From: Eledone cirrhosa
Lineage: Eukaryota
NCBI GenBank assembly: GCA_964016885.1
Contig: OZ024751.1
Coordinates: forward strand, 17,236,001 to 17,300,000
DNA: 64,000 nucleotides
Direction of reading: 5' to 3'
In this document: piece after piece, positions 1 through 64,000 of the stretch
Position numbering within the stretch: the first letter of the stretch is position 1
How the letters are laid out: every line of letters starts with the position of its first letter
Program-made: the position numbers and the translations under genes
Notes under the pieces: generated by a model
Database searches by the model: none
Seen by the model: only the letters and a program-made list of their open reading frames with translations
What the model was told of the DNA's origin: nothing

Positions 1-35
<35 letters not shown>

Positions 36-666
36 TTCTTATATTCTTTTAATCTCCCCTCATCCTTAACAGCACTTTTCAACTGCATCTAATTCTTATT
101 TATCACATCTATATGTATTAGTATAATTTTATCAATATAAATATACCCATCAATTAAATTAATTTTATATCCTTTTCATAGATGTATTTTTTTTTCATTA
201 ACATCCTTATCTTAAAACTCTGGTCACCTTAGATATTTGTATTGGCATTACTATTTTATAACAGCAACTGCTTGTATACCTTCTACTGACCACCTGACCT
301 AGTTACACCCCTAAAATAAGTTTCAATTACTACTATTTTACCATTTGGCCAATTATTAACTTTCTATTGGTTAATTCTAAACCTCTTACCAAACAGACAG
401 AATATATTTGATCTTTGTTGGTTTTATTCAATGAACAAATAAAATTATTTCTGAGGTCAACATATGACCTACTTCTTCCCTAAAGTAATCCTTCATTCAT
501 AATACTCTTTTCCATCCAAAACTGAAATCTACCTTCCTCTACCCATAATTTAAGATTCTCCTAATATCACTATCTTGACCCGCACTATCTCCTGATTGAT
601 CAATTCAAAACCTGTTCCCAAACAGACCTATTGTATTGAATCTTTGTTCTTATCAATAAATAAGTA

Positions 667-808
667 TCATTATTTCTGAAGACAGCATATATATGTGAAG
701 GTATGTATATTCCCGCTGATAGTTTGTATAAATATTGTACATAGATCTATAGAATATGCATACCAACTCTAACACATATATATCCTAGAAACGATCGTAA
801 AATAATGA
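667..808 (+). ncRNA. Type I hammerhead ribozyme with long branched stem II (PLE-type)
   Basis: Stem I is a perfect 9 bp, TCATTATTT(667-675)/AAATAATGA(800-808). Core CTGAAGA is at 676-682. Stem II includes ATATATATGTG/CACATATATAT and GGTATGTATATT/AATATGCATACC. GAAA at 788-791 is followed by palindromic stem III CGATCG and the cleavage triplet GUA (797-799). Confidence 0.8.
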
Positions 809-998
809 GATTTGTTTAATATAAGGAACTGTTTCTTTGTTTATTCATTATTTTTTTAATATTTTATAAATATATATATATGCATATATATATATAATAT
901 ATATATATATATGCATATATATATGAGTATATGTATAAAATATATATAACTATAAAAAGTTTTAGTATATACATAACCATAAATAGTATCCTTAATAC

Positions 999-1040
<42 letters not shown>

Positions 1041-1671
1041 TATATATATATGAGTATATGTATACACACTCACACACACACATATATATAAAGGACATTT
1101 TTTTAATGGATATTTATTAAATATGCGTGTGTGTTCCTCACACCTGCCATATGTTCTGCAGTTATTTAATAATTAATTTTGCTTCCTTGCCTTTTCTCCA
1201 TTGTTTCGTGTGATTCCGATATTATTTGTTGCCATAATCATTCCCAGTTTGAGTCCGGAGTTGTCAGCGAGTATTAAGATATTCCTTGTTTGGTGTTTTT
1301 GCTATTTTGTTTTTCCTGTTTTCATGATATTTAACATATCAAGACCTTCCTTTTCCAGGGTCTTTAACAACACTTTACGTTTAGTTTTTTGCCTTTTAAT
1401 AATTAATGTTGTTGTTTTTCTCTTTAAAACTGTATGCAATTTCAACCGCTTTTTGTTTTCGAATGCATTGAGTTCCTTCAAGCCAGAATTCCTGTTGTAT
1501 GGTGCTGCGTAACATTCCATACCCTTGGTCATTGCGTATACACTTTCATGCATAGAGAACACACTACTAAGCTAAATGTTCCACGTAGTAATTCTATATA
1601 CAAACATCCGTTTTATTATTATTTTTCGTTATCAGATATTTGTTTATTTTTATGTTACGAACGTTATATAA

Positions 1672-2047
1672 TATGAGGGTCGGCTGAAAAGATTATTGGC
1701 TGAAAAATGTTATAGGCTGACCAAGATACTCTCATGGAATGACTAAATGAGTTTTATTTTTCAACAATACAATTATTAATAAGAACTGAAAACTATTCAT
1801 GCTAACCAAAATACTCTCACGGAATCACTAAATGAGTTTTATTTTTCAACAATACATCTATTAATAAGAACTGAAAACTCTTATAGGCTGACCAAGATAC
1901 TCTCATGGAATGACCAAATGTTTTTTTTTTCTTTTTTCATCAATGCAGTTATTAATAAGTAGAATTTAAATTAATACATGCAAGATTTCACAGCTCTGCC
2001 ATCACTCCTTCATAGTCAGCGTCTGAACCTTTCCGCCGACCTTCGTA
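1672..2047. mobile_element. Non-autonomous mariner-type MITE with an internal ~85-bp triplication
   Basis: Termini TATGAGGGTCGGCTGAAAAG and CCTTTCCGCCGACCTTCGTA are imperfect TIRs with TA ends. The unit ATAGGCTGACCAAGATACTCTCATGGAATGA... occurs three times. Homologous to 2506-2722 and 61267-61607. Confidence 0.7.
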
Positions 2048-2505
2048 TCTATTGAATTGTAGAATCCTTAACCCGTCCTAATAAAATGACAAATTATTAT
2101 GAGACCTTGCAGAGTACATTCTAAACATGGCTATTATTGTTTTCTCTATATAATCATGTTATACTATTTTGCTTTCCGGCTGGAATATTATAGATACAAC
2201 ATATAACTTCGGATAGTGATTAATCTTCTTTTTCTTATGTATGTTGGCAAAGTATTAATCTTAAGTATTAATCTAAAATGTATGTGATATCCATTTGTAA
2301 CCTCATCTATCATCTGTGTCAGATGTTCATTGATTGCTATGTATTTATGTTTGCTCTCATGTAATTTGGCCGTTCCCTTAACTAGTATAGTAGTATTCTA
2401 AATTGTCGTTTTTTCAAGAATGTCTTAATTATCTTGTATTGTTTTGTTTTTATCCCATATCAATAAAACTGAGAACTATATGCAGTATAGTGTTTCTGCA
2501 TTGTA

Positions 2506-2722
2506 TACCAGGGTCAGCTGAAAGATTGATAGGCTGACAATTTTATAGGTTGACCAAGATACTCTCATGGAATGACCAAATGGAGGTTATTTTTCAACAT
2601 AGTCTCTAGAAAGAAGCAATGCAGTTATTAATAAGAAGAGTTGAAGTCAATGCATGGACTATTTCACAGCTCAAGCATCATCTTTCATAGACAGCCAATA
2701 ATCTTTTCAGCTGACCCTCGTT
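2506..2722. mobile_element. Mariner-type MITE, same family as 1672-2047
   Basis: TIRs TACCAGGGTCAGCTGAAAGATT and AATCTTTTCAGCTGACCCTCGT, plus the shared internal GACCAAGATACTCTCATGGAATGACCAAATG. Confidence 0.7.
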
Positions 2723-2835
2723 TATCGAGGTAATCTGTCAATCGTAAAGTAGTTCCGTTGATTCCAGGGAATGGGTTGTGTGCTTGAACAAGCCTTCATG
2801 TTTCACATTGCACCAGTCAACACAGCTTGAAAATA

Positions 2836-2994
2836 TGGTTTCTATTTAGGTACACGGCCAGGAATTTTGAAATTGGGGGAAAAGCCCATTAAATTGATCC
2901 CAGTACGTGACTGGTACTTTATTTTATTGACCTCGTAAGGATGAAAAGCGAAGTTAACCTCAACGGGATTTGAATTCAGAACGCAAAGGGCCGT
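2836..2994 (-). mobile_element. Partial tRNA-derived SINE (Meta-domain type)
   Basis: Reverse complement of the family core CTTTGCCTTTCATCCTTACGGGGTCGATAAAATAAAGTACCAG. Confidence 0.75.
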
Positions 2995-3039
2995 TTCTTT
3001 ATGTAAAAAAGTGTGGTGTCTGACGCTGGAAATAATGTT

Positions 3040-3225
3040 GTTTACCTGTTATTCAGAGGAGTCGCCATGCCAGACACTGTGTCACGCTGAATCTCCCTTA
3101 CAACTATGCTAGTGGTTTACATTACGTAGCATACTCAGCCACTTGCACGTTAATTCTAAGAGCAGGTTCTCTCGTTGTTCTATCAACTCTCACACTCATC
3201 ACCGGAGCCGATGGACACCCAGTTC
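3040..3225 (+). mobile_element. Dispersed repeat, probably the 3' part of a CORE-type SINE
   Basis: TGTGTCACGCTGAATCTCCC...CTCAGCCACTTGCACGT matches 45460-45630 in reverse and 61800-61950 degenerately. The SINE assignment is from recall. Confidence 0.5.
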
Positions 3226-3304
3226 AGGCACACACACATACACACACACACATAATGACACACACACACACGTAAACATGCGTACTTGAAACTGTCTAAA
3301 CACA

Positions 3305-3605
3305 AACGTAGTAGTAGTAGTAGGTGTAGTGGGGTGGGGGTGTTGCAGTAGCGATGGTAGTAGTATTGGTTGAGCTGGTAGTAGTAGCAGCTGAGGTGGT
3401 GGTGGTGGTGGTGGTGCTGGTGGTGATGATGGTAGTTGTAGTCGTAGTTGTAGTATCAGGATTAGTATTAGTAAGTAGTAGTATTAACAGTAGTGAATGA
3501 TGTGGTGATTGTAGTAGCATTAGTAACTGATGTCGTTGTGCTGGTGGTAGCAGTAGTAGCAGTAGTAACTGATGTGGTGGTGGTAGTAGTAGAAGTAGCA
3601 GTAGT
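3305..3605. repeat. Compound (GTA/GTG)n microsatellite
   Basis: Direct reading. Confidence 0.9.
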
Positions 3606-4446
3606 TCTGAAAAACTTTGAGATTTGAGAAAATGACAAGAAAATCTAAGAAACGTAGGCGAACGTTATATGGTAAATGTCCAACATTATTGGATTAGTTC
3701 GATGTTTGTATTATTTTCTGAATTAACATCACTCAATATCCAAGTTTTCCTCTTTCCAGGAGGTCATTAAGTAAGGAATATGCTACCTACCACGCGCTCT
3801 CAATCTGCCCCTACTCAAAACGCTCCAAAACATTTTGGCATAATGCCTGTTACATTTTTACATTTTCTTTTTCAATTATATTCGAATTTATGGGGAATAT
3901 GTCTCAAGAGAGAAGCATAAATTAGGAAAAAAAAAAAAAAATTTGTTTAAATCAAAAACAGAAATTAAAAATTATAAATTGATATTGAAGAATGTAAATT
4001 CTTCCCAGAAGTTTAGAAGAAATAACTCATCTTTCTTTTACTATACAGGGAATATTTTTAGATATAAGTTGTTTCGAGATAAATAAAATAAACAATTAAA
4101 TAAGTGAAAAATAAATAGGAACAATGCAAAAATAAACCATTCAAATTTATGTGACTGAGGAATAAATAAATGCGGGAATATTGGATTAATGTTTCAGTAT
4201 ATGATTTAGAAATGCTAAGTGTTAGCTTATTCCTTCAAGAACATAGAATTACCAACAAAGAAGCAATAATTAACGGAGACACAGAGAAGTGAGAAGTGAG
4301 AATCGTATGGAAAATTGAAAGGAGATAAAAATAAATGGGTGGAGTGATGTGTCAAGCGAGGAGAATATAGAATATAATACATGAGAGGGGAAAATGAGTG
4401 TATTTATGGCACACACACAAACACACACACATACACATACATACAG

Positions 4447-4492
<46 letters not shown>

Positions 4493-4493
4493 G

Positions 4494-4525
<32 letters not shown>

Positions 4526-5438
4526 TATGTATATTTATATATATATATATATGTAAATATATATATATGTATATGTATATATATGCATATATATATATGT
4601 ATATATATATGTGTGTGTGTGTGTGAATCTATATATGTGTGTGCGTGTGTGATAGAGTATCAGTGTGTGAGTGCGTGTGTTTATTTAAAAAGGGAAAGCG
4701 AAAACATTCAAAAATTCTTAGGAGGTGACGAGGAAGTAAAAGACAGAATGAATGTGATAATATAATAATAATAATTTGTTAATATCAGGAAATAATAAGA
4801 TTAACACGTATAGAATTAGCAATAAAATGTAAAACATCTTGAAATCTTAAGATTGTGATAATGTCCTTGACAGAAATATATCTTGAGAACAATGTATCTC
4901 TGTATCTCTTGGTACATATTTCACACAGCCTCTTATTTAATTCCCTAAAGTAATCAACTGACTAATTTAAAGACATTTTCCATCATCTCACATTTTGCAG
5001 TTAGTTTATTCTAATAACATTTAAATCTACGACGTGTGAGGGTTCCTTTTATAACGAGACTTAGAATTTCACCTTTAATCATAACTTAATCATCTTACAT
5101 GTAGTTTAAATGTTTTTATGTTAAACATATTTTAAAAAAAAAAGTGTAATTTTCTTCTTCTTCTTCTTCTTCTTCTTCTTCTTCTTCTTCTTCTTTGTAA
5201 ACTCCGTGTGTCACACTGGGTTTCCTTAATTATTACATTAAGATGCATGTCTCCATGGAATACTACCTACACGTTAATTCCGTTTCGCGGCTAGTCTCTT
5301 TGATCAAACAAATGGAAAAAAAACATATTTGTTTACTATTTATTCCAATGCTTATTCAGAAAAAACGCGTGGAGCTTCCTGCTATCATATTTTATGTAAT
5401 GCCAAGAGCATATATATGCAGACTTTTTAGCTGGTTAT

Positions 5439-5624
5439 AATTGTTTCTACTTTTGGCACAAGGCCAGCAAAAACACCAGTGCATTACTGGTACTTTCTTT
5501 TATCGACCCCGTATGGATGAAAGGCAAAGTTAACCTCGATGGGATTTGAACTCTGACCATAAAGGGCCGTAACTCTTTACTGCAAAGCATGCGTCCAACC
5601 CTCTACCGATACTGCCAATCCACT
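5439..5624 (-). mobile_element. tRNA-derived SINE (Meta-domain type)
   Basis: Minus strand shows A box TGGCAGTATCGG, B box GTTCAAATCC, the family core and the CCTTGTGCCAAAAGTAGAAACAATT tail. Confidence 0.85.
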
Positions 5625-5936
5625 CTGTCTATAATGATTGCTGTTTTCCTGCGGCCATGTGGGGTACTCAATTATTTTAGTGTTTGGTTTCTTCATGTTT
5701 TCTTTGTGCCAAAAGTAGAAACAATTATTTTCTTTTCATCTTTGATTTCTTCTGTTGTCGCTTCCTTTGATGGCGAATCTGTTGTGTTTTCATTCAATAA
5801 GATTTGACCTATGTCTGCTATATATGAGACTATCCCTATTGTGTTGATTTATTTGAGTTTGGAACGCTGAGGTATTCATTATATAATGGGTACAGTAGTA
5901 TTCTATTCATATCCTATGAAATCATTGTTTGCTGTT

Positions 5937-5969
<33 letters not shown>

Positions 5970-6520
5970 GATCTCAGCTTATACTTGTTTATAATGTGCT
6001 AGGTAGACCCCCATTGCTAAAGAGCGATCTTCTGACTCCATTTCGAATAGTGAGTTCATTGGTAGATGGATTAATATTTCTACATATATTTACAGTGTAC
6101 GAGGTTTTTATAACTATGATATTCGTATTAATCGCGCTACGTAATTTCTACTGCATTAAATTTAAACTATGACGATCATCGCATCAGTGGACACTATTTT
6201 TATAGATATTATATTGCTAGTCATATATCATAAATAGCGTTGCTTTTGTATAAATTTGGCCATTTTTCATTATTTATGTGTCTCGTATTTGTTGGTTATA
6301 ATCGCATTTTATTATTATTTTTATTGTAAAGTTATGCGAAAGATAAAGACAAAGTAGACATAAAAGATAGTATCAGTTGTACTTACTGGCGCCTGCACTA
6401 TGGAAGTTATCTTTTATCCAATGCTCCTCTTTGATAGGGTGATGTTATTAAATCGTTGCACATAATTACAGATCAATCTCTCATCATTCATCTTGTCACC
6501 AGATATCATCGTCGTCGTTT

Positions 6521-6680
6521 TCTTCTTCTTCTTCTTCTTCTTCTTCTTCTTCTTCTTCTTCTTCTTCTTCTTCTTCTTCTTCTTCTTCTTCTTCTTCTTC
6601 TTCTTCTTCTTCTTCTTCTTCTTCTTCTTCTTCTTCTTCTTCTTCTTCTTCTTCTTCGTCTTCTTCTTCTTCTTCGTCGT
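6521..6680. repeat. (CTT)n microsatellite
   Basis: About 45 perfect CTT units. Source of the poly-L/F/R ORFs. Confidence 0.98.
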
Positions 6681-7039
6681 TTTAGTCTTCGTCTTCTAGT
6701 AGAAAAAAACAACAATACTCACTTCTGAAAATAAATGATAGCCAATCTAAAAATGCTTTTCTTAAGATTCCAAACATCTGAGAAGAAAAGCTGCCAAATA
6801 GTTAATATATTTGATAAGGTTGACATAAAGAATGAAGTCAGGAATATCAAAGAAATATGTGAGTCAAAACCTAGGAATGGGGTAGCCTCAGGTTGTAGAA
6901 AGCTAGATTTGTATTAATAGTTGTGTCTGTGCTGGAAGAAGGTGTTTATGATAGGAAGCTATTACTAGAACAGAAATCTAATAAGGCTTCTTAATTTCTA
7001 TTTAGATAGATATTGTCGATGATTCTAATCATCCATTTC

Positions 7040-8575
7040 CTTGACAGGTGCTCAGTGCCAACATTTCCATTGGTGTCTCCCATCGATCGCTGTAGTGACT
7101 TCATCAAGACAGTATCTGTAGTCAGACTCACTGTTTAGGGAACATACTTGCAGCACCAGAAATTAGGGTGCTAGAGGTAGATAAGCTACTCCAAATTAAG
7201 AGGTGAGAATGACTAAGGAAAGGATCGCAGGACAGATTGTACGCTCAAAGCCAACCGCAAGGAGACCCAGCTAGCTGGAAAAAATGGTTGGATGACTCCC
7301 ATGAGCTACGCTACACTTGCTTGAGGATCCAACCGGATCAATTGGGACAATTGCTTCAGACAGGACCAGCTAGAAAGCATCCTGGAAGACTGTGGCCACG
7401 ACCCTTCCAGCAATAAGTGGGCAAATAATAATTGTTTCTACTTTTGGCACAAGGCCAGCAATTACCCAGTACATTACTGCTACTTTATTTTATCGACCTC
7501 TGTATGGATGAAAGGCAAAGTTAACCTCGGCGGGATTTGAACTCAGATCGTAAAGGGACGTAACTATGCTGGAAAGCATATCCGACCCTCTACCGATACT
7601 GCCAATTCAATAATAATTAATATTATTTCTGGTTTTGGCACAAGGCCAACAATTTTGGGGGAAGGAAAAATCATTTAAATCGACCCATGTTTGTAACTGG
7701 TGCTTTATTTTATCGACCCCCTGGACGAAAGAATTGAATAGAACTGTTATGCAATGTTACCTGAAGAGTAACCCCAAGGAAAAAGGCTATAGGAAAAGGA
7801 TGCATAGCATCTGGAACGAGATTGGTCTATTTAAATTAGATGAACAAAAATTGGCCGGGTAGGCTCGGGTAGTAAGAACTAATGGATGGATAAGCGAGCT
7901 GGAACTGGAGCAACTCAGCAGAGAGATTAGATTGGAAATGGAGAGTGGATTATGCCAGGCAAACGAGCCAGTGGGAAATGAAGGTGAGGAGGGTGAGAGA
8001 ACGGAGGAAGCATCCGAAGCAGACAGTGATCTGAATGCTGAAATAAATAATACCTGGAACAAAGATACGGCCATTGAGGAAATGAATGCTGACGGGCTAG
8101 GAGAAGATTTGGTTGATATCCTAAACTTAGTGGTAGATGAAATGAACAATGATAGTGGGAAACCTATGAACCTAAGATTTGTAGACAGGAAAAAGTTAAA
8201 AGAAACAACAGCTAAGGTAAACAAAGTCATACCATACCTTGAGGCGAGGAACCTTCACCAGTGCAACAATATTCTCAAAGCAACAGCAAATGCGGTGAGG
8301 AAATTACTTGGCATAAAAGCGAGAGGAAATAACAAACAAGAAAGATCAGAACCTTCGTGGAAGAAACGACTGAATGGTCAAATCAGGGAAATGAGAAATG
8401 TCATTGGAAAGCTTGAGTCCCTACTGAATGGGACACTACGAAACATAGACACTAAAAATAGACTGGAAATAAAGTACAAAACTAGGAGGAAAAAGCTGAG
8501 GCTTCAGGTAGGAGCTTGATATTCATTTCAACAAACTTTCCAGTTAACTAACATCAATGTCTGAGACTCAAATAA
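7040..8575 (+). mobile_element. Decayed R4/Dong-clade non-LTR retrotransposon (N-terminal ORF region only), interrupted by SINEs
   Basis: Peptides WTKELNRTVMQCYLKSNPKEKGYRKRMHSIWNEIGLFKLDEQKLAG*ARVVRTNGWISELELEQL and EPSWKKRLNGQIREMRNVIGKLE match the R4/Dong/Rex6 N-terminus. There is an in-frame stop and no RT, and the element ends at a (TAA)n tract. The 5' boundary is uncertain. Confidence 0.75.
7430..7720 (-). mobile_element. Two Meta-type SINE copies (7430-7608 full, 7622-7720 partial) inserted in the R4/Dong remnant
   Basis: Family core and A/B boxes on the minus strand. Confidence 0.85.
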
Positions 8576-8594
8576 CAATAATAATAATAATAAT

Positions 8595-11500
8595 GATGAT
8601 GTCTTTATTGGCCACAAGGGCTGACATCAAGAAAACAATTCCAGACGGCACAGGACGGTACGATGTGGGTTTTGTGCGTGTAAATATTTTTATTATTTAT
8701 ATAAGAAAAGAAAAAAAGACATAGATACATATATATATATATAAACAATCAAAATGAAAATTGAAACAATACAAAATTCCCAATAGAGGGGAAACCTCCG
8801 AGGGTTACTCGTGGCGAAAACCACACAAAAGACCACGGCCACCCTGACCACCAGGGCAAGCGCCCTCTCTCAATTTTTCCATCTCTCAAACTACAATCGT
8901 ATATTCAGAGCGCTCCCGTTCACTCGGACCATTCTCGCTATTTTCACCCACCTTTCAACAAACTTGCTAGAAGGCAGCACTTACTTCTCCACCCTGATTT
9001 TCCTCTTCAAGTGAAACTTGAAAAAGTTAATTAGCGATTCGCCAAAGAGGAAAGTGTCTGTCTTTAACCCTTTCAACCTTGTCCACCACACAATCTCCTT
9101 CGCCAGGGCCACCAACAGATGAAAACCGCCTGCCCTTCCTCCCCGAGGGAAGACGGCGAGACCATCTGCACAATGGACTCAGTCGATAACCGGATCAGTC
9201 TAAAGGCACCACCTTCGTTATTGTTCACGTCCAGGACCACCAACTTCTCGTCCGCGTCCCGGAAGATCGACCTTACCTCGAGATCTAAGCCTTTCCTAAA
9301 CAGCACTGCCACCCCGCCACCCATTCCCGGCCGACTAACAGATGCAATGATCTGATAGTCGTCGAAAATGGGGGCTAGTGCGCGCGTGTTGAGAAATCCT
9401 GGTCTCGCTGATGGCAATTTCATCCATTTCTAAGACCTGAGGCCGTTAAGCAGGGGACCCTGCTTCCAGGACAATCCCAGGCCTCGAACATTTAAACTTC
9501 CTACTCTTAATACGGCTATGTTGGCAGGTTAAAAGAGAGAGAGGAAAGGTTCACTTACCTTCTGGGCTCTTGTGAAGGTCGGGTGGTTCGACCTCCATAG
9601 TTGGTTCTTTTGGTAACCCTTTTGAAAGTCTTGAAGTGGGTTTTACGTTCGGGGTTCCCACGTCCCGAGGAAAGCTGTCTCCTATCTCTCTGTATAAATC
9701 GAGCGACATTCGCACCAGAAACAAATCTTCCGGCACGCGAAATGTGCTCAATTAAAAAATTTCCTCCTCTTTTTGTATATTTTCACTTCGTGCCATCAGT
9801 TCCTTGTTGTCTCTTCTGACGAGCACGAAGTTTTGCATGTTTTGTTGGTGTGATTTTATTTGTTTACGTGGCTGTGGTGGTTGTGGTTTTGGTGGTGTTG
9901 TTTCGGTTGTGTCTGTGTTTGTTGTGATTGCGGTGTCTGTGGTTTCAGATGTTTGTGTGTGTATTTGTTCTTGCGTCTGTTTAGGTTGTTTGCGTTTGGG
10001 GGATTCTGGTGATGGTGATGGTGGTGTTGATATTGGTGTTATTGGAGAGATGTTTGCGTGGGTCGTGTCTGCATTTTTTATTGTGGGTTATTTTGTGCTT
10101 TGTTGAGTTTTTTTTTCCTTTTTGTGTTTTCTTTTTTGTATTTTGGGGGATTTTGGTTTTCCCTCATCTTCACTACTGGTAGATGAGGGGTCTGTGTTGT
10201 AAGTGTGTCTGTTTATGTTTTTATTGGTGTGTGTATTTTTTGTTTGGGGGTGGGGGGGAATTTGACAACTTTCCTCGTTTTCCACCTGGGTGGTCAATGT
10301 TGGTGGTGGTCTTTCTATTGGTGTTGTTGGTGGTTTTGCCGGTGCTGGTGTTGGTTGTGGTCCTCGCCCAGGCGTCGGCAGCAGTGGAGCCTTTCGACGC
10401 CTTGTATCTTTCAGTAGTTGAGGGCAGAAGGCTCGCAAATGGGTTTCTTCCCCACAAACAAAACAATGCGCCTTTGCCCTCGGTCATAATATGAATGACC
10501 GTCCCATCCTGAAGGCGGATGTGGTCCGGGATTGTCTTCACATTCTCGGGCCTGATCTGGATAAGGATCTCCAGGTCAACCCCTGACCAGTCCTCTCTGG
10601 CCATTCTTCTCACTTCTATCGGGACGGTATCCGTCCCCTCCACATTCACAGATCCCAGAAGCCACCATGTGTCAACTCCTGGTGGGATTCTGGGAATGCG
10701 GAGACGGGCCGTTCTTTTTCCAATGTGGGAGGGGTACATTATGACCTTACCGGTTTTGCAAGGAGTCATAGCGAGGCCTTTTGACTTGAACAGCACCGAA
10801 ATGGTGCCTTACTGTCTGCCCCTTGCTGTGTATTCGGTGTCTTCTCTGATGCACCTCAGCGCGACTTAGACATCTGCTTGTGGAATTAAAGCTGCCCTTT
10901 TGGTTTGTGCTGAGATGCATCTATAATGCACCGTTCTGCGCTCCACTGCCTCAATAGCTTCTACTGGGACAGTTAACATGGACCAGGTTTGCTCTTGCTT
11001 GATGAGCTTCCAGGCCTGGGCCAACTTTTCATCTTTGTTTCAGAGGTCCATGTTGGAGCATGGCCTCTTTTTTGCTGCTGCCGTGGCTAAAGTGGTATTC
11101 TTGTTGTCGTTGGGGGTGTTGTTTTTGTTGTCGTTGTTCTTGTTGGTGTTGTTGTTATCACTGTCGCTGTTATCATTGTTGTCTTTGGTGCCGCGTTGTT
11201 CTTGGTGCAGTTGGTATTGTTGCTGTTGGTGTGGTCGCTATTTGTTTTAACGTTAGTGTTGTTGATATTGTTGTTGCATTTGTCATTATTTCTGTTATCT
11301 GAATTTTCGTTGTCGCTGTTACTGTCATTTTTTCAAAATTAGAGTTTTCAGTGTTGTTATCATTGCTGTCTTTGTTCGCATTGTTTTTAGTAGTGTTTGT
11401 TGTATCAATTTCTGTTAATTTCGCCGTAGCGCTTCTCTCAACTTCTACGTCGTTGTCACACGACAGCTGCCATATCGCTGGGGGGCGTGGCTCAGGCAAA

Positions 11501-11712
11501 TTCTTTTGGTTTATTTTTTCTCGATAATTTTTTAAAATGTAAAAAGGTTCAAATATTTGGGCCAAGAGGCCCAAATATTATTATTTCTCCTTCGCAGCGC
11601 AAAGTCCAAGGGCTTGTATGCCTTACACAACAACAAAAAATTCAATAAATAAGTTTTGACAGGTAAATAAATAAACTTACGGGAGCGAGCAAAAAGAGGT
11701 CCGTTCAGACTA
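8595..11712 (-). mobile_element. Tx1/L1-clade LINE with both ends present but RT deleted, flanked by (TAA)n
   Basis: The ORF2 start reads VLRVGSLNVRGL (~9510) and GGGVAVLFRKGLDLEVRSIFRDADEKLVVLDV (APE endonuclease). It fuses at ~9195 to a C-terminus (RLSTESIVQM...) homologous to that at ~39610. A decayed ORF1 lies at ~10090-11100. The 3' end is CCCTTGTGGCCAATAAAGAC. Confidence 0.8.
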
Positions 11713-11754
<42 letters not shown>

Positions 11755-11757
<3 letters not shown>

Positions 11758-11940
11758 TGCTTCTACTTTTGGCACAAGGCCAGCAATTACCCAGTACATT
11801 ATTGGTACTTTATTTTATCGACCCCGTAAGGATGAAAGGCAAAGTTAACCTCGGCGGGATTTGAACTCAGAATGGCAAGGGCCGTAACTCTATGCGTCAA
11901 AGCATGGCGTCCGACCCTCTACCGATACTGCAAATCCCCT
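11755..11940 (-). mobile_element. Meta-type SINE within a (TAA)n microsatellite
   Basis: Full family sequence with (TAA)n on both sides. Confidence 0.9.
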
Positions 11941-11945
11941 GCACT

Positions 11946-12007
<62 letters not shown>

Positions 12008-12829
12008 GAGGAAGAAAAAGACACATCAATTTTATATGAACCATTCATTGCTTCAACAAAGTCAACGTTCCTTCCAATGTCGCTCTTTCCACATTTTGTA
12101 TTTAAAGTCAATTTCCGCTGTATATGCTAAGCTAACATTTATATTTTTGGTATCTCGTCTCATGACTAGCCCTTGATGTATGCACCATATATTTCTGCAA
12201 ATGGCTTTATCATCACAAAGGAATGTATTATTAATGTATGATTTTTGCTTTTAGATTTGACATGTTGTTTATCTCATGTTCATAGTCCCACCGCCGTTTC
12301 TTTCACAGATATATTGTCTTCAGTAAGCATAAATACATCTATTCGGAGACTGTTTTATAGAGGTATTTACCAATAATTATAATAAATATTCCCGAATATA
12401 TTCGCTTCGGTAATCTTTGAAGTATTTTATAGTGTACGTGTTACATATAATGTATGTGGATATTTCATAAAACTGCAATACTTTCTTGTGTAGTAAACCG
12501 CTTATGTGGCTGAAGAACGGGAAACTTGACAATATTATTGAATATTTCTTCACATCATCCTCATCAGTTCTCATGTTTCGTATACTGAATCATTTTATGG
12601 TCTTGGTGAAATAATGTTTTCACTTCTCAAAATATAACTTTGAATGATTTGCCGTTGCTGTTATGTCAACTATATACAGAACAAATGAAAGACTATTGAC
12701 TCTGTAAAACACTACTAAATGGTACAGAAAAGTAAATGAGAAAAAGAAAAAAAAAGGATCAGGCGGCGAAAGAAAAAGACAGGTGAGGGCTGACAGTCAC
12801 TACATCCCAGTTTGAGTCGTGCCTCAATC

Positions 12830-13045
12830 GCGCACCACGGATAGAATAGCAAAAGCGTTACTGCAGAAAATGCCAAAGACACCCGCGGCAACAACCACCC
12901 CACCTGTGGAACTCTCAACAATCGCGCTGCCGTCTTCACGATTTTACGGACGATATCAGCATTGTGGGGACCAAGGAAGCCAGAGGTCTCGACAGAGACC
13001 GGTTCAAAGAGGAAGCGGTCAGTCAGGCCACGGTATTTGACTCCA
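12830..13045 (-). pseudogene. C-terminal fragment of a CRE-like non-LTR retrotransposon (restriction-like endonuclease)
   Basis: KYRGLTDRFLFEPVSVETSGFLGP...WLLPRVSLA fits the KY..L...F.P...ET.G..G...WL.QR.S.A..RGNA pattern of CRE/NeSL elements. Confidence 0.65.
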
Positions 13046-13257
13046 GTAGCAACATATATAAAAGAGAAGTTGAAGTAAGAGACAGAGATGGGAAGCATTG
13101 TAGATGGATAATATAATCGACTAGATCACTCGGCTGATGACTATTGGGGGCCAGGGGCTTGTTGCCCATGCTTAGCTAAGGCGTGTTTCATTTCATTTTA
13201 ATACTTTGTGTAGCGATTATAACCTCTAAATATCGTGATATTATTTCAGCAGTTTTA

Positions 13258-15747
13258 AGGCGATGGATTGGCAGTATCGGTAGGGGGTCGGACACCATGC
13301 TTTGCAGCAAATAGTTACAGCTCTTTATGGTCTGAGTTCAAATCCCGCCGAGCTTAAGTTTGCCTTTCATCCTGACGTGGTCGATAAAATAAAGTACCAG
13401 TAATACAGTGGCATAATTGCTGGCCTTGTGCCAAAAGTAGAATCAATTATTTCAGCAGTTTTATTTATACATTGTACACAACTGAGGGTTTGACCAAAGA
13501 CTGCACTGATGCCATTAAGGAAGTAAGGCTATTCCACTTTAGGTGACAATGATGAAGAAAACATATATGTAATACATATATGGAAGAGATAAACTTCAGA
13601 TACTATTATTTTGTATGTTGAACCTATTTCATGGGTAGTGGATTGGCAGTATCGGTAAAGGGTCTGATGCCATGCTTTGCAGCAAAGAGTTACGGCACTT
13701 TATGGTCTGAGTTCAAATCCCGCCGAGGTTAACTTTGCCTTTCATCCTTACGGGTTCGATAATATAAAGTACCAGTAATACACTGGAATAATTGCTGGCC
13801 TTGTACCAAAAGTAGAAACAATTATTTTGTATGTTGGAACCTATTTCAATACATATTATAGAGTTACTATATCATTCATTCCTGTGGAGTAGCTTACCAA
13901 GATAATCAATCTCTCATTATTTCTAAACATCTAATCGCTGTGGATTAGCAGTATCGGAAGAGAGTCGGACACCATGCTTTACAGCATAGAGTTCCGCCCC
14001 TTTACGGTCTCAGTTAAAATCCCGCCGTAGTTAACTTTGCCTTTCATCCTTACGGGATCGATAAAATAATGTACCAGTAACGTACTGGGGTCGATTTAAT
14101 CGATACCTTCCCCCAAAATTGCTGACCTTGTGCCTATACTAGAAATCATCATTTCTAAACATCTAAGCACGTTTGATTGGCAGTTTCGGTAGAACGTCGG
14201 ACACCATGTTTCCCCGCATAGAGTTATATCCATTTACATTCTGATTTCGAATCCAGCCGAGGTTAGCTTTGCCTTTCATCCTTCCGGAATCGATAAAATA
14301 AAGGACGAGCAACGCACTAGGATCGATTTAATGAACTTTCTCCTCCGCCAAAATGGTTGGCCTGCTAATTTTCATTATTTGCTAAAAAGCCCGCGCCATT
14401 GCACATTTAATTGTTTCTACTTTAGGCACAAGGCCAGCAATTACCCAGTGCATTACTGGTACTTTATTTTATCGACCCCGTAAGGATGAAAGGCAAAGTC
14501 AACCTCGGCGGGATTTGAACTCAGATCGTAAAGGGACGTAACTGTGCTGCAAAGCATGGCGTTCGACTCTCTACCGATACTGCCAATCCAATGTAACATA
14601 ATTTTATGCAAAATACTCCACCGAATAATTGCATCACATGAAGGTCAATTTCTAGATATATGTGATGTGAAGCACACTTGACATTTTTTCTATACAAGAT
14701 ATGCTTGGCTGGCATTTTGTATCTATACTAATATTTGCTTTACAAGTTTGTAGATGTATTGCTGCCAGAGAGAAAAGGAATTAGTGTTGATGATATTTTG
14801 GAAGTTTCCTTCTAATGGGAATGGGATTCGATTTTATATTTCAATATTTGCTTAATAGCTAAATTGGCATAGTCGTTAGAGCGGCGAACAAAATGCTTTG
14901 CAGTATGTAGTTATAGCCCTCTACGTTCTGAGTTCAAATCCCGCCGTTGTTAGCTTTGCCTTTCATTCTTAAGCGGTCGATAAAATAAAGTACCAGTAAT
15001 ACACTGGAGTCTATTTATAAACTTTCTCCTCCTCCCAAATGCTTGGCCATGTGCCAAAATCAGAAACCAATATTTGCTTAATAGGTTAATTGGCAGTGTT
15101 GTTAGAGCAGCGGAGAAATTGTTTTGCGGTATATAGTTACAGTCCTCTAAGTTCTGAATTCAAATACCTTCGTGGGTAGCTTTACTTTTCAATATTAAAG
15201 GATCAACAAAATAAAGTACCAGTAATGCACTGGTGTCTATTCAATCAACTTTCCCCTCCTCCCAAATTCTTGGTGTATGTGATAGCTTGGTTAGATGGCC
15301 TTCTCCAAGGTATATCTCGTTGAAGGTGTCTTGGATAATTTAATGATAGGGACCCCAGTCCTATCATCTCATTTCTACAACTAAGTAAACTGGAGCAACG
15401 TGAAATAAAGTGTCTTGCTCAAGGAAACAACACATCACCCGGTCCGAGAATTGAACTTACAACCTTTCGATTGCAAGCCCAATGCTCTAACCACTAAGCC
15501 ATGTGCCTTCACGTCTTCAAATTCTTGTCAATGTGCATAAATCAGAAAACAATATTTGCTTAATAGGTGAATTGGTAGTGTCGTTAGAGCGGCGGACAAC
15601 ATGCTTTCTGGTATATAGTTACGAGCCTCTATTTTCTGAGTTCAAATCGTCGAGGTTAACTTTGCGTTTCTGCCTTACGGGGTATATAAAATGAAGTACC
15701 AGTAACACACTTCAAATTCCTGGCCATATGCCAAAAGTAGAAACAAA
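13258..15747. mobile_element. Cluster of eight Meta-type SINEs (13258-13449+, 13633-13824+, 13938-14148+, 14170-14365+, 14409-14590-, 14858-15071+, 15083-15552+ interrupted, 15566-15747+)
   Basis: Each copy shows A/B boxes and the family core. Visible target-site duplications include ATTATTTCAGCAGTTTT (13240/13447) and ATTATTTTGTATGTTG(G)AACCTATTTCA (13605/13821). Confidence 0.9.
15299..15512 (-). mobile_element. CORE-type tRNA-derived SINE nested in a Meta-type SINE
   Basis: Minus strand reads GTGAAGGCACATGGCTTAGTGGTTAGAGC...TCCTTGAGCAAGACACTTTATTTCACGTTGCTCCAG (CORE-like). Near-identical to 53987-54192. Confidence 0.8.
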
Positions 15748-16180
15748 ATGTTGCTTCAATCTATAAAAATATATTCGATATTGTCTACTTTGTTTTATTT
15801 TCTACGTCTCTCCTTTTATGCAGGGTAGGCCTATTCTATTTACTCGGAGGTGGCGTGTAATAGTTTGAGAATTAATTCAGTAGTAATTTATTTCAAAATG
15901 TTCTCCAAGACTTTTAATTCAAATAACCTCTAGTGTATTATTTTTAGCATCAATTTCATTATTATTTTTGTTAATATGGTTCACTCAAATGTTCTTCATT
16001 GATGTTATTATCACCATACGTACATTATCACGATTTCTGTTATTTTCACTGTAGGTTATAGCTGCTTTGCCAAACACATTTCCGTTTGCCTGTTGATTTG
16101 GTGTGTTTTACTCCTGCATTGAAAGCAATTTTTGTAATTTTGTGTAGTGTCACACAAACACACACACGCACGTAATTATA

Positions 16181-16380
16181 TACGGGTAAATGTCCCTGAT
16201 AACGAATATCATTATAACGAATTTTTAAGTATAACGAAATCTTTTATAATATCCGATCACAAGCCTATTGAAACAACGATAAAAAATCTCGTTTTAACGA
16301 AATTCATTACAACGAATATTACAGTACAACGAACGAAAATTGAGCCCGAAGCAGTCATAATCCCTCGCTACAACGAAAAA
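16181..16380 (+). mobile_element. Possible pogo/Tigger-like DNA transposon end
   Basis: Repeated TATAACGAA/TACAACGAA motifs typical of Tigger-like subterminal repeats. The second end was not found. Confidence 0.35.
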
Positions 16381-16444
16381 ACAAATTAAATTTCCACATG
16401 CTCCGTCTCGCAGAATTCTCATCCAGCTAAAAGACTCGAACCCC

Positions 16445-16825
16445 CAAATTAGTGACCTAAAATTAGTATCTTTATTTAAGCGATGGCCAACCGGAAGTGT
16501 TGGCTTTTCAGAAATATTAAAGAAGTGATTCTTTAAATAAACAAAATATATTTAATCAACAGCCATGAAATTTAGTAGATAAATTATGTAATATTCATTC
16601 ATTATTTATTCAGAGTTACGGCCCTTGCCATTCTGAGTTCAAATCCCGCCGAGGTTAACTTTGCCTTTCATCCTTACGAGGTCGATAAAATAAAGTAACA
16701 GTAATACACTGGATAATTGCTGGCCTTGTGCCAAAAGAAGAAACAATTATTTATTCAAAGTAATCCAACTTATTTTACTAATGGGATAAAACATTATAAA
16801 CTGTACGCAGTCCCGCGCTCCTTAC
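16445..16825 (+). repeat. Dispersed repeat carrying a 5'-truncated SINE at 16612-16749; inverted paralogue at 55900-56145
   Basis: Long match to 55900-56145 in reverse. The SINE is flanked by TSD ATTATTTATTCA. Confidence 0.8.
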
Positions 16826-19487
16826 TTTATTATAGTTTAGATATAGATATTCAAACACAATAGATGCACCATTTACGTACGTCTCTCTCTCTCTTCCTTG
16901 TCTTAGAAGCCTCAGAGAAGTTCTTAAACTGTAATATCAGGACTAATTAAGTACAGTATTTCAGCGGTAACATTTCAATATCTTTGTTGTAATTATTTCA
17001 TTGTAATGTTCTGTCTGCATTGTTCTTACATTCTTAACACATACTAAACTAAAATGTCATATATTCAGTTTAGAGTAGCTATTTGAATAAAAAGAAAAAC
17101 ACTGATTCGTTCTTATTAATTCAATTTGTCGACCTACCATTGAAATGTGGATATTTTTGCACACACAAAGAACAAAATAAATTGTGCTGTTTTGTTTCGG
17201 TTTTGTTAAATTTCTATTTTGGATCCCAAAGTAAAAAGTACTCATTTGTTTCTGTGGTTTTATATAAATTATGGAAAACAAAGCGAAAAAAAAGCGACAA
17301 TTTTTGTTTTACGAAAAGTTGGAAATTCTGAATTGTGTTATATTATATATAAGTTCTGGAGTTTTGACTATATATCTGTCTGGCCCGTTTTTCATCATTC
17401 CCAAGCATCTATCATTTTAGGGACAGTCGTCGTACTCATCATACACATTCGGGTTATTTCTACTTCTAATTCATCATTATTTACTGCGGAATTGCTGGCC
17501 TTGTGCCAAAAATAGAAACACTTATCATTATTATGTTTATTATTATTTATTATTCTCTCTCTTGTAACATCATGACGTGCTTTAACTCCACAATAATATC
17601 GATGTTTTCCTTCTCTTTCAGTTTATTTACTGAAGTGTTTTGACTGAGTGAAAAGGATATTTAACAGAACAGGTAAGGAAATGTAATGTTTTCCGCATAT
17701 AAAATCACACACACAAACAAACACGCATACACACATACATACATGTATGTATAACCATATATATATATATACACATTCAAATTTGTGTTTTTTATTCCAC
17801 AATGCTTCAAACAAACTACAACACGTTGTTATACATGTATATATATATAGGATGGCTGCAAATTCTCTCTGCTAGGAGTATTGCAATCGCCTGTCAGATT
17901 ATAGAGTTTGGTGCACGTTTAGGCTACGCCCAGCCACACGAACCTGTAACATATTCTGAACAAGCAATGCTTGTGCTTTGACGGTTTTTTTAAGTGTGGC
18001 AAGGTCTTGCACTCGACAATTCCCACTATCTGAGCATCGAAAACACAACTCGAAAAGGAGAACTGATCAACATCATCGGATGCTTCCGAAGCCGCAGGTT
18101 TTTTTTTTCTGTGTTTCCTTCTCTTAGACAGGTATTGTGACAACAAGTGGGGGCTTTTCACTCCCAATATATATACACCCATACACACACTCAGGAATCT
18201 CAAAGTGACATACAGTGTGTCTTAGATTCCATCTTTCTCCAGGTTGAAGCAAGCGATTCTTTCATACAGAGAGAGAGTGAGGGGGGGGAGGGAGAGTGAT
18301 GTAAAAACGGGATACAGAGTAAGAGTCTACTTCGATGGTGAGCATGTGTTAAATGTATTTATCTGTGATTATATTTGAATTCTGAACGCAGAATTTCGGA
18401 ACAAATACTGCAAAAAGGTTTAATGTTCTAACATTCTTATGTTATAAGTTCTCATATATTATCAAGTAATTGGCCAATTTATTTAGTAAGAAAGTTCAAA
18501 ATTTAATATCCTATTCAAATGTCAACAGGATACATTGGTATATTGGTATTCGGTTTATAAGGCGCAACCAAATTTAATAGAAATAATGACGAATTGTATT
18601 GTTATGGTTGTGTTACATATGAATCAAACTGTCATTAATGAGACCACTGTGATAACGATATGAATAACTACATGTAATTACCTGTAGGTGGCTTCTGTAT
18701 GAATTATTTATGTAAATTAACGTCGGTGTTCGCATATTTAGTGTCATGTGCAGAGGGATTAATTGCAATTTCACATGGAGTGAGGTGAAACCCATTAAAT
18801 GAATAATTCATTATTGTCAAAAGAGAGAGTTGAGACATCGGTAGAATTGAAATTAATTAGAAATAAAATTTTGTGGTGAAGGAATATATTAGTTTGTAGT
18901 GTAGGTAAACCTCCGGTCTTGTCTCAGTTATTAGGCAGTTGGTAGCAAAGGTGTACAGCCGATCGTTTTTATGTCAAAAATCTTGCAGCTACAGCATTTG
19001 TTTCCGTAAAATATTGCCATAAAATATTTGAAAATTCACGAAGATTATTAGGTTTAAATTTCCAAACTCAGTCTCATCTTATATTATGCTAATAATTTAC
19101 ACGTTGCATAAACACCGTATTTGATATGAAACAAAACCAAATACAGCATTATTCTTTAGTAAAAGAACAACAAACATGAAACAACTATGTTCTGTTTATA
19201 TTTCACGTTTGTGTGTGAATGCATTAATTTAAAAGTTACTCGAAATATCTGTTATATGCAATTCTGCCTCGATCAATTTGAAAAGCAAAGTTTGGCTATT
19301 ATTCTAGAGAGTTTTGGCTGCGACTAGTTTAAAATTATATTCAATCTCTCAAGAAAAATGCTGATATCACATACCCTAGTGTGAATTTACTTACGGCTGT
19401 TTCGACAGGTAGATCCTAATGGATCTACTACCCTAGGTATCGAGTACTCTGGTGCGTTATGATCCACCTGGTATCGTACCACACCCT

Positions 19488-19556
<69 letters not shown>

Positions 19557-19558
<2 letters not shown>

Positions 19559-19721
19559 CATTAAAATAACAGATTATAGATTAAGCAAAAGAGAACCGAT
19601 TTTTTGTTTAAAGTTTAATCTGTTATTTTAATAAATATTTGGTCTAGCGTTCTGATATATTTGATATATATTTATCCTTATCGAGCCCTCTTTCGATTCT
19701 AGTCTTCACATTTATTATTAT

Positions 19722-19724
<3 letters not shown>
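19557..19724 (+). mobile_element. Family B (TA)n-embedded PLE-like terminal repeat, 3' part with a fold-back 5' end
   Basis: Homologous to 30021-30178, 35784-35950 and 36340-36497. It starts with the hairpin TTAAAATAACAGATT...AATCTGTTATTTTAA. Confidence 0.7.
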
Positions 19725-19756
<32 letters not shown>

Positions 19757-19952
19757 TTCGACAAGACTAGAAATATTTTGTTCGTTTGATTGAAATCCTC
19801 ATAATTACTGTTCCCCTCATTTTCTGCCAGATTCAACAGCTTTCCAAAAGGTGGCGACTTGAATATATTTTTTTCTCGAAGAGATATTTGCGTTTGTGAC
19901 ACTGCCCATCCTCCTCTATCTTTCTATGTGTGCTTTAATTTAATCATGTTAC

Positions 19953-19989
19953 GGTTTGATGAAGGACAAGCGTCCGAAATGGTAAGACC
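19953..19989 (+). ncRNA. Degenerate minimal hammerhead (C3->U)
   Basis: GGT-TTGATGA-AGGAC AAGC GTCC-GAAA-TGGTAAG-ACC. Stem II is perfect but stem III is poor. It lies in a TA-flanked island. Confidence 0.45.
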
Positions 19990-20840
19990 ATTTTGTTAAA
20001 CTATTTAGCGTAAAACTGCTATATTTCTCCATTGTACTGTGTCGTTTACTTTATTTCTATTTGCATTCTGCATATATACATAAAGATTGCCGCGCAAGCG
20101 TGGAAAATATAGTTCAAGGAATACACATAATATCGACACTAATACACATACATTGCATTTTGCGCTCCCAAATCGATACCAAGACTACCTAATAGTTTGC
20201 CTTGTTTACTCATTTTCGTTATTTTTTTAAGTAAAAGCAATTATTGTAAAGTAGAAACCATTATTTGGTTTGTTTATTTTTTACTTTTGTATCTATCTTT
20301 ATGAGCCTGTCTCAGTCTCAATTTTGCACCCCCGAAGACTTATTAAAGCTCGACACGTCAAATTTTCTTTCACCTTTTCCAGATAAATCGTGAAACTAAG
20401 ACGTACCTCTGTTTTGCCATTTCCTTGAATTATATATATATCCTCGCACTTCCACTCACTCACTCTCTGTTTCTCCCCTTCTCACTTCCTCCCGTTTGGC
20501 TTACAGTGGGTCTCTTCTTGCTTACATCTCACTCACGTCGGACGGTCTGTACCTTTTGCTCATGAAATCCACCCAGCTTATGCTGACCGGACAACCATGT
20601 TGCTTGTTTTTTTCCTATCTTTGGTTTGCTTTTATCCTTCTATGTTGTTTACTTGTCCCCCTCGCTTTACGCGATTTACTGGTCCCAATAACTGTTTTTA
20701 GTTATTGCTCGCACTAACCTGAGGTATATGATTTTTAATGCGATGAAATACCAATGATGGTTGGAAAATCACTGACGAAGGACTATTTTTATCATATGTA
20801 ACCCATGTGCAACCACGCAGTATTCTTCTTTCTTCTCATG

Positions 20841-20924
<84 letters not shown>

Positions 20925-22519
20925 ATATAAATATATAGTTTCACCGAGTGTGTATGTATGCATAAGTTAACAAATTCAAATAGGTGGAGTAATAGTGATC
21001 ATAGAATAATAGAATTTCATATTTCGAGTTTCTAGTTCGGCAAATGATAGGACCCATTACCGACGCCTTGACTAAAGATAACATACATGCGTAAATTGTA
21101 TATATTTTTTATGTGAGGTGTACGTGTGTTTTTTAACAAGTTTCCCTCCACCTGAGTGATGACCACGAATTGAGCATCTTTGCTCCACTTTTCTGAAATA
21201 TAAACACACTTAGCACATACACACGCATATTCATACATCAATCTTTATGTGTATACCTTATTTTGATTCACCATGCTAGCTTTTGAATACCTCCAAAATC
21301 GATTGAGGTTTGTGACACTGCAAAAGGCCAAAATATTTTGGGAAAATTTAATAGTCTTTTTCTCAACGTAGTATTGACTCGTACTTATAAAAATGATCTT
21401 AAAGAGCAGAATGGCAAGATCAAATACAATGAGTGAAGAATTCAAAGAAATAGGAGAGTTATGTGGCTAGTATAAGACTTGAAATGTGACCCTCTACCGT
21501 TTTTAATAGCTCAGCTCTCATAAAACCAGAGTAATATCGATTTCTTATTCTGACAGATGGTCATGAATTAGTAATGAAGGAAGGGATAAAATCGTTTGAA
21601 TAATTGACTGGAAATAATTTTATTGGCCTTTTAGAAAATAAATGCAAGATCAATCCACGCTGTGTAGAAATTCATAATGTAGCGTTGCTGAATGGAAAAA
21701 AAAACATTAAGTCAATTTATACAAGGGTTATACAGATTTTTGTCTGTTTATATTCTTTACACACCAAGAATATAATGAATCTATTGCTGATGATACAATA
21801 TGAAGAAGGTGATGGTGGTGATGAGAATGATGATGAGGTGAAGAAGGAGAAAGTGTTTATAGTGGTGGAATCGGTGATAGTTTGGGTTAGTGTATGTTGG
21901 TGTTCGTGGTAGTCCTGGCTGTGGCTGGTGGTGATGATCTGATTTGTGGTTCTGTTGTTGTTGGTTGTAGTGGTGTTAGTGTTGTTTGTTGTGGTGGTTG
22001 CGGCGTTAGTGCTGGTAGTAATGAACACATGATAATAGTGTTATTGAAGGGATGAAGATAATGGTGGACGTTATGCCGATGATACTGGTGTTGATGACAG
22101 TGGTGGTAATGATTATGAACCGTATATTAATTATGATGATAATGATAATTAAAGTGAATTAAATGATAATTACAAGGCGAGGAATCGTAGAGTGGTTAGG
22201 ATGTCATAAGACGTGCCACGTTAATTGTTCCAGATCGTTGCGCTCTACCTTGAAATTCTTCAGAAGTTAACGTTGCTCTCTACTCCGCTTCGAGATCCAG
22301 TACTGGAGACGATTCATCTTCTATCTCTCTTTATCCTCTACCTTCCTCACAATCTTTATCTCTCCTATATTTTGGAAGAAATCGAATGTAATGAGACCTG
22401 GAGATTGATGAGCAACGGTGGGGTTTAAATGCCCACCACAGGTAGGTAGTATGCCAGGAACCCCCGGTTCTAAAAATCAATCTTGAATTGGCCTCTTCAT
22501 GAAAAATGGTAATAAATTT

Positions 22520-22700
22520 ATGCCAGGACTAAGCGAGTACACGCATGATCCATGACAATATGGAATGGCTCTTCCAGCGCATCTCCCTTACCATCCTCCG
22601 GGGAAACGCCTTCTCCATTCTGTCCGCCGGAGCTGTGGGGCGGCCAGCACGTGGGACCCCATTTGCTCATAATACAGATTGGTGGGCAGGGTGAGAGAGA
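22520..22700 (+). pseudogene. 3' fragment of a CRE-like non-LTR retrotransposon
   Basis: Frame GAATGGCTCTTCCAGCGCATCTCCCTTACCATCCTCCGGGGAAACGCC gives EWLFQRISLTILRGNAFSILS, the CRE C-terminal motif. Not in the ORF track. Confidence 0.65.
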
Positions 22701-24384
22701 TGGAGGTGGTGACAGTGGGAGTTCGATTTTTCCGCGTTCGAACACATTTGTCAAACTGTAGGTTTTATGAAACAATTGTATCATAATAAGCCTACCAACT
22801 AGCCAGCTAAACCACCAGTGTGACAGACAGCCAGCTAGTTATCCAGCCGTTACTATATCCTGTCATTTTTCTATTCACATGGGACACAGTACCATATTAT
22901 CTAATCTGTACTGTGGTTTTTCTAATGCTGTTGAGTATAGTTGAGGGAGATTTGGCTTCTATACCCAACAGGTTAAGCAACAACACAGATGCTGCCTACT
23001 TTTAGAGTATTTTCCAGAAAGTTGCAGTGTAGTATGCTTCGCATCTCCCTCCCATCTGACGTGTGTATGTGTGTGTGAGAACGTTGGGCATGGAGACATT
23101 TCAACGACAGATGTTTCAATTGATTGCACAAAAAACCCGCTTAGTTGAGATATTAATTTTGCAATTGGCTTAGTATATGAGAGGCACGTGTACTTTTAAT
23201 ATAGTTCCCAGGGAGACTGAGCATGGCACACTGTTTGATGATAAGAATGTTTATAGTGGTGGAATCGGTGGTGGTTTGGGTTCTGTCGTTATTGTATATT
23301 AGTGTTAATGGTAGTGCTGGCTTTGGTGGTGAGGCTATTTGTAGTTTTGATGTTGAAAGTGGTGGTGGCGATGGTATTGTTAGTGTTGATTGTTGTGGTG
23401 GTTGCTGGGTTGGTGCTGGTAGTAATGATAATTGTTTCTAGTATTAGCACAAGGCCAGCAATTACCCCAGTGCTTTATTTTATCGATCCCGTAAGATTGA
23501 AAGGCACAGTTAACCTCGTGGTGTTATTTAAAGGATGAAGATAATGGTGGACATTTTGCCGATGATAATGGTTTTAATGACAGTGGTGTCAATTTTAACA
23601 TAGTTCTCTGAGATATTGAGCAAGGAACCGTGTGTGAGTAGGGTAACTCTTTTGAATTACAGGTACAGATCAAGTATGCTAGCTGAGTAATGCTGGACTA
23701 CCTGGAAAACACATCTTGCTGACGGACACAATTCTCCAAAGATCGAGAGCCTAACGTCTACGCCACGTACATATATTGCAGTAGTGAATATATGGAAGAT
23801 TGTTTCTATGGTAACGATGTTGTTAATATATAAGAGTGTTCGCATATATTTTGTATTTGTCACATACAGGTGAGGATATTGAATAATGAGATTGATAGTG
23901 TTCAAACTGTGTTTGTTTGTTTTGTCAACGAAATCTCAGAGCCTCTAGCTACCATTTGATTAGATATGAATTGACTACGAAATTACTAGAAAAAGCGCAG
24001 AGTTCAGCACATTAATAATTAGGAAATTTGCCGATAATTAGTGGAAAGAGTTTACAGGTAATGAAGAAGGCGGTAGATAAAAACTGAAATATATAAACGA
24101 CAAAATACATAATTAACTACTTAATTAAGAAACACCTCGGAGGCAAATCACGGAACGTAGACTGTTTAACACGTAGATATCAGATTGTTGTTGCTGCTTC
24201 TGTTGTAACGATTACGTTACAACGAAATTACCAAAATGAAACAAAAAGAAAACTAGAAAATATCGGTGATTGAATGAACTCTGCCTAGAGCGTCATATTT
24301 AAGGGATATTGTTTATTGTGGGTGTTTTTGAATGGTTTATTACGAAAACACAGCATAAGCTAAAAATGATCTTCACATTCTCAG

Positions 24385-24386
<2 letters not shown>

Positions 24387-24430
<44 letters not shown>

Positions 24431-25015
24431 TCCTTCTCACTTTCTTTCTATCTCTCTCTCTTCTACTCACTTTCTTTCTATCTCACTTTCTCTCTCTCTC
24501 TCACTCTCTCCTTCTCACTTTCTTTCTATCTCTCTCTCTTCTACTCACTTTCTTTCTATCTCACTTTCTCTCTCCCTCTCACTCTCTCCTTCTCACTTTC
24601 TTTCTATCTCTCTCTCTTCTACTCACTTTCTTTCTATCTCACTTTCTCTCTCCCTCTCACTCTCTCCTTCTCACTTTCTTTCTATCTCTCTCACTTCTAC
24701 TCACTTTCTTTCTATCTCACTTTCTCTCTCCCTCTCACTCTCTCCTTCTCACTTTCTTTCTATCACTCTCTCTTCTACTCACTTTCTTTCTATCTCACTT
24801 TCTCTCTCTCTCTCACTCTCTCCTTCTCACTTTCTTTCTATCTCTCTCTCTTCTACTCACTTTCTCTCTCCCTCTCACTCTCTCCTTCTCACTTTCTTTC
24901 TATCTCTCTCTCTTCTACTCACTTTCTTTCTATCTCACTTTCTCTCCCCCTCTCACTCTCTCCTTCTCACTTTCTTTCTATCTCTCTCTCTTCTACTCAC
25001 TTTCTTTCTATCTCA

Positions 25016-25058
<43 letters not shown>
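24387..25058. repeat. CT-rich minisatellite (~75-80-bp higher-order unit) grown within (CT)n
   Basis: Repeated TCTCACTCTCTCCTTCTCACTTTCTTTCTATCTCTCTCTCTTCTACTCACTTTCTTTCTA. Confidence 0.95.
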
Positions 25059-25099
<41 letters not shown>

Positions 25100-25104
<5 letters not shown>

Positions 25105-25320
25105 TCTCTCTGGGAAGATAAAGGTAGACTATAACGCACCAGAGTAGTCAACACTTAGAGTAGTAGGATGGGTAATATGAAAATAGTCAGGACGCCGACG
25201 GCTGAGCTCCAGCCGATTCGACAGCTAGATCTGAACCAAGTCAATTATGCCAAGGCTTAGGTCGGATCTAGCAGTCGAAACGACCGGAGCTCAGCCATCG
25301 GGGTCCAAACTCTTTTCCCA
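25100..25320. mobile_element. Family C (TA)n-embedded fold-back element containing a hammerhead 3' half
   Basis: Imperfect palindrome 25190-25306 with GAAA...TC-GGGGTCC. It shares ATAACGCACCAGAGTA...AGTAG with 51032-51224 and 19392-19492. Confidence 0.65.
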
Positions 25321-25973
25321 TATATATATGTATGTAATATTAGGTAAGTTGTAACCGCTATATAGCAGGTGCTAATAGAGTGGTGTAAGGCTATCACAAA
25401 GCACTCAATGGGTCGAAAAGGTAAACATTATCGTCCAGAGTAACAATATGGTATAGGTGATTCGGTAAATTACAGGTGGTGGTGCCAATATGAGCCGTCC
25501 ATGCACAGTCAGTGTATATGTGAAAAGAACCATAAAGTTTCCTTTACACATGTTTATTGAGTATCGATCTGTTACGTAGATTTCACGGCTGATTGGCTCG
25601 AAGAAGTTATGGACCTCATCCTAGCATCGAGCAGCTCGTCAGACTTGGTGATTCCGCATAAATTGACGTCAGATTTGAAAAATTCGCTACAGCATGGGAT
25701 GTGTCATTCGAATCTGTGCCTTATGAGTTCAAAAATATGTTTTGTTCATTGTGCTGTTCAGTCAATCCGGATCGATAAAGAAAGCACCAAACCTTCTAGT
25801 TTTTACATCCTGAATGTCCCATTGGAGAGAAGAGGGCCCGTCAGGTGCGTTCTGACTATTTATTGGGCCCTTAAAATTCAATGCGAAGACATAGTACAAA
25901 CCCATACAGGTTTGTGAGTGGCGGCTATAGTGCATACATATATATATATTTATATATATAGATACACACACAA

Positions 25974-26043
<70 letters not shown>

Positions 26044-26158
26044 ATATATTATTAAGTGTAAGGAATTCTTTTACAATGGAATTGCAATATATATACAGAT
26101 GTGTTGGTATCTGTGTTTCATCATATATATTAGTTTATATTGATATATATATGTATAT

Positions 26159-26343
26159 ATTGATACAAGGAAGATTAATCGTTTTAAAAGGTATCTATAT
26201 TTAAAGTTCTAGTTAAACTTTAATTAGTTACCTACCTAGCTGTGTGTGCTTACACACTTTTACAAATTATTCCCTGTGATTGTTTCATATGTTTATTTTA
26301 GATATATATATATATGTATGTCAATCAATTTCTCGTTGATATA

Positions 26344-26408
<65 letters not shown>

Positions 26409-26811
26409 GTGGTTACACAACAGTTAGTTCACCATACCGAGAACAATTGTTTCACCTTAGTGGATCCTCAACTCGTAATGGACATGTTTATACGGAACAG
26501 GTATGGTGAACTAACTGTTGTGTAACCACTTCTACCTAACTCGTCCCATGGACTGGGTGCTCTACCACTACGGATATTACCTTCCAGTGTCCTACCACTA
26601 TATATATATATATATATATATAAATATATATAAACGAGAAATTGATTGACATACATATATATATATATCTAAAATAAACATATGAAACAATCACAGGGAA
26701 TAATTTGTAAAAGTGTGTAAACGCACACAGCTAGGTAGGTAACTAATTAAAGTTTAACTAGAACTTTAAATATAGATAGCTTTTAAAATGATTAATCTTC
26801 CTTGTATCAAT
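26159..26811. repeat. Nested inverted repeats: outer ~190-bp arms (26159-26348 and 26622-26811), inner 35-bp arms (26404-26438 and 26500-26534)
   Basis: The arms read directly as reverse complements and are separated by (TA)n tracts. Confidence 0.92.
26438..26475 (-). ncRNA. Minimal type I hammerhead (C3->U) in the loop of the inner inverted repeat
   Basis: Minus strand: CGAG-TTGAGGA-TCC ACTAA GGT-GAAA-CAATTG-TT-CTCG, with palindromic stem III. Confidence 0.6.
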
Positions 26812-27126
26812 CGATCGATAAATCACCGGTGACTACGACCTGTATACACGACGCTGGTCTGTGTTTTTGCTGTTGTTGTTTATAGATGGTCGTCAACTAA
26901 ATGTATACCCCATTCCCCTCAGAGCACCTTGTGTTCCTTCAACTGTCTACTGGGTTTTGGTTACACACGGTTCTTCATTCCTTTCGTCTTTTTTCAGTGA
27001 TAGCTTTTTCTAACCATTCAAGGAACTCATATGTATGCTGGGCGCACATACATTAGGATGTGTGTTTTCCTGCCAGCGGCATGTCAAATATATCGTGGGC
27101 AAATATATCGGCATGTCATATATATA

Positions 27127-28783
27127 ATGAGGTTCTTTTTACAAAATGAAAAATAACCAAGGTGTCCTACACGAGTGAAAGTATAAGGAAAGAAGATGAA
27201 ATCGAAAATGCAACTGGAGTCTTATTTTTAAAAAAATATATATATTTATTTGGTTCCTTTACCGGTTTCGCAGTTCTTCTGCTTTTCAAAAGTAGAATTG
27301 AGATGGAGGGTCTGTGGTTTTTCTTACATCTGGTTGGTCTTTGATTGTTACTTGTTTTATATGGAAAAAAAAGTGGCTCGAAATGCCAGGTTTTTAGAAA
27401 GGTAATTTGCTTGGTTGGTGAATAAGTATAATAAATTTCGCCGCGCCAGTTCGCGTTACAAAGCTCTTCAAACAAAAGGGGGGGGGGGGGCGCTCAGGTT
27501 ATTTTTTTCATATATGAGTGAAGTTTGTTTGGTTGATGCAGCCACGTGAATAAGTGAATAAGCACATCAGCTTTCGCGCCAGATTGTGTTTGAATTTCTT
27601 TTTACTTAAAAAACGGGGTAGCTCACGAAGGCTCCTCTCTTTAATAAATGTAATTTGATTGGTTATAAATGAAACTATGACTGTAACGTGAACAAGTACA
27701 TTAAATTTCGCGCCCGTATTTGGGAATTTATTTTGCCTTTTAAAGAATTTTGTGCCAAACAAAAGATAATGGACAAGAAATATGGGATGGGGAGAATTGT
27801 TCTGGTTCAGTGAATATGGCTGGTGCGCTGGGTTGTCAGAATTCAGACTTTCTATTGAAATAAAGAAAGTAGAGATATGTAAGTTTATTTGTGTGCTTCC
27901 GCGTGTGTGCGCGTGTGTGTGTAGGAAGATGATTCTATTAGTAGAAATGGGGGAGGGAGTTTTGTCTGTGTGTATGGGTGTTATGTGTGTGTGTATGTGT
28001 GAGTGGGAGTATGGTTAGAATGTTAAGATGGAGAGGTTATATATATATACTGTGTGTGTGTATGTGTTATGTGTGTGTGTATGTGTGTGTGTATGTGTGT
28101 GTGGGAGTATGGTTAGCATGTTAAGATGGAGAGGCATATTTCTTTTTGTGTGTGTGTGTGTGTGTAGAAATGGGGGAGAGAGTTATGTGTGTGTGTGTGC
28201 TGGGGGCGGGGGGCGGTTAGCATGTTAAGGTGTTAGAGTATTAACGTATGTTAAGGTTTATTTAGTTCTGGTTTTTATTTTCTAAAGTAGAAGGTGTTAT
28301 GTGTGTGTATATGTATGTGTCTGTTTGGATGGTTAGCATGTTATGGTGTTGACATAATGTATATTAAACTATATTTAATGCTGGTCTATGTTTTTGAATA
28401 GACATATTTTCCTTATTTATTCGTATTTGTTCTGTTGTATTGTCAACGCAAAATGTGTGTCTTATTACTTGTGCATATGTCTAGATGTGCACTTAGTGGT
28501 ATCTGTCTCATGGTTGGATCTCGTAATTGTTGGCGATGAGCTGTCATCTATTTCTGAGGGTGAGTTTAGTTTGTCCTATATAATCTTCATTGCATCCTTT
28601 ACATTCAATGGCATAAAGTAGATGTTTTGATGAGCAAGTGAAGTGATTTTTTACAGCAACATTTTGTGCTGATTTAAATGTATACGTGTTGCCTTCAATG
28701 AGGTGAGTGCAGGTTGCGCAATTAGAGCGACCACATTTTTTGACAGTTGGTTGTGGGTTTGTAGTAGGTAATTTGGCATTAGT
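27127..28783 (-). mobile_element. 5'-truncated Penelope-like element (Neptune-type): GIY-YIG end plus 3' region (family D)
   Basis: A GIY-YIG remnant is followed on the minus strand by a CA-rich spacer, a decayed hammerhead at 27794-27844 (GAATT-CTGACAA...GAAC...AATTC) and ~770 bp that recurs at 33285-34065. Microsatellite flanks. Confidence 0.75.
28364..28783 (-). pseudogene. GIY-YIG endonuclease of a Penelope-like element, frameshifted
   Basis: Manual translation: TNAKLPTTNPQPTVKKCGRSNCATCTHLIEGNTYTFKSAQNVAVKNHFTCSSKHLLYAIECKGCNEDYIGQTKLTLRNR / MTAHRQQLRDPTMRQIPLSAHLDIC / ...EQIRINKENMSIQKHRPALNIV*. It shows a Cys motif, LLY-YIG, R..HR and E..I...P.LN. Confidence 0.88.
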
Positions 28784-29415
28784 GTGTATGTGTATATATA
28801 TATATATGTGTGTGTGTGTCTGTGTATGTGTGTATGTGTGCGTGTGTGTATGTGTATGTCTATATGTATGTGTGTATATATATGTATATTCTTGTTAAAG
28901 TGGCTTTTTATTCAAATATAAAATAGATTGTGTATACCGTAAGTGTGAATACGTGCGTGTGTAACATTGACGTGTGCTCCCTTACTTTCATGTTTTTCTC
29001 TCCTTTATTGCGAGCAACATATAATATAATTAGAGTTTAATAAATCAAATATAGTATGCTAGAATATACTGCATATCACTTCCAGCGACAGGTGATGTAA
29101 AGCTGGCTTTAATTATTGAAGTCTTTCAGTTTCAATATAATTAAATAGTACAGGATTCCTTTGATATTGTACTTGATATTCTTCATCGTTGTAGAACAGG
29201 ATGCACCATTATATATATATATATATATACATATATATATGTGTGTGTGTGTGTGTGTACGGTAATTATTGATGCACTTCATTTCAAGCACACGACGTAT
29301 ATTTTCCATATAGGAAAAAAGGGTATATTTAGAATAAGAAAATGCGAAGTTTCAGATGTTAACGTTGATAATGCTATGATATACATTTCAATGTCGAAAG
29401 TGGCCACATGATTCC

Positions 29416-29458
<43 letters not shown>

Positions 29459-29589
29459 GGAATAGGCGTTACTTTTTCATTACATTTACTGGGGCATGCC
29501 GCATTTTACCATTGGTCAGCTCAAGGTTCGATTTGTATCGATCAGGTTCGACCCTAGAGATAAAAGCCCATCAGACATCTGTTATCGTA

Positions 29590-29667
<78 letters not shown>

Positions 29668-29668
<1 letters not shown>

Positions 29669-30005
29669 TTCGTTTCTGAATTTAATTAGCAACACTCTTT
29701 ATCTGAAAACGTGTGTTGAAACCGATATTGTTATGCTTTGGGAGGGTCATGTCGCCAATAAGAAACACACGCACCAGTAACTTTCACTCCAATTTATTAT
29801 AAATTAAATTCATAAATTTAAGAATTTATAAATTTCCGGTTGGTTGGTTGGTTGGTTGGTTCCCCAACCGGACGGTTGTTCATATATTGTCAAAGTTCTT
29901 TCGTCACACATTCTGTGACATTTTCAGTAACTGGGGATTCTTTTCTTTGTTTTGTGCCTCTCCTTTGTTCTGTCCTACGCCATCTTGTATATTTCATGAA
30001 CGTAT
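29668..30005 (-). mobile_element. Family A (TA)n-embedded element with a decayed hammerhead at 29888-29932
   Basis: Shares TATTGTTATRCTTTGGGAGGGTCATG...CACACGCAC...(GGTT)n with 32948-33280 and 36861-37008. Minus strand: AGTTA-CTGAAAA-TGTCACA GAATG TGTGAC-GAAA-GAAC-TT-TGAC. Confidence 0.7.
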
Positions 30006-30020
30006 GCAAAGTATATATAT

Positions 30021-30174
30021 ATAGCAATAATAATAAATTTGAAGACTAAAATCCAAAGAGGGCTCGATAAGGATAAATATATATCAGATATATAAGAACC
30101 GTAGAGCAAATATTTATTGAAATAACAGATTAAAGTTTAAGCAAAGTATGGCTGCTTTCACCCTTAACGGGATC

Positions 30175-30178
<4 letters not shown>
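30021..30178 (-). mobile_element. Family B element truncated inside its hammerhead core
   Basis: The minus strand starts right after (TA)n with AGACGA-TCCC GTTAA GGGT-GAAA-GCA...TGC-TT-AAACT. Confidence 0.7.
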
Positions 30179-30208
<30 letters not shown>

Positions 30209-30254
30209 AAAGAGTGAATAATAACATGGTCAACAGTACAAAAAGGGTTTCAAT

Positions 30255-30370
30255 TACAGTATTAACAATTGTTTCATTGGTTAAGTTGTCTTAAAATTGG
30301 TAATCACTTGAAGTTGTGTAACTCAATTTTAAATACCGTGTATGCTTAACCAAATCATCAGAAAAACGTA
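30255..30370 (-). ncRNA. Type I hammerhead with long stem II and eroded stem I
   Basis: Minus strand: CTGATGA, then stem II TTGGTTAAG/CTTAACCAA with inner TTAAAATTG/CAATTTTAA, then GAAA-CAATTG-TT. Stem I pairs only partly. Confidence 0.6.
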
Positions 30371-30680
30371 TTTAAATTATACACAGCGTTTGCAAATTCA
30401 AATTACAACATCATTAATACAGAAAGAAAAAAGAAAAAGAAAAAGAAGAAAATAAGTAAAAAAGTAAACCTTTCATCTTGACTCTTCGTCTTCAGACCGA
30501 TGCCATTCCAATGCGGCGGATGCATTCATTATGAAAAAGACTACCGCTTCATGAGAATCGCACGGAATTGAACCACGAGCTCCTGTTGGTTGCAGTCTGA
30601 GGAAAGGAGTTGCCATATATTTCAGAAAAAGATATATAAACATGAATAAAATATGTATAATTCATGTATGCAAGGTAATT

Positions 30681-31094
30681 ATAGTTACAGAAATATGTTA
30701 CAGAATATAGTTACAGAAATATGTTACAGAATATAGTTACAGAAATATGTTACAGAAATATGTTACAGAATATAGTTACAGAAATATATTACAGAATATA
30801 GTTACAGAAATATGTTACAGAATATAGTTACAGAAATATGTTACAGAATATAGTTACAGAAATATGTTACAGAATATAGTTACAGAAATATGTTACAGAA
30901 ATATGTTACAGAATATAGTTACAGAAATATGTTACAGAATATAGTTACAGAAATATGTTACAGAATATAGTTACAGAAATATGTTACAGAATATAGTTAC
31001 AGAAATATGTTACAGAATATAGTTACAGAAATATGTTACAGAATATAGTTACAGAAATATGTTTATATAGTTACAGAAATATTACAGAAATATG
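30681..31094. repeat. Minisatellite of alternating 13-mers GTTACAGAAATAT and GTTACAGAATATA (26-bp higher-order unit)
   Basis: Direct reading; very homogeneous. Confidence 0.97.
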
Positions 31095-31559
31095 TTTGTC
31101 TCGGGAAGCATGATATTTTTGAGATAACATGTGGAATAGAGTAGTTAATAACAGTATTAACAATACGAAAACGTATAAAGTCAATCACGTTATGTTCATT
31201 TCGGAGGCCTTGCCTTATTTCCCTACGTTCACTAAAATTAAACAAATACGATTTTGAATACAAGCGGATGAAATTGAATCCTCAGAAGTGTCATTGGAGT
31301 AACATGACTAGAAAGCGTGCATAACTCGGTGTTACTTCAGATAGAACTTCGTGGGTAATAGCCGGCATCGAGAAAACCTTGAGGTAGACCACAAGCCTGA
31401 TGTTTGGATAACATCTACAAAAGCTTGGATATGGTCTCGGTTGAGGATACTTCCAGATCATTTGGAGAGGAGTTTCTTTTGATGGGATACTCCTGAAGTT
31501 GTTGTCTGAGGATATTGGCACGACGATCTTATCAGGAATATGTGAGCGAAGAAGAACGA

Positions 31560-32432
31560 AAGATATATAGGACGACGTCCAAGAAGACGGAGATAGCGGC
31601 GAAGACGACAACGACGACGACCAAGACGAAGACGACGACGAAGACAGCGGCGAAGACGACGACGACGAAGACGAAGACGAAGACAGCGGCGAAGACGAAG
31701 ACGAAGACGAAGACCAAGACAGCGGCGAAGACGACGGCGACGAAGACAACGAAGAAGACGAAGACAACGACGACGATTACGAAGACAACGAGGAAGACGA
31801 AGACGAAGACAACGACTACGACGAAGACGACGAGGAAGGCGAAGACAACGACTACGACGAAGACGAAGACAACGAGGAAGACAACGAGGAAGACGAAGAC
31901 AACGACTACGACGAAGACGAAGACAACGACTACGACGAAGACAACGAGGAAGACCAAGACAACGACTACGACGAAGACAACGACTATGACTACGACGAAG
32001 ACAACGACTACGACGAAGACAACGAGGAAGACGAAGACAACGACTACGACGAAGACAACGAGGAAGACGAAGACAACGACTACGACGAAGACAACGACTA
32101 TGACTACGACGAAGACAACGACTATGACTACGACGAAGACAACGACTACGACGAAGACAACGAGGAAGACCAAGGCAACGACTACGACGAAGACAACGAC
32201 TATGACTACGACGAAGACAACGACTACGACGAAGACAACGAGGAAGACCAAGGCAACGACTACGACGAAGACAACGACTATGACTACGACGAAGACAACG
32301 ACTACGACGAAGACAACGAGGAAGACCAAGGCAACGACTACGACGAAGACAACGACTATGACTACGACGAAGACAACGACTACGACCAAGACAACGAGGA
32401 AGACCAAGGCAACGACTACGATAAACGACGAC
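31560..32432. repeat. Compound trinucleotide minisatellite (GAC/GAA/AAC/TAC) with higher-order units
   Basis: Direct reading. Source of the poly-T/K and poly-V ORFs. Confidence 0.95.
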
Positions 32433-32726
32433 ATTTCTGAGAGATAAAACAAAACTAGATAAGCAAGGTAAAACGAAGCACAGAAAACGAGAAAGATGGA
32501 TGTTGTCTTAATTATCTACTCTATATTGATATCAATTATATATGTGATGAGGTTAATTATGTTAGTCTATTTAGATATAAAACTTAGATTTGTAACTACA
32601 TTGGAATATAATCAATATGATTTCTACTGAAAGGATTTATTTGTCCAACATCGTTAATTACACATATTGGCATATTTTCTCTCTCCGTGTAACTGTATGC
32701 ATGAAATTATTATATAAATATAATAA

Positions 32727-32914
32727 GGGCGGTGGATTGGCAGTATCGGTAGAGGGTCGGACGTCATGCTTTCCAGCATAGTTACGTACCTTTACGATCT
32801 GAGTTCAAATCCCACCGAGGTTGACTTTGCCTTTCATCCTTACGGGGTCGATAAAATAAAGTACCAGTAATGCACTGGGTAATCGCTGGCCTTGTGCCTA
32901 AAGTAGAAACAATT
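32727..32914 (+). mobile_element. Full-length Meta-type SINE
   Basis: GGGCGGTGGATTGGCAGTATCGG (A box), GAGTTCAAATCC (B box), core, then the GTAGAAACAATT tail. Confidence 0.92.
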
Positions 32915-32917
32915 ATA

Positions 32918-32947
<30 letters not shown>

Positions 32948-32948
<1 letters not shown>

Positions 32949-33280
32949 AATTCGTTTTTGAATTTGTTTTGCGAGATTTCTTATCTGAAAACGTGTTTTT
33001 GAAACAGATATTGTTATACTTTGGGAGGGTCATGTTGCCTATAAAAACACACGCACATGTCGCTTTTCACTTCAATTCATTATAAATTCCCGGTTGGTTG
33101 GTTGGTTGGTGCGATAACCTAGTCACTGAGGAGGTCACACGAAAGAGCTTTGACTATATATAAACAACCATCCGGATATCAAACCAACCAACCAGCCAAC
33201 CGGAAATTTATAATAAATTGAAATGAAAATGAACAGGTGCGTGTGTTTTTATTGGCAACATGACCCTCCCAAAGTATATA
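32948..33280. mobile_element. Family A element: ~95-bp inverted arms (33017-33110 and 33182-33278) enclosing a hammerhead
   Basis: The arms are reverse complements (TATACTTTGGGAGGGTCATGTTGCC... and ...GGCAACATGACCCTCCCAAAGTATA). TA flanks. Confidence 0.8.
33120..33156 (+). ncRNA. Minimal type I hammerhead (37 nt) with collapsed stem II
   Basis: TAGTCA-CTGAGGA-GGTCACAC-GAAA-GAGC-TT-TGACTA, with a 6-bp stem I. The paralogue at 29888 keeps the full stem II. Confidence 0.65.
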
Positions 33281-33284
33281 TATA

Positions 33285-34065
33285 AGGAAATAAGGTTTTT
33301 TTTTATGAAAAAAAAAGAGATGTCCTACACGAGTGAAAGTATAAGGAAAAAAGATGAAATCGAAAATGCAACTGGAGTGTTTTTAAGAATATTTATTTGT
33401 TTCCTTTACAGGTTTCACAGTTATTATGCTTTTCAAAAGTAGAATTGAGATGGAGGGTTTGTGGTTTTCCTCGCATCTGGTTGGTGTTCGAAGATTACTT
33501 CTGTTTTATGTGGAGAAAAGTGGCTCGAAATACTAGGTTTTTTAGAAAAGCAATTTGGTTGGTTGATGACTGTCATATGAATAAGTATAATAAATTTCAA
33601 GCCAGTTCGCGTTACAAAGTTCTTATTCTATTTGCCTTTAAGAAAGTGGGGCTCAGATTGTTTTTTCGTATATGAGTGAAATTGATTGATGCAGTCACAT
33701 GAATAAGCACATCAACTTTCGCGCCAGTTCGTGTTTGAGTGTTCTTTAGTGTCATTTTCACTTAAAAAAGTGGCTCAAAAATGTTGTTTTTTTTATAAAT
33801 GTAATTTGATTAGTTATGACTGTCTTGTGATTAAGTGCATAAAATTTCGCTCCAGTTCGTATTTGGGGGTTCTTTGTAGCCGTTTTCACATTCTGATGTT
33901 TGTCAGGAAGAGCTTGTTGTCAAACAAAAGATAATGGTCAATAAAAGAGGGATGGAGAGAATTGATCTGGTTCAGTGATTATGGCTGATATGCTGAGTGA
34001 CAAAATTCAGACTTTCTATTGGAATAAAACAAATAGAGATATATATTTTTATTTGTGTGCTGATG
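33285..34065 (-). mobile_element. Family D: second copy of the PLE 3' region
   Basis: Colinear homology with 27127-27900, from GTCCTACACGAGTGAAAGTATAAGG to AATTCAGACTTTCTATTG. Confidence 0.8.
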
Positions 34066-34565
34066 TGTGTGTGTGTACAGACATGTACTTCAATAAGAAG
34101 TCTTTGAACTATATACAAGTATAGATACTTTTATATCCCTGACATTTCAAAGCATCCAGAAGCTGATACTTATATGTATGTTATTCGAATAATGAGATAA
34201 CATTTTCGTGTCTTGTGTAAGCTTAGAAGAGCCCTACCCCTCTCCAGATAGGAACAGTATTAACTTCTTGCAGATGTGGAGCTCAAGAGAATGAGAAAAA
34301 AGAAACAATTAACTCCAATACTCGATTGGTAATTTTCTATCGACTATGTGAAGATTAAAAAGCAAAGTTGACCTTTGCAAGATTTAAAAGGCCATGCTAT
34401 AAACCTATGAAGTTCCCTTCTAGTGAAAATCCGCAGTGCTCTTGTTGGGGAGTAATCTGAAATATACATTCGTTGAACAACCGCTGTGCAGTAAGAAAAA
34501 TTAGCTACGGAAATATTAAAATAGAAGTTTCTAAACTAAAACAAATGCCATCAAAAATTATCTTG

Positions 34566-34781
34566 CTGGTTGTTGGATTAGCTATATCAGAATATCACAG
34601 ACAACACGCCTTATACCATAGTTATGGCCATTTACATTCTGAGTTCAGATTTGGGTGAAATTTGCGTTCACTTTTATCATTAAGGTGTCGATAAAATACA
34701 GTTCTAACTTACTGGCGTCAATTTAAACTACTTTGCCATTCCCTTGAAAATATTGGGCTTGTACCAAAGGTAGAAACCATT
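34566..34781 (+). mobile_element. Old Meta-type SINE
   Basis: Degenerate CATTCTGAGTTCAGAT...GTCGATAAAATAC...GTAGAAACCATT. Confidence 0.65.
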
Positions 34782-35341
34782 AATGACAAATTGTAAAACA
34801 ACTGCAGAAATCTAATAAACATATATACGTAGATGAGGGTCTGTCCCGTACACAAGAGGGTACATTTCGTTCAGACATCGTGACAAATAAAATACTTAGG
34901 AATAGTAATTTCGAAATCTACAGCTTTTCTAATGAGGCGAATTCATCAACCTGTAATTTGAGGCCTACCTGATTATTATGTGATATGTCTTATAGGTGAG
35001 CTCTGATGAAAAATTGGGATTTCTAGCTAAGAAACTGAGCTACTACGGCCGTTTCAAAATGAGATCTATAAGTGAAATAGTAAATATATGAAATCTTTAC
35101 GGTTATCGCTACTTAAATATGGGGCTTTGATTGTTTTTGTGAAGAATTCAAATAAAACAAGCAAACGAATATATCTATATTGTTACTTACTTAGCTAGTT
35201 TATGAGTTAGATTGGTACCTACCTATCCAGTTTCGATAAATGCACACATACACAAATACATAAATACATACTTATATATATATTCATACATGTAACAATA
35301 AGTCTTGAATGTATAAATACATATACATACAAACACAAACA

Positions 35342-35342
<1 letters not shown>

Positions 35343-35427
<85 letters not shown>
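35343..35427. repeat. (CA)n microsatellite
   Basis: Direct reading. Confidence 0.98.
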
Positions 35428-35440
<13 letters not shown>

Positions 35441-35444
35441 CTAT

Positions 35445-35636
35445 CTAAGGCGGGTAAAATTCCCGAGATCCATGGATGAGTTCTCTCCAGCGGTCTCTGT
35501 CCCTCATTATCGCTGCCATATCCTGCATCTCCAACAGACCAGTGTCTGTCCTTAGGGCATCAACATATGTTAACCTTGGTCTTCCTCTTCTAGTGTGTCC
35601 ATGTAGGGGCTCCCAAAGGAGCACTGAGTGCAATGT
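35445..35636 (-). pseudogene. 3' fragment of an RTE-clade LINE ORF
   Basis: SVLLWEPLHGHTRRGRPRLTYVDALRTDTGL...MRDRDRWRELI matches the RTE C-terminal G.R.RGRP..T..D....D....M.DR..WR motif. Microsatellite flanks. Confidence 0.8.
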
Positions 35637-35754
35637 CTATATATATATATATATATTACTATATATATATATATATATATTACTATATTATATATATATA
35701 TATATATCAAATTATATATATATATATATATAATGTCTATATATATATATATAT

Positions 35755-35783
<29 letters not shown>

Positions 35784-35788
<5 letters not shown>

Positions 35789-36492
35789 ATAATAATAAAT
35801 TTGAAGACTAAAATCCAAAGAGGGCTCAATAAGGATAAATATATATCAAATATATAAGAACCGTAGAGCAAATATTTATTAAAATAACAGATTAAAGTTT
35901 AAGCAAAGAATCGCTGCTTTCACCCTTAACGGGATCTTCTGAAACTAACAAAGTCAATCTGTAAATGCAGAAGTGGATATTTCAAAAAACGTTGCAACCG
36001 GAGGAAGACAGGAAGACGATACTTTGGTTCGTGGAAACGTTCCCTGGCAAAGAACGGGAAAAAACGAATATAATACGTCATTAATAGGAGCGGTGAAAAA
36101 CAATTACGCGCAAAGACAGAACCACGTTTATGGTATGAAAGAAGTCGTAGACTAATGTTCTATTAGGTGGTTCATAGAGACGTTCTCTGGCAAATGAACG
36201 AAAAAAACGAAGATAATACGTCATATGTGGAGCGTGGAGAACAATTGCACTCAAAGACAAAACCACGTAAATTGTATAGCTGAAGTCGGAGACTAACATT
36301 CTAGCAAAGAATCGCTGCTTTCACCCTTAACGGGATCTTCAGAAGATCCTGTTAAGGGTGAACGCAGCGATTCTTTGTTTAAACTTTAACCTGTTATTTT
36401 AATAAATAATTGCTCTACGGTTCTTATATATCTGATATATATTTATCTTTATCGAGCCCTTTTTGGATTTTAGTCTTCAAAGTTATTATTAT

Positions 36493-36497
<5 letters not shown>
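35784..36497. mobile_element. Family B composite with ~160-bp inverted terminal copies, a partial third copy and an internal ~143-bp tandem duplication (36037-36303)
   Basis: 35784-35940 is the reverse complement of 36340-36497. 36303-36339 repeats the hammerhead segment. (TA)n on both sides. Confidence 0.85.
35896..35946 (-). ncRNA. Hammerhead-like fold with variant core CAGAAGA
   Basis: Minus strand: AGTTT-CAGAAGA-TCCC GTTAA GGGT-GAAA-GCA GCGATTCTT TGC-TT-AAACT. All three stems pair. Confidence 0.6.
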
Positions 36498-36558
<61 letters not shown>

Positions 36559-36600
36559 ATGAAACATAAGTCAATTGCATGAACTCATAATCCTTTATTT

Positions 36601-36658
36601 ACTGCTATATATATATTTCGATGATACCCATTGAATGGCTATGACCTCGTCAGGCAGT
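36601..36658 (-). ncRNA. Type I hammerhead ribozyme (PLE-type) with intact core
   Basis: Minus strand: ACTGC-CTGACGA-GGTCATAGCCAT TCA ATGGGTATCATC-GAAA-TATATATA-TA-GCAGT. AATAAA follows 1 nt downstream and TATATAA lies ~10 nt upstream. Confidence 0.8.
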
Positions 36659-36860
36659 TAGTCAGACCTTATATATACCAGCTCAGTGTTTATAGCGTTG
36701 ATGGTATCAGAGCCTTGGGACATATGAGCTTGTTAGGAATAATTTAATGTTGTCAGCAGGAATAGTCTTGATTCTCATTGTTCAGTTTGTAGATGGTAGT
36801 AGGGTTGGTATTTGACCTCAAACGATATACATATCTATATATATGTATATATATATATAT

Positions 36861-37002
36861 ATCGTTTCTGAATTTGTTTAGCAAGATTCTTCATCTGAAA
36901 ACGTGTGTTCAAACCGATATTGTTATACTTTGGGAGGGTCATGTTGCCAATAAGAAACTGGTGCGTGTGTTTCTTATTGGCAATATGAGCCTCCCAAAGT
37001 AT

Positions 37003-37008
<6 letters not shown>
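36861..37008. mobile_element. Family A terminal fragment with a 41-bp fold-back hairpin
   Basis: TATTGTTATACTTTGGGAGGGTCATGTTGCCAATAAGAAAC, loop, GTTTCTTATTGGCAATATGAGCCTCCCAAAGTATAACAATA. Confidence 0.8.
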
Positions 37009-37072
<64 letters not shown>

Positions 37073-37936
37073 GCATACGCACACACATGCATACACAGAC
37101 ATGCACACACATTCATACGCACACACATACGCACGCACATACGTACATATATACTTACATGCATACATGCATACATACATAAAAACATTAAGATACTATA
37201 GATTTCTTAAATCAATAAATATCTTTACAAATGTTTCAACACAATTTATTTAACAAATACTCTTGAAACAAGAATATGATATAAATCGATGTAACGTATA
37301 TTGAACATAATAACGTATCGTTAAATTGTGGTAATATAATTGATAAAATATATATATATATACTTCAGATTATATACATATATACAAAGCTGTATACACA
37401 TATACTTACATAAATACATACATAGATACAAAAAAAACACGCATACTTAAATACTTGCATACATATATACATACAGACACAGCTACATCTATGCTTACGT
37501 ACATATATACATACATATACATATACACACATATATACATATATACATACGTAGTCACACACGTACATACACACAGGCACATATATATATATGTATATAC
37601 ACCTACATCCACACACCAATGCATACATTGATACATACATAAATAGATACACACATACATTCATAGAAATATATTTACAGTGTCTCACCCCGTTTGACCC
37701 TAACATCTCCTACGCCATTAAAAATGTATATCCTAAATAGTTACGGTTCTATTAACTGATGAAGAATGGAAGTAATTAGATACAAAAGTAGGTAATTAAT
37801 TCCAAATGATCGTTGTATTTCTTTAAAAATTAATTCGAAGATATATATGTATGTGTATGTGTTTGTATTTAAATATATATATATATACATGTATATGTAT
37901 TTAAATATATGTCTATATATATGTGTGTGTATTTAA

Positions 37937-37972
<36 letters not shown>

Positions 37973-38019
37973 ATTTAATTATATATGTGTATATATATAT
38001 AGATGTGTGTGTGTCTATT

Positions 38020-38055
<36 letters not shown>

Positions 38056-38225
38056 TTTAAATAATGTTTAAATTTTGTTTCAGTTTATTGAATCAGAAGC
38101 TATTTGTAAAAAAATCATATGTATAACAATATCTCTCCATCCCCCTCTCCCCCCACAACCCTTTCTCTCCCCCTCACACTCTTCTTCTTTTCCATTGGCA
38201 TTCTCAAACGTATTCCCGCTTTCTA

Positions 38226-40165
38226 GACATGCGCAATCCCGACCAGGTCCATACACGACAACCTCCACCTAATGCGATTCATCATTGAGAAGATAGGGTG
38301 TAAACCCGGCTTCGGTGGGGCCCTGCTCAACTTGGATCTGTTTAAGGCTTTCCATAGGGTTGACCATCGTTACATGGATGCGGTGCTTGAAGCGGCAGGC
38401 TTCGGACCCGTGTTCAGGGGCTGGATTGCTGCAATGCACAACAGCAACATCTGCTCAAGGGTCAAGGTGAACGGCTTCCTCTCGGAGCCGTTCCATATCA
38501 CGCGATCCATCCGACAGGGATACCCTCTCTCCTCCCTTCTGTACGTACTGACTCTCGAGCCACTACTGCGGAAGTTGGAGCTATTGCAGGACATCCCATT
38601 AGAACCGGGACTGCGGAAAGTGGCGTCGGCCTATGCCGACAACTTGACAGTAATGGTGTCGAGCACCTCGCAAATCGAGGAGTTCGGCACCTTACTGAAG
38701 GCATACAAAAGGTTCACAGGAGCGATGCTGAACCGAGACAAGTCCGTCGGTTTGCAACTAGGATCGTGGAGAGGCAACTGGAACGAGGTGACGGCCAAGG
38801 TGTTTGCGCTCACCCAGAAGTGGGCCGAGTGCAAACTATCCTTGAAAGGTAGAGCAGAGGAGGCGTACACTTTTATAGCGTCCGTCATCTACTACCGCTT
38901 GACTGACGTGCCTTTTCCAGCCAAAACGCTCACCAAAATGGAGCGCGCGCTCTTTCAATTCCTTTGGAAGAAACGGGCTCCTTTGGTGAGAAGATCTATC
39001 TGCTGCAAAAACCCTTCCAACGGAGGCCTGGGGATGCCTTTGCTCACGAGGCACAAACGCGCGCTCAGGCTGCAGCATCACTACATATTCCTCACCAGAC
39101 AACCGGTGTGGGCCCCGTTCGTGAGGCGAGCCTTCCCACGAGTCGTTTCGCTGACCGAGTTGCAGTCCTGGGTCAAGCAAAGACCGAGGAAAATGGGCGA
39201 CTGGCACATCGAATCTGCTCAGACGCTCACAGCCCTCTGGCAGGCGGACCCGGCAATCAGTAGAGACTCCACTTTGTCATTCTATAGAGGGTTGATCCGC
39301 AGCAAGTGCGACCACGCGCTCGGAGAAACTCCGGGCGTAGAGGAAGACGAACTGGCAAGTCTGTTAGGTAGGACCTTCTGCCCAGGAACGCTGGACAACT
39401 TTCAAAAGTCCCTGGACTCGCAGTGCTACGAGGAGCTCAACCAGTTCGAGACAACTCTACAGACATGGCCGCCCTAGCAGGGAACCTTCGAAAAAGATCT
39501 GTCCGTGATGCGTGCGAGACGAAGAACCCGTCGCGCACGCATTCGTACACTGCCCGGGCTTTACCGACCTGTGGGGCTATGTTGAACGACTATTGTCGCG
39601 GGTGGGACCAATCCGGTTGACCACCGAGTGCATGGTCATGATCAAACCGCCACCCCTCTTCAAAAACGAAAGGAGAGGCGGTTTTCCTTTGTGTGATAGC
39701 TATGGCGAAAGAGGTACTATGGTGGACGAGGTTAAAAGGGCTGAGCTCAGACACTTTTCTCTCAGGCCAGCAACTGATTCTTTTTTACAAATACCACTTT
39801 GGAAGAAGAATCAGGATGGAGAGAGAGGTGCTGTACCCCAGCAAGTTTTATGAAAGGTGGGTGAAAGTGGCGAGAATGGCCCGAGTGAATGGGCCTTCTC
39901 TCTATATCAGCCTGTAGGTTGAGGAAAAAGAGGAAGAGAGGAAAGGGGTACTCACTCTTTGTACTCCTGGAGATGAGGGTTGCACATTTTTTTCTGGAGG
40001 GGGGGGTATATTTTACCCATATGTAATGTCTACCTTTATTTGGGAAAATTCGATTAATCTTTAAATTGCATTTGTGATTGTATTTTACACATTTTTATTG
40101 TATGTAAACTTCCCCCTTTGTATTTGTCCCCTTCTTTTGTTCCCCTGTGGCTAATAAAGAAACAT
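38226..40165 (+). mobile_element. 5'-truncated Tx1/L1-clade LINE (RT, zinc knuckle, 3' UTR), decayed
   Basis: ORF 38272-39477 has LDLFKAFHRVDH, SIRQGYPLSSLLY, AYADNL (YADD mutated) and LSLKGRA. Frameshifted E...HAFVHC follows. It ends AATAAAG plus a TCTA-rich tract. Confidence 0.9.
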
Positions 40166-40319
40166 ATCTTTCTATCATGCACCCATCTATCTATATATCT
40201 ATCATTCATCTATCTATCTCTCAGTCATCTATCTTTCTATCATCCATTTATCTATCTATCTATTCATATAACTATCTATATATCTACCTATTCATATCCT
40301 TAATTATCTATTTATCTAT

Positions 40320-42535
40320 GGGCATGGACGCCGAGATCACAGCCACTGAGGTACGGGACGCTCTGTGCCGCTGCGGGAAACGGAAATCACTCGGTCTAGA
40401 TGGTCTACTCTATGAGTTTTACATAGGCATGCCGGATTTGTTCTCTGGCGTCCTCGAAGCCGTCTGCTGAAACTGGTAACAGAACGGGAGAATTCCCAGT
40501 TCTGCAGGCAGGGGCGTAGTAACGCTGATCAGGAAAGACGAGAACAAGGGGGCCGAAATAAGCAACTTTAGGCCCATAACTCTGCTCAACATAGAATTAA
40601 AGATTTTGGCCTATGTGTTGGCAACGAGGCTGACGCTTGTCGTCGAGAACACGGTAGGGAAAGCGCAGACGTGTGCAATCCCGACCAGGTACATACAAGA
40701 CAAGCTCCACCTCATGCGATGCATCATCGAGAGGATAGGGTGTAAACCCGGCTTCGGTGGGGCTCTGATCAATTTAGATCAGTCTAAGGTGATCGATAGG
40801 ATCGACCATCGATATTTGGAAGCGGTTCTCAAGGCGGCCGGTTTCGGAGCCGTCTTCAAAGGCTGGATCGCTGCAATGCACACCAACATCTTCTCGGCGG
40901 TCAAGGTGAACAGCTACCTATCGGAGCCGTTCGGAATCACGCGTTCCATCCGACATGGATGCCTACTCTCCTCCATTCTGTACGTTGGGAGTCTAGACCC
41001 ACTAGCTCCTGCATGGCATCCCGTTGGAACCGGGACTCCTGAAAGCGGCGGCGGCCTATGCCGACGACGTGACAGTAATGGTGTCGGAAACCTCGGAAAT
41101 CGGGGCGAACGGTAACTAACTGCAGGGATACGAAAGGCACACAGGAGCAAAACTGGATCCGGACAAGTCTGTCGGTTTGCAACTCGGAACATGGAGAGGG
41201 AAACCGATGCCGTCCGACAGCGTCGTCGGACGCGGGACGGAAGGACCGGTGAAATTGCTCGGGGTCTGGTTCGGTCCGGACCTCCAGGTGGAGAAAAACT
41301 GGAACAAGGTCACGGCCAAGCTATATGCGGTCACCCAGAAGTGGGCAGAGTGCAAACTATCCTTGAAAGGTCGAGCGGTGTTGGCGAAAGCTTTCGTAGC
41401 GTCCGTCATCTACTACCGCTTGACCGTCGTGCCTTGTCCTCGTGAACACCTCACCAAGATAGAGCGCTTGCTCTTCCAGTTCCTTTGGAAGAAGCAGGCT
41501 CCACTGGTGAGGAGATCCGTCTGCTGTCGTCAGCACCCTTCCAACGGAGGGCTGGGAATGCCGTGGCTGATGTGGCGCAAACATGCGCTGAGGCTACGGC
41601 ATCTCCAGGTATTCCTCAACGACCCCCAACCGGTGTGAGCACCGTTTGTGAGACAAACGTTCCGGCAACTTGTCTCGCTGACGGAGCTGCAGTCCTGGGT
41701 CAAGCGCAGACCGAAGAAGATAGGCGTCTCACACATTGAATGCGCTCATGCCCACAGTCCTCTGTCAATAGGGCACGGCAATCAGTGGAGACTCCACTTC
41801 GACATTCTATAGAGGGTTAGTACGTCACAAGGGCGACGACGTGCTCGGAGAGACTCTGGGCGTCGAAGACGACGAGCTCACATGTCTGTTTGGTAGGACT
41901 TTGCGCCCGGGACCTATGGACAACTTCCAGAGGTCCCTTCCTTGGCAGTGCTACCGAGAAACTCTACCAGTTCGAGACAAGATTTACAGGCACGGACGCC
42001 CCGGCAGGGATCCTTCCAAGAGGACGTGTCCAAGATGCGAGCAGGAAATTGAAACCGTCTTGCACGCAATTATACACTGCCCGGGCGTAAATGACCTGTG
42101 AAACTACGCAGATAACTGCGTAAGGGCTAAATCCAGTTGACTGCCGCCAAACCCCCATCCTATTTCAAAAGCGAAAGGGAGGCGATTTTCCTATGTATAG
42201 TGGCTATGGTGAAAGAGGTTATATGGTGGATGAGATTGAGAGGACTGAGGACAGATGCCTTTCTCTCCGGACAACTCCTCATTCCCTTCTTTAGGTACCA
42301 TTTTAGAAGTAGAATCAGAGTGGAGATTGAGGCACTGCATCCCAGTAAATTTACTGAAATTTACTGTTCTATCAATGGGGTATTAAACAAACCATTTGTG
42401 GCGCCTCCGCTATTCGGGATTTCGATTGTTAAATTTGTTTGCTTCAATTTTTTACACGACTGTATGTAAAATCCTCGGCATGTGTCCTTGCATTATCCCC
42501 TTTTCTTGTGCGCCCTTGTGGCAAATAAAGAGATC
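40320..42535 (+). mobile_element. Second Tx1/L1-clade LINE copy (RT domain 0 to 3' end) with several frameshifts
   Basis: KSLGLDGLLYEFY, NFRPITLLN, LDQSKVIDRIDH, TATGCCGACGAC (YADD), VKLLGVWFG and CPRCEQEIETVLHAIIHC. TCTA tracts on both sides. Confidence 0.9.
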
Positions 42536-42575
42536 TATCTATATCTCTATGTATCTATCTGTCTATCTATCTATC

Positions 42576-43105
42576 CGGCCAACAACTGATTCTTTTTTTC
42601 AAATACCACTTTGGAAGAAGAATCAGGATGGAGAGAGAGGTGCTGTACCCCAGCAAGTTTTATGAAAGGTGGGTGAAAGTGGCGAGAATGGCCCGAGTGA
42701 ATGGGCCTTCTCTCTATATCAGCCTGTAGGTTGAGGAAAAGGAGGAGGAGAGGAAATGAGTACATTCGTACTCCTGGAGATGAGGGTTGCACATTTTCTC
42801 GGGGGTATGTGTTAAATATATAAACTGTCTCCCTCTATTGGGGAAAATCGACTAACTTTTTAAATTGCATTTGTGATAACATTTTACACGTTTTTATTGT
42901 ATGTAAACTACCCCCTTTGTATTTGTCCCCTTCTTTTGTGCCCCTGTGCCTAATAAAGTAGCATATCTATCTAGCTATCTATCTATCTATCATTGTTAAT
43001 TTTATATTTGTTATTTGTTTTCTTTACTGGCCTTTTTGTGTAACCCCCCCCCCCCCTTGTATTTCTCCCCTTCTTTTGCGCCCTAGTGGCAATAAATAGA
43101 AATCT
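42576..43105 (+). mobile_element. Two further short Tx1 3'-end copies (42576-42963 and ~43035-43105), each followed by (TCTA)n
   Basis: 42576-42963 is near-identical to 39765-40160. Both end CCCTTCTTTTG..CCC..GTG.C.AATAAA. Confidence 0.85.
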
Positions 43106-43225
43106 ATCTATGTATCTAAAGAAAGATATCTATCTATCGATCTATTCATATAACTATCTATATATACATACCTATTCATATCTGTAATTATCTATTTATC
43201 TATATCTCTATGTATCTATCTCTCC

Positions 43226-43262
<37 letters not shown>

Positions 43263-43812
43263 ACTATTCATATAGCTATCTATATATCTACCTATTCATA
43301 CCCGAGTGAACCCGAGATAAACTTATATAAATATATAAATATATATGTGTGTGTGTGTATGTGCGCGTGTGTGTGTGTGTGTATGTGTGTGTGTGTGTGT
43401 GTATGTGCGTGTGTGTGTATCTGTGTGTGTATTCGTGTCTGCATGCGTGGGTATTTGCGCGAGTGAGTGCTTCTGGGTGTTTTTGTTTGCGCATGTTTTC
43501 ATGCGTGTTTGCAAATGTGTGTGTAATATATATTTACAGCTTCAATCATATACAACATCAAAAGTAGGCACACATTTACATATGCATAAATGCATGCTCG
43601 GACAAACACAGCCGAATGTATACTTAGAATAATACGTAGATGACAAAGCTTGTATGGTTATCAAACTGTTGCTATAACCGTTTGAAATAACATAAAAGTA
43701 ACTATTCACGTTTAGAATATATTACCACAACAGAATTAATAACCTTTTCATGTTCACGAAACCAAACACTTAGATAATCAACATATGTCAAACAGTTCGA
43801 TTCAATGTTAAT

Positions 43813-44155
43813 ATTTGTTTCTACTTTAGGCACAAGGCCAGCAATTACCCAGTACATTACTGGTACTTTATTTTATCGATCCCGTAAGGAGAAAAGGCAA
43901 AGTCAACCTCGGCGGGATGTTAATATTACCATGAAAGTGGGTGAATTAGAAGTATCGGTGGAGCATCGGACAACATGCTTTATGTCATCGTTACGTACGG
44001 CCCTTTACGATCTGAGTTCAAATCATACCGAGTTTAGATTTGCATTTCATTCTTACGGGGTGGATAAAATAAAGTACCAGTAATGCACTGGGTCGATTTA
44101 ATCGAACTTACCCTCCCTCAAAAGTGTTTGCCCTGTGCCTAAATCAGAAACCAAT
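43813..44155. mobile_element. Two divergent Meta-type SINE copies (43813-43918 minus, 43936-44155 plus)
   Basis: Family core on opposite strands, with AATATTACCA duplicated around the plus copy. Confidence 0.85.
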
Positions 44156-44998
44156 ATTACCAAGGAAACAAGATTGATGATTGGCAGATAAAATGCTATT
44201 ACGAAATACGTTTTGGCTCTTTAACTTCATAGTTTAAGTTCCGTCCAGTTAAATCTTTCCATTCAAGCTGCATGCTCCCACAAATCCTAATGGTGTCGTA
44301 GGGCATCATATTGACATACGGCATTTCTAGGGTATTGTTTTAAAATCTGGCGGAGCCTCTTCTCTCCACTCCAGGTCTGTATACTGGAGAATTTCTGTCA
44401 GAAAAAGTGAGTGAGAGAATGGAAGTAAGAAAAAGATTTAGAGGAAGAATCGCCCCCAGTATTTGACTGGTACTTTTGTGATTGACCTCGAAATAAAGTG
44501 CTGGTGGTCGTGGTAGGGTAGGCAACGGGGTTTTAAGAATAACCCCAAAACCAAATTTTAAAAATACAAACATGTTAATGATTTCCAATATTAATAAATG
44601 AAATAAAAAAAAATAAAAAAGATTTAAAAATTTTGTGATTGACCTCGGATGAAAGGCAAAGTTGACCTCAGCAAGATTTCATCTCAGAGAGCAAAGAGCC
44701 GAGGTTCTAAAGCCTCAGCCAATTCCCCGCCTATTCTTTCGTACTACCAACGTCGATAAAATAAAGCACATGTCCATTCAAATACTGGCGTTGATTTACT
44801 CAAATTTGCCATTTCCCCAAATGTGCTTGTATATATATATTGTATGTATACTGTGTATATATGTATATATATATTGTTTGTATATTGTGTATATATGTAT
44901 ATATGTATATTGTGTGTATATGTACCTAATACTAACACTAATACTAACCTGATACTAACACTGTTTCTACTGCACTCTTCGTTGTTGATTTTGCTTTT

Positions 44999-45079
<81 letters not shown>

Positions 45080-45104
45080 TCTAATAAACAACATAAGGCA
45101 ATTA

Positions 45105-45165
45105 TTTCATTTACCAGTGGTTTCTTAAAAGCAAACAAATGTTGCTTTCAATCATCAGAATGAAA
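45105..45165 (-). ncRNA. Type I hammerhead ribozyme, left arm of the palindrome
   Basis: Minus strand: TTTCATT-CTGATGA-TTGAAAGC AACATTTGTTT GCTTTTAA-GAAA-CC ACT GG-TA-AATGAAA. Confidence 0.82.
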
Positions 45166-45258
45166 AAATCCTGGTGTATTTATTGGCATTGGATTTTAAA
45201 AACCATTGGATTTTAAAAGCTTTTTTAAAATCCAATGCCAATAAATACACCAGGATTT

Positions 45259-45319
45259 TTTCATTCTGATGATTGAAAGCAAAATTTGTTCGCTTTTAAG
45301 AAACCACTGGTAAATGAAA
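45259..45319 (+). ncRNA. Type I hammerhead ribozyme, right arm of the palindrome
   Basis: TTTCATT(45259-65), CTGATGA(45266-72), 8-bp stem II TTGAAAGC/GCTTTTAA, GAAA(45300-03), CCACTGG, TA, AATGAAA. GUA cleavage site. Confidence 0.82.
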
Positions 45320-47182
45320 TAATTGCATTATGTTGTTTATTACATAACTATTAAGCTCTGTTACCTACATAGAGCACTCTTTTTTCCTGGACCTTTCCGA
45401 CGGAATTACTTCATTCACACACACACATATATATATATGTTATGTGTATGTGTGTGTGTTGGAGTTACATCGGTTTCACAGGTTCTAGTTTCTCGAACAA
45501 CGGAACTTCCTGCTCGTGAAATTAACGTGCACGTGACTAAGCATTCCACAGTCACGTGTACTTTTAACGTCCATATTTGGGAGAATCAGCAGGACACAAT
45601 GGACGACAAGCCTGTCCCATTTGAATTACAGGCATCATAGAAATACATTTCTGGATTTCAGATTCAGCTGCATTTGAGGTTAAATTGAAAGAAAAATAGC
45701 AAAATTTCCTTTATTTTCTAATTTGAAACAGGTTTAAAAAAAATACGATGTATTTGATAAAATCTTCCTAACAGATGAAGTTTAATCAGAAAAATAGATT
45801 TGAATAAAAAAAAAAATTTCTATAGTGCTCCAGCATTTCTATCATGGTAGTGCTCTATCTATATGTTACTAACAGTCTGTTATTGCTTGCTTGCTAGTAT
45901 GTAATGTAATACACCCAAAAGGGCGCATAATGGGAAAATACTTTGAAATGAAGTTGCCCCTGAAATGGGAATACAAATGAAATAAAACAAGTTATGCGTA
46001 AATCGGACACCGGGTCCCGAGTTATGGGGTTTTTCCGGGTACCTTCATAAACAAAGAGAGAGAAAGATAGAGAGGAAGAGATGGTGGTTGTGAGAGAGTA
46101 GATTGAAAGAGAGACTAGAGAGAGAATGGAAGGGAGAGAGAGCTGGTGCTGATGTTGTGTATATATATATATATGTGAGTGTGTGTATATATATATATAT
46201 ATATGTTTGTGTGAGTGTATGACCAGTGCATATAGATCACAGACACCCACATATATACACACACACACATATATATATGTATAAACACACACACATATAT
46301 ATACATACACATACGTATATATATATGGGCCTTCCAGTTCCTTTTCACATTAAATACACGGCTGTGTATATTTTAATTATTTAAAAATTATTTTTAAGTG
46401 AACATGATTTTTAAAAGATATTTTGAAATGAACGTGACTCGATGGATCACAGGTGGTCTAGTATGTGATAAAACCTTCCTAACAGATGATGTTTACTCAG
46501 GAAAATAAATTTGAATAAAAAAAAAAAAGGATTATATAGAATTTAGAGGCTTGTTCCAGAATTTCTATCATTGTACTGCTCTAGAGAATGTGAAATTGTA
46601 ACAATGACAGAAACTATTGTCAACGTAGTACATGGTAATATTTGTTAATAGATGTTTTTGTTTAAGTGATCATTAGAATTTAAAGAAGGCTATATTTATT
46701 TTATTCTGTTCTTTTTTTTATAATTAGATTTACAATTTGATAATTTAATAATAATGTGCAACCTATATTTATTTATTTATTTATTATTATTTATTTTCGT
46801 TGTTCTATATGAAATCTTTTCATTGAAGATTTTTCAAATAAGGAATAGGGAAATAATCAATTGACTTAAAATGTAAAAATGTTCCTTCTGAAATAAATGC
46901 ATTCAAGTAGAAGAACATAATTATCTAACCTATGCAATATTTAATTGGCAAAATATTCGCATCAACATGTTGTAGACTTTTATCATATTACCCATGTCAG
47001 CTTAATCTATTGCCAATTCTAAACACTATATAGTAACAATAATTGAATTAGCTTCATAGGTGTTTTAGTAGCAAAACTGATGTTATTGCATTCCACTGGC
47101 ATAGAATTTGGTTACAAGTTTTCATAATAATACATTTGACCATGCGGCAAACACATCGTGTTAGATTTGTCTGGGAAATAAT

Positions 47183-47410
47183 TATTTCTACTTTAGGCAC
47201 AAGGCCAGCAATTACCCAGTGCATTATATACACCCGACCCTCTCTATGATGTGTCGCAGGAGGTGGAGGTTGTCATGTATGGACCTGGTCGGGATTGCAC
47301 ACGTTTGCGATTTCCCTACATGTTCTCGACGACAAGCGCCAGCCTCGTTGCCAACACCTCGTTGCTAACACCTTAGCAGCGAGTTGGTACACGTCCAGAC
47401 TATCTGAGAT
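47183..47410 (-). mobile_element. Short Tx1 RT fragment (47229-47410) fused to a SINE tail (47183-47227), beside (GATA)n
   Basis: The reverse complement matches 38226-38290 and 40615-40740 (TCAIPTRSIHDNLHL). Confidence 0.8.
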
Positions 47411-47419
47411 AGAAAGATA

Positions 47420-47943
<524 letters not shown>

Positions 47944-48466
47944 CCCCAGTATGGACTCAGCCCCTCGGCTGGAACAAATAAAATAAAATAAAAATTATAT
48001 ACATGTGTATAACCGTGCGTGTGGGTGCCTATATGTACGTTTTTCCTCTGTGTCTTTATGTATGTCCCATAAATTAGCGGTCAAATAATGACTAAACTTA
48101 GCAAAAAAGTGTTAGCAATGAGTGTTGGGATGGTTTAACTAAATCAAGGCGTGGATCCTGTATGGCCGCAGTCTAATAACTCAAAGTAGTAAAAAATATA
48201 ACGAAGATAATTAAAGAATATTATAGCTGAACATTTACACTGCTAAATATATGCAGAACACAAATGGATATGCTAGAATTTACATAAAGAAAGCAAAGTA
48301 TTGTCAATAGTCGAAATATTACCCGGATTTATCCACATTCGTGCATAAATATTATAACAAAATAAACGAATGAAACCTACAAGGTAAAGGTAGTATTAGA
48401 TATTGATGTGTATAATGGTGTGTAGATACTGTCGCCAGCAAGCACCACAGATTTATTTATGCCACA

Positions 48467-48532
<66 letters not shown>

Positions 48533-48536
<4 letters not shown>

Positions 48537-48830
48537 TAGAGGTATTTAATTTGTTGGAAGTCCGACAAACATAAATGTTTATAACTGATTTAGAGCACTC
48601 AACAGCTTACTGGAGTAAATATTCAATGATATTAAATAAATGGAAACTATATTTATATAACCATATTTATTTTAATATATATATTTCAAGGGCAACCAAG
48701 ACAACATTGGTACGCTTTCATCAGATAAAATACAAAGTCCAGAAAACTGGTCTAGTGCTCTGAATCAGTTATAAACATTTATATTTGTTGACTTGTTGAA
48801 TTACCAACAAATTGAATATCCCGTTTGCTT
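48533..48830. mobile_element. (TA)n-embedded element with ~65-bp inverted arms (48533-48599 and 48754-48830) enclosing a hammerhead
   Basis: ATAAATGTTTATAACTGATTTAGAGCACT pairs with AGTGCTCTGAATCAGTTATAAACATTTAT. Confidence 0.75.
48668..48732 (-). ncRNA. Type I hammerhead ribozyme with intact core
   Basis: Minus strand: TATTTTAT-CTGATGA-AAGCGTACCAA TGTTGTC TTGGTTGCCCTT-GAAA-TATATA-TA-TTAAAATA. Confidence 0.72.
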
Positions 48831-48831
48831 A

Positions 48832-48867
<36 letters not shown>

Positions 48868-48871
<4 letters not shown>

Positions 48872-49055
48872 AAAAGATGAAATCGAAAATGCAGTCTTGT
48901 TTTTAAGAAAATATATATATTTAAAAAAATATATATATTTTTTTAAAATAAGACGCCAGTTGCATTTTCGATTTCATCTTTTTTTCTTTATACTTTCACT
49001 CGTGTAGGACACCTCGGTTATTTTTCATTTTGTTAAAAAAAAACCTCTCTTTCTA
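48868..49055. mobile_element. Family D PLE extreme terminus with an inverted duplication
   Basis: 48930-49050 is the reverse complement of 27130-27245. 48868-48920 is an inverted partial copy. Confidence 0.8.
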
Positions 49056-49209
49056 ATATATATATATACATATATATTAGTTTGTTAGCCTCATATATAC
49101 GGCTGTTATTTCTAGCAGTACGGTTATGAGGCTAGCTAGAAACTAGGAACCATGTGCGTTACACAGTCTTTTAAATTATTTAGAAGTGAAGCATATCAAT
49201 TTGTCCCTG

Positions 49210-49338
49210 GATGTTTACTGAAGAGAGCAGGACATGATATTCCTTACACTTTTTCATCTCGAAACATATTTGGATTTTAAAGTTTAAACTTATCTACGGA
49301 ACAGGTTTGATTTTGAAATTTAAATGTGTCTAAACATC
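49210..49338 (+). ncRNA. Full three-stem type I hammerhead ribozyme with ~27-bp stem III and GUC site
   Basis: Stem I GATGTTTA(49210-17)/TAAACATC(49331-38). CTGAAGA at 49218-24. Stem II is closed by GAG/CTC. GAAA at 49261-64. Stem III pairs 49265-91 with 49303-28. GTC at 49328-30. Confidence 0.85.
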
Positions 49339-49565
49339 ATGGCCATTTGGCAATACAGTTCGTCTTTGTTGATTTATTATTTTAAATCGATATGGACAAA
49401 CTGTAATATTATAATTAGTATACTTCATTCTGACTAAATTCTCTTTTGCAATATAAATACAGGTATGTTGGTATTTGTGTTTCATCATATATATTAGTTT
49501 ATGCACGGCTCAGAAATATTTCTTTCTTTGAGCTAATTTCATTGTAAAAGAATTCATTACACTTA

Positions 49566-49647
<82 letters not shown>

Positions 49648-49799
49648 TTATATGCACTAACACAGGCATATCTGTGTCTGTCTGTGCTGGAGTGTGTGAA
49701 TATGTGTTTGTATACTCTAATGGTAGTTGAAGAAAACTGATGCTTTTTTGCGTTTGCCTTCCGTATCAGATATTCTGTATGCAAATTTGCTAATACACA

Positions 49800-50600
<801 letters not shown>

Positions 50601-50967
50601 GAGGCAAAACAAAAAGAGGGAGAGTAAGAGCTCCATTGAAACACAAAAATAGTTACATACATAAATATATTAGATTTATAGATGTTTGTCCAAGCCATTA
50701 ACGTCTTTAAAGGTACGATCAATAAAATAAACATGTAATTTGATTGTGCTTGTGTATCTAATTTTACAACAAATACACTTTATTCTATGTATTTTTCATC
50801 CCAAGTTGTTTACTGTTCTATGACTCTCGCTGTAACTTCCTCCCACTCAATAATTCTTAATTAGTAAGTAAAGAGAATGCCATAGTAACGCCAAGTAAAG
50901 AATACATCCAATCACACACACTTGATCACACACACACACACACATATATATAGAGAGAGATATTAAC

Positions 50968-51031
<64 letters not shown>

Positions 51032-51034
<3 letters not shown>

Positions 51035-51224
51035 GAAGGAAATGTGGTAAGGAACCAGATGGACCATAACGCACCAAAGTACTCAATACTTAGGGTAGTA
51101 GAGTGGGTAATAGGAACGAGTAGGCCCCGACGGCTGAGCTCAAGCCGTTTCGACGGCTAATTCTGGACGGATTTAGCCGTCGAAACGGCTTGAGCTCAGC
51201 CGTCGGGGTCCTACTCGTTCCTAT
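51032..51224. mobile_element. Family C element with a 115-bp GC-rich palindrome (51110-51224) built from a hammerhead 3' half
   Basis: GACGGCTAA-loop-TTAGCCGTC-GAAA-CGGCT TGAGCTC AGCCG-TC-GGGG, mirrored on the left. (TA)n on both sides. Confidence 0.75.
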
Positions 51225-51341
51225 ATATATATATATATATATATATCAATCTATCTATTTCCCTCTTTCTCTATCTCTCTCTCTCTTTCTCTCTTTCTCT
51301 CCCTTTTTCTTTCTCTCCCTTTCTCTTTCTCTCTTTCTCCC

Positions 51342-51426
<85 letters not shown>

Positions 51427-51899
51427 ATATATATATATAATGTAAAGCGAGAGAGAGAGATCCGCGAACACACTCATATACATAGTAAAATATATGTATG
51501 TATTTTGAGAGGACATATCTAAATAGAGATGTTTGTTTAGGCATGGAAGCATCAAACTCAATTACCCTTTGACCCCATTTTTATTGCTTTCTAAACAATG
51601 TGTAATAAAATAGTGTCTAAATATTTTCAATCCCTCATATGACCAATTAAATATTAAAACATCTTCTGACAAAGTGAAACGCCGCAATACTAACCATGTA
51701 TTTTTACCTAAGTGGCTTTGATTCGTGGAAGCACGTATCTTGGTGCTTATTGTGTTCAATGTTACGTTCGTGTATCTATGGTTGAATTACACTCCCGGCT
51801 TGACGTCGACTCTTTCAGCAAGACACTTTATTCACGTTACCATACACACACACAGCAACACGCACAAATATACGCGCGCACAAAATATTAAAGCACCCA

Positions 51900-51956
<57 letters not shown>

Positions 51957-52114
51957 GACCAAACAAATTTATAGTGCTTATTCACCTGACATTCAACAAC
52001 TAACCAAATCACGAACGCTCTATCTCAAAATTATTTTGGAAAAGCATTTGAAAAGCGCAACCGGTAAAAAACTTAAAACTAACACTGAATACTAACCATT
52101 ACTTATTACTAAGA

Positions 52115-52304
52115 GGGCGGTGGATTGGCAGTATTGGTAGAGGGTCGGACGCCATGCTTTGACGTATAGAGTTACGGCCCTTGCCATTCTGAGTTCAAAT
52201 CCCGCCAAGGTTAACTTTGCCTTTCATCCTTACGGGGTCGATAAAATAAAGTACCAGTAATGCACTGGGTAATTTCTGGCCTTGTGCCTAACGTAGAAAC
52301 AATT
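52115..52304 (+). mobile_element. Full-length Meta-type SINE
   Basis: A/B boxes, core and tail; close to the 11755 copy. Confidence 0.92.
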
Positions 52305-52446
52305 CCTTATTCCTAATTAAACTATTTTTTTCTGGAAATATATATATATATATATATAATGTAGGAGGTGAGTTTTATTGTAGCACAATAAAGCAATGAA
52401 AATGTCGGATAAGTAGCACTCTACAGTCTGTAGGACTGGAGTATAA

Positions 52447-52590
52447 ATAATATAAGATCAAAAGCTGGTTAAAAGAGTTCCAAGTATTTTATTATGCGCA
52501 TTTCAAAAACAAATATCATCATGGGATGATATTTGTTTTTGAAATGCTCATAATAAAATACTTGGAACTCTTTTAACCATCTTTTGATCT

Positions 52591-52598
<8 letters not shown>
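52447..52598. repeat. 152-bp palindrome adjoining (TA)n, containing GAAA-TGCGCA-TA
   Basis: ATAATATAAGATCAAAAG... and ...CTTTTGATCTTATATTAT, with a 4-nt loop ATGG. Confidence 0.9.
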
Positions 52599-52671
<73 letters not shown>

Positions 52672-53116
52672 TATATCAAATTAGAAAATATGAGGAAATA
52701 ATAAACATAAATATACCTATTTTTCTCTTCAAAGTCTCGCTCGACTGCAGTTTCGCCCATCCGTGTTTAATGATATCTGCACTATAAAAGTGCATCATCC
52801 TTGTGAGGTTAATGCGGTTATCAAGAGCCCCTTCAGAAAAAAGGACTGTTTCGTGACGCCTTCATAGCAAGTGAGTGAGAAAATCTCGAGATGGGGTATT
52901 GAGGAACTAACACGTGATATAGTGGTAAAAAAAGTACTGTTTCTTTAGTAACAAGTGTGAATTTCTCGAGAGGCGGAGGTAGATATCAGCACACGATAGA
53001 GTGGTCACAGACGGGTAGTCAGGTGGATAGTGAGTGAATAACGTATTTTCTAGAAAAATCGGTTAGTACAGTCCTTGGTTAACTCGACCATAGGTGAGTT
53101 TGAGAAAATATAATAA

Positions 53117-53333
53117 TGGTTTATTATATAGGCACAGGGCCACTAATTTGGTGGGTGGGAAAAGTCGATTAAATCGACCCCAGTGCGCGACTGGTACTTT
53201 ATTTTATCGACCCCATAAGGATGAAAGGCAAAGTTAACCTCGGCGGGATTTGAGCTCAGATCATAAAGAGCCGTAACTCTATGCGGCAAAGCATGGCGTC
53301 CGACCCTCTACCGATACTGCCAATCCACCGCCC
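53117..53333 (-). mobile_element. Full-length Meta-type SINE (long-tail variant)
   Basis: Minus-strand A/B boxes and core, with an extra GGGGTCGATTTAATCGAC segment. Confidence 0.9.
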
Positions 53334-53589
53334 TCAGAGCCGATATAACAATGAACTACACACACATGTTCACATGTATATTTGTGCGTGTGCCGACCTC
53401 CTTAACAAGTTTGGCTTGATAACCGAAACATTTAAAATAATCAAAACAATTAAAATAATACAATAATTAGAGCTATTTATCCCATTACAAAATATGGGGA
53501 AATAATAGACAAAAATATACCCTTTTTTTCCTTCTAATTCCCGACTTTATATATATAGTCGGGAATATATATATATAAATTTCGTATTT

Positions 53590-53800
53590 CTAAAGAAACA
53601 CGGTATTTAGCAAGCCGTAGCTTGGTCCCTAGGGCATTGAACATTTGAATTTTTTTTTAGGGGGGGGGGCTCAGAACACTCAATATGACCATAAGTATTA
53701 CATGTGTAAAGTTTGAAAACAATCGGTTGGGAGGTTCTCGAGTTTTAGTGATTGTACAGACAGTCAGACAACCAGACATTCTCTGTTTTAGTAATATAGA
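53590..53800 (-). mobile_element. Probable non-autonomous Helitron
   Basis: The minus strand begins A|TCTATATTACTAAAA...GTCTGGTTGTCTGACTGTCTGT...AACCGATTGTTTTCAAACTTT, a typical invertebrate Helitron 5' end. It ends with an ACGG...CCGT hairpin before a degenerate CTAG. Confidence 0.55.
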
Positions 53801-53986
53801 TTAATTAATGCACGTGGAGTTTTATAAACAAATTAGATATATAGAATTGTTTCCCCTTGTTCTTCAATTAATTATATTTTCCTTTCTGTATTCGTCTCAA
53901 TTATTCGCGCCGACTCATTTCTAACTGCTGATTTCTATCCTTTGAGTGTGTGTGTGTGACAGCTCACACCTATGCAGGTTTAGCTT

Positions 53987-54192
53987 GCCTCCTCCAAGGT
54001 ATATCTCGTTGGAGGTGTCTTGGGTAATTTAATGATAGGAACCCAAGTCCTATCATCTCATTTCTACAGCTGAGTAAACTGGAGGAGCGTGAAATAAAGT
54101 GTCTTGCTCAAGGAAACAACACATCAACCGGTCCGAGGATTGAACTCACAAACTTTCGATTGCAAGCCCAATGCTCCAACCACTAAGCCATG
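53987..54192 (-). mobile_element. CORE-type SINE
   Basis: Near-identical to 15299-15512. Confidence 0.8.
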
Positions 54193-54434
54193 AGTCAAAG
54201 CTTTGAGTTAAAAACTTTATCCAATGCCACTTTGACATCATTTTGCTATTTTAACGGCTTTCTTTCGCCGAGTTTTCCCATTTTTCTACGAATTATTTTA
54301 GACTATTTATCGAACCTTGTCACAAGATCGTTATTTCATGAACTGTTGGCAACGATGTACATCCATAAAGATAACATTTATTCTGAAGTATATATTTTTC
54401 TGCTTGATTCCGGAATGAGATCTTAGGATTTAAT

Positions 54435-54652
54435 AATTGTTTCTACTTTAGGCACAAGGCCAGCAATTTGAAGGGGAGAGGAAAGTCGATTAAATCGATC
54501 CCATTGCATTACCGGCGCTTTATTTATCGACCACCTAAGAATGAAGGGCAAAACTACCCTCGGGGGGATTTGAATTCAGAACGTAATGGGCCGTAACTCT
54601 ATGCTGCAAAGCATATTGTCCGACGTTCTATCGATACTACCAACCTATCTCC
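54435..54652 (-). mobile_element. Meta-type SINE with a 17-bp TSD
   Basis: TCTTAGGATTTAATAAT at 54421 and 54654. Confidence 0.88.
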
Positions 54653-55899
54653 TTCTTAGGATTTAATAATGGATGCTTTTTCTTACATTCTAATATAAAC
54701 ATAAATCCAAATTTGGATTGAAATATCACGTATACATGCAATTGGTTGCATGTCTAGTAGAATTGAAACTCATAGTGTGGAATTGAGAATCGGATATTAT
54801 TATATTGCACGTCACTGTATTTATAACTGAAAATGCTTTCGAAAATAAGCATAATAGTTTTAATAAAAGAATGCATACGTAAAGCCTTGCTTGACTGTTG
54901 TGTTGATTTGATGTTCATTAGTTATTTAAATGGTTTCATTGTATGACTTCATATATAAAAGTTGCATGTTACATTTGAGTTGCCATATAGATGTTACATC
55001 TAAGTGCATTATCAGACCCTATGTACATATTTAGGAGGAATGATGAAAAAGCTTTTATGGGATATTATATACAATTAAGTTGTTGTGTATTGTCGAGTTC
55101 TCTAAGTTCAAATACTTAATAAAGCCGAATATACCTTCTTGTTATTTGCCTGAGAATGTTTCATTGACGTAAAAGTAATTTGTTTGATATAAAAGAATAG
55201 AACTGATTGGTTACGGAAGGTTGAAAGCCAACGAGAGACTGAATGAAATGCACTGAAATTTAATGAGATGGAGTTTGAAGAAGGGTACGAATGAGGTGGA
55301 GGGAGATTAGCTGACTATGTTTCTGTTAAGTTTCGCTGGTGTGGGCTGGGTATACACGCATTTAATTCCTTTGTAGTTTACGCATTTAATTCATTTGTAG
55401 TTTAAGTGTATTCGAACTCTCATTGAAATATTTTAAATAGGTTCTCTTTCATTAAGGATTGTAGGTTACACGATTGACCATTTAACATTTTCATTTGAGT
55501 ACATTCGTAAGTGTTACCATACCCGTTGTATGGTTTAGCGCTTTTATTCAACTTGATTGTAAGGCTTTCAAATGTTTCAATCATACAACAATCAGAGGAA
55601 CATTGACAAGCATTTGCTTCTATATCTGAACGAATGGCTTACACGTTTGTATCAAGCATTCAATGAATTTCAAGCGAGTCTGATACCTTTGTTTCATACG
55701 ACTAGTTGTTGATTCATCGGTCCTGTACACTAGTCTCTTCAAAAGGTATGTATTACTAACAGGACAGTTAGTTATACAACTAGAGCTATATTTCTATTAG
55801 AAAGATTAGGTATGATCTCTGGCAAACATATTCGTTTAGCGAAATTAGATTCTGATTCATTGAGGCATATGATTGCTCACCATCTTAACTATTATAAAG

Positions 55900-56145
55900 A
55901 AAGGAGTGCGGGACTGCGTGCGGGACTGCGTGCGGTTTATTTCTTTTAATCCAGTTAGTATAAGTTGGATTACTTTGAATAAATAATGAATGAATATTAC
56001 ATAATTTATCTACTAAATTTCGTAGCTGTTGATTAAATATATATTATTGTTTATTTAAAGATTCACTTCTTTAACATTTTCAAATGTCAGCATTTCCTGT
56101 TAGTAATCCCTTAAATAAACATTCATATATTTCCGTCACTAATTT
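55900..56145 (-). repeat. Dispersed repeat; empty-site paralogue of 16445-16825
   Basis: Reverse-complement match that lacks the SINE. Confidence 0.8.
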
Positions 56146-56998
56146 TCTCCTAATGAAGTTTATATATAATTTCGTCTTTTTTTTAATGTATCATGGATTA
56201 CGTTACTGATTACATACGAGAGTGTAACACAGTCCTCGTTCAATTTCTGTGTATATTGTCAATTACGATTTTATTTGATGTATCATATCTATATGTATAT
56301 ATATATATACTTGCGTATAATATCAATATGCACACTACACATGCTAGCAGAAAACCGCCCGAGGGTGGTTTTTCTGCTAGTTTAACTTAATGTCATGTTA
56401 GACATGAAACTGTTTTCACTACATATTTCTCAACGCTGCATTTTTTTCCTATTCAAATATAAATGAATGAAATCTGTGCTATGAAGATACGAAGTTGTAA
56501 CTACTTTATTTTAATCAACTCTGAAAGAATTTAAAAGAAATATATATCTCAGTTCGAAGAACTGTGCAACATTCAGGTAATCAAGATTGTCCGGTGTTAG
56601 ACATTGTTTCCACTGATGTTTCCTATCATTAAGACAATCTAAAAATAATGTAGTTTCGATTGATACACATTACTTAGCTTCGTTTAAATGAATGTACACA
56701 ATTACGCACACACACATACATACACACGCACTCACACACACGCACATGCACATACACAGGGACAAGTACACACACGCGCACATATGTGTGCGTGTGTGCC
56801 TATATATATGTATTTATATATATATATGTTTATATATATATGTTTATATATATATGTGTGCATATATGTTTGTATATATATATATATATATATGTTTATA
56901 TATATATGTTTATATATATATGTGTGCATATATGTTTGTATATATATATATATATGTTTATATATATATGTGTGTATATATGTTTGTATATATGTTTG

Positions 56999-57037
<39 letters not shown>

Positions 57038-57040
57038 ATA

Positions 57041-57123
<83 letters not shown>

Positions 57124-57389
57124 TTGTAATTGTGCATACATATGGGTGTTTTTATGTGTAATAAATGAGATGGTGAAGTGAGGGGGGTGGATGGTTTTAA
57201 AAGCTAAGGGATGATCTTGAATGACACACCAAGGAAATTAATTAAATTCTGTTGTTGTACATCCACCGAATTAATTGCTGGTGAGTTCTACACAAGATAC
57301 TAATTAATTTGGCTGAATCTTAAACTATCTGGAGACCGACATCATGTAATGAAATATGGAAACGGTGTTATTTTATAGCAGTTACATGT

Positions 57390-57535
57390 TGATGATTGTG
57401 ATGATGATGATGACGGTTATGTTGGTGAGAATGATGACGATGTTGATGATGATTATGGTGGTGTGAATGTTGGTGATGATGATGATGATGATTATGTTGG
57501 TGATAATGATGATGTTGATGATTATGTTGGTGAGA

Positions 57536-57571
<36 letters not shown>

Positions 57572-57805
57572 ATGGAGGTGAGAATAATGATGATGATGAT
57601 GATGATGATTATGTTGGTGAGAATGATGATGTTGATGATTATGTTGGTGAAAATGATGATGGTGATGATGATGATGATGCTTATGTTGGTGAGAATGATG
57701 ATGATGATGATGATGATTATGTTGGTGAGAATGATGATGATGATGATGATGATTATGTTGGTGAGAATGATGAGAATGATGATGTTGATGATTATGTTGG
57801 TGAGA

Positions 57806-57838
<33 letters not shown>

Positions 57839-57875
57839 ATGTTGGTGAGAATGATGATGATGATGATGATGATTT
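57390..57875. repeat. (GAT)n-based minisatellite with a TATGTTGGTGAGAAT spacer
   Basis: Direct reading; decays into GAT-rich sequence to ~58290. Confidence 0.95.
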
Positions 57876-59610
57876 TATGGTAGCGAGAAGGATGCTGATG
57901 ATGATGATGGTGATGAGAATGATGATGATGATGATGATGCTGATGATGATTATAGGGGTGAGAATGTTGATGGCTAAGGTTGTGAGAGTGATGATGTTGA
58001 TGATGATTATGGCGATGAGAATAACGATGATGATAGTGATAAATTTGGTGAGAATGACTATATGTTTGTGGCGATGGTCTTGAAGATGATTTTGATAACG
58101 ATGACGATGATGATAACGACGTCGACGACGATGAATCAGGGGGAGGGCGGGGGGCTGGTTGCTGGGAGGATATTGATGATGAAGGATGATCATTAGGGCT
58201 ATGATTTTGATGAAGATGGTAATGATGATGATATTCATATCGTCGCCTTGGTGATAATAATGGTGATGTTGAGAATTACGATGTTGTTGACTATGATATA
58301 GAGAGTTACAAGGCGAGGCGAGGGGTGGAGGATGACAGCCTGGTGAATGGGGGCGAGGAGTAGTATGTATATGAAGAGTAGGAGTTCCTTAAACCTTTGG
58401 TCTTTATTGAGCTCACATTTCGGGATTAATATTCAACGTTTACAATGCAATAACCTCTTATATTCATGTTTGTACATTTGAAAGTGTTTATTTGCCTGTT
58501 TGCACATGTGCCTATGAAGCTAAATAAATTGATCTAGACAACAATGAGATGAGGCTTAAGTATTCTACTGTATTCTACTGCAAATAGTACAATACACTTT
58601 ATATTGACATTACACCCAAAGAAAAGTAATCCTTAATTACGGTGACGCGAAGGTGGGAAATATCCATACAACGACACCGAGCTGACTTAAAAATACAGCG
58701 CCATATTTGATACCGTGTTTAATGCATATAGATATGGTAGAACGAAAACTAGAAGAGATGCGATTATAAATAAGTTTCGTCGAGACAGGGTTTAAGCAAA
58801 AGTGAATAAATAAGTCAGTAAATAAGTCAATAAATAAATGTATAAATAAATGTATAAATAAATAAATAAATAAATATAAACAACATATGTAAAATCAATA
58901 CATTTCCAGTGATACCAGGTTTCACGTATCGTATCATTTATCATTTGAGATTTTATTTAATATTCAGTTTACCTTGAAGGCAAGTAATGACGCTGTAATT
59001 CACTAGATTCATTCATAGAGGCATAAGTTGCAGATGTTGGGCAATTCTTAATTAAGTTACCACATGGTGTTCATATTTCCAACAGTGGTAAACTTGTGCA
59101 TTCGGCGACAGACTCCAGTTCCGTTACCCGATAAACGGAAGATCGCATGCTGTTGAAGTATTGACCCAATTTCGATAGTTTTGTGGTTAAATCTTTAGGG
59201 GTGGAAACCCCCATAGCGTTCTTTGTCTACGCATCATTTTCATACTCACTGCTATCGGGACGGCATTGGCCACCCACGAGTTTCATATAGAAATGACTTC
59301 TACAGGACTAAATCTAAATTTCAAGCATTTCAAATCAACGCGATATATTGGTTGATTTCAAGCGAATGAAACAGTTTTAGTCTTGTATGAGTGTTTGATC
59401 ACGTATAATAGGGCAATGTATCTGATTGATCTGGGCAATGTATCTGACTGATCTGACTGTTATTGTCATGCCAGCTTTTCATAATATAAGCAAATGAATT
59501 TCAAATATTAAAATATATCAGCCCCCCTCCCCACCACATCCACTCTCTCTCTCTCTCACACACACGCATATATATATAAATATGTATGAATATATTCATG
59601 CAATTATATA

Positions 59611-59696
<86 letters not shown>

Positions 59697-59698
<2 letters not shown>

Positions 59699-59813
59699 GA
59701 AGGCGCCTGGTTGAGTGGTTAGAGAATTGGATTCACAATCGTGAGGTTGTGAGGTCAATTCCCGGACCGGGTGATGCGTTATGTCCTTTGAGCAAGACAC
59801 TTTATTTTCACGT
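59697..59813 (+). mobile_element. CORE-type SINE 5' part
   Basis: GTGAAGGCGCCTGGTTGAGTGGTTAGAG...CCCGGACCGGG...TTGAGCAAGACACTTTATTTTCACG. Confidence 0.75.
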
Positions 59814-60356
59814 ACGTTGTTCCTTCTACACGGAGTTGCGACCGATAGACAGTATCAGCAATTGGGAAGAGCAATGGAAACCTTATTTCTTCGGTCCAAT
59901 TTCACGAAAGTCGATCGCCTGTCGATATTTATGTGTATGTATGTGTATTTGTCTGTGTCTTCATTTTCTTTTTCTCGTCTATCTTACTATCTCTCAATCT
60001 CCCTAACTTTCAAAAGTTCACATATTTTTTGGCTACACCAAGACATAAAATAATATATATCATTTTTCTCTATTTGACCTATTGTGCTTTTTCTGTTGAT
60101 TTTTCGCATAAAAACTCTTCTCACACACACTCTCACACACACTCACACACACACTCACCACACACACTCAAAGATATAAACAACAAACTCAGAGATCTAC
60201 ACTCGTGTTCACAGACATTCCGACACCCTTCTAGAAATACTCACATACACACAGCTATGCACACAAACTCATAGAAATACACACATATTCACAGGCATAC
60301 TCACACACATGCACGCAAACACGCGCACACACGCACACACGCACACATGCACACAT

Positions 60357-60387
<31 letters not shown>

Positions 60388-60423
60388 CATTTATATATAT
60401 ATATATATGTATATATATGTATA

Positions 60424-60469
<46 letters not shown>

Positions 60470-60496
60470 ATAATAAATGTATATATATATATAATA

Positions 60497-60572
<76 letters not shown>

Positions 60573-60726
60573 TAATAAATGTATATATATATAATCATGC
60601 ATATACGTAATATTTATAATGAAATAAATTGTAAATATACAGGAAATTTCAATACTGTATTAATATAGGCAGACCTATCGTATTTTTGTGTATAAATCAA
60701 ATTTGATATTAGATTATTGATCTTTG

Positions 60727-60794
<68 letters not shown>

Positions 60795-61266
60795 GATCAG
60801 ATTGAAATGTAATAGACTTTCTGATTTTTCTCTCACCATATCTGATTTATTATCGTATACATCAAGATAAGTTCTTTATTACGGGGTGAAATAACCAGGA
60901 TCGGTGACGTTGTTTCAAAATAAAATATAGATTGTATCCTGGAAATAAATAGGACTTTGACATGAAAATGAAGAAAACATAGGATAAATTATCCGCAGAA
61001 ATTAAATTTCAAAAGGAATTGCATTTATTGTTCTTTCTATAAAAAATGGTGATTTCAAAAATATAATATAAACGAGATAACAAAAAAACAACAACACAAA
61101 TCAACAAGATAACAATACCGATTGATTTGATATTTTGATGTTTTAGCTAAACAACGTACTTAATTGTAATACTATGAATAGTGACGTAGTTAGAAATGAG
61201 TTTATAATGAAATCAATAGAAAGAAACAGCCTGAAATCTCATTAAACTGTAGCAATCTATAACAAA

Positions 61267-61607
61267 CACGGGGGTGGCTGAAAACTTCATACACTGACCA
61301 AGATACTATGCTCCTGACATTTCATCAAACGTTAAGATTGCTTGACTAATCCCGGCAACTTTATCTTATTGTCAGTTTTTGTGGAGAATTGTCGTCATAT
61401 TCATTTCTTCTTTCATATAACTGTAGTTCATAGGTTGACAAAGATACTCTCATAGAATGACCAAATGACGTTTATATCCAACATAGTTCATGGAAAGAAA
61501 CAACTCATGTATTAATAAGAATAGTTGAAATTAATACATGCAAGATTTCACAGCTCTAGCATCATTCCTTCATAATCAATTTATGAACTTTTTAGTCAAC
61601 CCTCGTA
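61267..61607. mobile_element. Mariner-type MITE, third copy
   Basis: Ends CACGGGGGTGGCTGAAAACTTCAT and ATGAACTTTTTAGTCAACCCTCGTA, with shared internal sequence. Confidence 0.7.
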
Positions 61608-63243
61608 TTATGACACAGTTGGACGAATGGTTAAGAAGGTCTCTTTGTAATTATAAGCTCCCGGCTCGATAACAGTGCCTGACATTTTTGCCATTTTCCA
61701 TATACCATAATTTTAGGCTGGCCAATGACCTTTGATTAAAATATAGTAGAGGGAAATGTTTGGAAGCATGTCGACTGGACAATACTTGTCATTGCAAGGA
61801 TCAGTCTCGTTAGACACTCTGTATCAAACTGCTTATTTCTGTGACGTATATTTAGGGTACAGCTTTCTGTCGAATGCCCATTCTCTTACACGTTCATTTA
61901 AAGAGCATATTATTCCATAATAGAACAACAGAAACACCCATCGGTTAAATCTACTGCTGTCCTTTCCCCTCTTTATAAGCCTTGTGTAATATTTCAAATT
62001 ATTGTGTTAGGAGTTTACCTTCTTTTACTATGATCAAAGTTAAGTTACAAAGAAAACAAAAGCAAAAAAAAAAAAAAAAGGAAACACCAAACGCTCTGAA
62101 CAGTTCGAGATACATTCAACATTTCACCTGTCCTGGCATGGCTTGTTGCCAAATGATATAGGACCTGGCAACTCTGCTTTTTATTTTTTCTGGGTCTCGT
62201 TAAAAATTGGACCAGCTCCGTATTGCGTTCGATCCTTATATCTCTTTCTTGTTGCCGTTCTCTCTTTATTTCTCTCTCTCTCTCTCACACACACACAGTC
62301 TCGATCTCTCCTCTCAATCACCTGTGTACAGACCTGGGATATGTTTCGGCAAATTCAAAGTTCCTAATACTTACTGTATATCACCACTGCAGCCCTACAA
62401 CTCTATGATGAAATACGAGCCTATAAACATGTTACTAACTGATATAGAACGTAAATTTCCCATCTAACATTCAACATTTAACAGCATTGCACGAGCAGCG
62501 TTATAACAATACATTCCATGTTACATGATCTTTTCAAAAATCCCACCTCTTTCGTTTGAAATAAATTGTGTGGGTAAAGATTGTCGCCGAGAATATATAT
62601 GGCAGTTTCTTTCTTATTCACAATTGACATATGAAAGATTCGAACATATTCAGTTATTGAGCTAATTTATAGTCAGCTAGGAAACAATCATCTTCGATTG
62701 AAGCTAACGGCATGCCATTAAAAAGTTCTAATACGTTTTTCTAATATGGATTAATCTCAATGCCCTTAATTATATTATAAGCATTACATTATAAGCATTT
62801 TCTCACGGATTACACTTGCTATACAACTCTTGAATATTTTTGTTAGTTCTAGTTGTGCTAAACGAATGATATTTAACGTGCATGCTAGAAGAAACGTCAT
62901 ATGCTTTGATATGGTTATAATGAGAACAGTGTACAGCACTGTGATTTTCATAAAAGAACTTGGTTCTGAATAGAAGTGTTTTAAATTACAGGACAGGAAT
63001 TTTAGCCGAAGGTTGAATTGAGGAGGAACTTTTGTCTCGGACAGAATCCTCACTGGAATGTATAGTATACATTGTGTATATATAAGAAACGGTTTACCAA
63101 TATACCCAACTAGATTGTACATTGAGTATATACACCCATCTATAGTGTATACTGAAATTAAGGGCCGAAACACGCGCCTGATGGATTTTTTCTCTGAAGA
63201 CATGGTGTGCAGTTCTTCAGAAAATTTCTAGCCACCCCGCCTG

Positions 63244-63276
<33 letters not shown>

Positions 63277-63279
<3 letters not shown>

Positions 63280-63884
63280 AGGTCACCTGTTGGTGCTACT
63301 GGTAACATGTATCCCAGTACAACCTGTCTCATGGTCGGGTCGTTGGCGACTAAACTGGCAACTCCACCAAGGTTTCTTGGTGAGGAGGGTGACTTTGGAC
63401 ATCCTGCAGGACTAAAAACAAAACCTGTCAAAGGGAAAAGGAGCTCTTAAGAGTCAATGGCCATCCGAAATCACCGGGAGAGATGACCCCTTAGCCTTTA
63501 TCAAGGCAGAATTCTAGGAGAAGGAAAACTCTGATATAACACCAGCAACCCTGATGGTATCCAATGATGTTGACTTGTTTTTCTTTTTGGTAAATATCAT
63601 CTTGGTTAAGAGAGTGGGACTGGCTTTGTGCAGAGCCTTTGCTCACTGTAAAAGCTTCACGGCACAGGCATTGCTTTATATCTGGAGATCTCTCTGCACT
63701 TGTCGTCACATGTTACCATGGGCCCAGCACTATGTGTCAATAATTGTCACAAGTGTAGTGTTTGTACCAGAGTTTTCAAGTCGCTGGCTGGACTAAAAAG
63801 TCACACTCGTTCAGCGTATCGGTAGGGGTTCTCCTACATGGATATAAAGTAGTGGCCGTACTCGAGAGCGAGTTGGCAGCCACC

Positions 63885-63885
<1 letters not shown>
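63277..63885 (+). mobile_element. Probable 5' UTR fragment of an RTE-clade LINE between (TA)n tracts
   Basis: GC-richer island containing CTAGGAGAAGGAAAACTCTGA, a motif I recall from RTE 5' regions. No coding sequence is present to confirm. Confidence 0.45.
63303..63358 (+). ncRNA. Candidate HDV-like ribozyme, partly decayed
   Basis: The order fits the HDV double pseudoknot: P1 AACATG/CATGGT, P2 CCAGT(63314-18)/ACTGG(63354-58), P3 ACA/TCT (1 mismatch), L3 ACCTG with CC pairing to GG(63337-38), P4 TCG-TTGG-CGA, J4/2 CTAA(63350-53). Confidence 0.5.
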
Positions 63886-63965
<80 letters not shown>

Positions 63966-64000
63966 TATATGCCAATACACCCAACTTTAGTATACAGTCT

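Follow-up and report, generated by a model that had tools for sequence, protein, structure and literature searches.

The broken 3´ end of a Penelope-like retrotransposon copy, likely of the Neptune group, with a predicted U3-A8 hammerhead in Eledone cirrhosa DNA

We interpret, with a good deal of confidence, positions 27126-28788 on the minus strand of a 64,000-nt stretch of Eledone cirrhosa DNA (contig OZ024751.1; the whole analysed stretch is called the window below) as the broken 3´ end of one copy of a Penelope-like retrotransposon (PLE), likely of the Neptune group. Its endonuclease (EN) is likely joined, through decayed repeats of the tail of the open reading frame (ORF), to a 3´ region with a predicted U3-A8 hammerhead and a (TA)n end. 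The class is known and the member is dead, an ordinary fossil within a repeat-rich animal genome. The copy cannot mobilise itself, because its reverse transcriptase (RT) is missing and its frame is broken twice. The window around it is AT-rich and harbors many TA and CA microsatellites and short repeats. The element is composed of the following parts:

27118-27125, no strand: terminal (TA)n on the 3´ side; in other copies ..CTTTCTAA precedes the (TA)n
27126-27909, minus strand: 3´ region without coding sequence ("family D"), in which a ~125-bp sub-repeat occurs three times and a hammerhead-like motif is found; likely a 3´ UTR or pseudo-LTR
27250-27300, minus strand: predicted type I hammerhead, U3-A8 core variant; the copy at 33k has it at the same position
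27910-28363, minus strand: spacer of decayed ORF-tail repeats interleaved with (CA)n tracts, by sequence comparison
28364-28788, minus strand: 5´-truncated C-terminal end of a Penelope-like ORF, a CX4CxxC linker followed by a GIY-YIG endonuclease with CCHH (profile match, iE 6e-39)
28783-28547, 28547-28458 and ~28450-28367, minus strand: the three frame pieces of this ORF end, with the stop at 28364-28366
28452-28457, minus strand: second frameshift, a deletion of ~23 bp in this copy that removes a conserved F-x-V-F-P-F-Y-like stretch
28546-28547, minus strand: first frameshift, a 1-bp deletion in this copy; other copies have an extra base
28574-28621, minus strand: GIY-YIG core (LLY..CKGC..YIG) with two Cys of CCHH between the triplets, from the sequence
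28709-28735, minus strand: CX4CxxC Zn-finger-like linker motif, the next conserved Cys being 24 residues on (compared by eye with Fig. S2 of PMC8557442)
28789-28882, no strand: (TA)/(CA) microsatellite at the 5´ truncation point, where other copies continue into linker-coding sequence

The single frame 28783-28547(-) reads TNAKL..CGRSNCATC..TCSSKHLLYAIECKGCNEDYIGQT..RNR. The second piece reads MTAHRQQ..SAHLDIC, after which the first frame resumes (..RINKEN..PALNIV) and runs to the stop. Across the three pieces, the residues expected of a GIY-YIG/CCHH endonuclease, among them R, H, E and N and the two His that come after the Cys pair, are found as LLY..C61xxC64..YIG, RNR, HRQQ, AHL, KEN and LN. 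The initial annotation of this DNA had described a frameshifted domain that the ORF track misses. The domain is real and was missed, as the track relies on start codons and the stop-to-stop frame 28544-28894 has no ATG; the stretch quoted there is nevertheless unbroken, the first frameshift coming only after RNR (28547).

The proposed HMMER search with the translation bore out the assignment, since the long relatives it found are Penelope-like RT proteins with a C-terminal EN. Altogether, phmmer returned 1178 proteins at E<=1e-3, of which 36 reach E<=1e-10. CxxC..Y[IVT]G occurs in 125 of the 150 matches listed from these 1178, with an upstream CX3-5CxxC in 106 of the 125; among the same 150, at least 330 residues precede CxxC..Y[IVT]G in 19 and RT follows the motif in none. 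Pfam recognized RVT_1 and/or GIY-YIG on 24 of 30 scanned matches. Among full-length relatives the nearest is P0152, which combines an RT bearing the DKG motif with a C-terminal EN and has 56% identity to the first frame piece; the EN from the window forms a supported clade with P0003 (the C-terminal part of P0152) and P0011 in an EN tree whose backbone is unresolved. The sole PDB match to the family profile was GIY-YIG endonuclease II, 2wsh. Pfam gave no match on the three frame pieces of the window, and a word-indexed protein search with the 79-aa piece yielded nothing at E<=1e-3, although the full HMMER search did find relatives. In the nearest full-length relatives RT sits upstream of EN; it is absent from this copy and from the window, where tblastn with the 150 matches and two profiles revealed no other PLE protein remnant, faint RT included. 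Two of the proteins, P0038 (956 aa, bivalve, NCBI) and P0120 (433 aa), carry the PLE linker/EN inside a HEAT-repeat protein or after leucine-rich repeats; probably these gene models are mis-joined exons, possibly they reflect exaptation.

The lesions were judged from other copies of the element in four of nine listed sequencing runs, namely contigs of runs X1, X5 and X6 and RAD-library reads of run X7, matched to the window at 80% likeness; 40 of the 158 base differences between window and other copies were displayed, and repeat-rich 27976-28213 was skipped. The extra base behind 28546 is present in 293 of 304 X7 reads, in 3386 of 3417 units of X6 depth and in X5 throughout (30.7/30.7), though in only 146 of 16970 in X1. 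At the second lesion, 567 X7 reads part from the window at 28452, and the sequence they continue into gives FQVFPFY when translated by hand (family consensus FKIFPFY); one X5 contig (record 14) shows 24 gap letters at 28452-28457. On this extra-base, loose-end and gap evidence, each frameshift is a deletion not shared by most other copies. Loose ends also occur behind 28788 in X5 and X6, one of which (X6) reads KRQPKSLK in frame by hand, so that elsewhere the element continues upstream of its truncation point here. X7 reads starting or ending at 27296-27299, 27795, 28525-28528 and 28723 were considered as ribozyme cuts and dismissed; these positions fall on AATT and are taken as RAD restriction sites.

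As judged from its sequence, the element is a PLE with C-terminal GIY-YIG for which Neptune is most likely the best label. That call had been made from a Cys motif ahead of a C-terminal GIY-YIG, said to mark the Neptune group. The call stands as the most likely one; the Cys motif alone is not diagnostic, for CX2-5CxxC is common to Neptune, Nematis and Naiad in the accessible part of Craig et al. 2021 (PMC8557442), and linker length and domain order are needed as well. In Fig. S2 of that paper, read by eye, about two dozen residues separate CxxC from the next Cys in Neptune and ~3-8 in Nematis. The gap of 24 residues in the window element thus points to an unreduced, Neptune-like linker, unlike that of Nematis. 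Neptune itself is paraphyletic in the same work. A Naiad origin with subsequent loss of RT has in its favor that Naiads (N-terminal EN, TA-targeting, cephalopod remnants) have ENs essentially indistinguishable from those of Neptune and prefer (TA)n (Craig et al., PMC8557442). It is nonetheless very improbable. The Naiad layout of N-terminal EN, CxC linker, RT and no canonical hammerhead is not matched by the window element: its EN is C-terminal, the stop following two residues past the LN motif as in C-terminal-EN relatives, and in other copies the reading frame leads upstream to KRQPKSLK, which belongs to the RT-EN linker of phmmer matches. Such a stop just past EN, together with an RT-EN linker upstream, argues against Naiad, as do the tree neighbors, which include the C-terminal part of an RT-EN protein, and the absence of canonical hammerheads from Naiads as described in that text.

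Downstream of the Neptune-type EN, the 3´ region has shorter copies in the window:

33276-34073, minus strand: a shorter, second copy limited to the 3´ region; it aligns with 27118-27909 at 73% over 852 columns
48865-49055, plus strand: third copy, last ~125 nt only (48923-49055), 48923-49047 at 92%, (TA)n on both sides
51955-52113, plus strand: distant TA-flanked relative, score 46 against a shuffle maximum of 28

The first two of these, the latter with an inverted duplication, had already been recognized as progressively shorter copies of the same 3´ end, and the alignments confirm them; the inverted duplicate (48870-48923) covers the 5´ 60 nt of the third copy at 85%. The distant relative had been missed. 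It consists of one sub-repeat unit and a decayed version of the same hammerhead region, with a SINE-like repeat inserted. The 33k copy has its 5´ end at a (CA)n tract and its 3´ end at (TA)n; all three D copies end at (TA)n, loose ends accumulate at 27128 in X1, X5 and X7, and (TA)>=4 follows EN in 7 of 22 relative loci. Thus 5´ truncation and an inverted duplicate are both seen, and there was no complete pLTR-ORF-pLTR unit among the sequences compared. An exact 23-nt D motif had 0 matches in metagenome contigs.

We regard it as highly probable that EN and D are linked in one element. The spacer provides the first indication, as 28243-28320 can be aligned with the terminal ~75 nt of the ORF (score 54). 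Contig joints connect 27943 or 27948 to 28391/28393 (one X6 contig at depth 2227 and one X1 contig at depth 18), and joints from 28429/28450 back to 28243 are found in all four runs. These suggest an ORF followed by two successive tail repeats and then by D, lacking the microsatellite expansion of this copy. The D-to-ORF-tail joints amount to one contig each, with a 36-39-letter side at 80% likeness. Moreover, depth extends beyond the boundary of the 33k copy to 27966 (75 X1 contigs), and X1 depth is alike for EN (36-61k) and mid-D (18-93k). The alternative is that two elements adjoin here: what is left of a Neptune EN (28364-28788), and a hammerhead element D, non-autonomous and independent of the former, that inserted in its (CA)n-rich tail. 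It would account for the 33k copy stopping at the same (CA)n tract where alignable D ends, for a hammerhead ~1.1 kb past the stop compared with 55-387 nt in relatives, and for the last 260 bp being ~8-10 times deeper than EN in X1; also, no contig or read in X1, X5, X6 or X7 spans from ORF to 3´ region (27976-28213 being skipped as repeat). We still find two elements rather improbable, since strand and order are as in relatives, the D edge is joined to ORF-tail-like sequence under two organism labels, once at the high X6 depth, depth is unbroken across 27890-28019 in four runs, and the spacer is made of ORF-tail repeats.

Within the 3´ region, a decayed hammerhead had been reported ~520 bp downstream of the stop, at CTGACAA 27839-27833(-). 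We abandoned this site: it fails every descriptor used, its core is absent from the 33k copy and shuffled sequences fold equally well (z -0.25). Other copies read G at 27833 on the plus strand (35152 of 35255 in X1 depth, 275 of 282 X7 reads), giving CTGACAC, which has two mismatches from CUGANGA and is thus further from the core. A plus-strand candidate at 27138/49036 (GAAA-GTA-TA) was likewise rejected, having a mismatched core, a 2-bp stem II and antisense orientation. Instead, sequence and structure matches at 27289-27260(-) and at 33436 lead us to predict a sense-strand hammerhead in the flanking repeat, as in EN+ PLEs. The motif, found along the D alignment 1075 nt beyond the stop, reads CTT-TTGAAAA-GCAG aagaa CTGC-GAAA-CCGG-TA-AAG: stem I is CTT/AAG, the core TTGAAAA (27289-27283), stem II GCAG/CTGC, followed by GAAA and the palindrome CCGG, with the predicted cut after TA at 27260/27259. 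In the 33k copy the core lies at 33436, stem II is weakened and stem III is non-palindromic. The U3-A8 core variant is known from Schistosoma Cercyon PLEs (Cervera and De la Pena 2014, PMC4209133).

The descriptor had required at least 4 bp in stem I, which was relaxed to 3 bp once the candidate had been seen. In this form it gives 5 matches in 128 kb (both window strands), and the two long copies account for 2 of these, at equal position. When the 791-bp region was shuffled 3000 times, 20 shuffles contained any match and 6 reached an equal score. In the lowest-energy fold of the monomer, stem II forms and the hammerhead does not (z -1.06; 24 of 200 shuffles are as good). Rfam reports no hammerhead over the window, only low-complexity miRNA-type matches, and a sequence-only RNA model recovered just the three window motifs used to build it. 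The internal ~125-bp sub-repeats contain no strong hammerhead match.

Related elements speak for the prediction. Among 45 related loci, this descriptor matches 14 times in sense and 0 times in antisense orientation; one of the sense matches (L008:3379, of U3-A8 type and inside an ORF) is probably due to chance. In 8 of the 22 loci with a complete EN end a hammerhead is present 55-387 nt downstream in sense orientation; the other 14 have no downstream match, some of their contigs ending within ~100-200 nt. The core is of U3-A8 type in four of the eight (L012:2979, L019:1790, L018:3245 and L024:2271), and helix III of L012 and L019 is an 8-nt palindrome. The four are two sister pairs on the EN tree and hence not four independent cases. 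When positions 3 and 8 are left free, 14 of 15 strong sense matches pair C-G (9) or U-A (5), compared with 198 of 1004 background sites.

The motif at 27289-27260 might be a non-functional relic or a chance match in AT-rich sequence, as its short stem I and weak fold, the frequency of TTGANAA in AT-rich DNA, the descriptor adjusted after the fact and the decay of the 33k and 52k copies would suggest. We think this unlikely. The position is kept in both long copies, the G10.1-C11.1 pair and palindromic CCGG are as in minimal hammerheads of PLEs, shuffles rarely reach the score, positions 3 and 8 covary between U-A and C-G in relatives, and none of the 40 displayed base differences changes the core.

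The window contains further hammerhead-bearing islands, and the initial annotation had viewed the truncation series as the explanation of how short TA-flanked ribozyme islands arise from a protein-coding parent. This is not borne out for the other islands of the window. The islands at 29.9k, 33.1k, 35.0k, 36.65k, 45.2k and 48.7k show no similarity to the element above shuffles, and their hammerheads (hammerhead-like motifs at 29927, 33126, 36653 and 45158/45266, core matches at 35003 and 48724) have or derive from a C3-G8 core. Because they share no element sequence, the element could be their parent by analogy only; the islands may resemble the ends of other PLE families. The accompanying suggestion that the series points to the class of mobilising enzyme survives for family D and its copies, for which this would be a Penelope-like EN, and goes beyond what is shown as to the parentage of the other islands.

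Several of these neighbors merit description in their own right. A near-perfect fold-back at 45073-45351 (130-nt arms, 97%) lies between long (TA)n and unique sequence, and each arm has a strong type I hammerhead, 45158(-) and 45266(+), with C3-G8, a 7-bp stem I and an 8-10-bp stem II. By their sequence, these would be the best-formed ribozyme candidates of the window, unrelated to the Neptune element. Another TA-flanked family (29662-30011, 32948-33278, 36860-37006) forms fold-backs and has a hammerhead with a GAAA-GAGC-TT stem III (29927-, 33126+); its 33k hammerhead island lies immediately next to the 33k D copy, at the 3´ end of the latter. At 36606-36670 and 48675-48730(-), hammerhead-like sequences have GAAA and then (TA)n, stem III and the cut site being formed by the TA repeat. 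Possibly the target microsatellite completes the ribozyme there, or stem III has expanded. An inverted repeat at 26147-26823, 300 bp from the 3´ end of the element and with no similarity to it, has 225-nt arms (96%) around a TA-flanked 190-bp core with a short inverted repeat of its own. Three broken, partly tandem copies of a GC-rich non-LTR reverse transcriptase occupy 38227-43262 (Pfam RVT_1 E 5e-15, 1e-8), which by its look we take to be an L1/Tx1-type LINE and not a PLE. Finally, a ~190-bp SINE-like repeat, presumably akin to an octopus SINE, is present in more than 10 copies, 85-95% alike and often beside TA islands:

5437, 7425, 11752, 13264, 13638, 14408, 16612, 32732, 43810, 52120, 53180 and others: ~190-bp SINE-like repeat

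Based on known PLE biology (PMC11167929, PMC8557442), we infer the following course of events for the Neptune-type element. An intact RT-EN protein, encoded elsewhere in the genome, would bind the element RNA, its GIY-YIG domain would nick AT-rich or (TA)n DNA, and reverse transcription would be primed from the RNA 3´ region. Where copying stopped early, a series of 5´-truncated tails would result, of 1.66 kb for the present copy, 0.8 kb for that at 33k and 0.13 kb for that at 49k. The inverted 5´ duplicate of the 49k copy might arise when freshly made cDNA folds back on itself. The hammerhead may trim a tandem precursor RNA; because stem I has 3 bp and stem III is palindromic, cleavage would be expected only as a dimer or with protein help. 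The third copy lacks the hammerhead, since its first nucleotide lies ~8-9 nt 3´ to the predicted cut. Its start could reflect a ribozyme-cut template, though it is one copy only and begins at an (AT)n tract.

A more speculative proposal, which we put forward tentatively as one that may well turn out wrong, is that the last ~200-260 bp (hammerhead and terminus) constitute a self-standing TA-flanked non-autonomous family, about tenfold over its parent, for whose movement the Neptune enzyme would act in trans. Its U3-A8 core would escape C3-G8-only screens, and U3-A8 would have arisen several times in this PLE group. X1 depth is 350-760k over 27110-27369 and 36-61k on EN (~8-10 times), contig depth being no copy number. 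Further, at 27331 the element gives way to (TA)n and mixed flanks in 244 X7 reads, X7 being a restriction-site library biased by a cut at 27297, and 22 X6 contigs depart from the element at 27320; the short-copy excess is not clear in X5 and X6. The U3-A8 carriers, that is the window element, L012/L019 and L018/L024, lie apart on the EN tree, its backbone being unresolved.

Taken alone, the remnant is of little importance, being a dead copy of a known retrotransposon class. PLE 5´ truncation, inverted 5´ copies, TA targeting, hammerheads in PLE repeats and PLE-derived retrozymes have all been published already, and octopus repeat annotation includes Penelope-like elements as a class (PMC13282606). 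A search of openly accessible literature text gave nothing on this family, nor on U3-A8 hammerheads of Neptune elements. In practice, one short TA-flanked repeat family is tied to a Neptune-type RT-EN parent and can be annotated as PLE-derived. Since U3-A8 occurs in half of the downstream hammerheads of Neptune-type relatives, screens restricted to CUGANGA would undercount PLE ribozymes.

Comparison with known systems places the element close to Neptune PLEs as presented in the accessible text of PMC8557442, with which it shares the C-terminal GIY-YIG with CCHH, the CX2-5CxxC linker with its ~24-residue gap, 5´ truncation, an inverted 5´ copy, microsatellite bias and a hammerhead in the 3´ repeat. 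It differs from them in a ~1.24-kb 3´ region with ORF-tail repeats and a ~125-bp sub-repeat, in the predicted U3-A8 core in place of C3-G8, and in this copy being without RT. The predicted ribozyme resembles the minimal metazoan PLE hammerheads (PMC4209133) in being of type I with a short stem I, a G10.1-C11.1 pair, a small palindromic helix III and a U3-A8 core, and in the occurrence of scattered single motifs from truncated PLEs; its stem II has 4 bp instead of 7-8, and there is no unpaired base before stem II. Moreover, its U3-A8 sits in a Neptune-type element, whereas the available text of that paper reports this core for Schistosoma only. Poseidon PAc of Anolis (PMC11167929) offers a similar model, in which RT-EN nicks AT-rich DNA and reverse-transcribes its own RNA. 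As described there, PAc differs in being without a CX2-5CxxC linker and in a C3-G8 hammerhead that overlaps the ORF start; this hammerhead is protein-assisted and its cleavage is unneeded for insertion in vitro. Non-LTR retrozymes, whose origin from PLE repeats is argued by Li, Clavereau and Pollet 2026 (bioRxiv 10.64898/2026.07.22.740005), are alike in being short, non-coding, hammerhead-bearing and related to PLE pseudo-LTRs, and their monomers are common according to the same text. Retrozymes are tandem repeats with a hammerhead per unit (type I in at least 2 consecutive units), whereas the D copies are single, of unequal length and have one motif per copy.

Follow-up and report, generated by a model that had tools for sequence, protein, structure and literature searches.

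At positions 49210-49338 of a 64,000-nt stretch of the Eledone cirrhosa genome (contig OZ024751.1, positions 17,236,001 to 17,300,000 of the forward strand; hereafter the window) lies a hammerhead ribozyme motif whose long stem III departs from perfect complementarity almost only by G·U pairs. The question raised by this locus is what kind of element carries the motif, whether its RNA can be expected to cut itself and what has produced the one-sided pattern of changes in the stem. The explanation that we prefer, with a probability of about 0.7, is that this is the type I hammerhead of a likely retrozyme, i.e. a non-autonomous Penelope-type retroelement, in which G·U pairs of stem III are tolerated and a further helix would activate cleavage through its near part and damp it through its far part.

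Inspection of sequence and fold identifies on the plus strand a complete type I hammerhead, predicted to be self-cutting, with three stems and open at stem I (Table 1). The 8-bp stem I, the canonical core, the G-C pair closing stem II, the GUC site and the 27-bp stem III that a first-pass annotation had reported are all present at the positions given there, and every base required in the core (C3 U4 G5 A6 N7 G8 A9, G12 A13 A14 A15, U16 H17) is found in the copy of the window. Stem II has 3 bp, G49225-C49260 and two further pairs, and closes a 30-nt loop. Stem III is composed of 21 bp, the bulged U49285 and 6 bp, with no mismatch within the 27 pairs other than seven G·U (49267, 49272, 49273, 49278, 49282, 49284 and 49290); its tip, missing from that first description, is a C(UACG)G loop (49294-49299), which we take to be an extra-stable tetraloop. 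In a 27-row alignment of genomic copies, stem I shows changes on both sides at four of its eight pairs, and 98.8% of the stem II cells and 96.7% of the stem III cells are paired; since the rows were chosen by hammerhead patterns, core and stem II lean towards conservation in these counts, which also include one row (L161) with foreign upstream DNA, dropped for a 26-row recount. Several copies (L165-L173) have lost the middle pair of stem II through T, C or G in place of A at the position of 49226. Folding of 49210-49338 gives z = -4.98 on the plus strand, with none of 200 shuffles as good, and z = -0.49 on the minus strand. In comparisons with Rfam nothing in the window scores at or above a gathering threshold, and the 14 matches with E ≤ 10 in 49040-49600 include no hammerhead family; the long stem III and the loop II inserts are probably responsible.

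Table 1. Features of the repeat unit and of its hammerhead, in window coordinates
Feature	Position	Strand	Basis or remark
Single 5'-truncated unit, subfamily A, ~30 nt short of full	49086-49568	+	alignment to 30 genomic copies
5' hairpin of the unit	49086-49135	+	conserved among subfamilies in predicted folds
Upstream/loop II helix, 5' strand, before stem I	49182-49209	+	duplex energy, covariation
Stem I, 5' strand	49210-49217	+	GAUGUUUA, 8 bp; changes on both sides at 4/8 pairs
Catalytic core CUGAAGA (C3-A9)	49218-49224	+	consensus as in the text of PMC3088659
Stem II, 5' strand	49225-49227	+	pairs with 49258-49260; closing pair G49225-C49260
Upstream/loop II helix, 3' strand, in loop II	49228-49253	+	pairs with 49182-49209
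4-nt linker (49254-49257) and stem II 3' strand CUC	49254-49260	+	
Core GAAA (G12-A15.1)	49261-49264	+	
Stem III, 27 bp	49264-49329	+	7 G·U and bulged U49285, followed by A·C 49292/49302 and the C(UACG)G cap
GUC triplet	49328-49330	+	predicted cut 3' of C49330
Stem I, 3' strand	49331-49338	+	UAAACAUC; pairs with 49210-49217
Downstream hairpin	49354-49405	+	G·U/Watson-Crick swaps between subfamilies
3' branched fold	49446-49545	+	contains a hairpin also marking distant sister families
(TA)n run, 3' end of the insertion, likely target site	49566-49617	.	

The hammerhead belongs to one copy of a young, dispersed, non-coding repeat of ~520 nt. A first look at the 3.0-Gb genome gives 1,577 candidates for the 171-nt hammerhead region; the 40 that were scored yield 43 matches at 98-100% identity, and at least three other places are identical in this region, so the locus, initially singled out as the best candidate for activity, is not special. 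Pattern searches return 704 genome matches for the segment from core to GAAAC (control 1), 842 for the full hammerhead (control 17), 1,812 for the stem III tip with up to three mismatches (control 0) and 2,578 for the 3' hairpin (control 0), the last one catching sister families too. Homology among copies extends from 49086 up to 49502 or 49568, and TA repeats follow. Head-to-tail units measure 506-545 nt (~510-523 nt in subfamily A), and tandem arrays of 2-4 units with intact cores are found at five loci (L115, L117, L119, L129 and L162); element sequence is present on both strands at 41 of 73 loci. The longest ATG frame of the window unit has 52 aa and none exceeds 59 aa in the three-unit array L117; the G+C content of the window unit is 30%, below the retrozyme limit of 45%. 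Being a lone unit ~30 nt short at its 5' end, the copy of the window could not itself yield a unit-length circle.

The unit is also strongly folded. The consensus reaches -87 kcal/mol on the plus strand vs -47 kcal/mol on the minus strand, the plus strand folds better in 11 of 11 units, and circular folding gives z = -6.8, -3.3 and -3.0 in the three units tested; G·U also outnumbers A·C in the whole-unit fold (44+6 vs 11), but the model used permits G·U, and we do not take this tally as proof. The loop of the 5' hairpin (49086-49142) is complementary to the GCUAGAAA stretch that comes after it in subfamilies A, D and G, a complementarity absent in B and C, and a second pseudoknot is possible there. 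A little upstream of the unit, at 48862-48992, lies a short palindromic element, found also at another locus (L003).

Sister families sharing the 3' half have a stem III of 6 bp (L237), 7 bp (L268), 8 bp (L246) or 13 bp (L260), compared with 27-29 bp in families A-I; the 13-bp form resembles the long one minus a 36-nt tip set between two similar short repeats. The conserved feature is thus not the length of stem III; what persists is the helix between the 5' flank and loop II. In the family tree a clade E/H/A/C/F/B is well supported and the base is open. At core positions 3-6, nine of ten distinct copies of family J/M (e.g. L260, L266, L268, L244 and L250) read CAGA instead of CUGA, and an unrelated hammerhead motif (L261) has CAGA as well; this variant is not listed in the section 8 text of PMC3088659. 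A satellite-like array at C18:11568000-11587800 (L293, L294) contains at least 37 units of 538-539 nt, arranged in a three-unit higher-order repeat, in which all the cores are broken (CUGAUGU); thus some spread occurred without a working ribozyme. The CAGA cores of J/M and the broken cores of this array count against the explanation that we prefer.

Other motifs of this kind were observed along the way. Two loci (L239, L276) carry unrelated hammerhead-like motifs with a long stem II. In the window itself, 45108-45345 contains an inverted pair of minimal type I hammerheads with palindromic stem III (cores at 45266, plus strand, and 45158, minus strand), which is a separate Penelope-type repeat, with the same motif at L157; a weaker hammerhead-like match is found on the minus strand at 36653, with a stem I of 5 bp and a stem III within a TA run.

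Beside stem III the repeat has a second helix, absent from the first-pass annotation: the 28 nt located 5' of stem I pair with loop II, in the segments 49202-49209/49228-49234, 49193-49198/49235-49240, 49189-49191/49243-49245 and 49182-49188/49247-49253. The duplex has an energy of -18.1 kcal/mol vs -6.8 ± 2.2 for shuffled sequences, none of 500 being as good. In the 26-row recount the pair 49208-49229 covaries (UA/AU/UG/GU/CG), and the pairs 49196-49237 (UA/CG) and 49206-49231 (CG/UG/UA) change jointly; the subfamilies are related and the covarying cells represent few independent events. Among 11 copies, duplexes formed by strands of the same family have a mean energy of -19.4 kcal/mol, vs -13.3 kcal/mol for strands of different families, close relatives of the A clade being interchangeable. 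The helix is kept across related families with a length of 14-22 bp, and the distant family K retains 21-22 bp (z = -6.0) with largely different letters. It is missing where foreign DNA lies upstream (z = -0.5 and 0.0) and in unrelated hammerheads (z = 1.4, -0.2 and -0.6), the unrelated motif L261 being borderline (z = -2.3); in several older copies the helix is weak (four rows, z = 0.1 to -1.9).

A Watson-Crick pairing that links stems I and II, as in pseudoknot-stabilised hammerheads, is thus present, and its possible role depends on geometry. At 2.8 Å per pair and 7 Å per step, ignoring bending at bulges, the full helix of 21-23 bp rises ~59-64 Å, and the 4-nt linker leading to stem II spans ≤35 Å; fraying of three end pairs costs ~2.6 kcal/mol and leaves 18 bp (50 Å), to be spanned by a 7-nt linker (56 Å). 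Modelled in this way, the near 7-18 bp could serve as a cleavage-speeding pseudoknot, which the full 21-23 bp could not. Since the full helix is too long for the linker and 18 bp with a 7-nt linker just fits, the helix likely activates through contacts of its near part and acts in its far part as a brake or lock: the 7-14 pairs nearest to the core would act as a cleavage-speeding stem I/II pseudoknot, and the far end would probably fray by 2-3 pairs before stem II closes, damping cleavage.

The same geometry could suggest that the whole helix is a lock and not an activator, holding the strands of stem II apart within one unit, so that a unit would be cut only by the core loop of its neighbour in a multimer and a monomeric circle would be protected. 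The length of the full helix (59-64 Å, with a linker of ≤35 Å) favours this arrangement, together with the short linkers of families A, D, I, J and K (4-8 nt for helices of 19-22 bp), the preference of the consensus fold for the upstream/loop II hairpin over stems I and II, and the intact junction retained by the templates. Conversely, the low cost of fraying three end pairs, after which 18 bp fit a 7-nt linker, the bending that bulges could allow, the longer linkers of subfamilies C and G and the one or two units found in most insertions argue against it, and we consider a pure lock unlikely. Equally tentative is the more complete scheme in which the ~20-bp helix would control the hammerhead by displaying the core in a hairpin loop and keeping stem II open in one unit, multimers being cut by swapping halves and the circle being locked. 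If true, it would represent a route to dimer-only cleavage through stems I and II, replacing the one through a palindromic stem III, and it would show how an animal retrozyme circle escapes self-cutting.

Cleavage as a monomer, expected from the outset for this hammerhead, is plausible, as the long stem III removes the usual obstacle and would spare the palindromic-loop dimer used by minimal Penelope hammerheads. In the sections of the literature dealing with comparable motifs, fungal Penelope hammerheads with a large helix III cleave singly (PMC4209133) and most invertebrate retrozyme hammerheads are reported as monomer-cleaving (PMC7761336), so that such behaviour is not rare. Counting against monomer cleavage are the only 3 bp of stem II. 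In the nested energy model the active fold of 49200-49345 is ~5 kcal/mol less stable than one in which the core is tied up, the probability of the active fold is <0.01 in six of seven copies and 0.13 in the seventh, and stem II still slips when loop II is blocked; this evidence is weak because such models ignore the tertiary contacts of the core. The outcome would probably depend on the amount of upstream sequence included: the construct 49200-49345, suggested for a cleavage assay, leaves out most of the conserved helix, which starts at 49182. On a genomic scale, ~800-900 intact motifs could cut host transcripts running through them.

The proposed cycle would start with repeat RNA, predicted to self-cut into unit lengths, and would end with its copying back into TA repeats by the reverse transcriptase of another element, on a circular or uncut template. 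The 3' ends of the arrays lie in AT-rich spots at 160-199 or 220-279 nt past the cut site in 119 of 130 cases, and 117 of 130 run into TA repeats. The 5' ends (160 in all), a sample biased by the collection of its loci through hammerhead patterns, are evenly spread, with no peak at the cut site. An unbiased count made on the 3' strand of stem I finds the G at -3 of the cut site kept in 946 copies and not in 22, the latter comprising 17 point mutants (six in one array), one deletion and four copies starting ≤2 nt from the site; these four compare with a rough expectation of 6-10 under even truncation, and a pile-up of 5' ends as a genomic trace of cleavage was discarded. Insertions almost always read through the cleavage site, and the template is likely circular or uncut: as reverse transcription begins 3' of the ribozyme and crosses the cut site, we infer that it needs a ligated circle or an uncut multimer.

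The insertion ends do not look like LTRs. The repeat shows the Penelope-like traits of 5' truncation, inverted 5' pieces and TA-repeat targets. Inverted 5' pieces and TA targets are among the features described for Penelope-like elements in the relevant text of PMC8557442, and the insertion pattern matches both these elements and the retrozyme model as outlined in parts of PMC7229834 and bioRxiv 10.64898/2026.07.22.740005. No autonomous partner with a shared 3' end was found at the sampled loci, a small share of the copies, with flanks of mostly 0.7-3 kb. A frame beside L005/L139 was rejected as a partner because it is a nested insertion seen at one of 20 loci; its two frames match no Pfam family, and we take them to be Penelope-type from their motifs. 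The frames beside L206, L207 and L212 were discarded as well, having no common flank, and a further frame is found near L284. The genome also harbours an abundant young Penelope-type element (L141-L160), with 91-100% protein identity among the 150 scored of 60,183 candidates; a minimal hammerhead that belongs to this element follows the frame at a distance of ~1 kb.

The repeat might be the terminal repeat of an autonomous Penelope-like element with its coding part outside the sample, and the same target, truncation and inversion pattern, together with the many Penelope-type frames of the genome (150 of 150 scored matches; 60,183 candidates), would agree with this. Yet the units stand head to tail with no frame in between, and the loci searched (mostly 0.7-3 kb of flank, for a small share of the copies) have no common coding flank, which makes this origin improbable.

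The composition of stem III remains to be explained. The initial claim that its changes are all G·U and none A-C is correct for the 27 pairs, with their seven G·U and 1-nt bulge, and fails at the 28th pair in register, A49292/C49302, which is an A·C mismatch and is G-C in sister family I; seven G·U out of seven has p = 0.008 under even transitions, and seven out of eight, including pair 28, p = 0.035. Variation was examined in 94 copies, taken irrespective of stem III from the first 100 of the 704 listed matches, all on contig C1. Six subfamilies differ at nine stem III pairs: A-U is replaced by G·U at 49268, 49279 and 49281, and at 49280 in small groups; G·U is replaced by Watson-Crick pairs at 49282 (G-C), 49284 (C-G) and 49267, where one subfamily has U-A and two have U·U; U·U occurs at 49266, and one subfamily has two U·U at the stem's base. 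In the largest subfamily (39 of 94 copies) A·C is the commonest state at 49276 (C·A). Both this A·C and the two basal U·U count against the preferred explanation. Expressed as substitutions, the subfamily-level changes are A>G at 4/18 A-U pairs, U>C at 2/7 G·U pairs and G>A at 1/7, and tolerance alone is enough to fit them. The G·U pairs are likely ordinary mutations tolerated in active master copies, since G·U keeps the RNA helix and A·C does not. The variants at 49279, 49281 and 49326 recur in contigs of three sequencing runs from one sample.

Copy-specific changes from Watson-Crick pairs look neutral: six give A·C, two G·U and seven other mismatches, with subfamily E (three copies) excluded. 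The 22 stem III variants include two from L106, truncated in the stem, and two from L063, which has a 10-nt insertion; removal of L106 leaves five A·C, two G·U and six other. An excess of A·C in single copies is expected, as these changes followed insertion. Thus A-C pairs as frequent as G-U pairs among paralogues, which the first-pass annotation had named as contrary to its interpretation, are seen for changes of single copies and not for those shared by subfamilies. Of the two origins that it had offered, selection on the plus-strand fold is borne out by the compensatory changes at 4/8 pairs of stem I, by the G·U/Watson-Crick swaps and by the fold energies of the unit (-87 vs -47 kcal/mol).

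The other origin, A-to-I editing of the stem fixed as G in master copies through reverse transcription, is not supported and is rejected as the main cause. A 27-bp A/U-rich stem would be a plausible ADAR substrate, and the replacement of A-U by G·U that separates subfamilies at 49268, 49279 and 49281, with the small groups at 49280, goes in the direction of editing, as does the A at 49273 in family J. However, copy-specific A>G is not in excess in the stem (2/1568 vs 18/7662 outside, p = 0.88; U>C 5/2177), and the subfamily changes fit tolerance alone. In four of the seven G·U pairs (49272, 49282, 49284 and 49290) an unchanging G faces either C or U; of the remaining three, one comes from U·U, one is invariant between subfamilies and one (49273) is possibly A>G. 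The pair at 49290 is C-G in sister family I, whereas J carries G-C at the position of 49272 and A-U at 49273; only one of the seven Gs is A in an outside sister family. In addition, families E, D, G, I, J, M and K carry U at 49326, so that this letter is found in E and everywhere outside the E/H/A/C/F/B clade. Because RNA selection accounts for the G·U pattern, editing is not needed, and we regard it as quite improbable. It is scarcely credible that stem III is a decayed DNA inverted repeat without RNA function in a family that spreads as DNA, as the broken core of one long array could suggest, in view of the strand-asymmetric folding, the compensatory substitutions that stem I and the upstream helix show, the 5' truncation and the fixed 3' ends.

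The class to which this element belongs, that of retrozymes and Penelope hammerheads, is known, and its architecture is a variant; neither the repeat family nor an animal retrozyme with a flank/loop II helix of ~20 bp was found described in the open-access literature, where supplements and figures may show similar motifs. As far as the texts on metazoan non-LTR retrozymes go (PMC7229834; bioRxiv 10.64898/2026.07.22.740005), the likeness is extensive: a type I hammerhead in each short, low-G+C, non-coding tandem unit, dispersed monomers to multimers, a strongly folded unit and Penelope-like elements as proposed partners. The unit of 506-545 nt is longer than the ~220-390 nt reported there for coral, mussel and axolotl, and, unlike the metazoan retrozymes described in those pages, the present repeat has a stem III of 27-29 bp and a ~20-bp helix between 5' flank and loop II. 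The parts of PMC7229834 on circular RNAs state that in most animal retrozyme circles no self-pairing blocks the ribozyme, with an exception for some of those from mussels, and leave open how these circles avoid self-cleavage. The plant LTR retrozymes and viroid circles treated in the same source are similar in that a complementary stretch may hold the ribozyme inactive in the circle; their motifs, for the plant elements, are of type III and reside in LTRs, whereas here loop II is the partner of the complementary strand, and both the core and the stem I strand stay unpaired.

Penelope-like hammerheads, according to the descriptive sections of PMC4209133 and PMC6765202, share with the present one the type I topology, the location upstream of the 3' end, the TA targets and the inverted 5' pieces. 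In animals they usually have a palindromic helix III of 1-2 bp and act as dimers, in contrast with the 27-bp stem III of the window; a large helix III is described in the same sections for fungal and protist Penelope hammerheads, and the Serpula motif cleaves singly. Two minimal motifs with palindromic helix III are present in this genome too, the pair at 45266/45158 of the window and that of L143-L160. Unlike Penelope-like elements, the repeat has no coding frame linked to it at the sampled loci. Measured against the animal hammerheads covered in these texts, a stem III of 27-29 bp is unusual, as is a covarying helix 3-4 times the length of the hammerhead pseudoknots described; the sister families, with a stem III of 6, 7, 8, 13 or 27-29 bp, varied linkers and cores and the helix in all of them, offer a natural test series. 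Finally, the closest parallel for the helix is the pseudoknot reported by Perreault et al. 2011 (PMC3088659), whose text places it in ~40% of hammerheads of all three types and considers it necessary for fast cleavage. In both cases a strand next to stem I pairs with the stretch located after the 5' strand of a short stem II; the examples given there have 4-6 bp, whereas here 14-22 bp are formed, nearly using up loop II.

Follow-up and report, generated by a model that had tools for sequence, protein, structure and literature searches.

The palindrome at positions 51110-51224 of the window (the whole 64-kb stretch of DNA analyzed here) is part of a short inverted insertion derived from a Penelope-like element (PLE). 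We identified the parent of this family and the layout of its hammerhead ribozyme, and observed that the copies have two fixed outer ends, variable centers near position +1 of the parent, a long-tailed arm paired with a short-tailed one, and an extra G. Such insertions probably arose when one capped RNA was primed at two fixed sites and the cDNAs were end-joined at the RNA 5′ end.

Structure of the inverted insertion

Self-comparison of the window revealed an inverted repeat at 51110-51224 (93% identity, 116 columns). The element exceeds this palindrome: it comprises 195 bp (51030-51224), is bounded by (TA)n runs and is asymmetric, with an 80-nt tail on one side. In the following list, signed positions refer to +1 of the parent, its predicted transcription start.

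50975-51029: left (TA)n target flank, from sequence
51030-51224: whole short inverted Penelope-like insertion, long-tailed and short-tailed arms head to head (40 best genome matches near full length, 95-100%; ends fixed in 30 loci)
51030-51109, minus strand: 80-nt tail, parent +62 to +141, final TAT common to the (TA)n target; predicted outer start of reverse transcription (continuous with the parent, which continues into the ORF)
51110-51168, minus strand: long-tailed arm, parent +2 to +61, with a hammerhead 3′ half at 51125-51159 (sequence compared with the parent)
51169: single filler base at the head-to-head junction (sequence read against the parent)
51170-51224, plus strand: short-tailed arm, parent +7 to +61, final TAT common to the target; predicted inner start of reverse transcription (sequence compared with the parent)
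51174-51208, plus strand: hammerhead 3′ half, with stem II 3′ strand, GAAA, stem III, GUC site and stem I 3′ strand (from sequence; the parent folds as a three-way junction)
51225-51246: right (TA)n target flank, from sequence
25100-25320: older copy of this family; a filler of approximately 17-20 nt separates its arms, which both reach to about +1 (sequence comparison)
19424-19490, plus strand: tail remnant of the same family beside (TA)n (87% over 60 nt)
52360-52600: second-family copy whose arms are joined in the stem-II register, a minority form (its parent has a canonical CUGAUGA hammerhead and a body with DKT and RWI motifs)

The right half of the palindrome contains TAGCCGTC at 51174-51181 and GAAA at 51182-51185 (the stem II 3′ strand and GAAA), followed by CGGCT-TGAGCTC-AGCCG (51186-51202), TC (51203-51204) and GGGG (51205-51208). 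Stem III of this copy therefore has 5 bp and the loop TGAGCTC, and is followed by the GUC site and GGGG. The earlier note had described a perfect hammerhead 3′ half with a GUC site, and this is what we found at 51174-51208 and, as a mirror on the minus strand, at 51125-51159. Its observation that an inverted copy replaces the core half also holds, as 51110-51224 has neither the core nor the 5′ strand of stem I or stem II. What looks like stem II in this copy is no more than the 3′ strand in reverse complement; in the parent, the true 5′ strand (G[A/C]TCGGCTA) is located 28-36 nt upstream of +1, and it is missing here. A half-hammerhead without a core is therefore predicted to be unable to cleave in cis. 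An Rfam scan of the 64-kb window (E≤1) returned no hammerhead, just repeat-driven miRNA matches, and the window contains no parent of this family; the hammerhead reading rests on the sequence and fold of the parent.

Two further palindromes, noted earlier as a relative and an unrelated case, are both present. The first (25190-25306) matches the 51110 copy at 82% over 110 nt, and the second (52447-52598; 94% over 157 nt) has no similarity to it.

The parent element

We traced the parent from widely spaced pairs of single arms, through kilobase inverted copies, to intact tandem units. The intact element forms 3,531-bp tandem units with a 717-aa ORF (ATG at +232), and in 25 of 30 loci (read from alignment output) the hammerhead and tail lie immediately 5′ of the ORF. 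All of the sequence of the palindrome maps on this parent, in agreement with the retroelement origin proposed earlier for a MITE-looking palindrome.

The 717-aa protein contains the motifs RWR, DKT, YRDD, a CNCX5C linker (CNCPDRSIC), VIY..YIG, CNLC and CKH, which are conserved in 45 aligned relatives: YRDD is present in all 45 and DKT in 43, with RWK in 32 and RWR in 10. A CCHH was not seen by eye in the EN core of the parent protein. A single ORF thus joins reverse transcriptase (YRDD) and GIY-YIG endonuclease (VIY..YIG) signatures, as in EN+ PLEs, and the layout (3,531-bp tandems, 23 long inverted copies, two end classes due to an optional tail) is also that of such elements. Alignment of the ORF with a local RVT_1-positive PLE ORF gave a collinear, though weak, match (505 columns, probability 9.9%, E 0.003). 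Pfam and PDB sequence searches with the protein gave no match, and a single-sequence AlphaFold model was uninformative (pLDDT 32).

The RWK-type, DKT, CxCX5C, CxxC and CxH motifs are described as diagnostic for the Hydra clade (PMC8557442). The parent carries an RWK-type motif, DKT (for DKG), and CxCX5C, CxxC and CxH flanking E and N, and it occupies (TA)n targets: a TA run follows 342 of the 346 arms that do not continue into the ORF. Judged by its sequence, the parent is a Penelope-like retrotransposon with Hydra-clade motifs, the clade being placed by motifs and not by phylogeny.

At C1:437.20-437.21 Mb (L114-L117, L251) there are at least four near-identical 3,531-bp tandem units with open ORFs, and many other 784-codon open frames occur across the genome, which suggests that the family was recently active. 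In a DNA-type sequencing run, the summed depth over +1 to +141 was far above that of the ORF; this value is not a copy number, possibly reflects the source data and was not used as evidence.

The parent hammerhead and a putative promoter in loop II

Upstream of the arm, the parent contains, in this order, ACCCC, UUGA(G/U)AA, the stem II 5′ strand and a loop of approximately 38 nt, followed by the half found in the window. Non-inverted parents with CCCC-CTGANGA had been predicted; CCCC of stem I does directly precede the core, whereas the core itself is not CUGANGA, being UUGA(G/U)AA in 32 of 41 contexts. In these 41 contexts the 3-8 pair is U3-A8 in 32, C3.A8 in eight and G3 in one, the canonical C3-G8 being absent. 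A search with the CTGANGA pattern gave 14 matches and was abandoned as a route to the parent: ten were head-to-head copies of the 51110 family with chance or filler letters, and the remaining four were junctions with other sequences.

The minimum-energy fold of the parent is a three-way junction of type I topology, which is no more stable than those of shuffled sequences (z −0.04). With three stems, a core including the 3-8 pair, GAAA and an NUH site, the sequence is that of a type I hammerhead, for which cleavage is predicted. Compared with the canonical hammerhead of the Hydra clade, it is a variant, with the type I topology but a U3-A8 core and a long loop II. U3-A8 hammerheads are known from Schistosoma PLEs, according to the portion consulted (PMC4209133).

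Relative to +1, the TATA element is at −29, the core at −43 and GAAA at +19. In loop II, TATTTAAA occupies −29 and the letters at +1 (TCAGT/TTAGT) are initiator-like; from promoter consensus, we take the two to be a TATA box and an initiator. We infer that +1 (AGTCC), 29 nt after the TATA box and inside hammerhead loop II, is the transcription start; the start may be spread over −3 to +1. The single RNA run available consisted of contigs, none of which covered the hammerhead. A TATA box and initiator in the pLTR are known from rotifer Penelopes (PMC3846280, in the part consulted).

Centers and 5′ ends of the copies

An exact-flank search of the genome (3.0 Gb) identified 17,858 palindromes, whereas the reversed control pattern gave one, so that the palindrome is not a product of chance; exact single arms numbered 28,422. 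For inspection we retrieved 50 listed places out of the 17,858. A positional sample provided 60 palindromes for mapping of the centers and 59 for arm pairing (one had insufficient flank), and further sets of 127 and 138 copies were enriched by targeted searches, in which a few places were possibly counted twice.

The outer ends of the copies are fixed, and the centers vary (15-53 nt, most of them differing), the commonest length being 30 nt (13 of 60 positional copies). The further-reaching arm begins between −6 and +7 in all 60. Center mapping had been suggested earlier as a means of revealing clusters at ribozyme loops; the centers do cluster in loop II, just 5′ of the stem II 3′ strand, but at the predicted +1 and not in the register of a stem-II fold-back. 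There was no pile-up of arm 5′ ends at +42, and the hammerhead cleavage site was rejected as a breakpoint, as the arms extend 40 nt beyond it.

Across the genome, +1 is reached by 19,953 arms, but only 4,862 agree with the parent as far as −7, a number somewhat depressed by sequence variants. Many arms extend 1-3 nt beyond +1 into parent-like letters. At −1 of the arms reaching +1, G (3,378) predominates over A (661), whereas the parent has T in 59, C in 12 and G in none of 71 cases. By-eye reading of 30 arms indicated that the G is unexplainable by the opposite arm in 18 and ambiguous in 12. A non-parental G at −1 is as expected from a copied cap, and full-length L1 insertions are reported to carry an extra cap G in the sections consulted (PMC11702581).

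Some centers have additional features. L163, L165 and L063 contain 15-17 A added at the cDNA 3′ end just after the +1 region, as by slippage or terminal addition. In L137, L138, L141, L145, L153 and L186, short templated fillers were copied from the copy's own arm, and fillers of the L137 type resemble template jumps or polymerase-theta-type joining.

Outer ends and pairing of the arms

The TA run begins at +56 to +60 in 158 of 361 arms and at +136 to +140 in 149. Outer ends very rarely coincide with the internal TAT sites at +83 and +103; the TAT at +59 is the first after +1. A long-tailed arm is paired with a short-tailed one in 59 of 59 positional copies, in 135 of 138 retrieved palindromes and in 22 of 23 kilobase inverted copies.

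Neither arm reaches further in the 5′ direction as a rule. In the 59 positional copies the long-tailed arm does so in 27, the short-tailed in 22, and the two are equal in ten; among the kilobase copies the numbers are 11 (short-tailed), ten (long-tailed) and one unclear. The lead of the short-tailed arm amounts to 3 nt or more in 14 of the 59; among the long copies it extends to 2.4 kb (L258, L266). In 15 copies a complete arm with GAAA faces a long arm ending before GAAA, and in L173, L196 and L200 the G+1 is on the short arm and the long arm ends at +71, +54 and +57, near the inner start. The extra G was found on the short arm in 11 and on the long arm in 14 of 25 long-short pairs.

After removal of 14 gapped pairs out of 141, the arm haplotypes were equal in 103 of the remaining 127 (shuffled mean 23, maximum 38), and most of the differences were at single sites.

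Proposed mechanism and alternatives

In the mechanism that we consider probable, the element protein would nick both strands of a (TA)n run. Transcription from +1 in loop II would yield an RNA lacking the core and hence uncut at +41. Reverse transcription would start twice, near +59 and near +139, the two starts using opposite target strands and each being aided by a TAT match. Both cDNAs would be extended to the cap, where a C would often be added, and the second cDNA would displace the first. PLE reverse transcriptases are not known to have RNase H. The two cDNA 3′ ends would then be trimmed and joined via microhomology or filler. A start in the 5′ pLTR would give the abundant palindromes of approximately 190 bp, and one in a downstream pLTR the kilobase inverted copies.

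A relative provides a biochemical parallel. The consulted part of the report on the anole Poseidon protein (PMC11167929) describes in vitro cutting and extension of both strands, two internal starts that match the tail ends, uncleaved RNA as template and a predicted dimer. In that system the use of start sites is the same on both strands, which alone would not yield strict long-short pairing and counts against our proposal.

One RNA, or two RNAs from one source locus, would have the same sequence outcome, and the copies cannot separate these cases. L032, L034, L037 and L038 are head-to-head junctions of an arm of the 51110 family with other repeat families, which suggests two different RNAs, or a later rearrangement, at one target; together with 1-3 copies whose arms have mixed haplotypes, they show that two templates are involved at times. 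Later deletions across the center could mimic the symmetry of the arms.

A more general formulation, for which we see an even chance of being correct, is an obligate two-headed PLE insertion: one protein dimer would use two hard-wired sites of the same capped RNA to prime both strands of the target, which would explain the tail, the inverted pLTR and the MITE-like palindromes. It includes a promoter in the hammerhead loop, so that pLTR transcripts would escape self-cleavage and read-through ones would be cleavable.

The main rival, which we regard as unlikely, is a fold-back at the tip: a tail-primed cDNA would reach the capped 5′ end, snap back and copy itself to +61, and later deletions in the center would create variety. 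The equal haplotypes of the arms in 103 of 127 copies are consistent with it, long-short pairing would be its natural consequence, +59 offers the first TAT after +1, and centers such as that of L171, with G on both arms and a short filler, resemble tip hairpins. A fold-back copy cannot outgrow its template, so the long-tailed arm would have to reach further 5′; the short-tailed arm does so in 22 of the 49 positional copies with unequal arms and, among the long copies, by as much as 2.4 kb (L258, L266), and it carries the extra G in 11 of 25 pairs. Moreover, kilobase copies bypass many TAT sites (72 per parent unit) and end at the same site. Zero-loop centers (the only cases used, since the loop-size count tolerates mismatches) also argue against it; they were found in seven of 59 positional copies and, by hand count, as ATAT palindromes in 20 of the first 50 start-centered copies listed for the 52447 family. 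This fold-back stays the main rival to two primings because post-insertion deletions could blur arm polarity.

Amplification of the palindrome itself, as a fixed non-autonomous unit resembling a MITE or a SINE, is improbable. The ends fixed in TA, the commonest center of 30 nt and the 40 near-identical full-length matches (the best 40 of the genome) are in its favor, and some finished palindromes may have been re-mobilized. Against it, the ends are asymmetric, the centers mostly differ, the arms are matched to each other in every subfamily, and all sequence maps on a parent encoding reverse transcriptase, with no terminal inverted repeat beyond parent sequence. The earlier note had regarded fixed symmetrical ends as the mark of a true DNA MITE; the ends are fixed, but the long-short asymmetry (135 of 138) and the non-uniform centers (15-53 nt) led us to reject a DNA transposon. 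The insertions lie inside (TA)n runs, where a target-site duplication is illegible. A non-LTR retrozyme, defined in the text consulted as short tandem units each with a complete hammerhead (bioRxiv 10.64898/2026.07.22.740005), was likewise rejected, as the short copies have an inverted arrangement and no core.

Self-priming on an antisense template, put forward for palindromic PLE junctions because rotifer Penelopes show intron retention and palindromes joined head to head (PMC3846280, consulted in part), is a little less plausible still: here it is the sense 5′ end that is marked by the centers and the extra G, and the outer ends fit the sense-template starts seen in vitro for a relative in the consulted part of PMC11167929.

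The last alternative is the one originally proposed for 51110-51224, self-priming of the cDNA on stem II. The center just 5′ of the stem II 3′ strand is compatible with it, but the copy lacks the stem II 5′ strand, and a fold-back of this kind would keep the loop II of approximately 38 nt, a product found once in 3.0 Gb, rearranged and non-palindromic (with a search pattern that misses some subfamily variants), which makes this origin very unlikely. Of the original interpretation, the retroelement origin and the half-hammerhead thus stand, and the core letters and, for this site, the mechanism do not.

Centers of the second family

The 52447 family provides a separate view of the idea that ribozyme helices set the breakpoints. 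It does not apply generally: 2,077 centers are at the predicted start, approximately 75 nt upstream of the intact CUGAUGA core, versus 93 in the stem II region. Among the first 50 start-centered copies listed, 18 were counted by hand as carrying a non-parental G, the parent having C or T at −1 in four of four cases. As for the stem II region, 22 of the first 50 copies listed are in the exact stem-II register, the form of the window copy among them, and the helix therefore sets a minor breakpoint in this family.

These 22 copies agree with self-priming on stem II, but their polarity does not. We examined 21 of them together with the window copy, and in 13 of 20 long-short copies it is the short-tailed arm that extends through loop II, which excludes a single self-primed cDNA as the source of such copies. 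The class fits two cDNAs annealing via stem II, and it also fits a later deletion between direct repeats created by stem II in a longer palindrome.

Comparison with known elements

Head-to-head structures are already known for PLEs. In the parts of the literature consulted, the formation of tandem and inverted PLE insertions is called undefined (PMC8557442), and the published guess for inverted ones is self-priming (PMC3846280).

The following comparisons likewise draw on portions of the cited papers. The Hydra clade (Craig et al. 2021, PMC8557442), which includes an octopus member, shares with our parent the single ORF with a C-terminal GIY-YIG, the RWK-type, DKT, CxCX5C, CxxC and CxH motifs, the (TA)n targets and a 3′ hammerhead. 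The units listed there are mostly below 3 kb, whereas the parent here has 3.5 kb, and the hammerheads have CUGANGA and loops of approximately 3-10 nt, in contrast to the U3-A8 pair and the loop II of approximately 38 nt found here.

Poseidon PAc of Anolis (Frangieh et al. 2024, PMC11167929) resembles our family in the two internal starts that bound an optional tail, the cutting and extension of both strands, the AT-rich targets, the uncleaved RNA template and the pLTR hammerhead just before the ORF. Its tail has 30-40 nt, whereas the one described here has 80 nt and ends that share TAT with the target, and the two starts are not tied there to head-to-head insertions. The Adineta vaga Penelope (Arkhipova et al. 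2013, PMC3846280) is similar in its pLTR TATA box and initiator, inverted pLTR, junction palindrome and one-sided tail; few copies were available there and were read as antisense self-priming, whereas the thousands of junctions here indicate a sense 5′ end with a cap G.

The Cercyon PLE hammerheads of Schistosoma (Cervera and De la Pena 2014, PMC4209133) are like the present one in their U3-A8 pair, type I topology and long helix II, and also in having a palindromic loop 3 and motif pairs on opposite strands. The differences are the stem III of 5 bp and the predicted promoter in loop II, which would place the start of the transcript inside its own ribozyme. Twin priming of L1 (PMC11702581) also involves a second priming of one RNA on the other target strand, microhomology joins and a cap G, but there each cDNA covers its own, adjacent part and the second site is used opportunistically, whereas here the sites are fixed and the copies usually overlap up to the 5′ end.

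The short natural junctions, approximately 18,000 from one family and thousands from a second, allowed three measurable rules to be defined: the center lies at the predicted capped 5′ end, one end is long and the other short, and there is no arm preference. Neither these rules nor the promoter-in-loop layout was found in the open-access literature searched. The rules connect the start sites seen in vitro, as given in the consulted part of PMC11167929, to inverted structures, and they make sharp predictions for that assay. They also carry a warning: in such genomes, a palindrome with TA flanks and a MITE annotation can consist of retroelement ends.

Other repeats in the window

The families at 35733-36548 and 45100-45350 have kept the core on both arms, which also speaks against ribozyme helices as a general breakpoint. 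The former is a third PLE-type family, present as a partial tandem plus an inverted copy, with a hammerhead-like motif (core CAGAAGA); its junctions lie approximately 5 nt before the core, and one relative (L180) has an extra G. The palindrome at 45100-45350 contains CTGATGA-TT-GAAA, a hammerhead core without stem II, and continues on one side into an element body. On the minus strand, 36560-36690 contains an intact type I hammerhead whose stem III is TATATA, a repeat that the elements insert into. A TA-flanked long-short palindrome of another family (26407-26600) is nested in a 225-nt inverted repeat (26147-26823). Broken LINE reverse transcriptase and ORF1 remnants, which from their motifs we take to be L1/Tx1-like, are present at 38227-41638 and 10088-10808.
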